Part shown: piece by piece, positions 1 to 32,000 of the stretch
How positions within the stretch are numbered: the stretch's first letter is position 1
How the letters are laid out: each line of letters begins with the position of its first letter
Source: Candidatus Hadarchaeota archaeon
Lineage (GTDB): Archaea > Hadarchaeota > Hadarchaeia > Hadarchaeales > Hadarchaeaceae
DNA length: 32,000 nt
NCBI GenBank assembly: GCA_964514965.1
Contig: CAZETV010000001.1
Location: 300,001-332,000 of the forward strand
Direction of reading: 5' to 3'
Position numbers and translations under genes: made by a program
The notes under the pieces: model-generated
The model's input: only the letters and a program-made list of their open reading frames with translations
The model's database searches: none
What the model was told of the DNA's origin: nothing

Positions 1-1
1 C

Positions 2-358
2 GGAAAGGGAAAGTGGGAGGTTTACATTAGTGGCGGGACGAAACCGACAGGCATTGATATGATCGAGTGGGCAAAAAAAGTCGAGTCACTTGGCGCAGGC
101 GAAATCCTTTACACGGGAATCAACACCGATGGCACGCGAGAGGGCTACGACCTTGATGGAACACGAGCGGTAGTCGAAGCTGTCAGCATACCGGTTATCG
201 CTTCTGGCGGTGCGGGCAAACTTGAGGATATCTACAATGTATTAACCACCGCTCAAGCAGATGCCGCATTAGCCGCAAGCATCTTTCACTTCGGCGTCTA
301 CACAGTCGAACAAGTCAAACGCTACCTGCGAGACCGTGGAGTAGCGGTAAGGATATAA
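2..358 (+). CDS. hisF: Imidazole glycerol phosphate synthase cyclase subunit HisF, C-terminal part (5' end lies outside the window)
   Basis: The frame is open from base 2 ([51 protein letters not shown]...[10 protein letters not shown]), which is a typical HisF C-terminal half. It sits directly upstream of hisD/E/I. Confidence 0.9.
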
Positions 359-366
359 TCGAGGTT

Positions 367-1668
367 ATGATGATGTTGAAAATTGTTCGCCTTCAGGAAT
401 GCTCGCGAGCGGGACGTAGGGAACTACTCAAGCGCTCTGAACTCGATGTCTCCTCAGTCATTCTTAAAGCGGCCAAAATCGTGACCGATGTGCGGGAGCG
501 GGGCGACAAAGCTCTCATCGAATACACGAAGAACTTCGACGGTGCCAAACTTGGCCGAAAGCAACTCCCTGTTAGTAAGAAAGAGATAGATGCTGCTTAC
601 AAGCAAGTCGATGCAAAAACAGTAAAGACGATTAAACGCGCTGCAGCGGAAATCGAAAAATTTCACCGCAAACAACTTCCACGTGAGTGGTCAACAAAGC
701 TCCAGCCCGGAATTAGCGCCGGGCAACTCGTGCGCCCTTTGGCGAGAGTAGGCGTTTATATCCCTGGTGGGCTGGCGAGCTACCCCTCAAGCGCGCTCAT
801 GGCTGCAATTCCGGCGCGAATTGCTGGGGTCGAGCAAATAATTGCATGCACACCGCCCAAGAAGGACGGTAGAGTTAACGCCGCCGTGCTAGTAGCTGCT
901 GATGTGGCAGGTATCGATGCAGTTTTCAAGGTTGGAGGTGCTCAGGCGATAGCGGCGATGACATATGGCACTGCGACGGTCCCAAAGGTCGACAAGATAG
1001 TCGGGCCGGGCAACGTCTATGTAGTTGCGGCCAAACAAGTGGTCGCCCCAAATGTCGACGTAGATTTTGCCGCAGGCCCAAGCGAGGTTTTAATCATCGC
1101 GGATGCTTCAGCCAATCCAGCGTACATCGCGGCGGACATGTTGGCGCAGGCTGAACATGACCCAGCGGCGGCGGCGATGCTCGTAACGACATCTTTGGAA
1201 CTCACGTCAAAGGTTTTCGAGTCGCTTGAGAAAATGGTTGAAGAAAACCCGCGAGCAGAAATTATACAACAAGCACTCGGCAAGTACGGGCGAGCAGTAG
1301 TAACGGCCAATCTCCAGCAGGCGATAGAATTCGCGAACGACTATGCACCTGAACATCTTGAGCTAATGGTGAAGCGCCCAAAACAAATCTTGAATCGGTT
1401 AAAAAACGCGGGCGCAATTTTTATCGGACCTTACTCACCAGTAGCAGCGGGTGATTTTGCGGTGGGGCCCAATCATATCCTCCCCACGGGTAGTACAGCT
1501 CGCAGGCGTTCGGGCATTTCGGTTTTGGATTTCGTTCGGCTGCCCACAGTACAGGAACTCACGAAGCGTGGCTTGAAACGAGTCGCCGCAATTGTGGAAA
1601 GACTCGCAGAAGTGGAAGGTCTACCCGGGCATGCCCAAAGTATCAAAGAGAGGTTAAAGGAAGGGTGA
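367..1668 (+). CDS. hisD: Histidinol dehydrogenase
   Basis: 433 aa with HisD-type motifs ([34 protein letters not shown]). Located in a his cluster. Confidence 0.95.
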
Positions 1669-1955
1669 AAATGGGAACCGAAATTTTGGATGAGGTTTTC
1701 AACGTGATCGAAGACCGTCGTGAAAAACCGAGACGGAGCTCCTACGTATCGGGCCTGCTAGCAAAGGGTGAGGCGGAGGTAATTGGTAAGTTTGAGGAAG
1801 AAGCTGATGAACTCAGCATCGCAGCGAAGGGTTGTGAAAAGGCGAATACAATACATGAGGCAGCCGATGTGATATTTCACCTGATTGTACTTCTAGCGGC
1901 GAAGGGCATTCGATTGGACGAAGTCATGGAAGAACTTAAGCGAAGGCGGCGGTGA
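1665..1955 (+). CDS. hisE: Phosphoribosyl-ATP pyrophosphatase
   Basis: 96 aa with a MazG-like HisE pattern (SYVSGLL..G...I.KFEEEA.EL...HEAADVIFHL.VLL). Its GTG start overlaps the hisD TGA (GTGA); an alternative ATG lies at 1671. Confidence 0.85.
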   Translation: MKMGTEILDEVFNVIEDRREKPRRSSYVSGLLAKGEAEVIGKFEEEADELSIAAKGCEKANTIHEAADVIFHLIVLLAAKGIRLDEVMEELKRRRR

Positions 1956-2368
1956 TCGTTTTGAAGGTAAATCCAGCTAGAGCGCGATCGATTGCAAAAA
2001 TCCTCAAGTTTAAAGGTGGGTTTGTCACAGCTGTGGCAAGAGATTTTCGAACAAAACAAGTACTCATGGTAGCGCAACAGAACAAACAAGCGGTGTTGAA
2101 AACTCTGACGACCGGCTTGATGCACTACTGGAGCCGCTCGAGGCGAAAACTATGGCTGAAGGGCGAGCAATCAAAGCATTATCAACGAGTTCGCGACGTA
2201 TGGGTCGATTGCGACGGAGATGCCTTGATTTTCGATGTCGAGCAGAAGGGCGCTGCGTGCCACAAGGGTTATTACTCATGCTTCTACCGCAAGCTCAAGC
2301 GGGGCAAGCTCGTGCGAGTGCTCAAGCAAAAGTTCAAACCCGAGAAAGTGTATAATCAATCCAAGTGA
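1952..2368 (+). CDS. hisI: Phosphoribosyl-AMP cyclohydrolase
   Basis: 138 aa with the HisI motif WLKGEQSKHYQRV..VWVDCDGDALIFDVEQKGAACHKGYYSCFYR. Its GTG start overlaps the hisE stop. Confidence 0.85.
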   Translation: MIVLKVNPARARSIAKILKFKGGFVTAVARDFRTKQVLMVAQQNKQAVLKTLTTGLMHYWSRSRRKLWLKGEQSKHYQRVRDVWVDCDGDALIFDVEQKGAACHKGYYSCFYRKLKRGKLVRVLKQKFKPEKVYNQSK

Positions 2369-2371
2369 ATA

Positions 2372-2385
2372 ACTCACATGTGAGT
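2372..2385. repeat. Perfect 14-nt palindrome ACTCACATGTGAGT just after the hisI stop
   Basis: Read directly. It lies 4 nt downstream of the hisI TGA and 49 nt upstream of the next gene. Confidence 0.4.
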
Positions 2386-2433
2386 AGCAGGTTGGTGTCG
2401 CCTTTGTCCGGGGATCTCCTTAGGGTGTTTTAG

Positions 2434-3318
2434 ATGGGGATATCTGGAAGAACGCTCGAGGCTTTCAGACGGAGTTCCTCAGCGATATCATTTGTCATAG
2501 CCTTGAGCTTGCTCGTGATGACACTGAGCACAGGCTACCACATTTTTGCATACAATTCATCGGAGTTTCTAGAACAATCAGATGTGCAGGAATATGAAAA
2601 CGCAATTGCGACAGTCTCGCAGATGGATGAGTGGACGCTAACTAATTTTTATTGGTCAAACAACTTGAGGATAGTCGGTTTCTACATAGTCGGGATTCCA
2701 TCTTACTTCAGCTTTGATTCGCTGATGTTCAATGAATACACGATCGGCATAAATCTCGCATATTGGTATCACGCTTACGGCGCGGTAGTTTTTTTGATGT
2801 TTTTGTCAGGTCTCTTCCTTCACGGCGTGCTTGAACTTACAGGGATTTTCATTGTTGTAGCGATCACATTGCGAGTAGCTTGGAGCTTCTGGAAAGGTAT
2901 AGGACACCTGATGACATCGACAAGAAATAACAATCGGTTCCGGAAACTTTTAAACAGCACAACACAAGAAATCCGAAAAAGTGAAAGCGAAGTCAAAGAA
3001 TTGTTGGTTGATTTTCTTGTGCTCACATCATTCGGAGCATTTTTGATATTTCTCGCGGCACCCATCGAGGCCTACATTTCCCCCGCATTTATGGGTGCAT
3101 TTGTTGGAGTATTACCGTTAGCCATAACTTTTCTAGCAATTATCGCTTTCTTCTACCTATCCATCTTTATTTGGGGCCTGGGAACGATGAAAAGAGATAT
3201 TAGAGAGGTATATGACGACATTAAACTCGCTTTTGAGCGCAAGTGGCGACCTACCCATCTTTCACTTCTAATATTTGTGATATTTTTTTCTATTATGATG
3301 CTCAGCTTATTGATTTGA
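2434..3318 (+). CDS. Polytopic membrane protein, SpoIIM/DUF95-like
   Basis: 294 aa with several long hydrophobic segments. The motif LHGVLELTGIFIVVAITLRVA resembles the HG.(F/L)E(L/I) signature of the stage II sporulation protein M family. Confidence 0.55.
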   Translation: MGISGRTLEAFRRSSSAISFVIALSLLVMTLSTGYHIFAYNSSEFLEQSDVQEYENAIATVSQMDEWTLTNFYWSNNLRIVGFYIVGIPSYFSFDSLMFNEYTIGINLAYWYHAYGAVVFLMFLSGLFLHGVLELTGIFIVVAITLRVAWSFWKGIGHLMTSTRNNNRFRKLLNSTTQEIRKSESEVKELLVDFLVLTSFGAFLIFLAAPIEAYISPAFMGAFVGVLPLAITFLAIIAFFYLSIFIWGLGTMKRDIREVYDDIKLAFERKWRPTHLSLLIFVIFFSIMMLSLLI

Positions 3319-3400
3319 GCGTTTAAACTTTAGCAACCGCAAAGGAAAGCTTGAAAAGGCAGTAAAGAATTAGAATAACGGAAAGTTTCAGGTGGGAATA

Positions 3401-4573
3401 GTGAAGTATATCGTCATAGTTGGAGACGGAATGGCAGACTACCCCCTCAAAAAGCTAGGTGGTAAAACACCTCTCGAGGTCGCCGACAAACCAAACATAG
3501 ATTCTATCGCATTCAAGGGAAAAATGGGAGTTTTAAAAACAGTCCCTGATGGCATGGTTCCAGGTTCAGATGTGGCGAATCTCTCCATTTTGGGGTTCGA
3601 CCCTAGGCAGTATTACACTGGAAGAGGACCCTTAGAAGCGGGCAGTATGGGGGTTGAGTTAGGGGACGAGGATACTGCTTTTAGGTGTAATTTAATCACC
3701 GAAAAAGACGGAAAGGTTCTCGATTATTCTTCTGGACATATTTCTACCGAGGAAGCCAGAGAATTGGTCGAGGAAATGAAAAAATTAGGAATTGGGGAAT
3801 TTTACATAGGGATTAGCTATAGGCACTTATTTGTTATGCGAAACTGCAACCCGAAAATCCAAACTACTCCACCACATGACATCGTTGGAGAGTGCATCTC
3901 AGATCATTTGATAAAACCTCAGAATAGCGAAATAGTGCAGAAGCTTAACCAGTTCATGATGGATTCCAAGGATGTTCTCTCGAAACATCCAGTAAATATC
4001 GCGAGGGTCAAACAGGGAAAAAACCCCGCAAATATGATTTGGTTATGGAGTAATGGAAAAAAGCCAAAGCTGGAGAAACTGAAAGAGAAATATGGACTCA
4101 GCGCAGCGATGATTTCTGCTGTCCCGCTGATAAAAGGCATCGGAGTTTACACCGGTATGGAAATCGTCAACGTGCCCGGCGCAACTGGGTATTACGACAC
4201 AAATTACGAAGGAAAAGCGGAGTACGCTCTCAAGGCACTCGAAAACAACGACTTCGTTTACGTGCATGCGGAAGCACCGGACGAGGCTGGGCACGTGGGA
4301 GACTTAGAGATGAAAATAAAGACCATAGAAGATTTGGACAAGAGATTGGTTGGTAGAATTTTGGATGGAGCAGAGGAATGCAAAATAGCTATACTACCAG
4401 ACCACCCGACTCCCATCAAAGTCCGAATGCATGTCTCTGACCCAGTTCCATTCGCGATTTATGCGCCTAACTCAAGTGGGGATAAACTCCGCTTTAACGA
4501 GTCTTCAGCTAAAATGGGCTCGTTTGGGTCTATCGTTGGAGAGGAGTTCATGAAATTGCTCCTCACCGTCTAG
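3401..4573 (+). CDS. apgM: Cofactor-independent phosphoglycerate mutase, archaeal ApgM family
   Basis: The N-terminus reads KYIVIVGDGMADYP. Metal-binding motifs (FVYVHAEAPDEAGH, LPDHPTP) are typical of the ApgM/alkaline-phosphatase-superfamily mutase. The GTG at 3401 is preceded by AGGTGGG; the ORF track uses an alternative GTG at 3392. Confidence 0.85.
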   Translation: MKYIVIVGDGMADYPLKKLGGKTPLEVADKPNIDSIAFKGKMGVLKTVPDGMVPGSDVANLSILGFDPRQYYTGRGPLEAGSMGVELGDEDTAFRCNLITEKDGKVLDYSSGHISTEEARELVEEMKKLGIGEFYIGISYRHLFVMRNCNPKIQTTPPHDIVGECISDHLIKPQNSEIVQKLNQFMMDSKDVLSKHPVNIARVKQGKNPANMIWLWSNGKKPKLEKLKEKYGLSAAMISAVPLIKGIGVYTGMEIVNVPGATGYYDTNYEGKAEYALKALENNDFVYVHAEAPDEAGHVGDLEMKIKTIEDLDKRLVGRILDGAEECKIAILPDHPTPIKVRMHVSDPVPFAIYAPNSSGDKLRFNESSAKMGSFGSIVGEEFMKLLLTV

Positions 4574-4593
4574 AACGAATTATCAACAGCATT

Positions 4594-5679
4594 TCAGGAC
4601 TCGCTTTTTATAGCTTCTGATATCGCCCCAGCCATTTCTCCCGTACCCACAGCTGAAGAATCACGGGGATCCTCCTTCATGTCGTAGGTTACGTACTTGC
4701 CCTCGGCGATTATTTTGGCTACGGCGCCTTCCAGTTTTTGCGCAGCACTTTTTTCTCCCAAATATCGCAACATCATCACCCCTGAGAGAATCGCAGCCGT
4801 AGGATTCACTTTGTTTAGCCCCGCATATTTAGGGGCGCTACCATGCGTCGGTTCAAAAACAGCTATTTTATCGCCGATGTTTCCTCCGGGTGCGACACCT
4901 AGCCCACCAACCAAGCCAGCACAAAGGTCGGAAATTATATCTCCGTACAAGTTTGGTGCTACTATCACATCGTATAATGTAGGCTTCTGCACAAGCTGCA
5001 TGCACATGTTGTCGACAATCCGATCCTCAAATGCTATCCCGGGGAATTCCTGCGCCACCTTTCGGGCAGCCTCCAGAAAAATGCCATCCGAATATTTCAT
5101 TATGTTAGCTTTGTGCACGGCTGTAACTTTTTTACGTTCATTTTTTAGCGCATACGTGAAAGCGAAGCGCACGATTCGCTCAGACGCAAAACGAGAAATC
5201 GGTTTTAAACTTATCCCTGCATCACGGCCTATCTCTACTTTTTTCTTTTCTTTCACAAACTCGGTAAACTCCTTCGTTTCTGAGAGCCCTTCGGCAAATT
5301 CTATCCCTGCGTATAGGTCTTCAGTATTCTCCCGCACGACTACGAGGTCGATGTTGGTATACTTTGAACGCACTCCTGGATACCATTTACAAGGTCTTAG
5401 GCATGCGTACAAATCTAGCGCCTTCCGCATGGCTACATTGACACTGCGGAATCCTGAACCTACGGGCGTGGTTATCGGTCCTTTCAGGGCAACTTTATTC
5501 TTACTGATAGACTGGAGAACTTCTTCAGGCAGAGGGGTACCATACCTTTTTATGCTCCCTACCCCTGCCTCCACCTCCTCCCATTGAATTTGAGCGCCTG
5601 TGGCCTCGATGCACTTTTTCGCAGCGTCGATTACCTCTGGGCCTACCCCGTCACCAGGGATTAAAGTGACTGTATGCAT
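4594..5679 (-). CDS. Isocitrate/isopropylmalate/homoisocitrate dehydrogenase family protein
   Basis: 361 aa with [10 protein letters not shown] at the N-terminus, plus [13 protein letters not shown] and NLYGDIISD, which are hallmark motifs of beta-decarboxylating dehydrogenases. Substrate cannot be assigned from sequence alone. Confidence 0.85.
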
Positions 5680-5688
5680 GTACCGCCC

Positions 5689-6993
5689 CTACTCTATTTT
5701 AAAGCCGGCCTTCTGCGCGTACTGTTTGAATTCATCGTCTCTTATCGGATATCTCCTCTCTCCTGTGACGAATTTATTTTTAAGAAGTTCTACAATCTCT
5801 GCTAGCCTAGGATCATCTTCCTCAATTTTTTGACCCGTCAATTCCTCCAATTTGAGTCTTACGCCATGTTTTCCCGACCTCTTCCCGACCACTATCGTTC
5901 GCTTCTGGCCGACGAGTTCCGGCGGAAATGGCTCGTATGTCAACGGGAGAGCCAGCAGCCCATGGATGTGTATCCCCGACTCGTGGGCGAATGCGGCATC
6001 ACCAACTATCGCCTTGTTCAGAGGTAGTTGATACTTGAGAGACGCAGCGAGAAAAGTTGCCAGCTCCCGAAAGGGCTGTAAGTTCCACTTTTTGATATCG
6101 TGGTGCATGTAACAGTTCAGAATTATTTTCTCGGTCTCAGCATTTCCAGCTCTATCCCCAATACCGAGGAAAGTGGTGCTCGCATACACTTTGTCAAACA
6201 AACCAGACGCTGCTCTGATCGCCGCCATCGTGTTCTCGACCGCGTTGCCAAGGTCATCGTGCGCGTGTATCTCCACGTTTGGAATCTTTGTATCCTCCTT
6301 TATTCGCCTAATCTTGGCTGGGATTCCATTCGGCAGAGGGGCAGATACATCAGATAGACCGCATCCGATGGTATCGCATATCCGGTAAACACTCGCCCCA
6401 GCATCGGCCACTGCATTTATGAAGGCTCTCTCGAACTTCCAATCTGCTCGGGTGCTGTCCTCTCCATGGACGAAAACCGTGAGTCCATGTTCGACTGCAT
6501 ATGTTACGGTGTCGACCACTCGTTCGATGAGTTCCTGAAGCGATTTGTCGGTCCACTTCTCGAAGTGTATGTACGAAACCGGGTGAGAAACACCGACTTG
6601 TTTGAAGTCGAACTTCAGCGCTAGGTCGACATCAGCCCTAGTCGCCCTGCACCAAGCAGCCAGCATTTTTCCAAGTCCCTCATCCTGCATGAGCTTTATC
6701 GCCCCCTGGTCAGAATTTGTATAAGTGAGCACCTCGAGTCTTTCCACACCCGTGTCTCTGAGCATGCATGCTATGCGACAGGTATCGGCGGGACGCGGGC
6801 TAACGAGTCCTGCCATCTGCAACCCCTCCCTCAAAGTGGTGTCATCTATAACCACGTCGAGATTGAATGGCTGCGGTTTGTATACTACCTTCCTCAATTT
6901 TTCCCATTTCTTAGGGTCGAACTCCAGTGGAGAGAAACCTCTTATTTCCCCCAACTGTTCCCTCTTGGCCTTTTCCATCTCGTCGAAATTCAT
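5689..6993 (-). CDS. Homocitrate/2-isopropylmalate/citramalate synthase family protein (DRE-TIM aldolase)
   Basis: 434 aa with DTTLREG, EIHAHDDLGNAVENTMAA and HESGIH motifs. It lacks a long LeuA-type C-terminal regulatory domain. It lies immediately upstream of the dehydrogenase on the same strand (9-bp gap). Confidence 0.85.
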   Translation of the reverse strand: MNFDEMEKAKREQLGEIRGFSPLEFDPKKWEKLRKVVYKPQPFNLDVVIDDTTLREGLQMAGLVSPRPADTCRIACMLRDTGVERLEVLTYTNSDQGAIKLMQDEGLGKMLAAWCRATRADVDLALKFDFKQVGVSHPVSYIHFEKWTDKSLQELIERVVDTVTYAVEHGLTVFVHGEDSTRADWKFERAFINAVADAGASVYRICDTIGCGLSDVSAPLPNGIPAKIRRIKEDTKIPNVEIHAHDDLGNAVENTMAAIRAASGLFDKVYASTTFLGIGDRAGNAETEKIILNCYMHHDIKKWNLQPFRELATFLAASLKYQLPLNKAIVGDAAFAHESGIHIHGLLALPLTYEPFPPELVGQKRTIVVGKRSGKHGVRLKLEELTGQKIEEDDPRLAEIVELLKNKFVTGERRYPIRDDEFKQYAQKAGFKIE

Positions 6994-7022
6994 ATTTAAC
7001 CCTCCTTTTTTGGGTTTTTACA

Positions 7023-7030
7023 TATATAAA
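7023..7030 (-). promoter_or_regulatory. Candidate TATA box for the synthase-dehydrogenase operon
   Basis: The minus strand reads gcTTTATATAtg about 30 nt upstream of the ATG at 6993. A GGAGGG lies between them. Confidence 0.4.
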
Positions 7031-7068
7031 GCTTTTCTTTACATAAGTAAAGTACCAAAAATTAATGG

Positions 7069-8139
7069 TTAGAAGTGCCTAAAGAAACTCAGCCCCTCAA
7101 CGTGAATCTTCCCAGAACCCCCGAGTTGTCCATCTACTCCAAATTTGACGCCGATGATTTGTTCGACGAGCGAGATGTTTGTGATGGTGTGGGAAGTCAG
7201 TTCGGTGCTGGTTATGTCCGAAATTCCATCTGCGAGCGCCATGTATGGGACGAGCTGGTCTGCGAGGTGGCAGTCAACCGCACAACCAGTATCCAACTGC
7301 CTAGCTAAGCTCTCAGCTGCCTCCCGACCCACCTGCTCGGCTGGTTTCCCAAGCTTTCCCAAAGAACTGGCCCCCAAGATTCCACCGCGTTCTGTCTCAG
7401 CCCACAGCACGATTCCAGCTCCGGGACCGAGATGAGGGTCACGTGCTGGCTCGTAGGACTCGGATTTGATGTCCACCTTGGAGTAGCCAGCTTTGATCAG
7501 CGCCATGCTTGCTGCGTGAGACATGCGAGTTGCGATGTGGGATGGTAAGCGAACGCAGTGAGCCACACCAGCGATGCGAACCACCTCTCCAAGATCCGTT
7601 AACTTGAGCGCTTGCAACTTTTCGACGGGTTCTATGTGAGTGCATACGATTCCCCCACCTCGTGGATAGTGGCCCCTGCGAACGCACTTAACCTCACCCC
7701 GATACCCCATCTTACACAGTGCTGGCAGAGTGACATTTTTTAGAAAGTCGATAGGTGGTGCTAGTGGATTATCAGTCCCGCCGGTGATTTCAACATCCAC
7801 AGGCTTGCGCGCAAAAGCTGCGGCGGGCATCAGGATTTGCAGAATTAGCGTGATGCTGCCCGCGGTCCCTATGTCGACGCGATATCTGCCACCATCTATA
7901 GTGCTGGGCTCGAATTTGAGTTCCTCCGAGTGAAGCCCCAGTCCTTCAACTCGAGCATTCGTGAGTTCAGCGAGAGCTTTGACGCCGTGCATGTGTTGGG
8001 GCTGGAGCCCGGGCTTCGTCCGTTTCGCGCGGATGTTGTAAATGTGGATGGGCTTTTGGCTAACTGCACTCAACGCTAACGCCGTGCGAAGTACTGCTCC
8101 TCCGCCCTCGCCGATTGAACCGTCAACCTCAATCATCAA
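7069..8139 (-). CDS. rtcA: RNA 3'-terminal phosphate cyclase
   Basis: 356 aa. The N-terminus MIEVDGSIGEGGGAVLRTALALSA and internal motifs (GSITLILQ, HIATRM region) are typical of RtcA. Confidence 0.9.
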   Translation of the reverse strand: MMIEVDGSIGEGGGAVLRTALALSAVSQKPIHIYNIRAKRTKPGLQPQHMHGVKALAELTNARVEGLGLHSEELKFEPSTIDGGRYRVDIGTAGSITLILQILMPAAAFARKPVDVEITGGTDNPLAPPIDFLKNVTLPALCKMGYRGEVKCVRRGHYPRGGGIVCTHIEPVEKLQALKLTDLGEVVRIAGVAHCVRLPSHIATRMSHAASMALIKAGYSKVDIKSESYEPARDPHLGPGAGIVLWAETERGGILGASSLGKLGKPAEQVGREAAESLARQLDTGCAVDCHLADQLVPYMALADGISDITSTELTSHTITNISLVEQIIGVKFGVDGQLGGSGKIHVEGLSFFRHF

Positions 8140-8192
8140 CAGAAATTAAGTGCTCTAGATATAAGAATTAAAAATGATAATTGTTCGATTTC

Positions 8193-9120
<928 letters not shown>

Positions 9121-9403
9121 CTAACGCTCGATGCTGGTTCGGAGCCCGGGTATAGGGCTGGGAAAGTACTGGTTAATAAGATTCTGAGAACGTCTTCACA
9201 ACCTGTGCGAGGATAATTGCTTCCCGACTGTCGTATTCCGACACCTTATGTTTGATATCAACGATTTTAGCTTCGGGATTCACCGAGAATCGTGCCCTTG
9301 ATTGCCCCAACGAAATGGCCCTTCGCCCAAATCAGAGGGAAGCGCAATAGCACTAAAGCTAATCTTACCTCATTCGCCTTAGTTTTCGGACTGTGAGAAA
9401 ATA

Positions 9404-9655
9404 TTACTTCTTCCCTTTGGTCTGATCGTACTGAGCCCAGTTCTTTACCCAATCTTGCTTTAGATTACCAAGCTTGTCCAAAACCATAGCTTTTATCTCG
9501 CTAGTCGGCATCTGGTCGCGCGCTGACTTTTCGACCTCGTCAGCAATGCTAGCGGCAACATCTGCTGGTGCTCCAACAGCTGTACACGCATTGACTATTT
9601 TCTGGCGCTGAAAAGGTTCGGTCTTGCCATCTCGTTTGGCAACTTGAATTGCCAT
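9404..9655 (-). CDS. Stand-alone ATP-cone domain protein
   Basis: 83 aa. MAIQVAKRDGKTEPFQRQKIVN...IADEVEK... matches the V.KRDG..E.F...KI pattern of ATP-cone domains. Confidence 0.65.
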   Translation of the reverse strand: MAIQVAKRDGKTEPFQRQKIVNACTAVGAPADVAASIADEVEKSARDQMPTSEIKAMVLDKLGNLKQDWVKNWAQYDQTKGKK

Positions 9656-9694
9656 CTACTACCCAATTATACATGAATCTAAGGACTTAATAAA

Positions 9695-9710
9695 TTGAAA
9701 GCTTTTTCAA
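9695..9710. promoter_or_regulatory. Inverted repeat TTGAAA-N4-TTTCAA beside a TTAATAAA TATA-like element upstream of thiC
   Basis: Read directly: TTGAAAgcttTTTCAA at 9695-9710, 32 nt upstream of the thiC ATG (9742) and just downstream of cTTAATAAAt (about 9687-9695). Confidence 0.3.
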
Positions 9711-9741
9711 TTGAAGCCACAACTGATATTGAGGACGAGCT

Positions 9742-11043
9742 ATGCAGATGGCTGAAGCAAGACATGGTACCAAGACGCCTGAGATGGAAGCTGTTGCGAA
9801 GGCCGAGGGCAGACCAGTAGAGTTCATCATGCGCGGGGTAGCAGCGGGCAAGTTGGTAATTCCTCGCAACCTCCGGCGCGAAAATGTCGGTGTTATAGGT
9901 ATTGGTGAAGGACTCAGCACGAAGATAAACGCGAACGTGGGGTCTTCTCCCGATTACGTGAATCTCGATGAGGAGGCGGAAAAAGCGAAAGTTGCGATAA
10001 AATACGGCGCGGATACTATAATGGACCTCAGCATCGGTGACGATATCGACAAAATCAGACAGCATATCCTCCGAGCAATAAACGCGCCAGTGGGAACGGT
10101 GCCGATTTATCAAGCTTGGACAAAGGCGGCCTCGCAGGGCGATGTTATGAACGTAAGTTCCGATGATATTTTTAACGCGATTCGAAGACAGGCCGAAGAT
10201 GGCGTGGATTTCGTGACCGTACACTGCGGCATTACCCGCGTGGCTATCGAGGCTCTAAGACGGAGCGGACGCCTAATTGATGTGGTGAGCCGCGGCGGTT
10301 CTTTCCTCGCGGCGTGGATAATCCATAACGAGCAAGAAAATCCGTTATATGCGGAGTTCGATTACCTGCTTGAGCTGGCTCGGGAGTTTGATCTGACGCT
10401 GAGTTTGGGCGATGGAATGCGTCCCGGTTGCTTGGCCGATGCTTCCGATGTGGTCCAGTTTCAAGAGCTGCTCACGCTCGGGGAGCTGGTAAAGCGAGCT
10501 TGGGCAAGAGACGTGCAGGTGATAGTCGAGGGTCCGGGGCATCTACCACTCGATCACATTGAAGCAAACGTCAGACTTGAGAAAGTAATATGCAAAGGGG
10601 CGCCCTTCTACGTGTTGGGCCCGGTGGTGACTGATATCGCCCCTGGTTATGACCATTGGGTTGGTGCCATCGGAGGGGCCTTAGCCGCGTGGGCTGGGGC
10701 TGATTTTCTCTGCTACCTCACCCCCGCCGAACACCTCTGCCTGCCAAGCGTTGAGGATGTTAAAGAGGGTGTGATAGCCACAAAGATTGCCGCTCATGTA
10801 GCTGATTTGGCAAAGGGTATCGAAGAAAAGCGTGACTACGAAATGGCGAAAGCGCGCAGAAAATTCGATTGGGCGAAGCAATTCGAACTCGCGATTAATT
10901 CTGAGAAACCCCAAGAGCTCAGACGCCGGAGGCCACCTGCCATTGACCCAAAAGTTTGCAGCATGTGTTCCAAGTTTTGTGCGATAAAGATGATAACCGC
11001 TTATTTAAAGGATAAAACTGGGAATATAACCGAGAAAACGTGA
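9742..11043 (+). CDS. thiC: Phosphomethylpyrimidine synthase
   Basis: 433 aa with KINANVG, DTIMDLS, TVPIYQA, VEGPGH, and the C-terminal Fe-S motif CSMCSKFCAIK. Confidence 0.95.
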   Translation: MQMAEARHGTKTPEMEAVAKAEGRPVEFIMRGVAAGKLVIPRNLRRENVGVIGIGEGLSTKINANVGSSPDYVNLDEEAEKAKVAIKYGADTIMDLSIGDDIDKIRQHILRAINAPVGTVPIYQAWTKAASQGDVMNVSSDDIFNAIRRQAEDGVDFVTVHCGITRVAIEALRRSGRLIDVVSRGGSFLAAWIIHNEQENPLYAEFDYLLELAREFDLTLSLGDGMRPGCLADASDVVQFQELLTLGELVKRAWARDVQVIVEGPGHLPLDHIEANVRLEKVICKGAPFYVLGPVVTDIAPGYDHWVGAIGGALAAWAGADFLCYLTPAEHLCLPSVEDVKEGVIATKIAAHVADLAKGIEEKRDYEMAKARRKFDWAKQFELAINSEKPQELRRRRPPAIDPKVCSMCSKFCAIKMITAYLKDKTGNITEKT

Positions 11044-11053
11044 GGCCGCTAAA

Positions 11054-12115
11054 ATGAAACTTTTCACTGTTGGTCCTGTTGCCTGCCCACCCGAAGTTCT
11101 TGCGGAGATGAAGCGCCAAATGTTCAGCCATCGGAGCAAAGAATACAAAGAAGCACATCGGCAAACTGTCGAGCGGCTCCAACGATTCCTCGAAACCAAA
11201 AACCAAGTCTTCCTATTCCCCAGTTCTGGGTCGGGAGTTATGGAAGCCACGGTCCGGAACTGCGTCGAGCAGAAGATGTTGTGCTGCGTCAACGGGGCGT
11301 TTGGAAAAAGGTACGCTGAGGTCGGAAAATCAAACGAAAAGGAGGTCGAACGAATTGATACTATGCTGGGTAAACCGACCACGCCTGAACTCCTAGATGA
11401 AAAGCTTTCGAGCGTGGATGTCGAGGCAGTCACCATAACCTACAATGAAACAAGCGTCGGCCTGCTGAATCCACTTCCCGAACTGGCCAAAATCGTGAAG
11501 AAGCACGGAAAGTTCCTGTTCGTCGACGCGGTGAGCGCGATGGGCGGAGCCGAGCTGAAGGTCGACGAGTGGGGGATAGACGTGTGCTTCACGAGTTCTC
11601 AGAAGTGTTTTGGGATCCCCCCGGGACTAGCCGTCGCAAGCGTGAGCGATAGCGCTCTAAAGCAGTCAGAGCAAGCTAAGAATAAAGGATGGTATTTCGA
11701 TTTCAAGCTCTACGAAAAGTATCAGAAGGAGCAGAGCAGCACACACATGACACCTCCGATCCCACAAATCATCGCGCTCAACAAAGAGTTGGAAGTGATT
11801 GAAATCGAGGGCGGAAAGCAAAAACGTTTCGACCTTTATTCTAAGCGAAGCCAAAGAATAAAAGAGGGTGTCGAAGACTTGGGTCTGTCACTCTTCCCGG
11901 AGAAAGGGTATGAGAGCCCAACGGTCACATGTGTAAATGCTCCGCAAAGCATCAGCGGCCTTGACGTGTACGAACGAATGCGCGAGCGCGGGTTCGAGTT
12001 GGCAAAAGGATATGGTGAGCTGAAGGAGCGAACCTTCAGAATAGGGAACATGGGATACATACCCTTTTATTATGTGGGTGAAATGCTTCAGGCTCTTGCT
12101 GAGATAGTGCAGTAA
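11054..12115 (+). CDS. Class V pyridoxal-phosphate aminotransferase (serine/alanine-glyoxylate or aspartate aminotransferase type)
   Basis: 353 aa. FTSSQKCFGIPPGLA contains the SxK PLP-lysine motif, and the length and layout are typical of the AGAT family. Confidence 0.8.
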   Translation: MKLFTVGPVACPPEVLAEMKRQMFSHRSKEYKEAHRQTVERLQRFLETKNQVFLFPSSGSGVMEATVRNCVEQKMLCCVNGAFGKRYAEVGKSNEKEVERIDTMLGKPTTPELLDEKLSSVDVEAVTITYNETSVGLLNPLPELAKIVKKHGKFLFVDAVSAMGGAELKVDEWGIDVCFTSSQKCFGIPPGLAVASVSDSALKQSEQAKNKGWYFDFKLYEKYQKEQSSTHMTPPIPQIIALNKELEVIEIEGGKQKRFDLYSKRSQRIKEGVEDLGLSLFPEKGYESPTVTCVNAPQSISGLDVYERMRERGFELAKGYGELKERTFRIGNMGYIPFYYVGEMLQALAEIVQ

Positions 12116-12211
12116 TGGAACCCCCAACGTGACGGGCGACTTATTTCTGAAAAATTTTAGCGGGATGACACTATCGTTATAAAGCAGTGAAGAAATCGTG
12201 TTGTGAGACAG

Positions 12212-13138
12212 ATGGCGTTAACTCCTACGAAGTTCATATGGATGGACAGAAAGCTCGTCCCTTGGGAAAAAGCAAACGTGCACGTGCTCACTCACACCCT
12301 ACACTACGGGATGGGTGTCTTCGAAGGCATCCGCTGCTACAAAACTGCAAAAGGTCCAGCAGTCTTCAGGCTCAAGGATCACATAAAAAGATTAGAGAAT
12401 TCGGCAAAATTCGTTGGGATTAACCTTCCGTACTCAATCGAGGAGCTGATAAAAGGAGTCAAGGAAACAATAAAAACAAATGAAATTGAGGAGTGCTACA
12501 TTCGTCCCATCGCTTTTTATGGCTACGGCATAATGGGGTTGAATCCCGAGGGCTCTAAGGTGAACGTGGCGATCGCAGTCTGGCCCTGGGGCACTTATCT
12601 TGGAGAGGAAGGACTCGAGAAAGGGATTCGAGTGAAAATATCTCCGTGGCTACGAATTCATCCACGCATTCTGCCGCCCCAAGCTAAGGTAGTAGCAAAT
12701 TATGCGAATTCTGTATTAGCGAAGGTTGACGCTCTGCAGTCGGGCTATAATGAAGCAATCCTCCTGAACATTGACGGCAACGTGGCGGAGGGCCCAGGGG
12801 AAAATGTGTTCATAGTAAAGGACGGTAAGCTCATAAGCCCTCCAGCCTCTTCTGGAGTACTCATTGGGATAATTCGAGACTCGATAATAAAAATCGCAAG
12901 CGATGAGGGAATAAGCTTCGAGGAACATGACTTCAAGCCAAATGAGCTCTATGCGGCGGATGAGGCTTTCTTTACAGGCACCGCCGCCGAGGTGACACCG
13001 ATCCGTGAGGTGGACGGAAAACCCATAGGGAGCGGGAATCGCGGGCCGATCACAGAGAAGCTTCAACGCATATTCTTCAACACTGTCCATGGAAAGGAGC
13101 TTAAGTACGAATCTTGGCTGGACTACGTTGGTAAGTGA
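12212..13138 (+). CDS. ilvE: Branched-chain amino acid aminotransferase
   Basis: IWMDRKLVPWEKANVHVLTHTLHYGMGVFEGIRCY and EGPGENVFIVKDGKL are classic class IV aminotransferase motifs. Start chosen at ATG 12212 (GTG 12203 is possible). Confidence 0.9.
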   Translation: MALTPTKFIWMDRKLVPWEKANVHVLTHTLHYGMGVFEGIRCYKTAKGPAVFRLKDHIKRLENSAKFVGINLPYSIEELIKGVKETIKTNEIEECYIRPIAFYGYGIMGLNPEGSKVNVAIAVWPWGTYLGEEGLEKGIRVKISPWLRIHPRILPPQAKVVANYANSVLAKVDALQSGYNEAILLNIDGNVAEGPGENVFIVKDGKLISPPASSGVLIGIIRDSIIKIASDEGISFEEHDFKPNELYAADEAFFTGTAAEVTPIREVDGKPIGSGNRGPITEKLQRIFFNTVHGKELKYESWLDYVGK

Positions 13139-13211
13139 ACTAATTTCACGTAAAAATTTAGGTATTTATTTAAATGCATGTGGTATCACAGCAATCGGAG
13201 ATGCTAAGCGC

Positions 13212-14021
13212 GTGCGTGTAGAACTCCTAACTCCTGCTATCGAGGACTCGTTCCTCACGTTCATCAAACAAGATTGTATTAGCAATTTCTTTGCCCTCCT
13301 AGATTTGAAGTTATACAGAAAAGAAACCAAATTTTGGGTTGCGCTAGATGATGCAGAAATCTCGGGTTATATGCTTGAACACAATGGAAAAGATCTAAAT
13401 CTTCGAGGCGATGCAAAAAGCGTAGCCGAACTTTTGAATAGGACCAGCTTGACCGAACCGCTCACCAATATAGAGCCTCGACACTTCCCAATCATAAAAA
13501 CGTTTTATGAACCCATGAGGCGTCTGGGCCCTCCGACCGAAGAGAAAATTGCTACTTTATTGGTCATGGGGATGGATAAAAATAAGTTCGAGCCCACAAT
13601 CGCGCAAAATCCAAAAGAACTGGGAGCGAACGAGCTGAAGGCAGTTGGTAACCTGTACAGACGTTTTTATGAAGAAGCTGAGATGGGCTCCATTACCCGC
13701 GAGAATATCCTGAAAGCGTTCAGGGGACGCCTCGTCTACGGAACTTATGAGGGAGGTGAGTTAGTTTCCTTCGCCAGCGGCGTTACTGTAGAAGACCTGT
13801 CCTATGTTGACCACGTTTACACCCTCCCAAAATTCAGGGGCGAGAGTCACGCCACTTCGACGTGTTCTGCTCTGGTTAATGCGCTCTTTAAACGCAGCGA
13901 AAAAATGATAATTATGGTTTTAGCTGACAACAATACTGCCCGAAAGATATATGGGAAAATTGGATTTACCGAAACTGGGCATGAGTTCCTAGTTTTTAAG
14001 GGCCGTAAAATCAGTGGATGA
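13212..14021 (+). CDS. GNAT-family N-acetyltransferase with an uncharacterized N-terminal region
   Basis: The C-terminal VDHVYTLPKFRGESHATS...ARKIYGKIGFTETG matches GNAT motifs A/B. The start is uncertain: the ORF opens at 13089 and overlaps ilvE, so GTG 13212 is proposed. Confidence 0.55.
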   Translation: MRVELLTPAIEDSFLTFIKQDCISNFFALLDLKLYRKETKFWVALDDAEISGYMLEHNGKDLNLRGDAKSVAELLNRTSLTEPLTNIEPRHFPIIKTFYEPMRRLGPPTEEKIATLLVMGMDKNKFEPTIAQNPKELGANELKAVGNLYRRFYEEAEMGSITRENILKAFRGRLVYGTYEGGELVSFASGVTVEDLSYVDHVYTLPKFRGESHATSTCSALVNALFKRSEKMIIMVLADNNTARKIYGKIGFTETGHEFLVFKGRKISG

Positions 14022-14108
14022 TAAGCATGAAATCGACGGAGGAAATTCTTGAGATGTCTTTTATAAGATATTAAAATAAGGTAGTGATGAAGACTGGAGG
14101 TAAAAAAC

Positions 14109-14831
14109 ATGCGCGAATCTATCGTCATTGATGGACTGAGCAAATATTACAACAATTTTCTAGCCTTGGACAATCTCTCGTTGAAAGTAAAAAAGAATGA
14201 GGATGTCGCACTGCTCGGTCCAAACGGCGCGGGTAAGACCACCACACTCAAGCTCCTTTGTGGACTCATCCGGCCATCTTCTGGCATGGCTTACATAAAT
14301 GGTATTAACGTCTTGAAAGAACGTGAGCGAGCAATCTCGAATGTGGGGGCTATTTTGGAAACTCCCGAGTTTTATCCATTCCTAACCCCAAACGAAACCC
14401 TTAGATATCTGGGGCGCCTCCGAGGAATGAATGGGCGTAAGCTGGAGGGTAGAATAAGAGAATTACTTAAGCTTGTCAGACTTGATCAATGGTCGAATAC
14501 CAAAATAGGAAAGTTCTCCCGAGGGATGAAACAGCGCCTAGCACTCACGCAAGCCATGCTTCATGACCCGCCGATTCTCATCCTTGACGAACCTTCGCTG
14601 GGTCTTGATCCCAGAGGGATGATGGAAATACGGGAAATTCTGAAAGAAACGCGAAAACAGAAAACCGTATTCTTCGCATCACACCTTCTCACCGAGGTCG
14701 CCCAAATTTGCAAGAAAGTGGCAATAATAGACCACGGAAAACTGTGCGCCTATGATGACATCGGCCGCTTGAAGAAAAAATATCGATCTTTCGAGCGAGC
14801 TTATCTCAAACTCACGGAGGCAGCTATTTGA
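14109..14831 (+). CDS. ABC transporter ATP-binding protein
   Basis: Walker A GPNGAGKTT, signature FSRGMKQRL, Walker B ILILDEP. GGAGG lies 7 nt upstream of the ATG. Confidence 0.92.
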   Translation: MRESIVIDGLSKYYNNFLALDNLSLKVKKNEDVALLGPNGAGKTTTLKLLCGLIRPSSGMAYINGINVLKERERAISNVGAILETPEFYPFLTPNETLRYLGRLRGMNGRKLEGRIRELLKLVRLDQWSNTKIGKFSRGMKQRLALTQAMLHDPPILILDEPSLGLDPRGMMEIREILKETRKQKTVFFASHLLTEVAQICKKVAIIDHGKLCAYDDIGRLKKKYRSFERAYLKLTEAAI

Positions 14832-15658
14832 GCGAATTCGAGAAGCTAAAAGTGGTCACGAGATACGAGCTGCTGAAACAGTTCCGAAGGAAACGGTTCT
14901 TCGGGGCATTGGCGATTACACTTCTCGCTATTTTTTTAACCATCGGGCTCTACCAAGGGCTGGACCTCCCAAAGCAGATGCACATCCCAGAACAGTTCTT
15001 AAATCAGTGGGGACCCGAACTCTTCGCGATGTTCGTGACATCGATGGGTTCGCTGGCCGTTCTTGGTGCAGTTTTCTTCGCGGGAGACGCCATCGCTTCC
15101 GAGTTTGAGAGCAAAACGGGTTATATTCTGTTCCCAAACCCCGTGAAGCGAACCACCATAGTAGTCGGAAAATACCTCGCCTGTTTCATCGCCACAGCCA
15201 CAATAATAATCACTGCGTATATAATCTCGACCGGCGCTCTGCTTGTGTTCTACGGGCAGGTGCCAATAGGGATAATCGGTTCGTTAACTCTCACGCTGAT
15301 GCTGGCAGGCGCAATAATAAGCATAGCATTCGCTTTCAGTTCCATACTGAAAGGGGGCATGGGGGCGACGATAGCCACGCTCCTGGCCTTCATGGTAGTT
15401 TTCACAATCATTTCAAGTAGTCTATCTTACGCTGGCTATGACCCTTGGTTCATGCCCGATCGAGCGGGGGATGCAATCACCGCCACCTACGGGTTACCAC
15501 TTGAGCAGTTGGTTGGAGGATTTGGGTTTGGCGGACCGATGATGGGAATGATAAGAGCTAGCCAAGACCCCACCCTAAGTTTCTTTGTGTTGTTGGCATA
15601 CGCATTTGTTCTGTTCGGGATAAGCCTCGTGGTGACAAATCGTAAGGAAATGATCTGA
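14828..15658 (+). CDS. ABC-2 type transporter permease
   Basis: 276 aa with about six hydrophobic segments. Its TTG start overlaps the ATPase stop, which suggests translational coupling. Confidence 0.75.
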   Translation: MSEFEKLKVVTRYELLKQFRRKRFFGALAITLLAIFLTIGLYQGLDLPKQMHIPEQFLNQWGPELFAMFVTSMGSLAVLGAVFFAGDAIASEFESKTGYILFPNPVKRTTIVVGKYLACFIATATIIITAYIISTGALLVFYGQVPIGIIGSLTLTLMLAGAIISIAFAFSSILKGGMGATIATLLAFMVVFTIISSSLSYAGYDPWFMPDRAGDAITATYGLPLEQLVGGFGFGGPMMGMIRASQDPTLSFFVLLAYAFVLFGISLVVTNRKEMI

Positions 15659-15702
15659 GCCACAAAACCTTTTGGTCTGACGTTAAACTGTTTTTGGTCA
15701 TT

Positions 15703-16539
15703 ATGCCAAGAAATCTGCGCGAGGCTTTGAAAGGGCAAATAGCAGACGAGGAACTCAAACTGATCAGGGCCTTTGATATAGTGGGAGATATCGCGGTAGT
15801 CAAGATTCCAGAAAAACTACTTCCAAAAAAACAGATAATCGGTCAAGCGCTGATAAAAGTTCACCACCACGTGCGGGCAGTTCTCAACCAGACAACCCCT
15901 GTGCGAGGAGAGTTTCGAACACGAGAACTCGAAGTGATAGCTGGTGAGCCCCGAACCGAGACAACGCATCGAGAGGGCGGTTGCAGCTTCAAGGTCGACC
16001 TCGCGAAAGTTTACTTCTCGCCTAGGCTAGCCACCGAGCGCCTTCGCGTGACCAAGCAGACCAAACAGGGTGAGGTTGTGACAAATTTGTTTGCTGGGGT
16101 CGGGTGTTACTCCGTACTCATTGCCAAGCATAGTGAGGTAAGTAAGATTTATTCGATTGATAAGAATCCGGAGGCCGTCAATTACATGCGCGAGAACATC
16201 CGTGTCAACAAGGTCGGTGGGCGAGTCGTGCCAATTTTTGGCGATGCCCGCGATGTAGTCGAAACTCGTCTGATGGGAAAAGCAGACCGAGTACTCATGC
16301 CCCTGCCTGAGCTAGCCCGCGGGTTCTTCGACGTCGCATTGCTCGCGCTGAAGCCTGAGGGGGGCGTGGTGCACTTTTACGATTTCGGAAAGGAGTCTGA
16401 TCTTTTTGGTCCCTCGCTCGAGTTTGTTCGCACTGCAGCAGCAGCCAAAGGGAAAAAGGTTGAGTTGCTTGAGAGCAGGGCGATTCGCTCTTATGCCACT
16501 AAAGTTTATCACATCGTGCTCGACTTAAAAATAAATTAA
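15703..16539 (+). CDS. trm5: tRNA (guanine37-N1)-methyltransferase Trm5/Taw22 family (Met-10+ like)
   Basis: Contains FDIVGDIAVVKIPE, KVYFSPRLATER, and the SAM-binding VTNLFAGVGCYSVLIAK. This is typical archaeal Trm5 architecture. Confidence 0.8.
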   Translation: MPRNLREALKGQIADEELKLIRAFDIVGDIAVVKIPEKLLPKKQIIGQALIKVHHHVRAVLNQTTPVRGEFRTRELEVIAGEPRTETTHREGGCSFKVDLAKVYFSPRLATERLRVTKQTKQGEVVTNLFAGVGCYSVLIAKHSEVSKIYSIDKNPEAVNYMRENIRVNKVGGRVVPIFGDARDVVETRLMGKADRVLMPLPELARGFFDVALLALKPEGGVVHFYDFGKESDLFGPSLEFVRTAAAAKGKKVELLESRAIRSYATKVYHIVLDLKIN

Positions 16540-16540
16540 C

Positions 16541-16897
16541 TCAGACTCTGCGCACGCTTATTTTATCTCCCGTTCGTGCGGCCCTAAATTTTTCAACGCC
16601 GCTCTTTATCCGAGCAAAAGTGTTCACAGGACTGATCGGCTGCGAGCGACCGAAGAATATGCAGAATCCTGGACCTTCAGGCCAATAAGAAACATCACCC
16701 GTTTGAGTTCTGGACTTTGGATTTTCCGGTTCAATTTTTACCGGAATGCCGAAGTAACCCTCTTCCTTCCAGATTTCCACTTCCGCATCGAACGGTAAAG
16801 CTTTCCAAATCGCGTCGCAGGTATTGGGGCAGAGCTTTTCGAGAAGCTCAGCCTCGACTTCGAAGTCACGGCAGACGATGACCAGCTTCCTCACCAC
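16541..16897 (-). CDS. Cyclophilin-like fold protein (TM1367/PF04126-like)
   Basis: 118 aa. The pattern A.A.W.ALP....EIWKEEGYF.IP...E.......GDVSYWPEGPGFCIFFG recalls the small cyclophilin-like family. GTG start is preceded by GAGGTGAT. Confidence 0.5.
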   Translation of the reverse strand: MVRKLVIVCRDFEVEAELLEKLCPNTCDAIWKALPFDAEVEIWKEEGYFGIPVKIEPENPKSRTQTGDVSYWPEGPGFCIFFGRSQPISPVNTFARIKSGVEKFRAARTGDKISVRRV

Positions 16898-17106
16898 GAT
16901 ATCACCTCAAGTATCGCTTGAAATTGTTACTGAATAGTTTTTAAATTTAATCGTTGAGTATTTTTTTATTTTTTGATTCGAGGCGAATTTTCCCTCTTAT
17001 AAACAACCCCCACCCAAAACCTCGGCGGGAGAACTGCGCAGAAACAAAAAAGAGAAAAGATAACATACCAGTCCGACGGTCACTTGCGCGGCTAAAAGCC
17101 GAAAAT

Positions 17107-17131
17107 TCGGGTTCGACTCTCGGCACACCCA
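17107..17131 (+). other. tRNA 3'-end-like fragment (T-arm plus acceptor 3' strand); possible att-site remnant
   Basis: TCGGG-TTCGACT-CTCGG forms a 5-bp stem (two G-U pairs) with a canonical 7-nt T-loop (UUCGACU, flanked by a G53-C61 pair). It is followed by 7 nt (CACACCC) and an A. No complementary 5' acceptor strand (GGGTGTG) or 7-nt anticodon loop lies upstream, so it is not an intact tRNA. Confidence 0.3.
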
Positions 17132-17152
17132 AGAAAAAGTGAGGTGAAAAAG

Positions 17153-17902
17153 ATGAACGTTAGGGAGTTTGGCGCCGTATGCGACGTGAGTACGCTGGTC
17201 GACCGCACGAGTTTTGAGCGGGCGCAGCAGTTGCTGGACGGTGGCAATCTTTATCTGTCGTCTGCGACTTACAGCTGGCTAGCGCGCGACAAGCTAATTG
17301 CCGTCCGAGGCAACGCGCTTGGCTACAGCTTGGTGAGCCAGTTTGTGCGCGACCGAAAGCTGCTCGTCGTTTACCTGCCGGAACTGCTCGATGAGATATC
17401 ACGCCGCCTGCTTTTTGAGGTGCAGCGAGAAGTACCGCTCACCGACCTGCGAGCTCTGATGCTTGCGGCGCACCTTCGGTTGCCCCTGTTGACGTTCGAT
17501 GAAGGAGTCGTCGAGCGCCTTCGGGAATACGTAGGGGGGCGAGCACTTTGGCAGCTGGATGCGCATTCCGACTGGCTAGCACTCCGTGAGGCGCTGGAGC
17601 TCTACCGCGAGCTGGCGGGCGACGTGGGTAACTATCTTTACAAAAATCTGAACGACGGGCACTCGTTCGAGAATTTGGTCGATGAACTCCGGAGCTGGCG
17701 CGGCGATAGCCTGCGGACGGCGACAACAGCGGTGCGGAAGCTGAGCCAAGCGCGAACGAATCCGGGGGAGTTGAATTTCAGGTACATTACATGGGACTTG
17801 ACACCAATCCTGCGCGAGTACCTCAAGCAACATGTATTGCAGCCTGAGGTTGTACGTGAACTCTGCGAGCGGGCCCTGCTGCTAGTCGCGAATCCAAAAT
17901 AG
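17153..17902 (+). CDS. Hypothetical protein with PIN-like N-terminal domain and helical C-terminal extension
   Basis: ATG 17153 is preceded by GAGGTGA. The N-terminus has AVCDVSTLVD (PIN strand 1 Asp), and ...TDLRALMLAAHLRLPLLTFDEGV resembles the D.liaA.A....LlT.D..f end of VapC-type PIN domains. The usual second acidic residue is not obvious. GC is clearly above the neighbours. Confidence 0.45.
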   Translation: MNVREFGAVCDVSTLVDRTSFERAQQLLDGGNLYLSSATYSWLARDKLIAVRGNALGYSLVSQFVRDRKLLVVYLPELLDEISRRLLFEVQREVPLTDLRALMLAAHLRLPLLTFDEGVVERLREYVGGRALWQLDAHSDWLALREALELYRELAGDVGNYLYKNLNDGHSFENLVDELRSWRGDSLRTATTAVRKLSQARTNPGELNFRYITWDLTPILREYLKQHVLQPEVVRELCERALLLVANPK

Positions 17903-18120
17903 CAGACATGATGATAAAGCGCAAAACAGAAAATATACGTATTGACGTTTAGACTTTCTTACGACTTTTGAGAAGGCTGTGTCTCCCACTCAAATGCAAC
18001 TAATCACATTCCCCAAAATCTCCTCTAATCTACGATTATTACTATTACTAATATCGAGTTGCTCCCGACATGTTCAAGGCTTGGATATTACTTATAACTT
18101 CAACATGACCAAAAATGGAA

Positions 18121-18129
18121 AATATAAAA
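18121..18129 (+). promoter_or_regulatory. Candidate TATA box for the four-gene operon
   Basis: gaaAATATAAAAcc lies about 60 nt upstream of ATG 18189 within a 274-bp AT-rich spacer. This would leave a leader carrying the AAGGAGGTGA SD. Confidence 0.3.
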
Positions 18130-18188
18130 CCGCACGATACATAAAGACGTAGGACTAGTAAAAGAGAATTAAGGAGGTGATGATAAAC

Positions 18189-18944
18189 ATGAAACTTCTT
18201 CAAATGAGTCAACTCTTTGCCCTACCCCTTCAGTCAGCTATTAAAGCGCAGAATCTTGCTCTACAGGAAACGATTTCCTCCATAGAACAGCTCGGGCTAG
18301 AGAACGGCGCGGCGAAAACTTTTCGCTTTAAAGCCGAAAGAATGATTGAGGAGAGAAAGGTTGATCCAAAAACGGGAATCCCTGAAACACAAATCAAGAG
18401 TCAACCTTTCGAAGTGAGTATTCCCCTACTTGCGATGGTTGCGCCTCCAAGTATGAACATACGCGAGATGAACGTTGAATTTGGAGTGGAGGTAGTGGAA
18501 CCAAAAACTGAACCTATTAAATCAGGTACTATCACGCCAGCGGTACTCGGTTCTTCGCTTTCTCCCTCGTTGTGTCTTTTTACGTCCCTTGGCCAATCGA
18601 ATCCGACTACAATGAAGGTTAACATGAAAATAGTTAGAGAAATTCCGGAAGGGATGGCACGGGTGGGGGATGTACTCACCGACCTTTTGAGTGGACGGCC
18701 TCCAGTGACCGATGAAAAACCAACACCCGAAATAAATCTTGATGTTGAGAAGATAGCGGGCATAGGCGCGGAAAGAGCGGCCCTTCTGAGAGGTAAGGGA
18801 ATATTTACTGTTAAGGGACTAGTCCAAGCTACAAAAACATTTGAGGGAACAAAAGATCTTGCTACGGCCATCGGCGTTTCTTCAAAGCAAATGAGAGAGT
18901 GGAGAGAGAAGGGAAAACTATTAGAAGGGGGAGAAAAATCTTAG
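18189..18944 (+). CDS. Uncharacterized protein P1: paralog-family core plus C-terminal helix-hairpin-helix (DUF4332-like) module
   Basis: A perfect SD (AAGGAGGTGA, 18171-18180) lies 8 nt before ATG 18189 (alternative starts 18177/18180). It shares with P2 the motifs ALPLQ, AIKAQ.LA.Q, S/T-(I/V)PLLAMV..P...I..M.(V/I)(E/D)F and IPEG(M/L).R(V/I).D(V/I)L. The C-terminus EKIAGIGAERAALLRGKGIFTVKGL...AIGVSSKQMREW is HhH-like. Confidence 0.75.
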   Translation: MKLLQMSQLFALPLQSAIKAQNLALQETISSIEQLGLENGAAKTFRFKAERMIEERKVDPKTGIPETQIKSQPFEVSIPLLAMVAPPSMNIREMNVEFGVEVVEPKTEPIKSGTITPAVLGSSLSPSLCLFTSLGQSNPTTMKVNMKIVREIPEGMARVGDVLTDLLSGRPPVTDEKPTPEINLDVEKIAGIGAERAALLRGKGIFTVKGLVQATKTFEGTKDLATAIGVSSKQMREWREKGKLLEGGEKS

Positions 18945-18962
18945 GGCAGGAGGTGAAATAAA

Positions 18963-19655
18963 ATGGCAAACATACCTGCAGAGTTGAGAGCTCTTCCATT
19001 ACAACACATTATTGGATCGCCACTCGTAGCAGCTATAAAAGCACAGGCCTTGGCGGCCCAGACAACTGTGAACTTTATCAAAGAGGTGGGTCTTAAACCA
19101 AGAGCTTTAGAAGCTACTGAGAGCGAAGACAATCTGGATGAAGTAACTGGAGAAAGCGGCAAACCTGGTTATGAAGCCCGATATGTAGATTTCAAGTTCG
19201 ACAGGATAATAGAAGCAGAAGAGGTCACACCCCCAGCTGCTGACGCACCAGCTGGAACACCGCCGACTAAGACGACGAAGTATAGTGTTGTACCTTCCAA
19301 GCTTACAGTGCCACTTCTTGCAATGGTACCGATCCCATATATTCGAATCAATGATATGACTATTGACTTTGAATTCCAGATCAAGGATGTAGAGACAAAG
19401 GAATCCACTACTGAAAAGAAAGTATCTATGAATGCAAAGGCGGGAGGTTGGTTCTGGAAAGTTAACGTCAAGGGTTCCTATAGTAATAGAACTGTTAACA
19501 AGCGCCAGACGGACCGAAGAACAACTCTGAAAATCACAGTTAACGCAGTACAGGACCAGATACCGGAGGGTCTTGGAAGGATTCTAGATATACTCAATGA
19601 GGCGATGAAGGTTGTCCCGTTGACTGCGCCACAGGAAATAGCCGCACCGACCTAA
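18963..19655 (+). CDS. Uncharacterized protein P2: paralog of P1 with acidic and Pro/Ala/Thr-rich linker
   Basis: SD GGAGGTGA (18949-18956) lies 6 nt before the ATG. Motifs: ALPLQHIIGSPLVAAIKAQALAAQTTVNFIKEVGL, TVPLLAMVPIPYIRINDMTIDFEFQIK, and IPEGLGRILDILNEA. The low-complexity linker reads TPPAADAPAGTPPTKTTK. Confidence 0.75.
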   Translation: MANIPAELRALPLQHIIGSPLVAAIKAQALAAQTTVNFIKEVGLKPRALEATESEDNLDEVTGESGKPGYEARYVDFKFDRIIEAEEVTPPAADAPAGTPPTKTTKYSVVPSKLTVPLLAMVPIPYIRINDMTIDFEFQIKDVETKESTTEKKVSMNAKAGGWFWKVNVKGSYSNRTVNKRQTDRRTTLKITVNAVQDQIPEGLGRILDILNEAMKVVPLTAPQEIAAPT

Positions 19656-19679
19656 TTGCATCCAGTTTAAAAAAAGATG

Positions 19680-19710
19680 GGGGGCGAAAGTAATACCCAC
19701 TTTCCCTCCC
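19680..19710 (+). other. Intercistronic stem-loop between P2 and P3
   Basis: GGGGG-c-GAAAGT / loop AATACCC / ACTTTC-c-CTCCC gives 11 pairs (one G-U) with one C-C mismatch, followed by TTT. Read directly from the sequence. Confidence 0.4.
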
Positions 19711-19741
19711 TTTGCCATAATCTAGAAAGGAGAGATTGAAT

Positions 19742-20098
19742 ATGCCGAATAATAAAGAAGGAATAAGTTTAAGCGCAGTAGTTGGAGGCATCGTGCAAGC
19801 CTTAAGGGAAGCGAAGCACTTAGGAGATATAGAAAGTGCAAAATTATTTGAAACCTATAAAAAAGAAAAGGCCCTTTACCCATTCAGTGTTCCTGCTTTT
19901 ACAATTTCTGATACAGATATAGAATTGCGGTTTTCAATTATGCAGCCTTCTGAGGAGGAGAAAAGAAAAGGGCAGATACAAGACCTCAAGGTGAATGTTT
20001 CCTCAGAGTCTCTTAAAAAACTTGAAGCACACCAAGTCAGTGCAATGAAACTCAAGATTGCCCCTGTGAGTATGAGAGTCTTCGAGGAAAAAAAATAA
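19742..20098 (+). CDS. Uncharacterized protein P3: short divergent paralog of P1/P2
   Basis: SD GGAGAG lies 7 nt before ATG 19742 (ORF-track TTG at 19736). ISLSAVVGGIVQALREAK parallels LPLQHIIGSPLVAAIKAQ. FSVPAFTISDTDIELRFSI parallels TVPLLAMV...MTIDFEFQI. It lacks the IPEG tail. Confidence 0.65.
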   Translation: MPNNKEGISLSAVVGGIVQALREAKHLGDIESAKLFETYKKEKALYPFSVPAFTISDTDIELRFSIMQPSEEEKRKGQIQDLKVNVSSESLKKLEAHQVSAMKLKIAPVSMRVFEEKK

Positions 20099-20120
20099 AA
20101 TTCTTTGTATAAGGAGGGAA

Positions 20121-21074
20121 TTGGATATAATTTCAAGGAGCGATGTCATCAGAAACGCTGAACAATATAGAAATATTCAACCTTGGACCCCGACAAATAG
20201 TACACATGGAAATTTCCACAGCGCTTTTGTACATGGCGTAGACGACCCGGTGAGTCAAGAATGTAAGATACGGCAATACGATGTCTTTCCTTACGTGTAC
20301 GGTAGAACCTCTATTCTTACCGTAAATCAATTTTTAAACGCTGTACAACATGGAACCTGCCCCGGTGGCTGGGACACACAAACGGGATGGGGCACGGGAC
20401 ATTTTGGAAATATTCGAAGAAATCTTGCAGGAATAGATTGTTCCGAGTATGTAATGAAATCTTGGGGATTTGCGAGTAAGGTAATAAATGGAACTTGGTA
20501 CGGCACGACCAATTTACCACAATTATGTTTGCAAATAAGAAGAGACGAGTTAGGCACCGGAGATATATTGCTGAGAAGGGGGCACGTTAGGATTTTTGAT
20601 CGTTGGGTTGGTCCCGGTAGAAACAATGTTTGGATATACGAAGCCGCTGGGGCGAGAGACGAAACGCAAGCCCAACGTAACGCCTTACAGTGCCCATTCA
20701 ATCCCGGTGATGACCAAGGCTGTGTAGGCAGATGGATGAGACCATGGGATGCTGGATATACGCCGTATTCACCTTTTCCCCAATTTACAGACCCAACCCC
20801 TAGTATTTTTCAAGGGACCAACCCGCCAATATCTGTAAAGATCGCGGGAAGCGGAAATATAGGTGGAATGTCTATGTCTGTTGATGATAATTCAGTAAGT
20901 TTCTCGCCCAGTTCCGTTTACGATAGAAATCGTCGCAGAGCTTGTGTCCAAATCAACTGGATACCCAATCAAAGTTTATCATTCGGAACGCACACCGTAA
21001 AAGTTGGTGCAACAAACAGAATCTTAGAAAAAAATTTTTTTGCTGGATATACTTGGAATTTCGAGATTATATGA
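20121..21074 (+). CDS. NlpC/P60-like papain-fold cysteine hydrolase with beta-rich C-terminal domain
   Basis: AGIDCSEYV (Cys107, codon 20439-20441) followed by GDILLRRGHVRIF (His155, codon 20583-20585) and WIYEAAG (Glu174). The order and spacing match the NlpC/P60 Cys-His-polar triad. No N-terminal hydrophobic signal is present. TTG start lies just after AAGGAGGG. Confidence 0.65.
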   Translation: MDIISRSDVIRNAEQYRNIQPWTPTNSTHGNFHSAFVHGVDDPVSQECKIRQYDVFPYVYGRTSILTVNQFLNAVQHGTCPGGWDTQTGWGTGHFGNIRRNLAGIDCSEYVMKSWGFASKVINGTWYGTTNLPQLCLQIRRDELGTGDILLRRGHVRIFDRWVGPGRNNVWIYEAAGARDETQAQRNALQCPFNPGDDQGCVGRWMRPWDAGYTPYSPFPQFTDPTPSIFQGTNPPISVKIAGSGNIGGMSMSVDDNSVSFSPSSVYDRNRRRACVQINWIPNQSLSFGTHTVKVGATNRILEKNFFAGYTWNFEII

Positions 21075-21118
21075 TGTTTTCCTTCTACCACATGCATTGA
21101 AGTAATAGCCTCAGCAAC

Positions 21119-22636
21119 CTACATGAACGCCTTCGCATCCTCGCGTTTGTGTAAATTACGCCGTTCGAACTCGCGTGCGGCTTCACCCAAACCAGTCCCA
21201 TGCGCCAACTCCCGCGAACTCCTCCGTCTAACTCTCACAAAGATAGGGTGATTCACGGCCTCGCCCACGACCAATGCCTCGCCCACAGGCAGCGAGGAGA
21301 TCATGTCTGCAACCTCGCTCGTTATCGCTTCCGAAGATTGTTTGATGTGCTCGAGGTCGTAGGGATTTGTGACGCGCAGGATGATGTTTGTGTTTGCCTG
21401 TGAAAGCACGGTTGTCGAGAGCCTCACTGGGCGTTGGGAAATGAGTATAAGCGAAGCGTAAAACTTTCGGCCCTCGCGAGCAAGTGTTTCAATTATCGGC
21501 CTCGAAATCGCCGTTTTCTTGGACTCGCCAGATGGGCAAAACTGATGAGCTTCCTCTAAGCAGAGCACAAACGGGGGCACGCAACCTCTTTTGCGGGCGT
21601 TAAATAACCTCCGCGTAGCATACGCCACGAAAATCTGTTTCTTCCTCAAGCTGACTACGTCGCTGAGGTCAATCACCACCACCTTTCCCGGCTCGACGAT
21701 ATTCTCCAATCTCGGACAATCGGCTAGGTCGAAGATGCCGAGTGAACGGAGGTCGAACAGCCACCCGAGCAAAGCCTGCTGAAGCTGTCTATGGATATCC
21801 CCGTCCCCATCAACCCGCGAGATGACCTCATCCAACCCAAACGGACCCTTGCCCGCACGCATCTCGGCTCGCAACTCGCCAAGCACCCGCTGAAGCTCGC
21901 GCGCTTGCATCCCGGAAATGTCGGGCATAAACTCCTTGAACTGATACGAGCTCAGGTTCGGCACGCCTATCTTGAGTTCTCTGCCTTTGACGACATTCAC
22001 GCGGTCGGGAAAACTTTCGACCAACCCAGTATACTCACCGTGAACATCAATCACGACGACAGCAGGCCGCCCCCGCTCGGGCAGACGACCTAGCAGCTCC
22101 TCAATTATCACCTGAGTGCTTACGCTCTTGCCGGCCCCACTCATTGCGAGCACCGCTACATGTTTACGCAACAGCCTCGTAAGGTCGAGCTTCACAGTTA
22201 GCTCGTGGTGCTTGAGTTTGCCCAGCCCTACCCCGTCGTCCGGATTTAATCCGAGAAATCGCGTTAGCACATCTAATCTAACTTCTTGCACTTTTTGCCC
22301 AGGTGACGGCGGGAAAGTAGTCCGCTCAAGCCCATACTCAGATTGGACCCCGAGCGCCTGAGCTTCGGCTATGAGGTACTCCCAGCGATCTATAGGAAAG
22401 ACTGTCGCCAGTGGTCTGCCGCCCCGCTCGTACTCTTTGACCGACTCGGCCCGCATGAAATACCGATTGGTTTTCATCAAGTTCGTGACGAAGGCTATCA
22501 CCCGCCCTTCCTCGGTCTCGACTTCTACGAATTGTCCTTTTCGAACCGGCATCTTACTTTGGGCCTCGGTGACTACGAAGGAAAATTTGCTTGGTGAGGG
22601 ACCATCCCCTGTAGCGACAATTGTTCCCAATTCCAT
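21119..22636 (-). CDS. herA: HerA-type hexameric DNA translocase/helicase (FtsK-HerA superfamily)
   Basis: 505 aa. The N-terminus is HAS-barrel-like (FSFVV...KGQFVEVE...GRVIAFV). Walker A LAMSGAGKS and Walker B-like VVVIDVHGEY are present. It lies 9 bp downstream of nurA. Confidence 0.85.
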   Translation of the reverse strand: MELGTIVATGDGPSPSKFSFVVTEAQSKMPVRKGQFVEVETEEGRVIAFVTNLMKTNRYFMRAESVKEYERGGRPLATVFPIDRWEYLIAEAQALGVQSEYGLERTTFPPSPGQKVQEVRLDVLTRFLGLNPDDGVGLGKLKHHELTVKLDLTRLLRKHVAVLAMSGAGKSVSTQVIIEELLGRLPERGRPAVVVIDVHGEYTGLVESFPDRVNVVKGRELKIGVPNLSSYQFKEFMPDISGMQARELQRVLGELRAEMRAGKGPFGLDEVISRVDGDGDIHRQLQQALLGWLFDLRSLGIFDLADCPRLENIVEPGKVVVIDLSDVVSLRKKQIFVAYATRRLFNARKRGCVPPFVLCLEEAHQFCPSGESKKTAISRPIIETLAREGRKFYASLILISQRPVRLSTTVLSQANTNIILRVTNPYDLEHIKQSSEAITSEVADMISSLPVGEALVVGEAVNHPIFVRVRRRSSRELAHGTGLGEAAREFERRNLHKREDAKAFM

Positions 22637-22645
22637 GAATTCACC

Positions 22646-23821
22646 TCAGAAAGGTCTCCGGTTCCGCCTCAGGTCGAGCAAGGCAGAGGGGCCGAGACGA
22701 TCCGCGATGCTGTCGCGCACGATGCTCAAATCCTCCTCGGTCAGACGGGCACACACATCCGCCTCGATGAGCACCGAAGGGAGCCCGAAAGCATCATGGT
22801 GAGAAGAAAGCGCGTAGACGAGCGGCGCGACGCTATCTGCAGTCGCCACGGGGTCGTCTCTGAACTCGATGAACTCCACTCGCAACGGGCGGTCGAACAG
22901 CACGGTCTTGAGGTAAAATGCGTAAACTCGCATCGCCCATTTGCCGATGTCGCGAAGCACATATTTCGATGGGCTCTCGGCATAGTGGAAGATGGAGGTA
23001 CGTTCTCCCACTCCGAGCACGTGATCGAGGAGAACTGTGTCCCGCGAGTGTTCTAGAATCTCCAGCTCTTTTTCTTCGAGGCCGAGACCACCTAAACTTG
23101 GTATCACTTTATGCCTGATGATATCGATAAAGCGCCCACCCCGGCTGTCCTTAACCGCGCCTGCAAGCAGAACCCCCGACTCCGCGCAGGTCTCGTAAAG
23201 CTTCGTGTACGCATTGAGGAGTTCGTGATAACGTTCAAGCAAGCTTTTGTTGTGGGGAAAGCGGTCGATGTACTGGGGCACTACAGAGCCGTCCAGTAAC
23301 AGGAGTTTAACTTCATTTGCTCGGAGCGCCTCGGTAGCGAGCTCAATTTCAGTCAGCTGACGTTCCATTCCGGCAAGGAGCTCAAATTCTCGAGCATCCA
23401 GCGGTTCCGTAACGTCAATCAGGCAAGGAAATGGTATCTCGCTTGGGAAGTATTTGGCCCACTCCAGACCGGCTTTGTGATAGTGAAATATTGCAACAAT
23501 CGCTCGCAAGAGGATGAGATCTAGACCATGAAGCTGCTGCTCTAGCATCCCTCCATCTACACCCGCTACCGTCAAATCCGCGAGTGCGTCTTGCTTAATC
23601 GGCTCCACGAGAGAATGCTCAATAATTTCTTCCACACCATCCAAAGCCACCTCCCTTAACCCAACGAGAGCCTTGGCAACCTTTCGCCTTTGCCCTTCCT
23701 GTTTGCGTATTCGCTCGGCTATGCTGTCAAGTGTGTCCTCAAGTCCTGCGTGTCCCTCTGAGAAACCAAACTTTCGTACAGGTGAAACCATTTGATCACC
23801 CATTTCACCGCTCGGACCCAT
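22646..23821 (-). CDS. nurA: NurA 5'-3' nuclease
   Basis: About 391 aa from ATG 23821 (GGGGGAGG SD 4 nt upstream; the longer ORF-track start at 23920 is unlikely). VAGVDGG and LLLDGSVVPQ motifs are typical of the NurA domain. It is paired with herA. Confidence 0.8.
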   Translation of the reverse strand: MGPSGEMGDQMVSPVRKFGFSEGHAGLEDTLDSIAERIRKQEGQRRKVAKALVGLREVALDGVEEIIEHSLVEPIKQDALADLTVAGVDGGMLEQQLHGLDLILLRAIVAIFHYHKAGLEWAKYFPSEIPFPCLIDVTEPLDAREFELLAGMERQLTEIELATEALRANEVKLLLLDGSVVPQYIDRFPHNKSLLERYHELLNAYTKLYETCAESGVLLAGAVKDSRGGRFIDIIRHKVIPSLGGLGLEEKELEILEHSRDTVLLDHVLGVGERTSIFHYAESPSKYVLRDIGKWAMRVYAFYLKTVLFDRPLRVEFIEFRDDPVATADSVAPLVYALSSHHDAFGLPSVLIEADVCARLTEEDLSIVRDSIADRLGPSALLDLRRNRRPF

Positions 23822-23900
23822 TTTTCCTCCCCCGATTTGGGAATGTGGAAGAATATTTAAGTGGATTTTGGGGAGAGGTCGGCGAAAGTAATTTATAAGG

Positions 23901-23908
23901 ATTATAAA
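23901..23908 (-). promoter_or_regulatory. Candidate TATA box for nurA-herA
   Basis: The minus strand reads ccTTTATAATccTTATAAATta, two TATA-like elements forming a 7-nt-arm inverted repeat (23892-23908), 70-80 nt upstream of the nurA ATG. Confidence 0.3.
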
Positions 23909-23939
23909 GGGGTGAAACAACCGACCTTCGAATGCCCAA

Positions 23940-25142
23940 TTACTTTATTTTCCGGCGGGCGGCTTCCTCAACGCGCTTTATTATCTCGCGGAGTGACAAG
24001 CCCGTTCGTTCAGCGATTTTTTTAACATCTTCGTACTCAGCGGCAGAACAGACCAGATTTCCCTGCTCTCGCGCTACTTTCACGCGAGGTTTGAATTCAC
24101 GCCCGGCTAGCTTCACACCAACCTGCACGACTTCTCGCTCGAGAGCGTAGCGGTGCACCGTAGGCAGTACGCGCACACCAAGAGTCCCAGTTTCCGATAT
24201 CAACACGCGCGCGAGTCGTTCGGCATCCTTGGGTCTGGCGAGCACCTTGATTAAAAAGCCAGGCCTTCCCTTCTTCATAATAACCGGAACGGCGCTCGCG
24301 TCCAGCGCGCCTTCCGCGAGCAGTTTTTCGATTGTGTAACCGACGACCTCACCCGAGACATCATCGACGTTCGTCTCGAGCACCGCTATCTCCTGAAGCT
24401 TGAGCTCGCGCCCGCTCGCCTCGCCCATGCAGACGCGCACGAGATTTGGCGAGGGAATTTTTCTCGCACCCGCGCCGTAGCCTATTGCATCAATGCGCAT
24501 CGCAGGGCATACATCGACGAATCGGTTGGCAAGCGTGACGATCAGGGCCGCGCCAGTTGGGGTGGTGAGTTCGACGTTCGCAGCCACGCCTCGAATTGGT
24601 TTTCCTCGAAGAATTTCAAGCGTGGCCGGGGCTGGCAGGGGAATCTTGCCGTGAATAAAATTTGTAACTCCCTTTCCAACAGCTACTTCACTCACCAATA
24701 CCTCACCTTCGAATAGCCCCAGCTCATTGGCGGCCGTGCAGCATCCCACGATATCGGCGATTGCATCCGCCGCACCGACTTCGTGCAGTACAAGCCGCTC
24801 CAGACGCTTGCGGTGCACACGGGCCTCAGCGCGGGCGAGTACCCCCAGCGTTTCGAGTACTTTAAGCTCGACTTTAGGTTGCAGGCTGAGCCGTTTGACC
24901 CCCTCAACAATTTCGGGATAGGTGCGCCCGCTTTTATCGCTCGTTTTGACTTCAACCCGAGTTGCCTTGATTTCGTTCACTTTAACCCGTTTGATTCCCA
25001 CCTCGACGCTATCGAATGGCTTAGCGGCGGTAAGCATAGCGCTCTTCACCCGTTGGGGGCTCGCGCCGGCGTCGATGAGCGCGGCGGTCAACATGTCCCC
25101 CGAAACGCCCGCAATGCTGCAGTCTATGAACGCGAGTTTCAT
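23940..25142 (-). CDS. larC: Nickel-pincer cofactor biosynthesis protein LarC (DUF111, nickel insertion)
   Basis: 400 aa. The N-terminus MKLAFIDCSIAGVSGDMLTAALIDAGA is the hallmark LarC start, and the C-terminal half includes MKKGRPG. Confidence 0.85.
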   Translation of the reverse strand: MKLAFIDCSIAGVSGDMLTAALIDAGASPQRVKSAMLTAAKPFDSVEVGIKRVKVNEIKATRVEVKTSDKSGRTYPEIVEGVKRLSLQPKVELKVLETLGVLARAEARVHRKRLERLVLHEVGAADAIADIVGCCTAANELGLFEGEVLVSEVAVGKGVTNFIHGKIPLPAPATLEILRGKPIRGVAANVELTTPTGAALIVTLANRFVDVCPAMRIDAIGYGAGARKIPSPNLVRVCMGEASGRELKLQEIAVLETNVDDVSGEVVGYTIEKLLAEGALDASAVPVIMKKGRPGFLIKVLARPKDAERLARVLISETGTLGVRVLPTVHRYALEREVVQVGVKLAGREFKPRVKVAREQGNLVCSAAEYEDVKKIAERTGLSLREIIKRVEEAARRKIK

Positions 25143-25294
25143 GATAGCACCGAGTAAAGTCTCCCTTCACCAATATTTAGGTTCACCACACATTTGTCAA
25201 CTTTTAATTTCTTCCGCCAGCCCCAAACTTAATTAGCATTCTCGTAATTTTTATCTTTCAACTCAAATTGGTCTCGAACAAAACAAGTTTTAGT

Positions 25295-25314
25295 ATTGTT
25301 ATATATATAACAAT
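25295..25314. promoter_or_regulatory. Perfect 20-nt palindrome ATTGTTATATATATAACAAT (third copy of the TTGTTATA...ACAA motif)
   Basis: Read directly; it is its own reverse complement. It lies in the larC (start 25142) / usp (stop 25380) intergenic region. Confidence 0.5.
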
Positions 25315-25379
25315 TATGATTTCGGAGAAAGCCGACAGTTTAATTCTAGACTGGGCTACCACAATAAATTAAATAATTT

Positions 25380-25856
25380 TTACTTTTTTCTCTCCGGAAT
25401 CGGTCTGACTACCAGAATCGAACAGGGGGTCTCGTGGATTACCCGTTCCGTGACGCTCCCGTAGACAAACTTGCTTATCCTGCCCCTAGTGCTTCCGTTG
25501 TGCAGCTTCCCCGAACCCATCACGATGAGGTCCACATCCTCACTCTGCGCGACCTCCAGAATTTTCTTTTCAGGGTCACCTTCCTCGGTGATGAAACGGA
25601 ACTTACGCAGGCCCTTCTCACGGCACATTTTTCTTATGTTGTCAAACTCAATTTTCACCTCCTTTTTTTCCAGATCGAATATCCTGTCCCTCTCAGATCT
25701 AGCAACTGAAGAGCTCATGTGCAAGATGTGCATGAAAATCAGCTCGGGTTCGCCATCGACCCTACACCCGGCCGATAATCCGATAGCGTTTGTAACTCCG
25801 CTGAGGGTGTTGTCCCACTTGATGGAATCTACCGGCACCAGGATCTTTTTAAACAT
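25380..25856 (-). CDS. Universal stress protein (UspA family)
   Basis: 158 aa. MFKKILVPVD at the N-terminus, DLIVMGSGK..., and the C-terminal PCSILVVRP are typical of the Usp fold. Confidence 0.85.
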   Translation of the reverse strand: MFKKILVPVDSIKWDNTLSGVTNAIGLSAGCRVDGEPELIFMHILHMSSSVARSERDRIFDLEKKEVKIEFDNIRKMCREKGLRKFRFITEEGDPEKKILEVAQSEDVDLIVMGSGKLHNGSTRGRISKFVYGSVTERVIHETPCSILVVRPIPERKK

Positions 25857-26015
25857 CAGTTACCCCTACTCTTTCCAGATAAAAAACTTACCTAAAAGGC
25901 TTGGGATGTCCAACCTCATGTCCCATATAATTTTTCTTTGGACTTACCTTTTTAGCCTAGCAGGAAAAACGTTAGGAATATCATATAGAGTAAGTTAACC
26001 AAGAGAGGGACATTC

Positions 26016-27230
26016 GTGGAAAGCCTAGGCTTCTTGTTGGCGATCGGGGCTCTGATCATCATCGGGTTGGGCGGTTACAAGTTATCCCAGAGGACCGGCA
26101 TCTTTGATGTGCTGATCTATTTGGGCATCGGGATTTTATTCGGGAACCTATTGAATGTTTCCGCCTCCGCCTATCCAGAAATCACGGACGTAATCCTCAA
26201 CCTAAGCCTCGCCTTCATCCTATTCTACGGAGGGTATAGCCTATCCGTATTCTTCCTGAAAAGGAACCTGAAGCTAATCTTGATATTGGTCACCTTAGGG
26301 ATACTCATGACCGCCGGCATCATCGGCTATGCCGTGAACGCCCTCCTCCAGTGGCCCATCTTCTACGGCTTACTGTTCGGTAGCCTAATCTCCGCCAACG
26401 ATCCAGCCGTGCTGATACCGCTCTTAGGCCGGTTTCACGTGAAGAGGGAAGTCGAGACACTCCTGATCTCCGAATCGGGGTATAACGACGCCACAGCGGG
26501 TGCCCTAACCTCCGCTCTCATCGGCACAGTCTCGATAGGCGCCCTTAGTCTCGGGGGCGTGGTTACAGATTTCCTCTACCAATCCGCGGTCGGGATTGGG
26601 GTTGGGGCCGTCACCGGTTTTTTCTGGAGCGTACTGGGTAGAAAATTCAGAATCAGGCACTTCATCTTTACCCTCCCGATCTTAATCATGAGCGCCTATG
26701 GAATCACATATTTCGCCGGAGGCAGCAGTTTCATGGGGGCAATAACCGCCGGCCTCTTTCTAAAGATAGGACAGGAAAAATTCGCCACTGATTACCCCAC
26801 CGACAAGAGCAAGAAAATGCTATCTTTCCTCAACCGTACCTCCATCTTGGGTCGAATTGCGGTGTTTATAATGCTTGGAGCCACCGTCAGCTTTTCAGAA
26901 ATTGGAACAATCGGGATCGCGGGACTGATGGTAATCTTCATCCTCATGTTTGTGGCGAGGCCGGTTACCGTGATTGTAAGTTACCTCCTGGGACTGCTGG
27001 CAAAATCAAGAACCTGGGGCTGGAGGGAAATCGGCTTCCTGTGCTGGACCGGCAACGTGAGAGGTGTGATGCCCACAACCCTTGCTGTCATAATCATAAC
27101 CCGTGGAATCGCGTATGGTCACGCCATAGCCGGGCTGACCTTCTTGGCGGTGTTGTTGACTATAGTTATTCAGGCAGCCACCACTCCAATTCTAATCAAA
27201 AGGTGGAATCTATCACAGGAGGACGGCTGA
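26016..27230 (+). CDS. Cation:proton antiporter, CPA1/NhaP type
   Basis: 404 aa, highly hydrophobic with at least 10 predicted segments. The SANDPA motif (ND signature of electroneutral CPA1) and SESGYNDA are present. GTG start. Confidence 0.8.
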   Translation: MESLGFLLAIGALIIIGLGGYKLSQRTGIFDVLIYLGIGILFGNLLNVSASAYPEITDVILNLSLAFILFYGGYSLSVFFLKRNLKLILILVTLGILMTAGIIGYAVNALLQWPIFYGLLFGSLISANDPAVLIPLLGRFHVKREVETLLISESGYNDATAGALTSALIGTVSIGALSLGGVVTDFLYQSAVGIGVGAVTGFFWSVLGRKFRIRHFIFTLPILIMSAYGITYFAGGSSFMGAITAGLFLKIGQEKFATDYPTDKSKKMLSFLNRTSILGRIAVFIMLGATVSFSEIGTIGIAGLMVIFILMFVARPVTVIVSYLLGLLAKSRTWGWREIGFLCWTGNVRGVMPTTLAVIIITRGIAYGHAIAGLTFLAVLLTIVIQAATTPILIKRWNLSQEDG

Positions 27231-27445
27231 ACTTGAATTGCTTCAGAATTTGCGGGCTTGACGAGCTCCACTTAACAGCGGCTCGAACTTGGCGGGTATG
27301 AAAGATAATCCAGCTTCAATGCAAATATTTTTCCCGAGCAAATCAATGCGGAAAAATTTACAGCACGACAATAATTTCCGTTTCTCATCCGAAAAGGTCT
27401 GGCCGCGGTTTGAACAAATTCATCACTTTGACCCAAGCAGAATCT

Positions 27446-27463
27446 TTGTTATAGATACAACAA
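27446..27463. promoter_or_regulatory. Operator-like imperfect palindrome, site A (TTGTTATAGATACAACAA)
   Basis: Read directly. It abuts the BRE/TATA region of the promoter at 27468-27475. Confidence 0.5.
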
Positions 27464-27467
27464 AAAC

Positions 27468-27475
27468 TTTATATA
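27468..27475 (+). promoter_or_regulatory. TATA box (TTTATATA) for the small-ORF/cdc48 transcription unit
   Basis: A consensus archaeal TATA box 34 nt upstream of ATG 27509, preceded by an A-rich BRE-like stretch. The predicted TSS is near 27497, which implies a very short leader. Confidence 0.55.
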
Positions 27476-27483
27476 CGATGTAT

Positions 27484-27501
27484 TTGTTATATATACAACA
27501 A
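27484..27501. promoter_or_regulatory. Operator-like imperfect palindrome, site B (TTGTTATATATACAACAA)
   Basis: It differs from site A at one central base, is spaced 38 bp from it, and overlaps the predicted transcription start. Confidence 0.5.
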
Positions 27502-27508
27502 GTGAAAA

Positions 27509-27775
27509 ATGCGAAAAATTCTGATAATATGGGACGTCAAAACCCGAGGCTCGCCAGCTACGCTCTTCTACAGAGCACTTCGGGGGTACGATTACCCGAC
27601 GAAGGCAGGCATGAGCCATTCTGCGGGGATTCTAGACGAGATGCCAGATGATGTCTGGGAGTTTATAAACAGGAGCACTTTGCTAATCGAGGAAGAGTAC
27701 GCCATGATGGTCGAAAAGATTTTCAAAGAGTTCAACAAACATTTAATCTGGCACAGGTTTGAGGTCGATATTTGA
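27509..27775 (+). CDS. Small hypothetical protein (88 aa) co-transcribed with cdc48
   Basis: The ORF has its own TATA box. Its stop lies 10 nt before the cdc48 ATG, and that gap contains the cdc48 SD (GAGGGTGAT). The alternating pattern ILIIWDV / [11 protein letters not shown] / SAGIL / DDVWEFI suggests a beta-alpha-beta fold. No family is recognised with confidence. Confidence 0.55.
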
Positions 27776-27785
27776 GGGTGATAGA

Positions 27786-30053
27786 ATGGCCGAGAAGGAA
27801 TTGAAACTCGTGGTCGCGGAAAATCGTCATCAGGCCTACGTTAACCGAGGTTTTGCCCTGATCGATGATGGAGTGATGAAACGGATCGGCATAAAGCAGG
27901 GCGATATGGTTGAGATAACCGGCCCTCGCTCGACCAGCGCGATTGCGATGAAGGGCTTTTCAGAGGACAAGGGGCTGGAGATCATCCGAATTGATGGACT
28001 CATCCGCCACAACGCTGGCACGTCGATAGGTGAAAAAGTCGTCGTACGGAAAGCCTCGGTGAAGGAAGCCAGAAATGTCACTATTGCGCCTACCGACCCC
28101 CGCGTCAAGTTCATGGCATCCGGGGAGGTAATCAAACGCAACTTGCTCGGGAGACCTCTTACAAAAGGAGACTTAATTACCCCAACACCTCCCCAAGAAC
28201 CTGTACGTATGGGGGGAGACCTTTTTGAGGAGTTATTCGGCGGCATCTTCGGTGGAATGGCTTTGCCGTTTGGCTTCGGTGAGGTAAAATTCGCTGTTAC
28301 CAACACCTCCCCGGCTGGCACCGTGCTCGTGACCGACATGACTAATATCGAAGTGCTCCAGCAGGCGGTGGAAGTTAAGGAGCTAAAAGTGCCTGCTGTA
28401 ACTTACGAAGACATCGGCGGGCTGAAGAAAGAACTCCAGCGCGTCCGAGAGATGATTGAACTCCCGTTAAAGCACCCAGAGGTCTTTGATCGCCTCGGGA
28501 TAGAGCCCCCAAAGGGAGTCTTATTGCATGGGCCACCGGGCACGGGAAAGACGCTGATAGCAAAGGCAGTGGCGAACGAGTCGGGGGCAAATTTCACCTC
28601 GATCGCCGGACCCGAGGTTATGAGTAAATGGTACGGGGAGAGCGAGGCCAAATTGAGACAAATTTTCGAGCAGGCCGAGAAAAATGCCCCCTCAATCGTC
28701 TTCATCGATGAGCTTGACGCGATATCCCCAAAGCGTGAAGAGGTAACCGGCGAGGTCGAGAGGCGAGTGGTGGCGACGCTCTGTACGGCGCTCGACGGAC
28801 TGAAAACTCGTGGGAATGTCATCGTCATCGGTGCCACGAACCGCGTCAATGCTTTGGACCCAGCGATTCGCCGCCCTGGCAGATTTGACCGTGAAATAGA
28901 AATCGGCGTTCCGGATCGCGATGGGCGCAAAGAAATCCTGCAGATTCACACTAGAGGAATGCCGCTAGCGAAGGATGTCAATCTCGACCATTATGCTGAC
29001 ATCACTCACGGTTTCGTCGGTGCAGACCTCGAGGCCTTGGCCAAGGAGGCGGCGATGAATGCCTTGCGGAGGATACTGCCAGAGATAAAGCTTGAAGAAA
29101 AAATCATCCCGCCAGAAGTGCTCGAGAAGCTTCAGGTGACAAAAGAAGACTTCGAAAACGCGCTAAAGATGGCGGAGCCCTCTGCGATGCGTGAGGTCTT
29201 GATCGAGATCCCGGATGTGCACTGGGAAGATGTGGGCGGGCTGGAGAACGCAAAACAGGAATTGATAGAAGCAGTCGAGTGGCCAATCAAATATCCGGAT
29301 GCATTCAAGCGCATCGGAATCGAACCCCCGCACGGAATTCTCCTCTATGGCCCACCAGGTACGGGCAAAACCCTGCTTGCGCGGGCGGTGGCGACCGAGA
29401 GTGAGGCAAACTTCATTTCGATTAAGGGGCCTCAACTATTGAGCAAATGGGTGGGAGAATCTGAGAAGGGAGTGCGAGAAACTTTCCGAAAGGCTAAGAT
29501 GGCTGCCCCCGCGATAATCTTTTTCGATGAGATTGACGCGCTCGTGCCTAGGCGCGGCTCCGGGTTCGGAGACACTCACGTGACCGAGCGAGTGATAAGC
29601 CAGCTGCTTACCGAGCTCGACGGTCTGGAAAAACTTGAAAATGTCGTCGTAATCGGTGCAACTAATCGTCCAGACCTAGTAGACCCAGCGCTGCTCCGTC
29701 CCGGCCGCTTCGACAGGCTTGTGTTGGCTCCAGCTCCTGACGAGAAAGCCCGTTTAGAGATACTCAAAATCCACGCCAAGGGCATGTCCCTCGGGAAAGA
29801 TGTTAATTTCAAATTATTAGCAAAAGAAACTAATGGCTACTCTGGGTCTGACATCGCCGCTCTATGCCGTGAGGCTGCGATGCGGGTGCTGCGAAAAGAC
29901 ATAAAGGGCAAGGAAGTTCGGATGCAAAATTTCCGCGAGGCGATGGAAGGTATCAAACCCTCCCTGACACCAGAGATGACCAAAGCGTATGAAACTTTCA
30001 CGGAGAGAAAAAGCAAGCGCGTGGCGGAAGAAGCGACGGGGATGCACTACTAA
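27786..30053 (+). CDS. cdc48: Cdc48/VCP-like AAA+ ATPase (two AAA domains plus N-domain)
   Basis: Walker A GPPGTGKT occurs twice and Walker B (VFIDELD / IFFDEID) twice. The second region of homology is present (GATNR...DPA.RRPGRFD twice). The N-domain resembles the double-psi barrel type (GDMVEITG...). Start chosen at ATG 27786 ([10 protein letters not shown]). Confidence 0.95.
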
Positions 30054-30095
30054 GGTTTAATAAGGTTCAAAAATAAATTAGGGCGGAGGTATACT

Positions 30096-30398
30096 TTGCC
30101 GCAGGTTATGGTGAGTAAGCTCCGGGCGATAGGCATAATCTCGGACAGGGGCATGCAGGTGGGAAAGCTCCAAGATATTCTCTTTGATGAAAAAGACGGA
30201 AAGGTTCAATCGATTGTGGTAAAACCAATTTCGAAGGAGACGCTCGGGAACATCCCCCGCGACTCAAGCGGGAATGCTTTGATCCCGTTCAGCGCTGTTA
30301 TGTCAATACGCGATTTCATCGTCATCAACGAGCGCGTTTTAGCGATCCAGCAACTCAAGACGGGACCGAAGCCCGGCGTTCCAGAAATATTACCCTAA
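30096..30398 (+). CDS. PRC-barrel domain protein
   Basis: 100 aa. G..V.SDRGMQVGKLQDILFDEKDGKVQSIVV matches the PRC-barrel pattern. TTG start at 30096, or ATG at 30108. Confidence 0.65.
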   Translation: MPQVMVSKLRAIGIISDRGMQVGKLQDILFDEKDGKVQSIVVKPISKETLGNIPRDSSGNALIPFSAVMSIRDFIVINERVLAIQQLKTGPKPGVPEILP

Positions 30399-31085
30399 TT
30401 ACCACCCAAAGAATAATCTTGTCGAGAGTTCACTGGGTAACCCCGCAGTTTCCATTTTTTCGGCCGTAATCTTTACATCGTATCCAACTCTATGGAAGCT
30501 CACCTTTACCTCATTTCCCAAGTTCAAAACCGCGTAGCTAGCTCGAGGGTCGCGATCACGCGGCTGTCCAACCCCGCCCGGGTTAATAATCAACTTTCCA
30601 AAGACGACGCGCTCAACCGGCATGTGAGTATGACCGAGCAAGAGGATATCCGCATCCAAGTCGCGAACTAGTTCTGCGAGCACGCGGTTGGAAGTATCTG
30701 GAAAGATGTATTCGTTAAGCGGGTCACGGGGGCTACCATGCGCCACGTAGACCTTTTGCTTTCCGTACGTCAGCGTGAGGTGGGTTGGGAGGTTAGATAA
30801 AAATTCGAGATTTTCCTTGCTCAATTTACCGGCGGTCCAGAGTGCAGCCTTGGCCGCTAGCGGGTTGAACCCCAACACATCGCGTGTAACTGCCGCATGG
30901 TCATGATTGCCCATCACTATCTTCATCCGCTTCAATCTAGCCAACTTTACTACTTCGTTGGGATCAGCGGCGTAACCAACGAGGTCGCCCGCGCAAATGA
31001 GTTCATCAACGCGAGGCATGTCTTTGAGCACTGCTTTGAGCGCCGCGAGGTTTGAGTGTGGATCCGCTATTACGCCGATTTTCAC
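30399..31085 (-). CDS. Metallophosphoesterase, MJ0936/YfcE-like
   Basis: From GTG 31085 (GGTGG SD upstream) the protein begins VKIGVIADPHSN. Later motifs are CAGDLVGY, GNHD and GHTH, the canonical calcineurin-like phosphoesterase set. Confidence 0.8.
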   Translation of the reverse strand: MKIGVIADPHSNLAALKAVLKDMPRVDELICAGDLVGYAADPNEVVKLARLKRMKIVMGNHDHAAVTRDVLGFNPLAAKAALWTAGKLSKENLEFLSNLPTHLTLTYGKQKVYVAHGSPRDPLNEYIFPDTSNRVLAELVRDLDADILLLGHTHMPVERVVFGKLIINPGGVGQPRDRDPRASYAVLNLGNEVKVSFHRVGYDVKITAEKMETAGLPSELSTRLFFGW

Positions 31086-31192
31086 CGATACCACCAAGAC
31101 AACAAAGGAGCGAGATTTGTTTAAACCTGCACCCCACATAAATTTTAACAGCGCACGGGATTATTTTAGTTTCTGGCAGCACCACTCGAAAG

Positions 31193-31894
31193 CTAGTCCC
31201 GCATGCTGAGAATTTTCTCGATGGCTTCCGCGACGCCCTTTCCGTGAGGCTCGGCGGTCACGTAGGTCGATACGCGCTTCACCGCTTCGTCCGAGTTTGC
31301 CACGGCGAAGCTCGTCCCCGCGACTCCCAACATCTCGACATCGTTCAGACCATCTCCTATGGCCGCAACTTCGGCGAGCGGCACCATCAAGAACGAAGCG
31401 ACTTTTCGGAGCGCGTTTCCTTTGTTCACCTTTGGGCTTAAAATGTGAATCGTTGAACCCAAGTCGACGACGACTAGATTAAGTTTCTCTCGTCTGAAGA
31501 GCTCCTCGGCGGCCCCAGATTCGATTGTGCGCTTCAGGGATATGCTCGTGAGACGCGACCTTGAACTCCTAGTCTGCTGCAGAGGGCCAAATTCACGTTC
31601 AAGAACGGCCAGTCCACGCTCGGCATCGACACGGTCGCCTAGCACACATTCCCACCCGCTGGCGGGGTCAAATACAATTCCTCCATCCTCAGCTATCAGC
31701 GATCCCGAAGTCCCAAGCATGATTGCTGCAGTCTCCGCGAACGCGAGCACGTTCCCAGTTGCGAGCACCACGGGCAGGCCCGAATCCTCGGCCTTTTGAA
31801 CGGCGCTCACGCCAGCGATATCAAGTCTTCGGTTCTTAAAAGTCAGCGTGCCGTCTATATCGACAGCAACAAACCTAATCAAACTTCCACCCAA
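31193..31894 (-). CDS. HAD-IIB (Cof-type) phosphatase, archaeal phosphoglycolate-phosphatase-like
   Basis: Contains VAVDIDGTLT (motif I), ATGN (motif II region) and GDGLNDVEM (motif IV). TTG start at 31894, or TTG at 31882. Confidence 0.8.
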   Translation of the reverse strand: MGGSLIRFVAVDIDGTLTFKNRRLDIAGVSAVQKAEDSGLPVVLATGNVLAFAETAAIMLGTSGSLIAEDGGIVFDPASGWECVLGDRVDAERGLAVLEREFGPLQQTRSSRSRLTSISLKRTIESGAAEELFRREKLNLVVVDLGSTIHILSPKVNKGNALRKVASFLMVPLAEVAAIGDGLNDVEMLGVAGTSFAVANSDEAVKRVSTYVTAEPHGKGVAEAIEKILSMRD

Positions 31895-31895
31895 T

Positions 31896-32000
31896 TCAGT
31901 CCTTTATCCCTTGCCCGCTAATCATGAAAACAGCTTCAGCCTCGGGCAAGTTTGGGCTGTCAAATATCCGTGCGATTCGCTTTCCACCCTTGGACTTTCG
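31896..32000 (-). CDS. 3' end of an unidentified CDS continuing beyond the window
   Basis: The minus-strand frame is open from the window edge (...[34 protein letters not shown]) to a TGA at 31896-31898, 1 nt (31895) before the next gene's TTG start at 31894. The product is not recognisable from 34 codons. Confidence 0.3.

Follow-up and report, generated by a model that had tools for sequence, protein, structure and literature searches.

A horizontally transferred four-gene cassette in a Hadesarchaeon: three DUF2589/AF_0414 paralogs and a predicted leaderless NlpC/P60-like hydrolase

Introduction

What might a predicted wall hydrolase without a signal peptide do beside three related proteins of no characterised family, in an archaeon that has no murein? 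The question is raised by a four-gene cassette (P1–P4) in a 32,000-nt stretch of a Candidatus Hadarchaeota archaeon genome (GCA_964514965.1, CAZETV010000001.1:300001-332000), here called the window. A preliminary description, made from the sequence alone, saw no recognisable housekeeping identity for any of the four genes and proposed a candidate undescribed system. P1–P3 carry a Pfam DUF assignment only, and have no match in PDB, PHROG or PADLOC and none in NCBIfam other than DUF2589. Because nothing characterised matches them, ‘undescribed system’ is a fair label. In the literature the DUF2589/AF_0414 family is named by just two papers, both incidentally.

Locus layout

The four co-oriented genes at 18189-21074, separated by 18, 86 and 22 nt, were reproduced at their described coordinates, as was the convergence with herA (Table 1). 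Two details of the preliminary description needed correction. A GGAGG ribosome-binding site had been placed before every gene: it lies 11 nt upstream of the P1 ATG, 8 nt upstream of the P2 ATG and just 3 nt upstream of the P4 TTG at 20121, but the P3 sequence is GGAGA. The upstream spacer (17903-18188) is AT-rich as stated (36% GC), but measures 286 nt to the ATG at 18189; the earlier length of 274 bp applies only from a GTG at 18177. Bacterial P4 orthologues have an ATG that aligns with ATA at 20127. A sigma-70 scan of the upstream region gave no enrichment, the model not being applicable to an archaeon.

Table 1. Features of the locus, in window coordinates
Feature	Position	Strand	Remarks
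Accessory island, ~3.1-kb indel	17950-21091	+	Cassette and its own upstream region; boundaries approximate
AT-rich upstream region	17950-18188	+	Presumed promoter; inside inserted segment
P1, ‘A-type’ DUF2589	18189-18944	+	251 aa, ORF call; DUF2589 at residues ~6-164; HhH/DUF4332-like C-terminus
P1 HhH/DUF4332-like module	18741-18911	+	Residues ~185-241
P2, ‘B-type’ DUF2589	18963-19655	+	230 aa, ORF call; most conserved subunit
G-rich/C-rich RNA hairpin	19679-19710	+	24 nt past P2 stop, in 86-nt P2-P3 spacer
P3, annotated as AF_0414 family (PF27375)	19742-20098	+	118 aa, ORF call; minimal remote DUF2589 homolog
P4, predicted leaderless NlpC/P60-like cysteine hydrolase	20121-21074	+	317 aa, ORF call; catalytic core at residues ~100-210
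P4 Cys107	20439-20441	+	GIDC107SEY
P4 His155	20583-20585	+	GDILLRRGH155VRIF
P4 Glu174	20640-20642	+	In ‘IYEA’
P4 C-terminal Ig-like β-sandwich			Residues ~220-317; from model and Ig-like structure matches
HerA	21119-22636	-	Convergent with cassette; then NurA

A strain-variable island

Four genes here make up a self-contained module that has moved horizontally and forms a strain-variable island in this Hadesarchaeon. In three close Hadesarchaea relatives (L096, L097 and L098), whose HerA falls into the same 90% cluster, the sites are empty and HerA directly adjoins the homologue of a 252-aa gene; the cassette’s upstream region is also missing there. Junction alignment against these sites places the left edge at 17948-17975 and the right edge at about 21092. 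GC3 is 0.35–0.41 in the cassette and 0.45–0.69 in the flanks. A search for flanking repeats around the island found none. Within the archaeal lineage, purifying selection acts on each of the genes, with dN/dS of 0.11 (P1), 0.07 (P2), 0.21 (P3) and 0.24 (P4), values similar to those of the flanking genes.

Three paralogs of one superfamily

P1 and P2 both score above the 23-bit Pfam gathering cut-off of DUF2589 (PF11655), at 54.4 bits (E 2.4e-14) and 106.6 bits (E 2e-30), and are 27% identical to each other (E 2e-10). P3 and P4 do not match this Pfam model. The claim that the first three genes are mutual paralogs is thus direct for P1 and P2, by BLAST, and extends to P3 by profile–profile comparison only: BLAST finds no similarity of P3 to P1 or P2. 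In hhalign, P3 and DUF2589 reach 12.8% probability with narrow alignments, 95% with broad ones (E 3.8e-8, 108 columns) and 91.8% in a second comparison (E 7.5e-7); negative controls (the P4 family and a reversed template) gave 0.3–0.5%. The elements in common are an N-terminal helix, a ‘VP...I.D..I.F.F’ strand and the final strand. P3 itself is unmatched in the Pfam scan, and precomputed annotations assign PF27375 to an identical protein (P0131) and to all close homologs. These sequence comparisons show that P1, P2 and P3 belong to a single superfamily, DUF2589/AF_0414, and that they diverged from one another long ago.

The subunits differ in conservation, in the order P2 > P1 ≈ P3 > P4; orthologues are 51–64% identical for P1 and, in other phyla, 57–88% for P2. 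P1 had also been credited with a nucleic-acid-binding-type HhH module. In the window the module stays below threshold (HHH_5 22.9 bits, cut-off 27; DUF4332 20.9 bits, cut-off 23.2), but the P1 orthologue in L004 exceeds the DUF4332 cut-off (34.3 bits, 3e-8). Searching PDB sequences with this domain gave no informative match. The module may bind nucleic acid.

P2 runs from an N-terminal helix through a ‘VPLLAMVPIPYIRI’ segment and a conserved, amphipathic β-hairpin rich in Ser/Thr to a C-terminal helix, with the hairpin tip KVSMNAKA-GG-WFWKVNVKGSY at residues ~153-173. Its AlphaFold2 model, of moderate confidence (pLDDT 69.6), predicts terminal helices that flank long β-hairpins, the tip being placed with low confidence. 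In a set of 93 B-type proteins, hydrophobic residues alternate with polar ones along both arms of the hairpin (mean 19.9/22, z 2.6 versus shuffles), the hairpin region is 27% Ser+Thr, and the tips are rich in W, F and G. An amphipathic hairpin of ~2 x 10 residues, as expected of β-barrel pore formers, is therefore present, a feature that is necessary and not specific. An alternating β-hairpin is also expected of an ordinary sheet with one face buried or of a polymer interface.

Ser/Thr-rich amphipathic hairpins are a pattern of β-barrel pore-forming proteins, and the likeness of P2 to them is one of pattern, not of membership. In its model P2 resembles aerolysin/ETX-MTX2 proteins and gasdermins in its putative extended β-hairpins, Ser/Thr-rich alternating arms and aromatic/Gly/Pro tip; like gasdermins, P2-type proteins are leaderless and cytoplasmic. 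The terminal helices and obligatory paralog partners of P2 have no counterpart in those families. Membership in the β-barrel toxins or gasdermins was rejected for want of a significant sequence or fold match in PDB: Foldseek with P1–P3 gave a best E of 0.38 and TM-scores of ~0.1, with no pore-former fold, and sequence searches with narrow and broad profiles found no solved relative of the family.

A leaderless NlpC/P60-like enzyme

The fourth gene had been predicted to encode a Cys-His-Glu hydrolase, and all three residues are there, with little or no variation across the family. The Cys107 column is Cys in 17 of 18 members and Ser in one; the His155 motif is invariant, as is E174 in ‘IYEA’, which by its position may supply the third catalytic residue. 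P4 itself matches nothing in Pfam at E ≤ 1, and its relation to NlpC/P60 is transitive. The family profile aligns both the Cys and His motifs with E. coli Spr/MepS in PDB (E 0.003), and 28 of 90 more distant relatives match NLPC_P60 (PF00877; best E 3.9e-6). On this evidence P4 is a predicted, divergent NlpC/P60-type cysteine hydrolase. NlpC/P60 enzymes also include amidases and acyltransferases.

P4 shares with MepS/Spr a ‘GIDCSxxV’ Cys motif, a ‘GDIL...GHVxIF’ His motif and, further downstream, an acidic residue. Unlike MepS/Spr, it has no Pfam score, leader or lipoprotein signal, is encoded in archaea, and is extended by ~100 residues at the N-terminus and by an Ig-like domain at the C-terminus. 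The P4 model has an overall pLDDT of 78.6 (~96 in the C-terminal domain, ~55–95 in the catalytic region), and whole-chain Foldseek matches are dominated by the Ig-like domain. P4 relatives are secreted enzymes with Ig-like, T9SS-sorting or dockerin domains.

As first described, all four proteins lack a signal peptide and a transmembrane segment: no 19-mer exceeds a Kyte-Doolittle score of 1.46, and nothing TM-like or leader-like is present. Leader peptides are equally absent from 186 DUF2589 proteins, nine P4-family proteins and five associated muramidases, and were flagged in one of 68 AF_0414 proteins. Among more distant P4 relatives (P0203-P0239), 25 of 37 have a signal-peptide-like N-terminus, and in many of these ‘ITRxxVI’, the start of the cassette P4 orthologues, directly follows the signal-peptide-like segment.

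Distribution and genomic context

The co-occurrence of paralogs and hydrolase, which the preliminary description had singled out for a neighbourhood survey, is borne out. Cassettes of the same gene order and sizes occur in at least nine non-redundant loci of bacteria and archaea, with order kept in Nostocaceae, Calditrichota, Desulfotomaculum, Streptomyces and other archaea and P2 up to 88% identical. The wider family is organised around the paralogs: 68 of 82 loci, from many phyla, have a core module of at least two DUF2589 paralogs and one AF_0414 protein, and Bacteroidales show expansions to 5–6 paralogs. Carriers include Kordia algicida, Segatella copri, a Streptomyces sp. and Archaeoglobus fulgidus (AF0414-0417). 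Since this triad is common to most family loci, P1–P3 probably act as a hetero-oligomer.

The conserved core is thus the three-paralog module, to which the hydrolase is an accessory that others can replace. P4-type enzymes are restricted to one subfamily. Elsewhere the triad adjoins other wall-degrading or wall-binding genes: Muramidase+PG_binding_1 (five loci), Amidase_2, LysM/SLT, OmpA+zincin and SH3_3; a plasmid locus has an annotated peptidoglycan-binding protein 2 kb downstream. Because a recognisable wall-related gene adjoins the triad in only ~19 of the 82 loci, the core must do more than release hydrolases. Together, the leaderless wall hydrolases and the amphipathic β-hairpin point to the membrane and cell wall.

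The suggestion of a conflict or defence module found no support in the context. An abortive-infection or anti-phage system that lyses the infected cell is very improbable, even though the operon is small, accessory, strain-variable and horizontally mobile, and its effector logic would be of the suicide type if the membrane and wall hypothesis holds. Searches of PADLOC-DB 2.0 with the four cassette proteins returned only noise (E ≥ 0.05), and 97 family members gave no real PADLOC hit and two stray weak matches. Neighbours in the window are housekeeping genes, and at other loci they are housekeeping or unrelated, not defence genes. Sensor and NTPase components are absent, and in the archaeal host P4 would find no murein to lyse.

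A proviral setting fares worse still. That the cassette is a remnant of a viral or prophage structural or lysis cassette is extremely improbable, despite a superficial likeness to phage late genes in having a leaderless lysin by small structural-looking proteins, and despite weak, non-significant Foldseek matches that include phage tail-knob and collar proteins. The family occurs in only 3 of 2.9 million viral contigs, with the triad just beyond a prophage integrase and probably in host flanking DNA. Among 50,697 phage records a single one has a match, and plasmids hardly ever carry the family. P1–P3 lack PHROG matches, the single BFVD hit is itself a homolog, and no capsid, terminase or integrase genes lie near the cassette.

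Proposed function

As the leading but tentative explanation, which we hold possible, we propose a holin-independent membrane-breaching assembly that would release the hydrolase. P2 would be the abundant core subunit, whose Ser/Thr-rich amphipathic β-hairpin, with its aromatic/glycine tip, would enter the cytoplasmic membrane from inside; P1, with its HhH module, and P3 would be nucleating or regulating partners. Through the membrane lesion P4, a putative signal-less NlpC/P60-type murein peptidase, could leave the cytoplasm. Such an arrangement would work in the manner of holin-endolysin cassettes, or of bacteriocin release that depends on lysis, but without a holin. A bacterial host would thereby undergo autolysis or discharge its contents; in an archaeon, which lacks murein, P4 would act on neighbouring bacteria.

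Several observations speak for a membrane breach: conservation of the cassette across domains, purifying selection, an indel with foreign GC3, the triad in 68 of 82 loci, leaderless members against signal-bearing P4 relatives, different wall enzymes beside the triad, and the amphipathic P2 hairpin. Others count against it. P1–P3 have neither a transmembrane helix nor a structural link to pore formers; the 88% P2 identity between archaeon and bacteria is surprising given their very different lipids; and P4-type cassettes conserve neither an immunity gene nor a regulator. A wider and more doubtful version would make the DUF2589/AF_0414 triad an unrecognised, lipid-agnostic membrane-breaching machine of bacteria and archaea. 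Its hetero-oligomer would insert the B-type hairpin from the cytoplasmic side, leaderless cargo would exit without signal peptide or holin, and archaea would use it as a bacterial-derived antibacterial weapon. In either form, the cassette may be a new way to breach membranes and release wall-degrading enzymes.

A close functional parallel is with holin-endolysin cassettes and ‘type 10’ secretion, in which a signal-less wall hydrolase is likewise encoded beside small proteins without an enzymatic signature; as in holin-endolysin cassettes, hydrolase folds (NlpC/P60, muramidase, amidase) swap at one position. Unlike the small partners there, P1–P3 (118–251 aa) have no transmembrane helices and no similarity to a holin, spanin or phage protein. 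The context is non-phage, the partner set consists of three paralogs, and most family loci have no hydrolase. Assignment as a holin-endolysin cassette was rejected: the leaderless enzyme is present, and there is no TM-bearing small protein and no phage, prophage or tailocin context.

Instead of breaching the membrane, the paralogs might form a cytoplasmic or envelope-associated polymer (filament, sheet or shell), with the hydrolase remodelling the wall locally or being a passenger. We consider this rather unlikely. It would account for a P2 that is 57–88% identical across domains, as for a lattice subunit constrained on every surface, for an obligatory and wholly leaderless paralog set, and for the absence of the hydrolase from most loci; conserved termini, a variable centre and the Bacteroidales expansions also resemble filament subunits. 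It leaves unexplained the repeated recruitment of unrelated leaderless wall hydrolases and the loss of the P4 signal peptide relative to its relatives, and nothing in the cassette matches GvpA, RebB, bactofilin or any cytoskeletal family. Gas-vesicle GvpA/J/M and R-body RebA/B/D sets are similar in having several small homologous leaderless proteins per operon, a major subunit strongly conserved across distant taxa and a sporadic, horizontal distribution. Unlike them, the cassette has no accessory assembly ATPase, and Gvp/Reb systems are not associated with wall hydrolases. Membership in either group was rejected, with no Pfam or NCBIfam match to GvpA/J/M or RebB.

Archaeal peptidoglycan hydrolases that kill bacteria have been described, in a survey in which 68% of the archaeal enzymes had no signal peptide (Strock et al., PLoS Biol 2025, PMC12352652). 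P4 resembles these enzymes as a predicted murein-type enzyme of bacterial origin, without a signal peptide, in a murein-less archaeon; it differs in being embedded in a conserved four-gene cassette. The main text of that paper names neither NlpC nor DUF2589, and P4 was probably missed because the survey was Pfam-based and P4 has no Pfam match. Such precedents lend some plausibility to a released multi-component toxin, in which P2-type β-barrels would form pores in the target and P4 would breach the target wall after export by some route or lysis of a subpopulation. The archaeal host itself contains no murein that P4 could attack, the cassette spreads horizontally as weapon loci frequently do, and the hairpin with its aromatic tip may recall aerolysin-type stem loops by analogy. 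We nevertheless judge a toxin distinctly unlikely, given that the cassette is linked to neither an export signal nor a secretion system nor an immunity gene, no fold match to pore-forming toxins is significant, and the hydrolase would endanger the bacteria that carry it.

P4 might also act on its neighbour rather than on murein. In a gasdermin-like scheme, P4, with a putative papain fold, would cleave a DUF2589 subunit, perhaps taking off a terminal helix, and so activate it as a pore former. The gene order does place a putative pore former without a leader beside a predicted cysteine peptidase of the papain-like superfamily, and the P2 model suggests that the terminal helices pack around the β-region. 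The scheme is quite improbable all the same: P4 is confined to one subfamily, the accessory elsewhere is a muramidase (a glycosidase, unable to process protein) or nothing recognisable, P4 relatives with Ig-like, T9SS-sorting or dockerin domains are secreted, and no conserved cleavage site was identified.

Returning to the membrane-breaching proposal, expression of the cassette bears on the supposed abundance of P2. Orthologous cassettes carry an RNA hairpin of different sequence at the same place in the P2-P3 spacer. Of 11 cassettes, six have a hairpin more stable than all 40 shuffles (z -2.7 to -4.5), and for one more the difference is marginal (z -1.25); Rfam contains no match. A hairpin after the major-subunit gene is typical of operons of abundant structural proteins, a point that also suits a polymer. 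Its retention behind P2 would fit stronger expression of the subunits encoded before it. LytTR regulators, which lie upstream in five loci, also count for the proposal.

The transferred cassette

The region carries an accessory cassette that has been transferred horizontally and is under selection. Its genes encode three homologs from one uncharacterised superfamily (P1-P3) and a leaderless hydrolase of the NlpC/P60 type (P4). The four ORFs lie where the preliminary description had placed them, separated by 18, 86 and 22 nt, and HerA and NurA lie downstream in convergent orientation. A purine-rich Shine-Dalgarno-like motif precedes each gene, but the GGAGG type claimed for all four is GGAGA at P3. 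The AT-rich spacer before P1 is present (36% GC) and measures 286 nt, not the 274 nt first reported.

Features of the cassette and of the loci compared with it
Feature	Locus	Position	Strand	Remarks
P1	window	18189-18944	+	251 aa ORF
P2	window	18963-19655	+	230 aa ORF
P3	window	19742-20098	+	118 aa ORF
P4	window	20121-21074	+	317 aa ORF
RNA hairpin	window	19679-19710		G-rich/C-rich, just 3' of P2 stop codon; fold and shuffles
Indel limits	window	~17950-21091		junction alignments
252-aa gene	window	17144-17902		upstream neighbour
β-helix (NosD-like) gene	L093	5160-6761		~535 aa
β-helix (NosD-like) gene	L096	10456-12066		~535 aa
CetZ / tubulin / unknown / CetZ genes	L004	9923-14121		directly 3' of cassette, same strand
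CetZ / tubulin / unknown / CetZ genes	L014	8016-11000		directly 3' of cassette, same strand
Zinc-ribbon gene	L033	8333-8575
Zinc-ribbon gene	L034	4831-5175
Zinc-ribbon gene	L053	2863-3195
Zinc-ribbon gene	L080	3399-3698
Zinc-ribbon gene	L081	2542-2871

Co-occurrence of the paralogs with the hydrolase, as proposed for a four-gene system, is conserved in bacterial and archaeal loci: order and near-equal sizes are kept in a Nostocaceae cyanobacterium and in Calditrichota, Desulfotomaculum, Bacteroidota, Streptomyces, Hydrothermarchaeota and other euryarchaeal MAGs. In the close cassettes, P2 is 57-88% identical to the window protein, P1 51-64%, P3 52-64% and P4 36-41%. That an archaeon and bacteria share an almost identical cassette is a clear case of a whole functional unit crossing recently between domains, and it implies a mechanism that works whatever the envelope type.

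GC3 in the window is 0.35-0.41 for the cassette versus 0.45-0.69 for flanking genes. A related Hadesarchaeon contig (L093) carries the cassette at the same locus; in three close relatives (L096, L097, L098) HerA lies directly beside the homologue of the 252-aa gene, with no cassette. No flanking direct or inverted repeats and no tRNA were found at the island. Comparison of the window with L093 gives dN/dS of 0.11 for P1, 0.07 for P2, 0.21 for P3 and 0.24 for P4. Since flanking genes give 0.11-0.22 at similar dS, all four genes, the murein-type hydrolase included, are maintained in the archaeon.

We rejected an association of HerA-NurA with the cassette because synteny of both genes is retained in relatives without the cassette. 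The named sequences in the 90%-identity cluster of the window HerA come from Hadesarchaea, which makes the host a Hadesarchaeon. The 252-aa protein has no Pfam match and unusually high GC (58%; GC3 0.69), and its gene adjoins HerA in all Hadesarchaea relatives examined, cassette or not. A β-helix (NosD-like) gene between a cyclophilin-like gene and the 252-aa gene homologue is present in L093 and L096 and absent from the window (16898-17143) and L098; this marks a second indel polymorphism at the locus.

Direct tests disfavour both a viral and a defence origin of the cassette. The family is nearly absent from mobile-element collections: matches come from 3 of 2.9 million viral contigs, in which the triad (the P1+P2+P3-type module) lies just beyond a prophage integrase, from 1 of 50,697 phage records and from 6 of 72,556 plasmids, none of which is mobilizable. 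As to the early suggestion of a defence module, PADLOC has no model for the family.

Expression signals

A hairpin after P2 keeps its position, with differing sequence, across archaeal and bacterial cassettes (also in L001, L004, L007, L010 and L093). It is more stable than every shuffle in 6 of 11 cassettes and marginal in one more; a T-run follows it in L004 and L015. Such a stem-loop would fit higher expression of the subunits encoded upstream of it, and may be an intra-operon attenuator or mRNA-stabilising element that fixes subunit ratios. No Rfam family was found on the island, and scans for sigma-70 promoters and intrinsic terminators gave background levels.

Where bacterial P4 orthologues have their ATG, three Hadesarchaea variants have ATA (20127 in the window), and the only canonical in-frame start, TTG (20121), lies merely 3 nt after GGAGG (region 20113-20130). 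These features suggest that initiation of the hydrolase gene is weak or non-canonical.

P1, P2 and P3

P1 and P2 each exceed the Pfam gathering score for DUF2589 and share 27% identity (E 2e-10). P3 has no match in our local Pfam copy; an identical protein and homologs are annotated as PF27375 'AF_0414'. BLAST finds no similarity of P3 to P1 or P2, and narrow alignments give an hhalign probability of only 12.8% against DUF2589. When the alignments were broadened with sequences from 80 related loci, the probability was 95% (E 3.8e-8, 108 of 118 residues) and, in a second comparison, 91.8% (E 7.5e-7), with negative controls at 0.3-0.5%. The description of the three proteins as paralogs is therefore correct, P3 being, on profile comparison, a minimal, ancient offshoot. 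As to the HhH module ascribed to P1, the C-terminus of the window protein gives sub-threshold HhH_5 and DUF4332 matches, and DUF4332 is above threshold in the orthologue from L004.

No solved structure was detectable for the DUF2589/AF_0414 family with narrow or broad profiles. Matches to YtfE (P2 profile, E 0.02) and to designed proteins (AF_0414 profile; C-terminus of P1) were judged spurious. Literature searches on DUF2589, DUF4332 and AF0414-0417 turned up only two papers that name DUF2589, each in passing (an expression table entry and one sentence); in one of them Archaeoglobus fulgidus AF0414-AF0417 are reported to be up-regulated on lactate. No family member is characterised so far.

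As the preliminary description held, none of P1-P4 has a signal peptide or a TM-like segment. Leader-like N-termini occur in 0 of 186 DUF2589 proteins, 0 of 9 in the P4 family, 0 of 5 associated muramidases and 1 of 68 AF_0414 proteins.

In the AlphaFold2 model of P2 (pLDDT 69.6), terminal helices, the N-terminal one long, flank two long β-hairpins, one tip being of low confidence. We analysed the hairpin region, from the signature strand to the C-terminal 'PxG' motif, in 93 B-type (P2-like) proteins. Ser and Thr make up 27% of it. Its two arms of ~11 residues alternate hydrophobic and polar positions (mean 19.9 of 22, with z 2.6 relative to shuffles of matched composition and z>2 in 76%), and the tips are rich in W, F, G and P (e.g. 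GGWFWKV, SAFWSPVKL, GWGPFSAKL, GFGGGVIGFLGG). Hairpins that alternate in this way are not confined to membrane-inserting proteins.

The hydrolase

Single-sequence searches with P4 gave no match in Pfam, NCBIfam, PHROGs, PADLOC or PDB. A profile of its 18-member family aligns with Escherichia coli Spr/MepS (E 0.003) across the catalytic Cys and His motifs. Among 1.84 billion representatives, a profile search gave 1370 relatives. Pfam NLPC_P60 is found in 28 of 90 intermediate relatives and another catalytic family in none. Within the family His155 and Glu174 are invariant and Cys107 nearly so, which agrees with the original prediction of a Cys-His-Glu hydrolase. The AlphaFold2 model (pLDDT 78.6) has a confident C-terminal Ig-like β-sandwich. 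P4 suggests that Pfam-based surveys overlook some archaeal wall hydrolases. In one 290 aa homolog (P0130) a Ser replaces the catalytic Cys (GIDSSGF); this protein may be inactive or a serine-nucleophile variant.

Cassette-type P4 proteins start straight at 'MITRxDVI'. Among more distant relatives (P0203-P0239), 25 of 37 have a hydrophobic, signal-peptide-like N-terminus, and in many leader-bearing relatives a 'MITRxDVI'-type sequence directly follows the leader; P4 thus looks like the mature portion of an enzyme from a secreted lineage, minus its export signal. Many relatives carry T9SS sorting, Ig-like or dockerin domains.

The wider family

A genome scan found at least 335 stretches encoding the family, in more than a dozen bacterial phyla, abundant gut Bacteroidales among them, and at least four archaeal lineages. 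We surveyed 82 non-redundant loci by ORF calling and HMM searches. DUF2589 genes almost always occur as at least two divergent paralogs, a strong match to the P2 profile (B-type) and a weaker A-type, joined in 68 loci by an AF_0414-domain protein; Bacteroidales have 5-6 DUF2589 paralogs per cluster. The P4 family is restricted to nine loci, window included. Other neighbours are variable and mostly of no recognised family; the recognisable ones include Muramidase+PG_binding_1 (a family in five loci), Amidase_2, LysM with a weak SLT match, OmpA with a zincin motif, and SH3_3.

Several candidates were dropped. The fourth genes of L004 (218 aa) and L020 (303 aa), suspected from motifs to be SleB-like and NlpC/P60-like respectively, had no Pfam or PDB support, and a weak CHAP match of the fourth gene in L007 (E 0.16) was left out of the count. 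The CetZ/tubulin genes, found in two related euryarchaeal MAGs only, were taken as neighbours and not as system parts.

Proposed mechanism

We propose that P1-P3 would form a hetero-oligomer in which the B-type subunit uses its amphipathic hairpin to damage the cytoplasmic membrane from within. The hydrolase would thereby reach murein, in bacteria the producer's own wall and for the archaeon the walls of neighbours. As a whole this model is tentative, possible but short of probable. Leaderless wall enzymes of several folds have repeatedly been recruited to the triad, which argues for murein, rather than the triad proteins, as the enzyme target; for the same reason we favour membrane damage over a gasdermin-like scheme in which the hydrolase is a protease that activates a triad protein. 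The membrane model has clear weaknesses: in the triad neither a TM helix nor a fold match to a pore former was found, and around three in four loci lack a recognisable hydrolase. Its main rival, P2 as a lattice-forming structural subunit, fits the very high cross-domain conservation of P2 at least as well; we consider it rather unlikely.

Should the triad prove to be a membrane-breaching or self-assembling machine, it would represent a new, widespread class of prokaryotic cell-envelope system. It would make testable how leaderless wall hydrolases exit cells without holins or secretion systems, and how archaea deploy murein-degrading enzymes without a signal peptide, a matter left open by a 2025 survey of archaeal peptidoglycan hydrolases (PMC12352652).

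Variant modules

Expanded clusters of 5-6 paralogs (up to 524 aa) occur in gut/rumen Bacteroidales and related MAGs (L047, L049, L050, L055, L057, L060, L063, L064, L069, L071, L073, L075, L076 and L086). The sole such paralog read (L050, 450 aa) has a long acidic, Pro/Ser/Thr-rich low-complexity N-terminal segment. In 11 loci (including L028, L029, L041, L059 and L078) a probably α-helical protein of ~180 aa with no Pfam match is encoded directly 3' of the AF_0414 gene, in modules showing one DUF2589 gene only; it may substitute for the second paralog. Five Lachnospiraceae loci (L043, L058, L068, L072, L077) keep the arrangement DUF2589 - AF_0414 - 180 aa - 129 aa, then a ~550-580 aa protein with DUF4135, which we take to be the N-terminal domain of LanM-type lanthipeptide synthetases.

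A small zinc-ribbon protein (80-114 aa, CPxC...CPxC) directly follows the 'DUF2589 - AF_0414 - DUF2589' triad at the loci tabulated, and in L033 and L034 its gene is immediately 5' of a wall-hydrolase gene. LytTR regulators lie 5' of DUF2589 clusters in five loci, all Bacteroidota (L033, L045, L046, L048, L091), as stand-alone DNA-binding proteins immediately upstream; on Fulvitalea plasmid pFA8 (L094) a two-component system takes that place a short way upstream.

What the first reader, a model, noticed from the sequence alone, without database searches (positions are those of the whole stretch)
18189..20098. Triad of paralogs sharing an N-terminal helix motif and a (V/I)PLLAMV..P...I..M.I(D/E)F strand motif
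Alignment by eye, N-terminal helix motif: P1 ALPLQSAIKAQNLALQETISSIEQLGL; P2 ALPLQHIIGSPLVAAIKAQALAAQTTVNFIKEVGL; P3 ISLSAVVGGIVQALREAKHLG. Strand motif: P1 SIPLLAMVAPPSMNIREMNVEFGVEVV (18417-18497); P2 TVPLLAMVPIPYIRINDMTIDFEFQIK (19305-19385); P3 FSVPAFTISDTDIELRFSI (19883-19939). P1 and P2 also share T(M/L)K(V/I)...IPEG(M/L).R(V/I).D(V/I)L near the core's end. From memory, the pattern resembles the tandemly duplicated DUF2589-type proteins of bacteria, but I cannot verify that here. Three diverged copies in tandem suggest a heteromeric assembly.
Basis: partly seen in the sequence, partly recalled or inferred. Interest (0 to 1): 0.75.

Follow-up and report, generated by a model that had tools for sequence, protein, structure and literature searches.

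The report
Mobile DUF2589 trio plus wall hydrolase
Three related small proteins of unknown function sit in a four-gene block, acquired from elsewhere by an archaeon, whose fourth gene looks like an enzyme that cuts bacterial cell walls; the block recurs across bacteria and archaea and has never been studied.

Summary
P1 (18189-18944) and P2 (18963-19655) are genuine DUF2589 (PF11655) proteins and clear paralogs. P3 (19742-20098) belongs to a separate Pfam family, AF_0414 (PF27375). Pairwise comparison does not link P3 to P1 or P2. Profile comparisons do (hhalign 82-95%, decoys near zero), but only over the N-terminal helix and the Pro-rich strand motif.

It is an NlpC/P60-type Cys-His hydrolase with no signal peptide. 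The four genes form a low-GC island (43% against 50-58%) in an archaeal chromosome. The same gene order recurs in cyanobacterial, Calditrichota and archaeal contigs with unrelated flanks. P2 stays 73-89% identical across these cassettes, whereas the fourth gene is only about 40% identical or is replaced by another gene, in some cases a peptidoglycan-related one (muramidase, PASTA).

Neither structure model matches any solved structure (Foldseek only). No paper describes a function.

My best guess, at low confidence, is a heteromeric membrane-active complex that works with an exchangeable cell-wall-targeting enzyme. No experiment or structure supports this function yet.

The parts
17903..18188 (+). 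AT-rich upstream intergenic region (35.8% GC). It is the presumed promoter region and carries the GGAGGTG ribosome-binding site 9 nt before the ATG at 18189. It also marks the left edge of the low-GC island.
   Evidence: Sequence and GC. A promoter is inferred only; the sigma-70 scan is not informative for an archaeon.
18189..18944 (+). P1: a DUF2589 protein with a C-terminal helix-hairpin-helix tail (251 aa from ATG 18189; 255 aa if read from GTG 18177).
   Evidence: PF11655 E 2.5e-14, 54.3 bits. Orthologues begin MK...LFALPLQ. GTG 18177 lies inside the Shine-Dalgarno motif.
18741..18911 (+). C-terminal helix-hairpin-helix / DUF4332-like domain of P1, with a conserved 'I.GIG...A..L...GI.T' motif.
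   Evidence: HHH_5 E 1.3e-4 and DUF4332 E 4.5e-4, both below the Pfam cut-offs. The motif is conserved in first-gene orthologues. The L004 orthologue carries a precomputed weak DUF4332 hit.
18417..18497 (+). P1 strand motif SIPLLAMVAPPSMNIREMNVEFGVEVV.
   Evidence: Translation; aligned to the P2 motif.
18963..19655 (+). P2: a full-length DUF2589 protein (230 aa) and the most conserved gene of the cassette.
   Evidence: PF11655 E 2e-30, 106.6 bits. It is 73-89% identical across cassettes in different phyla and domains. The AF2 model has pLDDT 68.8, with one long N-terminal helix, four long strands and one helix.
19305..19385 (+). P2 strand motif TVPLLAMVPIPYIRINDMTIDFEFQIK. V116, P117, L119, P123, P125 and F136 are invariant or nearly so in the family.
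19422..19472 (+). P2 residues 154-170 (VSMNAKAGGWFWKVNVK): a family-conserved amphipathic beta-hairpin with a Gly/aromatic tip, lying inside the segment AF2 leaves unstructured (residues 144-181).
   Evidence: Family-averaged hydropathy alternates strictly, HpHpHpH...HHpHpHp. pLDDT is 30-43 there. Other clades carry GGGVLGILGGPSG-type tips at this position.
19742..20098 (+). P3: an AF_0414 (PF27375) family protein of 118 aa and a minimal remote relative of DUF2589.
   Evidence: The identical protein P0001 carries precomputed PF27375, and the family name appears. The AF2 model has pLDDT 88.9 with H12-43, E60-71, E84-87, H90-94, E102-108, numbered on the 120-aa ORF from TTG 19736; subtract 2 for the 118-aa protein. 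hhalign results are.
19883..19939 (+). P3 strand motif FSVPAFTISDTDIELRFSI.
   Evidence: Translation. hhalign aligns it to P2 residues 123-144.
20121..21074 (+). P4: a 317-aa three-part protein. It has an N-terminal domain with a CPGGWD motif, an NlpC/P60-type Cys-His hydrolase core, a YSPFPQF linker and a variable C-terminal domain. It has no signal peptide.
   Evidence: The family profile matches E. coli Spr/MepS at E 1.9e-5 with the catalytic Cys and His aligned. Conserved residues are listed. No Pfam, NCBIfam, PADLOC or PHROGs hit.
20412..20654 (+). NlpC/P60-like catalytic core of P4: Cys107 (20439-20441), His155 (20583-20585) and Glu174 as the likely third residue.
   Evidence: H155 is invariant; C107 and E174 are nearly invariant in 19 sequences. 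Aligned to GIDCSGFV...GRHVGIY of MepS.

Best explanation
**What it is (shown).** Positions 18189-21074 hold a four-gene operon that an archaeon acquired horizontally.
- Gene 1 (P1) is a DUF2589 protein with a helix-hairpin-helix tail.
- Gene 2 (P2) is a highly conserved DUF2589 protein.
- Gene 3 (P3) is a small AF_0414-family protein. It is a stripped-down remote relative of DUF2589 that keeps the long N-terminal helix and the Pro-rich strand motif.
- Gene 4 (P4) is an NlpC/P60-type Cys-His hydrolase without a signal peptide.

**How it most likely works (inferred).** P1, P2 and P3 assemble through their shared N-terminal helices into a hetero-oligomer. This complex acts on a membrane through the conserved amphipathic, Gly/aromatic-tipped beta-hairpin of the DUF2589 subunits. 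The complex lets the signal-less enzyme that targets peptidoglycan (the bacterial cell-wall polymer) reach the wall. It does so either by exporting the enzyme from the producer or by breaching a target cell. The fourth component is exchangeable between cassettes. An archaeon has no peptidoglycan of its own, so here the likely target is neighbouring bacteria.
For: **Family assignments.**

**Homology of P3 to DUF2589.**

**Foreign origin.** The cassette has 43.1% GC and GC3 of 35-41%. The flanking Trm5, HerA, NurA and orf252 have 50-58% GC and GC3 of 55-69%. The surrounding genes are archaeal housekeeping genes (Cdc48, archaeal-type phosphoglycerate mutase, ThiC, HisD).

**Conserved order.**
- The DUF2589 - DUF2589 - AF_0414 order, followed by a fourth gene, recurs with unrelated flanks in Nostocaceae, Calditrichota, Ca. 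Pyrohabitans (Hydrothermarchaeota) and many metagenome contigs.
- Gene gaps range from -4 to about 100 nt.

**Uneven conservation.** P2 is 73-89% identical, P1 55-64% and P3 50-64%. P4 is 40-43% identical or replaced by a non-homologous gene.

**Fourth genes and neighbours tied to peptidoglycan.**
- NlpC/P60 in the window clade.
- PG_binding_1 plus N-acetylmuramidase PF11860 at E 1e-67, downstream of the Bacteroidota-type trio on the same strand; one small zinc-ribbon gene lies between in L013.
- PASTA domains at E 1.9e-13 in L028.
- Peptidase_M15_4 at E 0.0017, sub-threshold, in L009.
- An annotated peptidoglycan-binding protein near the Vibrio plasmid copy.

**Export signals.** None of these fourth proteins, nor P1-P3, has a signal-peptide-like N-terminus or a 19-residue hydrophobic window.

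**Membrane-active feature.** A conserved amphipathic hairpin with a hydrophobic tip lies in the AF2-disordered loop.
Against: - No experiment, solved structure or annotated homologue bears on function.
- Membrane activity is inferred only from a sequence pattern. AF2 confidence is low exactly at that pattern.
- Foldseek found no pore-forming-toxin or holin relative.
- The commonest architecture in metagenomes is DUF2589, then a long AF_0414, then a ~190-aa helical protein. Its downstream genes are heterogeneous, with no consistent peptidoglycan enzyme.
- Several fourth genes could not be assigned: L008/L027, L019 and L020. The M15 and CHAP hits are below threshold.
- The helix-hairpin-helix tail of P1 points towards nucleic-acid binding, which the model does not explain.
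- NlpC/P60 enzymes also act on substrates other than peptidoglycan.
Confidence: 0.3

Rival explanations
1. **Programmed-lysis or abortive-infection module.** On a trigger such as phage infection or envelope stress, the DUF2589/AF_0414 complex permeabilises the producer's own membrane. The hydrolase then destroys its own wall, killing the cell or releasing its contents.
For: - It rests on the same pore-plus-hydrolase logic as the main explanation.
- The cassette moves by horizontal transfer and sits beside toxin or defence genes in some loci: ParE in L004, patatin and radical SAM in L009, a Pycsar pair in one locus.
- LytTR or response regulators sit directly upstream in the Bacteroidota type.
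- One B. fragilis DUF2589 gene is listed as differentially expressed in a meropenem study (PMC11402942).
Against: - No PADLOC hit for P1-P4.
- In archaeal hosts without peptidoglycan the hydrolase could not lyse the producer.
- The defence-gene neighbours are sporadic.
Confidence: 0.15
2. **The trio is the cargo, not the conduit.** P1-P3 form a secreted or released toxin-like or surface complex. The hydrolase only opens the wall for its release, as muramidases do in type 10 secretion. Alternatively it helps the complex penetrate a target envelope.
For: - The muramidase PF11860 with PG_binding_1 and without a signal peptide next to the Bacteroidota trio is, from my recollection, the same family as the typhoid-toxin secretion muramidase TtsA. 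I did not verify this here.
- The trio has no transmembrane helix of the kind holins have.
- P2 is extremely conserved, as expected for a particle or polymer subunit.
Against: - No holin-like membrane protein is present in the cassette to get the hydrolase across the membrane.
- The archaeal host has no wall for the hydrolase to open.
Confidence: 0.15
3. **Intracellular structural or DNA-associated assembly.** The DUF2589/AF_0414 proteins form a cytoplasmic polymer or nucleoid-associated complex. The fourth gene is a variable accessory, for example a peptidase or amidase that processes the subunits, or an unrelated passenger.
For: - All four proteins lack export signals.
- Helix-hairpin-helix domains are fused to different cassette members: P1, an HHH_3-AF_0414 fusion in P0194, and PASTA plus DUF4332 in L028.
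- The very high conservation of P2 resembles polymer-forming proteins.
- The type-B cassettes have no peptidoglycan enzyme.
Against: - Peptidoglycan-specific domains recur next to the trio (PG_binding_1 plus muramidase, PASTA, NlpC/P60). This is hard to explain for a purely cytoplasmic assembly.
- P4 has 7 cysteines, three of them conserved, against 0-1 in P1-P3. That fits an extracellular enzyme.
Confidence: 0.2
4. **Chance or convergence.** The P3 resemblance is not homology. Only P1 and P2 are related, and P3 is an unrelated small neighbour.
For: - Pairwise BLASTP of P3 against P1 and P2 is not significant.
- With only close P3 homologues, hhalign gave 14.7%.
- The C-terminal halves do not align.
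Against: - With diverse profiles, hhalign gives 82-95% and all decoys stay near zero.
- The AF_0414 HMM hits P2 directly at E 6.7e-6.
- AF2 predicts a ~30-residue N-terminal helix at the same position in both proteins.
- The two families are adjacent in almost every locus.
Confidence: 0.05

Closest known systems
Pfam PF11655 (DUF2589), a family of unknown function
   Same: P1 and P2 score above the gathering cut-off across the whole model. They carry its hallmark N-terminal helix, the VPLL(A/T)(I/M)VPIP motif and the IPEGL helix.
   Different: - P1 adds a helix-hairpin-helix tail.
- The host is an archaeon.
- I found no function for the family in the searchable literature, only two incidental mentions.
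Pfam PF27375 (AF_0414), named after Archaeoglobus fulgidus AF0414
   Same: P3's identical database entry and all of its homologues carry this family. In every case it sits next to DUF2589 genes. A. fulgidus AF0414-AF0417 is described as a block of short DUF2589-related genes induced on lactate (PMC3949148).
   Different: - The model is not in the local Pfam copy, so I could not score P3 against it directly.
- I show a remote relationship to DUF2589 that is limited to the N-terminal ~70 columns.
- Many members are 230-400 aa, with a helical insert splitting the core.
NlpC/P60 peptidoglycan endopeptidases, e.g. E. coli Spr/MepS (PDB 2k1g, 8xud)
   Same: The P4 family profile aligns to the catalytic core, with the Cys (GIDCS) and His (GHV) conserved.
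   Different: - No hit to any Pfam or NCBIfam model.
- No lipoprotein or signal sequence.
- It has extra N-terminal (CPGGWD) and C-terminal domains of unknown fold.
- It is encoded in an organism without murein.
Holin-endolysin lysis cassettes and type 10 secretion systems
   Same: A signal-less peptidoglycan hydrolase from interchangeable catalytic families sits beside small dedicated partner genes.
   Different: - The partners have no transmembrane helices.
- They are not phage genes: 1 of 50,697 phage records matches, and the window-type cassette is absent from IMG/VR.
- No spanin and no obvious cargo gene.
Beta-barrel pore-forming toxins (aerolysin, haemolysin, CDC/MACPF classes)
   Same: Soluble proteins built of very long beta-strands, with an amphipathic hairpin that could insert into a membrane.
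   Different: No significant fold match. The best Foldseek E-value against the PDB is 0.45, and the pore-state hits at E 1.6-5 reflect only the shape of a long hairpin.
Secreted archaeal peptidoglycan hydrolases that kill bacteria (Woldo/Danwoldo; Strock et al. 2025, PMC12352652)
   Same: An archaeon encodes a horizontally acquired enzyme directed at a polymer it does not make. That paper notes that about two thirds of archaeal peptidoglycan hydrolases lack a recognised signal peptide and must leave the cell some other way.
   Different: - That survey was Pfam-based and P4 has no Pfam hit, so it would not have been counted.
- No DUF2589 or AF_0414 partner is mentioned in the passages I read.

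Membership tests
Pfam PF11655 / DUF2589 | Score at or above the gathering cut-off (23 bits) against the PF11655 model | tested here: met
   P1 scores 54.3 bits (E 2.5e-14, model 2-152 of 154). P2 scores 106.6 bits (E 2e-30, model 1-153).
Pfam PF11655 / DUF2589 (applied to P3) | Score at or above the gathering cut-off against the PF11655 model | tested here: not met
   P3 gets no hit at E<=1. Only a profile-profile relationship exists, over 70 columns.
Pfam PF27375 / AF_0414 (P3) | Match to the PF27375 model | tested here: met
   This is indirect. The 100%-identical database protein P0001 and all 21 homologues carry precomputed PF27375. The family name is shown. The model is absent from the local Pfam copy, so P3 was not scored directly.
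NlpC/P60 superfamily (P4) | Papain-like catalytic Cys at the start of a helix and a downstream His, conserved across the family | tested here: met
   C107 is nearly invariant, H155 invariant and E174 nearly invariant in 19 sequences. They align to the catalytic Cys and His of MepS at E 1.9e-5.
NlpC/P60 superfamily (P4) | Match to a curated NlpC/P60 model (Pfam or NCBIfam) at its cut-off | tested here: not met
   No Pfam or NCBIfam family at E<=1.
NlpC/P60 superfamily (P4) | Hydrolysis of peptidoglycan stem peptides | not testable with these tools
   Needs a zymogram or muropeptide analysis.
Holin-endolysin / type 10 secretion | Peptidoglycan hydrolase without a signal peptide | tested here: met
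   No hydrophobic N-terminal segment in P4 or in the other fourth-gene products. This is a crude hydropathy test, not SignalP. The N-terminus of the L012 muramidase was read directly.
Holin-endolysin / type 10 secretion | Small integral membrane protein (holin) with one or more transmembrane helices in the cassette | tested here: not met
   The maximum 19-residue Kyte-Doolittle mean is 1.46, in a stretch with four prolines. No other ORF lies inside the cassette.
Holin-endolysin / type 10 secretion | Phage or prophage context | tested here: not met
   P2 matches 1 of 50,697 phage records. P3 and P4 profiles find nothing in IMG/VR. The window flanks are housekeeping genes.
Beta-barrel pore-forming toxins | Fold similarity to a known pore-forming toxin family | tested here: not met
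Beta-barrel pore-forming toxins | Amphipathic membrane-insertion hairpin | tested here: inconclusive
   A conserved alternating pattern with a hydrophobic tip is present.
Bacterial gasdermin plus protease | Gasdermin fold, with an adjacent activating protease | tested here: not met
   No gasdermin structure appears among the listed Foldseek PDB hits (top 50 of 142). In other clades the fourth gene is a muramidase or a PASTA protein rather than a protease.
Known anti-phage defence systems (PADLOC) | Match to any PADLOC model | tested here: not met
   No hits for P2, P3 or P4. P1 has only a 0.051 chance-level hit in its helix-hairpin-helix tail.

The most novel reading that the evidence does not exclude
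The DUF2589/AF_0414 trio is a previously unrecognised membrane-breaching machine. It is built from soluble helix-plus-long-hairpin subunits with a fold of their own. It carries interchangeable peptidoglycan-targeting enzymes that lack signal peptides. It spreads between bacteria and archaea. It gives archaea, which have no peptidoglycan, a ready-made weapon against bacterial neighbours.
Probability: 0.2. Interest if true: 0.85.

Novelty: new variant of a known kind. Interest (0 to 1): 0.6.

Why it matters
- **The families have no known function.** DUF2589 and AF_0414 are catalogued, but I found no function for them in the searchable literature.
- **What this analysis adds.** It ties the two families together by remote homology and near-obligate gene adjacency.
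- **What it shows about the block.** The window-type block is a four-gene unit transferred between domains, and one subunit is up to 89% identical between an archaeon and a bacterium.
- **A link to the cell wall.** The window-type cassette carries a hidden NlpC/P60 enzyme as its fourth gene. Some related cassettes carry a PASTA protein there, or a muramidase just downstream.
- **If the functional reading is right.**
  - It would be a route for exporting or delivering cell-wall hydrolases that have no signal peptide.
  - It would address an open point in the recent work on archaeal peptidoglycan hydrolases, where most such enzymes lack a recognised export signal (PMC12352652).
  - It would also add a pore- or carrier-forming fold with no solved counterpart.
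- **If the functional reading is wrong.** The cassette is still a compact four-gene target for assigning a function to two widespread uncharacterised families.

Tried and rejected
**Searches that found nothing useful.**
- P1-P4 against NCBIfam, PADLOC and PHROGs gave nothing.
- Sequence searches of the PDB with P2, P3 and P4 as single sequences gave nothing.
- Foldseek of the P2 and P3 models against the PDB gave a best E of 0.45 and 3.0.
- Foldseek of P2 against BFVD found one unnamed 178-aa viral homologue (E 2e-9) and otherwise noise.

**Guesses by eye that the tools did not confirm.**
- I read the Ca. Pyrohabitans/L027 fourth gene as SleB-like. Pfam, NCBIfam and PDB profile searches did not support this.
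- I read the L009/L010 fourth gene as M15-like. Only a sub-threshold Pfam hit supports it, and the PDB profile search gave nothing.

**Ideas dropped.**
- I took the ~190-aa third gene of the common metagenome architecture for a divergent DUF2589. It is an unrelated helical family with no Pfam hit.
- An apparent AF_0414-NlpC/P60 fusion in L022 was an ORF-calling artefact.
- Phage lysis cassette: rejected because the families are essentially absent from phage genomes.
- Gasdermin-like: rejected for lack of any fold match.

**Sequence features checked.**
- The hairpin in the P2-P3 spacer is not significant (z -1.27).
- No flanking repeats, tRNA or terminator mark the island edges.

**Not resolved.**
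- The exact source organism could not be recovered.
- Literature searches for DUF2589, AF0414, PF27375, PF11655 and DUF4332 returned only incidental mentions.
Full report
**1. What is at the coordinates**

Four same-strand ORFs lie between 18177 and 21074.

| Gene | Coordinates | Length |
|---|---|---|
| P1 | 18177/18189-18944 | 255/251 aa |
| P2 | 18963-19655 | 230 aa |
| P3 | 19736/19742-20098 | 120/118 aa |
| P4 | 20121-21074 | 317 aa |

- Each gene is preceded by a strong GGAGG-type ribosome-binding site.
- Homologues of P3 begin MP(D/N)EKEG. This points to ATG 19742 and a product of 118 aa, identical to database protein P0001.

**2. Are the three proteins related?**

P1 and P2 are clearly related.
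- Both are above-threshold members of Pfam PF11655/DUF2589, at 54.3 and 106.6 bits against a cut-off of 23.

P3 is harder.
- It is not significantly similar to P1 or P2 by BLASTP.
- It does not match PF11655.
- Its homologues all carry a newer Pfam family, PF27375, named AF_0414.

Profile methods link P3 to DUF2589.
- A profile of close P3 homologues aligned only the strand motif to DUF2589, at 14.7% probability.
- I then searched 1.84 billion representative proteins. This gave 397 family members and a diverse 52-sequence alignment.
- With that alignment, hhalign gave 81.6%, E 1.1e-5, over 70 columns. These columns are the N-terminal helix plus the Pro-rich strand motif, exactly the two matches drawn by eye. 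DUF2589 carries an extra beta-hairpin inserted between them.
- Controls were clean. Reversed sequences, 30 column shuffles and an unrelated family scored at most 18.8, against 40.3 for the real pair.
- Alignments built from other loci gave 92.7-94.7%, E 6e-8 to 4e-7.
- The AF_0414 HMM alone hits P2 at E 6.7e-6 among 2,418 ORFs, and hits 29 DUF2589 ORFs in all, several of them duplicate copies of the same locus.
- The C-terminal halves do not align reliably.
- AF2 models agree on a ~30-residue N-terminal helix followed by strands:

| Model | Mean pLDDT | Secondary structure |
|---|---|---|
| P2 | 68.8 | H13-43, four 16-20-residue strands, H202-213; residues 144-181 unstructured |
| P3 | 88.9 | H12-43, E60-71, E84-87, H90-94, E102-108 |

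P3 is therefore a minimal remote relative of DUF2589, not a third DUF2589 copy.

**3. The fourth gene**

- P4 has no hit in Pfam, NCBIfam, PADLOC or PHROGs.
- Nineteen homologues share GIDCS...GHVRIF...YEA, with H155 invariant and C107 and E174 nearly so.
- The family profile matches the NlpC/P60 endopeptidase Spr/MepS of E. coli at E 1.9e-5, with the catalytic Cys and His in register.
- P4 also has an N-terminal domain (CPGGWD), a YSPFPQF linker and a variable C-terminal domain.
- It has seven cysteines, against 0-1 in P1-P3.
- None of P1-P4 has a hydrophobic stretch long enough for a transmembrane helix or a signal peptide. This is a crude hydropathy test.

**4. Genomic setting**

- The window is archaeal chromosome. 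It encodes Cdc48, archaeal-type phosphoglycerate mutase, ThiC, HisD, LarC-like, Trm5, HerA and NurA.
- The cassette is compositionally foreign. It has 43.1% GC and GC3 of 35-41%; its neighbours have 50-58% GC and GC3 of 55-69%.
- No tRNA, flanking repeat or terminator marks its edges.

**5. The cassette elsewhere**

I examined 96 related loci from genomes, metagenomes, plasmids and viral contigs. ORFs from 94 of them were classified with HMMs. DUF2589 and AF_0414 genes are adjacent in nearly every locus long enough to tell. There are three layouts.

| Layout | Gene order | Where seen |
|---|---|---|
| Window type | DUF2589 (with or without a helix-hairpin-helix tail), DUF2589, AF_0414, variable fourth gene | Nostocaceae, Calditrichota, Ca. 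Pyrohabitans (Hydrothermarchaeota), many metagenome contigs; flanks unrelated |
| Common metagenome type | DUF2589, long AF_0414 (core split by a helical insert), unrelated ~190-aa helical protein | Most metagenome loci |
| Bacteroidota type | Regulator, DUF2589, long AF_0414, DUF2589, small zinc-ribbon protein | L012, L013 and the Fulvitalea plasmid |

Conservation across window-type cassettes is uneven.
- P2 is 73-89% identical. It reaches 89% between this archaeon and a Calditrichota bacterium.
- P1 is 55-64% and P3 50-64% identical.
- P4 is 40-43% identical, or is replaced by a non-homologous gene.

**6. What occupies the fourth position or lies beside the trio**

Firm assignments:
- NlpC/P60 in the window clade.
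- PG_binding_1 plus N-acetylmuramidase PF11860 at E about 1e-67 in both Bacteroidota-type contigs.
- PASTA domains at E 1.9e-13, with a DUF4332 tail, in L028.

Weak or unconfirmed:
- Peptidase_M15_4 at E 0.0017 (L009) and CHAP at E 0.16 (L004).
- A peptidoglycan-binding protein annotated nearby on a Vibrio plasmid.

Unassigned: L008/L027, L019 and L020.

Downstream genes of the common metagenome type are heterogeneous. The link to peptidoglycan is therefore real for the window-type and Bacteroidota-type cassettes, but not universal for the two families.

**7. Mechanism**

Shown:
- The family memberships.
- The remote homology of P3 to DUF2589.
- The conserved synteny.
- The foreign composition of the cassette.
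- The catalytic residues of P4.
- The absence of classical export signals.

Inferred:
- The three related proteins assemble into a hetero-oligomer through their small-residue-rich N-terminal helices.
- The DUF2589 subunits engage a membrane through a conserved amphipathic hairpin.
  - In P2 this is VSMNAKA-GG-WFWKVNVK; other clades carry GGGVLGILGGPSG-type tips.
  - The hairpin falls in the segment AF2 cannot place.
- This lets the signal-less wall enzyme reach peptidoglycan.

In an archaeon the target would have to be bacterial. That fits recent evidence that archaea deploy acquired peptidoglycan hydrolases, most of which lack a recognised signal peptide (PMC12352652).

I put this at about 0.3. 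The rivals are:
- a self-lysis or abortive-infection module (0.15);
- the trio as released cargo, with the hydrolase as its exit tool (0.15);
- a cytoplasmic or DNA-associated assembly with an accessory fourth gene (0.2). This last rival is the only one that naturally explains the helix-hairpin-helix domains.

**8. Comparison with what is known**

- P1 and P2 are members of DUF2589.
- P3 is a member of AF_0414.
- P4 belongs to the NlpC/P60 superfamily by catalytic motif and profile match, but to no curated model.
- The cassette resembles holin-endolysin or type 10 secretion logic. It fails two defining tests: it has no membrane-spanning holin, and it has no phage context.
- It is not a recognisable pore-forming toxin, gasdermin or defence system.
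- Neither model matched any solved structure, but only Foldseek was available.
- The searchable literature holds two incidental mentions of DUF2589: induction of AF0414-AF0417 on lactate in A. fulgidus, and a differential-expression table from a meropenem study in B. fragilis.

**9. Verdict**

I rate it as a new variant of a known kind, namely a signal-less wall hydrolase with dedicated partners, and I hold that classification loosely. Interest is moderate to high because the families are widespread, the cross-domain transfer is striking and the hypothesis is directly testable.

Noticed in passing
window 21119-23920 (- strand): A HerA-like ATPase (505 aa; PADLOC HerA models down to E 8e-50) and a NurA nuclease (PF09376, E 2.5e-18) converge on the cassette. 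Their GC is native. No Mre11 or Rad50 gene sits between them and the next gene, a LarC-like one. I did not determine whether this pair is the housekeeping repair pair or a defence-type HerA pair.
   Followed up: partly
window 17144-17902 (+ strand): A 252-aa ORF directly upstream of the island. It has 58% GC and GC3 of 69%, and no hit in Pfam, NCBIfam, PADLOC or PHROGs.
   Followed up: partly
L012 10240-10503; L013 10246-10464; L096 7485-7730: A conserved 72-88-aa zinc-ribbon protein (CPRC...CPHC followed by a basic coiled tail) follows the DUF2589 / AF_0414 / DUF2589 trio in the Bacteroidota-type cassettes. In L013 it lies directly before the muramidase gene.
   Followed up: partly
L032 1895-2476, L035 1996-2568, L044 6358-6936 and 12 other loci (alignment A5): A ~190-aa all-helical protein family with no Pfam hit is the constant third gene of the commonest DUF2589 / long-AF_0414 cassettes in metagenomes.
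   Followed up: partly
P0189, P0190, P0195, P0200, P0202, P0206, P0219: Many AF_0414 proteins are 224-333 aa. A helical domain of roughly 100-200 residues is inserted between the first strand and the C-terminal strands of the core. P0194 instead fuses a ComEA-type HHH_3 domain to the N-terminus.
   Followed up: partly
L082 and L093 (whole loci): Expanded arrays of five DUF2589 paralogues (205-458 aa) with one AF_0414 gene in the middle. This suggests the family can multiply well beyond a trio.
   Followed up: no
window 19679-19711 (P2-P3 spacer): A G/C-rich 12-bp stem-loop (GGGGGGCGAAAGU...ACUUUCCCUCCC) lies in the 80-nt gap before P3. Its folding energy is not distinguishable from shuffles (z -1.27).
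   Followed up: yes
alignment A6 (one of the downstream genes of the metagenome loci): A Pycsar-type pair (Guanylate_cyc E 5e-13 and PycTM E 4e-19) lies just downstream of one DUF2589/AF_0414 cassette. The summary output did not say which locus.
   Followed up: no
BFVD entry A0A516MP19: This is the only viral protein structure resembling the P2 model: 178 aa, E 2e-9, 25% identity, and unnamed. DUF2589 is otherwise almost absent from phage genomes (1 of 50,697 records).
   Followed up: no
window 16541-16897 (- strand) and 23940-25142 (- strand): A cyclophilin-like protein (PF04126, E 8e-29) and a LarC-type nickel-insertion protein (PF01969, E 1e-119) flank the region. Both look like ordinary host genes.
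   Followed up: no

Follow-up and report, generated by a model that had tools for sequence, protein, structure and literature searches.

The window analysed here, a stretch of 32,000 nucleotides from a Hadesarchaeon, carries a gene whose predicted product is a leaderless two-domain enzyme, consisting of a divergent papain-like cysteine peptidase domain of the NlpC/P60 superfamily and a C-terminal Ig-like domain. The open reading frame is a real gene (Table 1). The first-pass annotation took it in isolation, whereas comparison of loci places it as the variable fourth gene of a conserved DUF2589 cassette that has been transferred horizontally. The order is DUF2589a (with an HhH tail), DUF2589b, an AF_0414-type gene and the hydrolase, which comes last; all four lie on one strand with tight spacing (18177-21074). 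We propose that the hydrolase would be an exchangeable, peptidoglycan-directed module of this mobile four-gene cassette.

Table 1. Features of the cassette locus, with positions in the window and the basis of each reading
Feature	Position	Strand	Basis or remark
Inserted accessory block (cassette and AT-rich leader)	17903..21118		GC, empty sites, sister contig
DUF2589 paralogue a, with C-terminal HhH/DUF4332-like tail	18177..18944	+	PF11655, E 2.5e-14
DUF2589 paralogue b	18963..19655	+	PF11655, E 2e-30
AF_0414-type small protein	19736..20098	+	homologues at this position annotated PF27375 (precomputed annotation)
Shine-Dalgarno-like AAGGAGG	20111..20117	+	3 nt 5' of the TTG start; sequence reading
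Hydrolase open reading frame	20121-21074	+	TTG start; 317 aa
Predicted catalytic domain, NlpC/P60 superfamily	20121..20768	+	residues 1-216; triad, profiles, AF2 model
Cys107 codon TGT	20439..20441	+	in NLAGIDCSEYV; aligned with the catalytic Cys of MepS; predicted nucleophile
His155 codon CAC	20583..20585	+	in GDILLRRGHVRIF; aligned with the HV motif of MepS
Glu174 codon GAA	20640..20642	+	in WIYEAAG; third triad residue
SPFPQF linker joining both domains	20769..20786	+	invariance in alignment A1
Predicted Ig-like beta-sandwich domain	20793..21071	+	residues 225-317; pLDDT and Foldseek

The NlpC/P60 assignment is supported at the level of sequence profiles, because three comparisons converge. 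The profile of the family (alignment A1) matches E. coli MepS/Spr in the PDB (E 0.003-0.005) with Cys and His aligned; a phmmer search of 1.8 billion proteins finds relatives of the core (residues ~100-180) at E 1e-6 to 1e-4, four of which exceed the PF00877 cut-off; and hhalign joins A1 to an alignment of small NlpC/P60 proteins (A2) with 99.8% probability (E 7e-30). The triad of Cys107, His155 and Glu174 named in the first-pass annotation stands. The Cys motif GIDCSEYV aligns to GIDCSGFV of MepS, the His155 motif GDILLRRGHVRIF fits the NlpC/P60 pattern (His about 40-60 residues past the Cys, preceded by a GD-hydrophobic motif), and hhalign places Glu174 on the YE of the A2 proteins. In 18 close homologues neither His155 nor Glu174 varies, while position 107 is Cys in 17 of them and Ser in one. 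Among the 76 relatives that cover the core, Cys107 is kept in 74, His155 in all and Glu174 in 70, with His or Gln replacing the Glu in 3 each. In the AF2 model, helix 107-114 begins with Cys107 (pLDDT about 87-95), strand 155-162 begins with His155, and strand 169-176 contains Glu174; this next strand is where NlpC/P60 enzymes have their third polar residue (His, Glu, Gln, Asn or Asp).

The resemblance to MepS/Spr (PF00877; PDB 2K1G, 8XUD) comprises a GIDCSG-type Cys motif, a GHV His motif, the order and spacing of the triad and, in the model, the placement of Cys at a helix N-terminus and of His at a strand start. However, MepS, a small lipoprotein, has a signal peptide and lacks both an Ig domain and insertions of 30-40 residues, while the hydrolase falls under all Pfam thresholds and has two insertions particular to its family (about residues 22-52 and 62-103). 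The A2 proteins (DCSGYVS...GHVRLF...WxYE) match the core including the triad Glu and the following strands, but with 110-230 aa they are shorter, they lack the Ig domain, a hydrophobic leader is present at the N-terminus of many, and they are not known from any cassette. Direct searches with the hydrolase return no Pfam match even at E<=10 and none in NCBIfam, PHROGs, PADLOC or the PDB (phmmer); only 3 of the 18 family members touch PF00877, all below the gathering score (best E 0.054). Structural comparison by Foldseek bears out the first-pass view of the tail: the top 50 matches of the whole-protein model in the PDB and BFVD are all Ig domains, with no NlpC/P60 structure among them. Residues 20-105 are poorly modelled (pLDDT 42-63 for residues 20-100), and the papain-like fold of the catalytic domain is thus predicted from sequence.

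The C-terminal 93 residues are predicted to adopt an Ig-like fold, as had been suspected from the beta-rich character of the last 90 residues or so. Residues 225-317 are modelled with a pLDDT of about 95-98 and match Ig domains in the PDB (SYG-2 D4, MuSK Ig3 and titin M10; prob 1.0, E 2.8e-4 to 8e-4, TM on target 0.57-0.62) as well as in BFVD. Two family members show weak Big_7 matches, and a recognisable peptidoglycan-binding domain is absent from the hydrolase. In the linker, S217, P218, F219, P220 and Q221 are invariant in A1.

A signal peptide appears impossible, in agreement with the first-pass annotation, because just 15 codons separate the TTG start from the upstream in-frame stop, all 43 close relatives share the N-terminal motif (M)-ITRxDVI from residue 1-3 onwards, and the highest 19-residue Kyte-Doolittle mean of the protein is 0.72. 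A leader is absent from the same 43 relatives and never occurs in cassette-linked ones. By contrast, about 30 stand-alone relatives carry a Sec-type leader immediately before the same N-terminal motif. These secreted proteins (e.g. P0030, P0041 and P0043, from WOR-3, Elusimicrobiota and Bacteroidota-type contigs) share the N-terminal helix motif, the core, the SPFPQF linker and the first Ig-like domain with the hydrolase, but they often reach 600-1400 aa and have no DUF2589 genes nearby; several add T9SS sorting domains, Big_5, VWA, dockerin or PG_binding_1. A disulfide between Cys80 and Cys136 was considered as a sign of extracellular life and set aside, as the two residues co-occur only loosely (44 sequences with both, 15 with neither, 17 with one; the sequences are not phylogenetically independent).

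An enzyme without a leader could also serve as a cytoplasmic catabolic peptidase, which would feed the cell by degrading muropeptides that it imports, or other gamma-glutamyl or D-amino-acid peptides, with no link to export. Cytoplasmic NlpC/P60 recycling enzymes exist, such as B. subtilis YkfC, and detrital peptides are the supposed diet of subsurface archaea. However, no transporter or further catabolic gene travels with the cassette at the loci compared, a recycling enzyme would hardly be expected to have an Ig-like domain and three conserved partners that are not enzymes, and the nearest non-cassette relatives are secreted, which makes such a role very improbable.

DUF2589b is the most conserved protein of the cassette, with 81-89% identity to copies in Nostocaceae, Desulfotomaculum and Calditrichota, compared with 59-65% for DUF2589a and 41-45% for the hydrolase in bacterial cassettes. 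In DUF2589a, the HHH_5 and DUF4332 matches are sub-threshold. The AF2 model of DUF2589b (pLDDT 67) runs from a long N-terminal helix through four strands (16-19 residues each) to a helix at the C-terminus; Foldseek finds no fold match for it in the PDB (best E 0.36, TM 0.1), and low-ranked matches to pore-forming toxins and tail-tube proteins were discarded as a mere reflection of the long beta hairpins. The AF_0414-type protein is probably a shortened DUF2589 paralogue, judging from hhalign against DUF2589b (75% probability, E 2.6e-5), which aligns the N-terminal helix and the VP..A..P.P strand motif of the two. None of the four cassette proteins has a transmembrane helix; the maximal 19-residue Kyte-Doolittle mean is 1.46, against the usual 1.6.

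The cassette recurs across Cyanobacteria, Bacteroidota, Calditrichota, Bacillota and Actinomycetota. One and the same gene order holds in Nostocaceae, Bacteroidota, Calditrichota, Desulfotomaculum, Streptomyces and metagenome contigs, and bacteria and archaea together provide at least 19 dereplicated loci with it. A fourth gene follows AF_0414 in all 19 dereplicated cassettes with downstream room, usually a few tens of nucleotides past the stop, and it appears to be swapped among wall-directed modules (NlpC-like, CHAP-like, PASTA and M15-like). It is NlpC-like in 12 of the 19. In L049 it is CHAP-like (25.8 bits, under the cut-off of 26), in L061 it encodes two PASTA domains and DUF4332 (E 1e-19), and in L042 it is M15-like, with an SxHxxGxAxD motif and an E of 0.0017 that lies below the Pfam cut-off. 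Two further classes, a 218-aa archaeal class and that of L050, have no functional match; for the 218-aa protein (L040, L060 and Hodarchaeota) a SleB-like identity was rejected, being unsupported by Pfam, by phmmer against the PDB and by the family profile against the PDB. In a survey of 73 loci retrieved by DUF2589b alone, the top Pfam families among same-strand neighbours (n=96) are PG_binding_1 (8), PG_binding_3 (6) and Muramidase PF11860 (5). These PG_binding and muramidase neighbours are without leaders, and several of the muramidases are near-identical copies from one lineage. A viral contig (L124) has the order LytTR-DUF2589-x-DUF2589 followed by a Muramidase+PG_binding_1 protein (E 3e-67).

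The content of the fourth slot bears on whether the hydrolase acts on the cassette proteins themselves. As a maturation or assembly enzyme it would work inside the cell on the DUF2589 proteins, making them fit for assembly by trimming, cross-linking or acylation, and peptidoglycan would not be its substrate. All four proteins are leaderless and tightly co-operonic, the extreme conservation of DUF2589b between the archaeon and bacteria is as in a self-assembling structural protein, the host is without murein, and the NlpC/P60 superfamily extends to LRAT acyltransferases and to tail-assembly proteins of phages, lambda gpK among them. Such a role is nevertheless distinctly unlikely, given that the slot elsewhere holds unrelated peptidoglycan-specific modules, including the non-catalytic PASTA protein, that muramidase+PG_binding_1 proteins lie near distant cassettes, that close stand-alone relatives are secreted surface proteins, and that the sequence of the hydrolase diverges far more quickly than those of the proteins it supposedly processes.

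The host is an archaeon, as the first-pass annotation assumed: the SSU rRNA scores 1489 bits on the archaeal model, and the neighbouring HerA falls in a 90% cluster whose named members are Hadesarchaea. The genome (1.28 Mb, 94.5% complete) contains no Mur-ligase homologue and no Mur_ligase_M, and a whole-genome scan for PF00877 finds nothing. Pseudomurein, which had been listed as a possible substrate, is therefore rejected in this host. More generally, the cassette context favours bacterial peptidoglycan among the substrates first listed and disfavours both pseudomurein and an intracellular lipid. Delivery by a contractile injection system was likewise dismissed, since the sheath gene is missing from the genome.

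Comparison within the phylum indicates that the Hadesarchaeon acquired the cassette by horizontal transfer and then kept it, because 1 of 66 genomes in the phylum has the cassette, the site is empty in the same genus and the GC content is low. The inserted block has a GC of 0.431, compared with 0.506 in the left flank and 0.548 in the right. In three genomes of the same genus (G022, G023 and G021), the cassette is missing and the interval between the flanking core genes orf252 and herA measures 82 to about 700 bp, while a sister contig (L022) carries the cassette at the identical site. Against this sister lineage, the hydrolase shows a dN/dS of 0.24 at a dS of 0.25, which is 2-3 times the values for DUF2589a and DUF2589b (0.07-0.11); the hydrolase gene is thus under purifying selection, possibly with some relaxation. 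The site is an insertion hot spot at which one relative retains remnants of an integrase; a repeat seen at the hot spot in a relative (AATAATTGCGCAGGTGCGCAA) is not found in the window.

Holin-endolysin cassettes and type 10 secretion systems (PMC10847048, PMC10109510) resemble the DUF2589 cassette in that they pair a peptidoglycan hydrolase without a signal, whose catalytic type is interchangeable, with small partner proteins that would be needed for it to reach the wall. This likeness favours a cassette for self-lysis or release, in which the leaderless hydrolase would open the wall of the producer itself, with the DUF2589 proteins making a breach in the membrane; in the archaeon, which offers no target, it would be inert cargo with decay pending. 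LytTR regulators precede distant cassettes, two viral contigs carry them, integrase remnants mark the insertion hot spot in a relative, and the dN/dS of the hydrolase is the highest of the cassette. However, holins are membrane proteins, and since the cassette proteins lack a transmembrane helix, no known holin-like mechanism applies. Nor does any cassette protein match a PHROG, and relatives are almost absent from phage genomes (a DUF2589b relative in just 1 of 50,697 phage records, and distant relatives on two IMG/VR contigs), while the cassette also occurs in murein-less archaea. With the triad intact, the selection described above and two Hadesarchaeal lineages holding the cassette at the same site, inert self-lytic cargo is unlikely.

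A precedent for the host comes from archaeal peptidoglycan hydrolases that kill bacteria, only 32% of which carry signal peptides (PMC12352652). Like Woldo and Danwoldo (Strock et al., 2025; PMC12352652), the hydrolase is a bacterial-type wall hydrolase acquired by a murein-less archaeon, and many of those enzymes are also without signal peptides. However, Woldo and Danwoldo were found by Pfam pairs of catalytic and binding domains, and the tested ones have Tat signals (PMC12352652), whereas the hydrolase is invisible to Pfam, has an Ig-like instead of a peptidoglycan-binding domain and is tied to the DUF2589 cassette.

We infer the substrate, the bond cut, the part of the DUF2589 proteins in export or delivery, and the ecological role. 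By analogy with NlpC/P60 enzymes, the hydrolase would most likely act as an endopeptidase or amidase on the stem peptide of bacterial murein. All three DUF2589-type proteins would assemble and thereby give the signal-less enzyme access to the wall, through release or delivery. As the host has no Mur-ligase-based wall, the target in the Hadesarchaeon would be foreign bacterial peptidoglycan, either for antagonism or for feeding on cell-wall debris. Taken as a whole, a peptidoglycan endopeptidase that is released or delivered with the help of DUF2589 proteins, and used here against bacterial walls, has in our estimate an even chance of being correct. In a bolder version, the DUF2589-type trio would be a machine new to science, a beta-rich pore or tube without any transmembrane helix that ships signal-less wall hydrolases through the cytoplasmic membranes of bacteria and archaea, and the Hadesarchaeon would have imported a full bacterial export-plus-weapon kit to use against bacterial walls or to digest them; this version is rather doubtful.

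The fold of the enzyme is familiar, but neither Pfam nor NCBIfam picks up its branch, which Pfam-based surveys of archaeal peptidoglycan hydrolases would therefore overlook. The context outweighs the fold: the gene appears to occupy an exchangeable, wall-directed slot in a DUF2589 cassette widespread in two domains of life, and the literature searched assigns no function to DUF2589. The archaeal copy amounts to a natural experiment, in which a murein-less host has kept the triad under purifying selection, and this argues against a purely self-lytic role. The system is thereby tractable for two questions, namely by which route signal-less lysins leave the cell and whether deep-subsurface archaea may attack or scavenge bacterial walls.

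The window hydrolase itself has no match in Pfam, NCBIfam, PHROGs, PADLOC or PDB, and PF00877 is touched by only 3 of 18 family members, all below threshold. Despite this, sequence comparisons place it in the NlpC/P60 superfamily, as the first-pass annotation had proposed. The family profile reaches the E. coli enzyme Spr/MepS (E 0.003-0.005), pairing GIDCS with GIDCS and GHV with the catalytic HV. The weaker phmmer matches all cover residues ~100-180, and seven of ten that were scanned match PF00877, four of them above its cut-off. Against an alignment of such PF00877-type proteins, the family alignment scores 99.8% probability in hhalign (E 7e-30), with the Cys, the His, the YE glutamate and the following strands in register. 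Residues 1-216 can be read as a single NlpC/P60 domain with two family-specific insertions, because the N-terminal helix and the PYVYGG motif have their counterparts in an N-terminal helix and Y-x-W-G-G, both canonical in NlpC/P60 proteins (alignment A2, of small members). In the AF2 model (mean pLDDT 78.8), helix 107-114 begins at Cys107, strand 155-162 begins at His155 and Glu174 lies in strand 169-176, which is a papain-like arrangement in the predicted structure. The NlpC/P60 proposal is thus upheld by profiles and triad, but the papain-like fold was not confirmed, as both Foldseek searches returned Ig domains only and residues 20-105 are poorly modelled.

All three motifs assigned to the triad in the first-pass annotation are present (table). 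The hydrolase has 17 relatives in a word-indexed search of 5.8 billion proteins and 94 when 1.8 billion cluster representatives are searched exhaustively with HMMER. Among the 18 closest sequences neither His155 nor Glu174 varies, and Cys107 is once replaced by Ser; in the 76 relatives covering the core, the Cys is kept in 74 and the His in 76, and the third position is Glu (70), His (3) or Gln (3), a variation typical of NlpC/P60 enzymes. Cys80 (20358-20360) and Cys136 (20526-20528) occur together in 44 of the 76, singly in 17 and not at all in 15; this loose co-occurrence, uncorrected for phylogeny, may reflect a disulfide or a metal site. The suggested Ig-type C-terminal domain is recovered at residues 225-317 (pLDDT 95-98; Foldseek matches to Ig domains at probability 1.0, TM on target ~0.6) and is connected to the catalytic domain by an SPFPQF linker, invariant in the 18 sequences.

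The reported lack of a secretion signal also holds: the upstream in-frame stop leaves only 15 codons before the start, and in 43 of 43 close relatives the sequence starts at profile position 1, reading (M)ITRxDVI. In some 30 more distant relatives this motif is immediately preceded by a typical Sec leader, 19-38 residues long, and many of these relatives are long surface proteins bearing T9SS sorting domains, Big_5, VWA, dockerin or, just below threshold, PG_binding_1. The leaderless hydrolases form one group in a maximum-likelihood tree (94/96 support), apart from the secreted ones. The module therefore functions extracellularly in one branch of the family, and in the other its own export signal has been lost. 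A rival explanation for the window enzyme is a role in cytoplasmic peptide catabolism.

Features of the hydrolase gene in the window and alternative fourth genes of related cassettes
Feature	Location	Strand	Description
Hydrolase ORF	20121-21074	+	317 aa, TTG start
AAGGAGG	ends 3 nt before hydrolase TTG start	+	sequence
Stop codon of preceding gene	20096-20098	+	sequence
Cys107 codon	20439-20441	+	motif of first-pass annotation
His155 codon	20583-20585	+	motif of first-pass annotation
Glu174 codon	20640-20642	+	motif of first-pass annotation
Alternative fourth gene	L049		CHAP-like Cys-His amidase; 25.8 bits vs cut-off 26
Alternative fourth gene	L061 2108-3412		two PASTA domains + DUF4332 tail; E 1e-19
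Alternative fourth gene	L042		M15-like, SxHxxGxAxD motif; E 0.0017

The three genes 5' of the hydrolase, on the same strand, encode DUF2589a, which ends in an HhH/DUF4332-like tail, DUF2589b, and a protein of 120 aa whose homologues are annotated PF27375 (AF_0414); this last protein is likely to be a DUF2589 paralogue in shortened form (75% in hhalign). The identical four-gene order is found in Nostocaceae, Bacteroidota, Calditrichota and Desulfotomaculum MAGs and on many metagenome contigs, with a more divergent version in Streptomyces. DUF2589b (18963-19655) is 81-89% identical between the archaeon and the Nostocaceae (81%), Calditrichota and Desulfotomaculum (both 89%) MAGs, whereas DUF2589a and AF_0414 reach ~60% across those lineages and the hydrolase only 41-45%. 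Such constraint, far above that on its operon partners, is what one would expect if the protein were structural and self-assembling. In the DUF2589b model (pLDDT 67), four very long amphipathic strands lie between a long helix and a C-terminal helix, and the model has no match among solved structures in PDB; none of the four cassette proteins has a transmembrane helix. In the literature searched, DUF2589 is mentioned by only two papers, with no function assigned; one of them reports induction of the A. fulgidus genes AF0414-AF0417 on lactate. The HhH/DUF4332-like module recurs at the C-termini of DUF2589a (18741-18941) and of the PASTA-containing fourth gene, which hints at a docking module inside the system rather than a DNA binder. 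Some distant DUF2589 proteins (P0242, P0246; alignment A3) carry a Sec-type leader directly before the conserved N-terminal ELxxLPF motif, a split that mirrors that of the hydrolase family; because of these leaders, the DUF2589 fold seems able to act outside the cytoplasm as well.

A gene follows AF_0414 in all 19 dereplicated cassettes with downstream room, mostly within a few tens of nucleotides of its stop. This fourth gene is NlpC-like in 12 of the 19, a tally biased by loci retrieved using the hydrolase itself; among loci retrieved by DUF2589b alone, NlpC-like and other genes stand at ~7 to 7. Besides the alternatives in the table, two further classes have no function assignable by searches. 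One of these, 218 aa long (L040 7063-7716, L060 979-1632, P0250), is the fourth gene in cassettes of archaea, namely a CetZ-bearing archaeon and a Candidatus Hodarchaeota MAG; its SE, RNR and FW motifs are invariant, it has no match in Pfam or PDB, and a resemblance to SleB-type hydrolases was not supported. That unrelated peptidoglycan-directed modules take over the same slot is the strongest argument for peptidoglycan as the substrate of the window enzyme. It argues against the cassette's own proteins as substrate, and so against the rival view of the hydrolase as a maturation enzyme for its partners. A set of 73 dereplicated DUF2589 loci was also retrieved without using any hydrolase; across the 96 same-strand neighbours scanned there, the commonest Pfam families are PG_binding_1 (8), PG_binding_3 (6) and N-acetylmuramidase PF11860 (5); these neighbours are also leaderless, five being near-identical copies from one lineage. 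DUF2589 relatives are very rare in phage collections (one of 50,697 GenBank phage records and two IMG/VR contigs); one IMG/VR contig reads LytTR, DUF2589, an unassigned gene, DUF2589, three small genes and a muramidase with PG_binding_1 (E 3e-67). Among the surveyed neighbours (A5), a Peptidase_C70 (AvrRpt2-like papain-fold protease, E 1e-34) adjoins two DUF2589 loci and a phage-type integrase five; the cargo slot may accept papain-like proteases that are not muralytic as well, and the cassettes often travel on integrative elements.

The hydrolase gene occurs in one of 66 genomes of the phylum, within a block (17903-21118) of 43% GC compared with 51-55% in its flanks. Three genomes of the same genus have orf252 directly next to herA, the two genes that flank the block, with 82 to ~700 bp between them; the gap in a fourth (G024) is filled by ~2 kb of other cargo, with a 324-aa ORF and a tyrosine-recombinase fragment. 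Across the loci compared (the window block, L036, L037, L038 and L039), the gap is empty in G022 (82 bp), contains a ribbon-helix-helix-like small gene pair in G021, and in G023 a small ORF with AATAATTGCGCAGGTGCGCAA around it in three copies, a repeat absent from the window. Within the genus, this gap is a hot spot for insertions. The insertion in the window directly adjoins the herA-nurA pair (21119-23920); neither mre11 nor rad50 was seen among the window genes scanned. On the sister Hadesarchaeal contig L022 the cassette occupies the same site (89-90% protein identity), and this contig has an extra 533-aa beta-helix protein (3160-4761) between a cyclophilin-like gene and orf252 that the window lacks. 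Between the two cassette copies, dS is 0.25-0.28 (AF_0414 0.09); the hydrolase has a dN/dS of 0.24 and AF_0414 one of 0.20, and the DUF2589 genes have values of 0.11 and 0.07. In the tree, the two Hadesarchaeal hydrolases sit as a pair deep within a set of unlabelled metagenome sequences, and every labelled relative is bacterial. The cassette is a horizontal acquisition that the archaeon has retained.

The host is archaeal, as first annotated: its SSU rRNA is archaeal, the neighbouring HerA belongs to a 90% cluster whose named members are Hadesarchaea, and other window genes encode NurA, a Cdc48-type ATPase and ordinary biosynthetic functions. The genome (1.28 Mb, 3 contigs, 94.5% complete) contains no Mur-ligase homologue, no second PF00877 protein and no contractile sheath. 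From the lack of Mur ligases and of a sheath, it is concluded that the host makes neither murein nor pseudomurein and has no known injection system for the hydrolase. A rival explanation sees the cassette as an inert self-lysis module. On the best reading, the DUF2589 trio would form a complex by which the signal-less hydrolase is released or delivered; the enzyme would cut murein stem peptides and, in a murein-less archaeon, could act only on foreign walls. Holin-endolysin cassettes and type 10 secretion are analogous in function to the role proposed for the trio, although their parts are unrelated. It is from NlpC/P60 homology that we infer cleavage of stem peptides, and from the shared operon that we infer export by the DUF2589 proteins. 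An enzyme directed at foreign walls fits evidence that archaea hold bacterial-type wall hydrolases, most without signal peptides (PMC12352652). For the hydrolase, both the observation and the interpretation of the first-pass annotation stand. The window gene is a Pfam-invisible form of a known kind of enzyme, and its interest lies in its place in an unstudied cassette found in two domains of life and in its retention by an archaeon without a substrate of its own.
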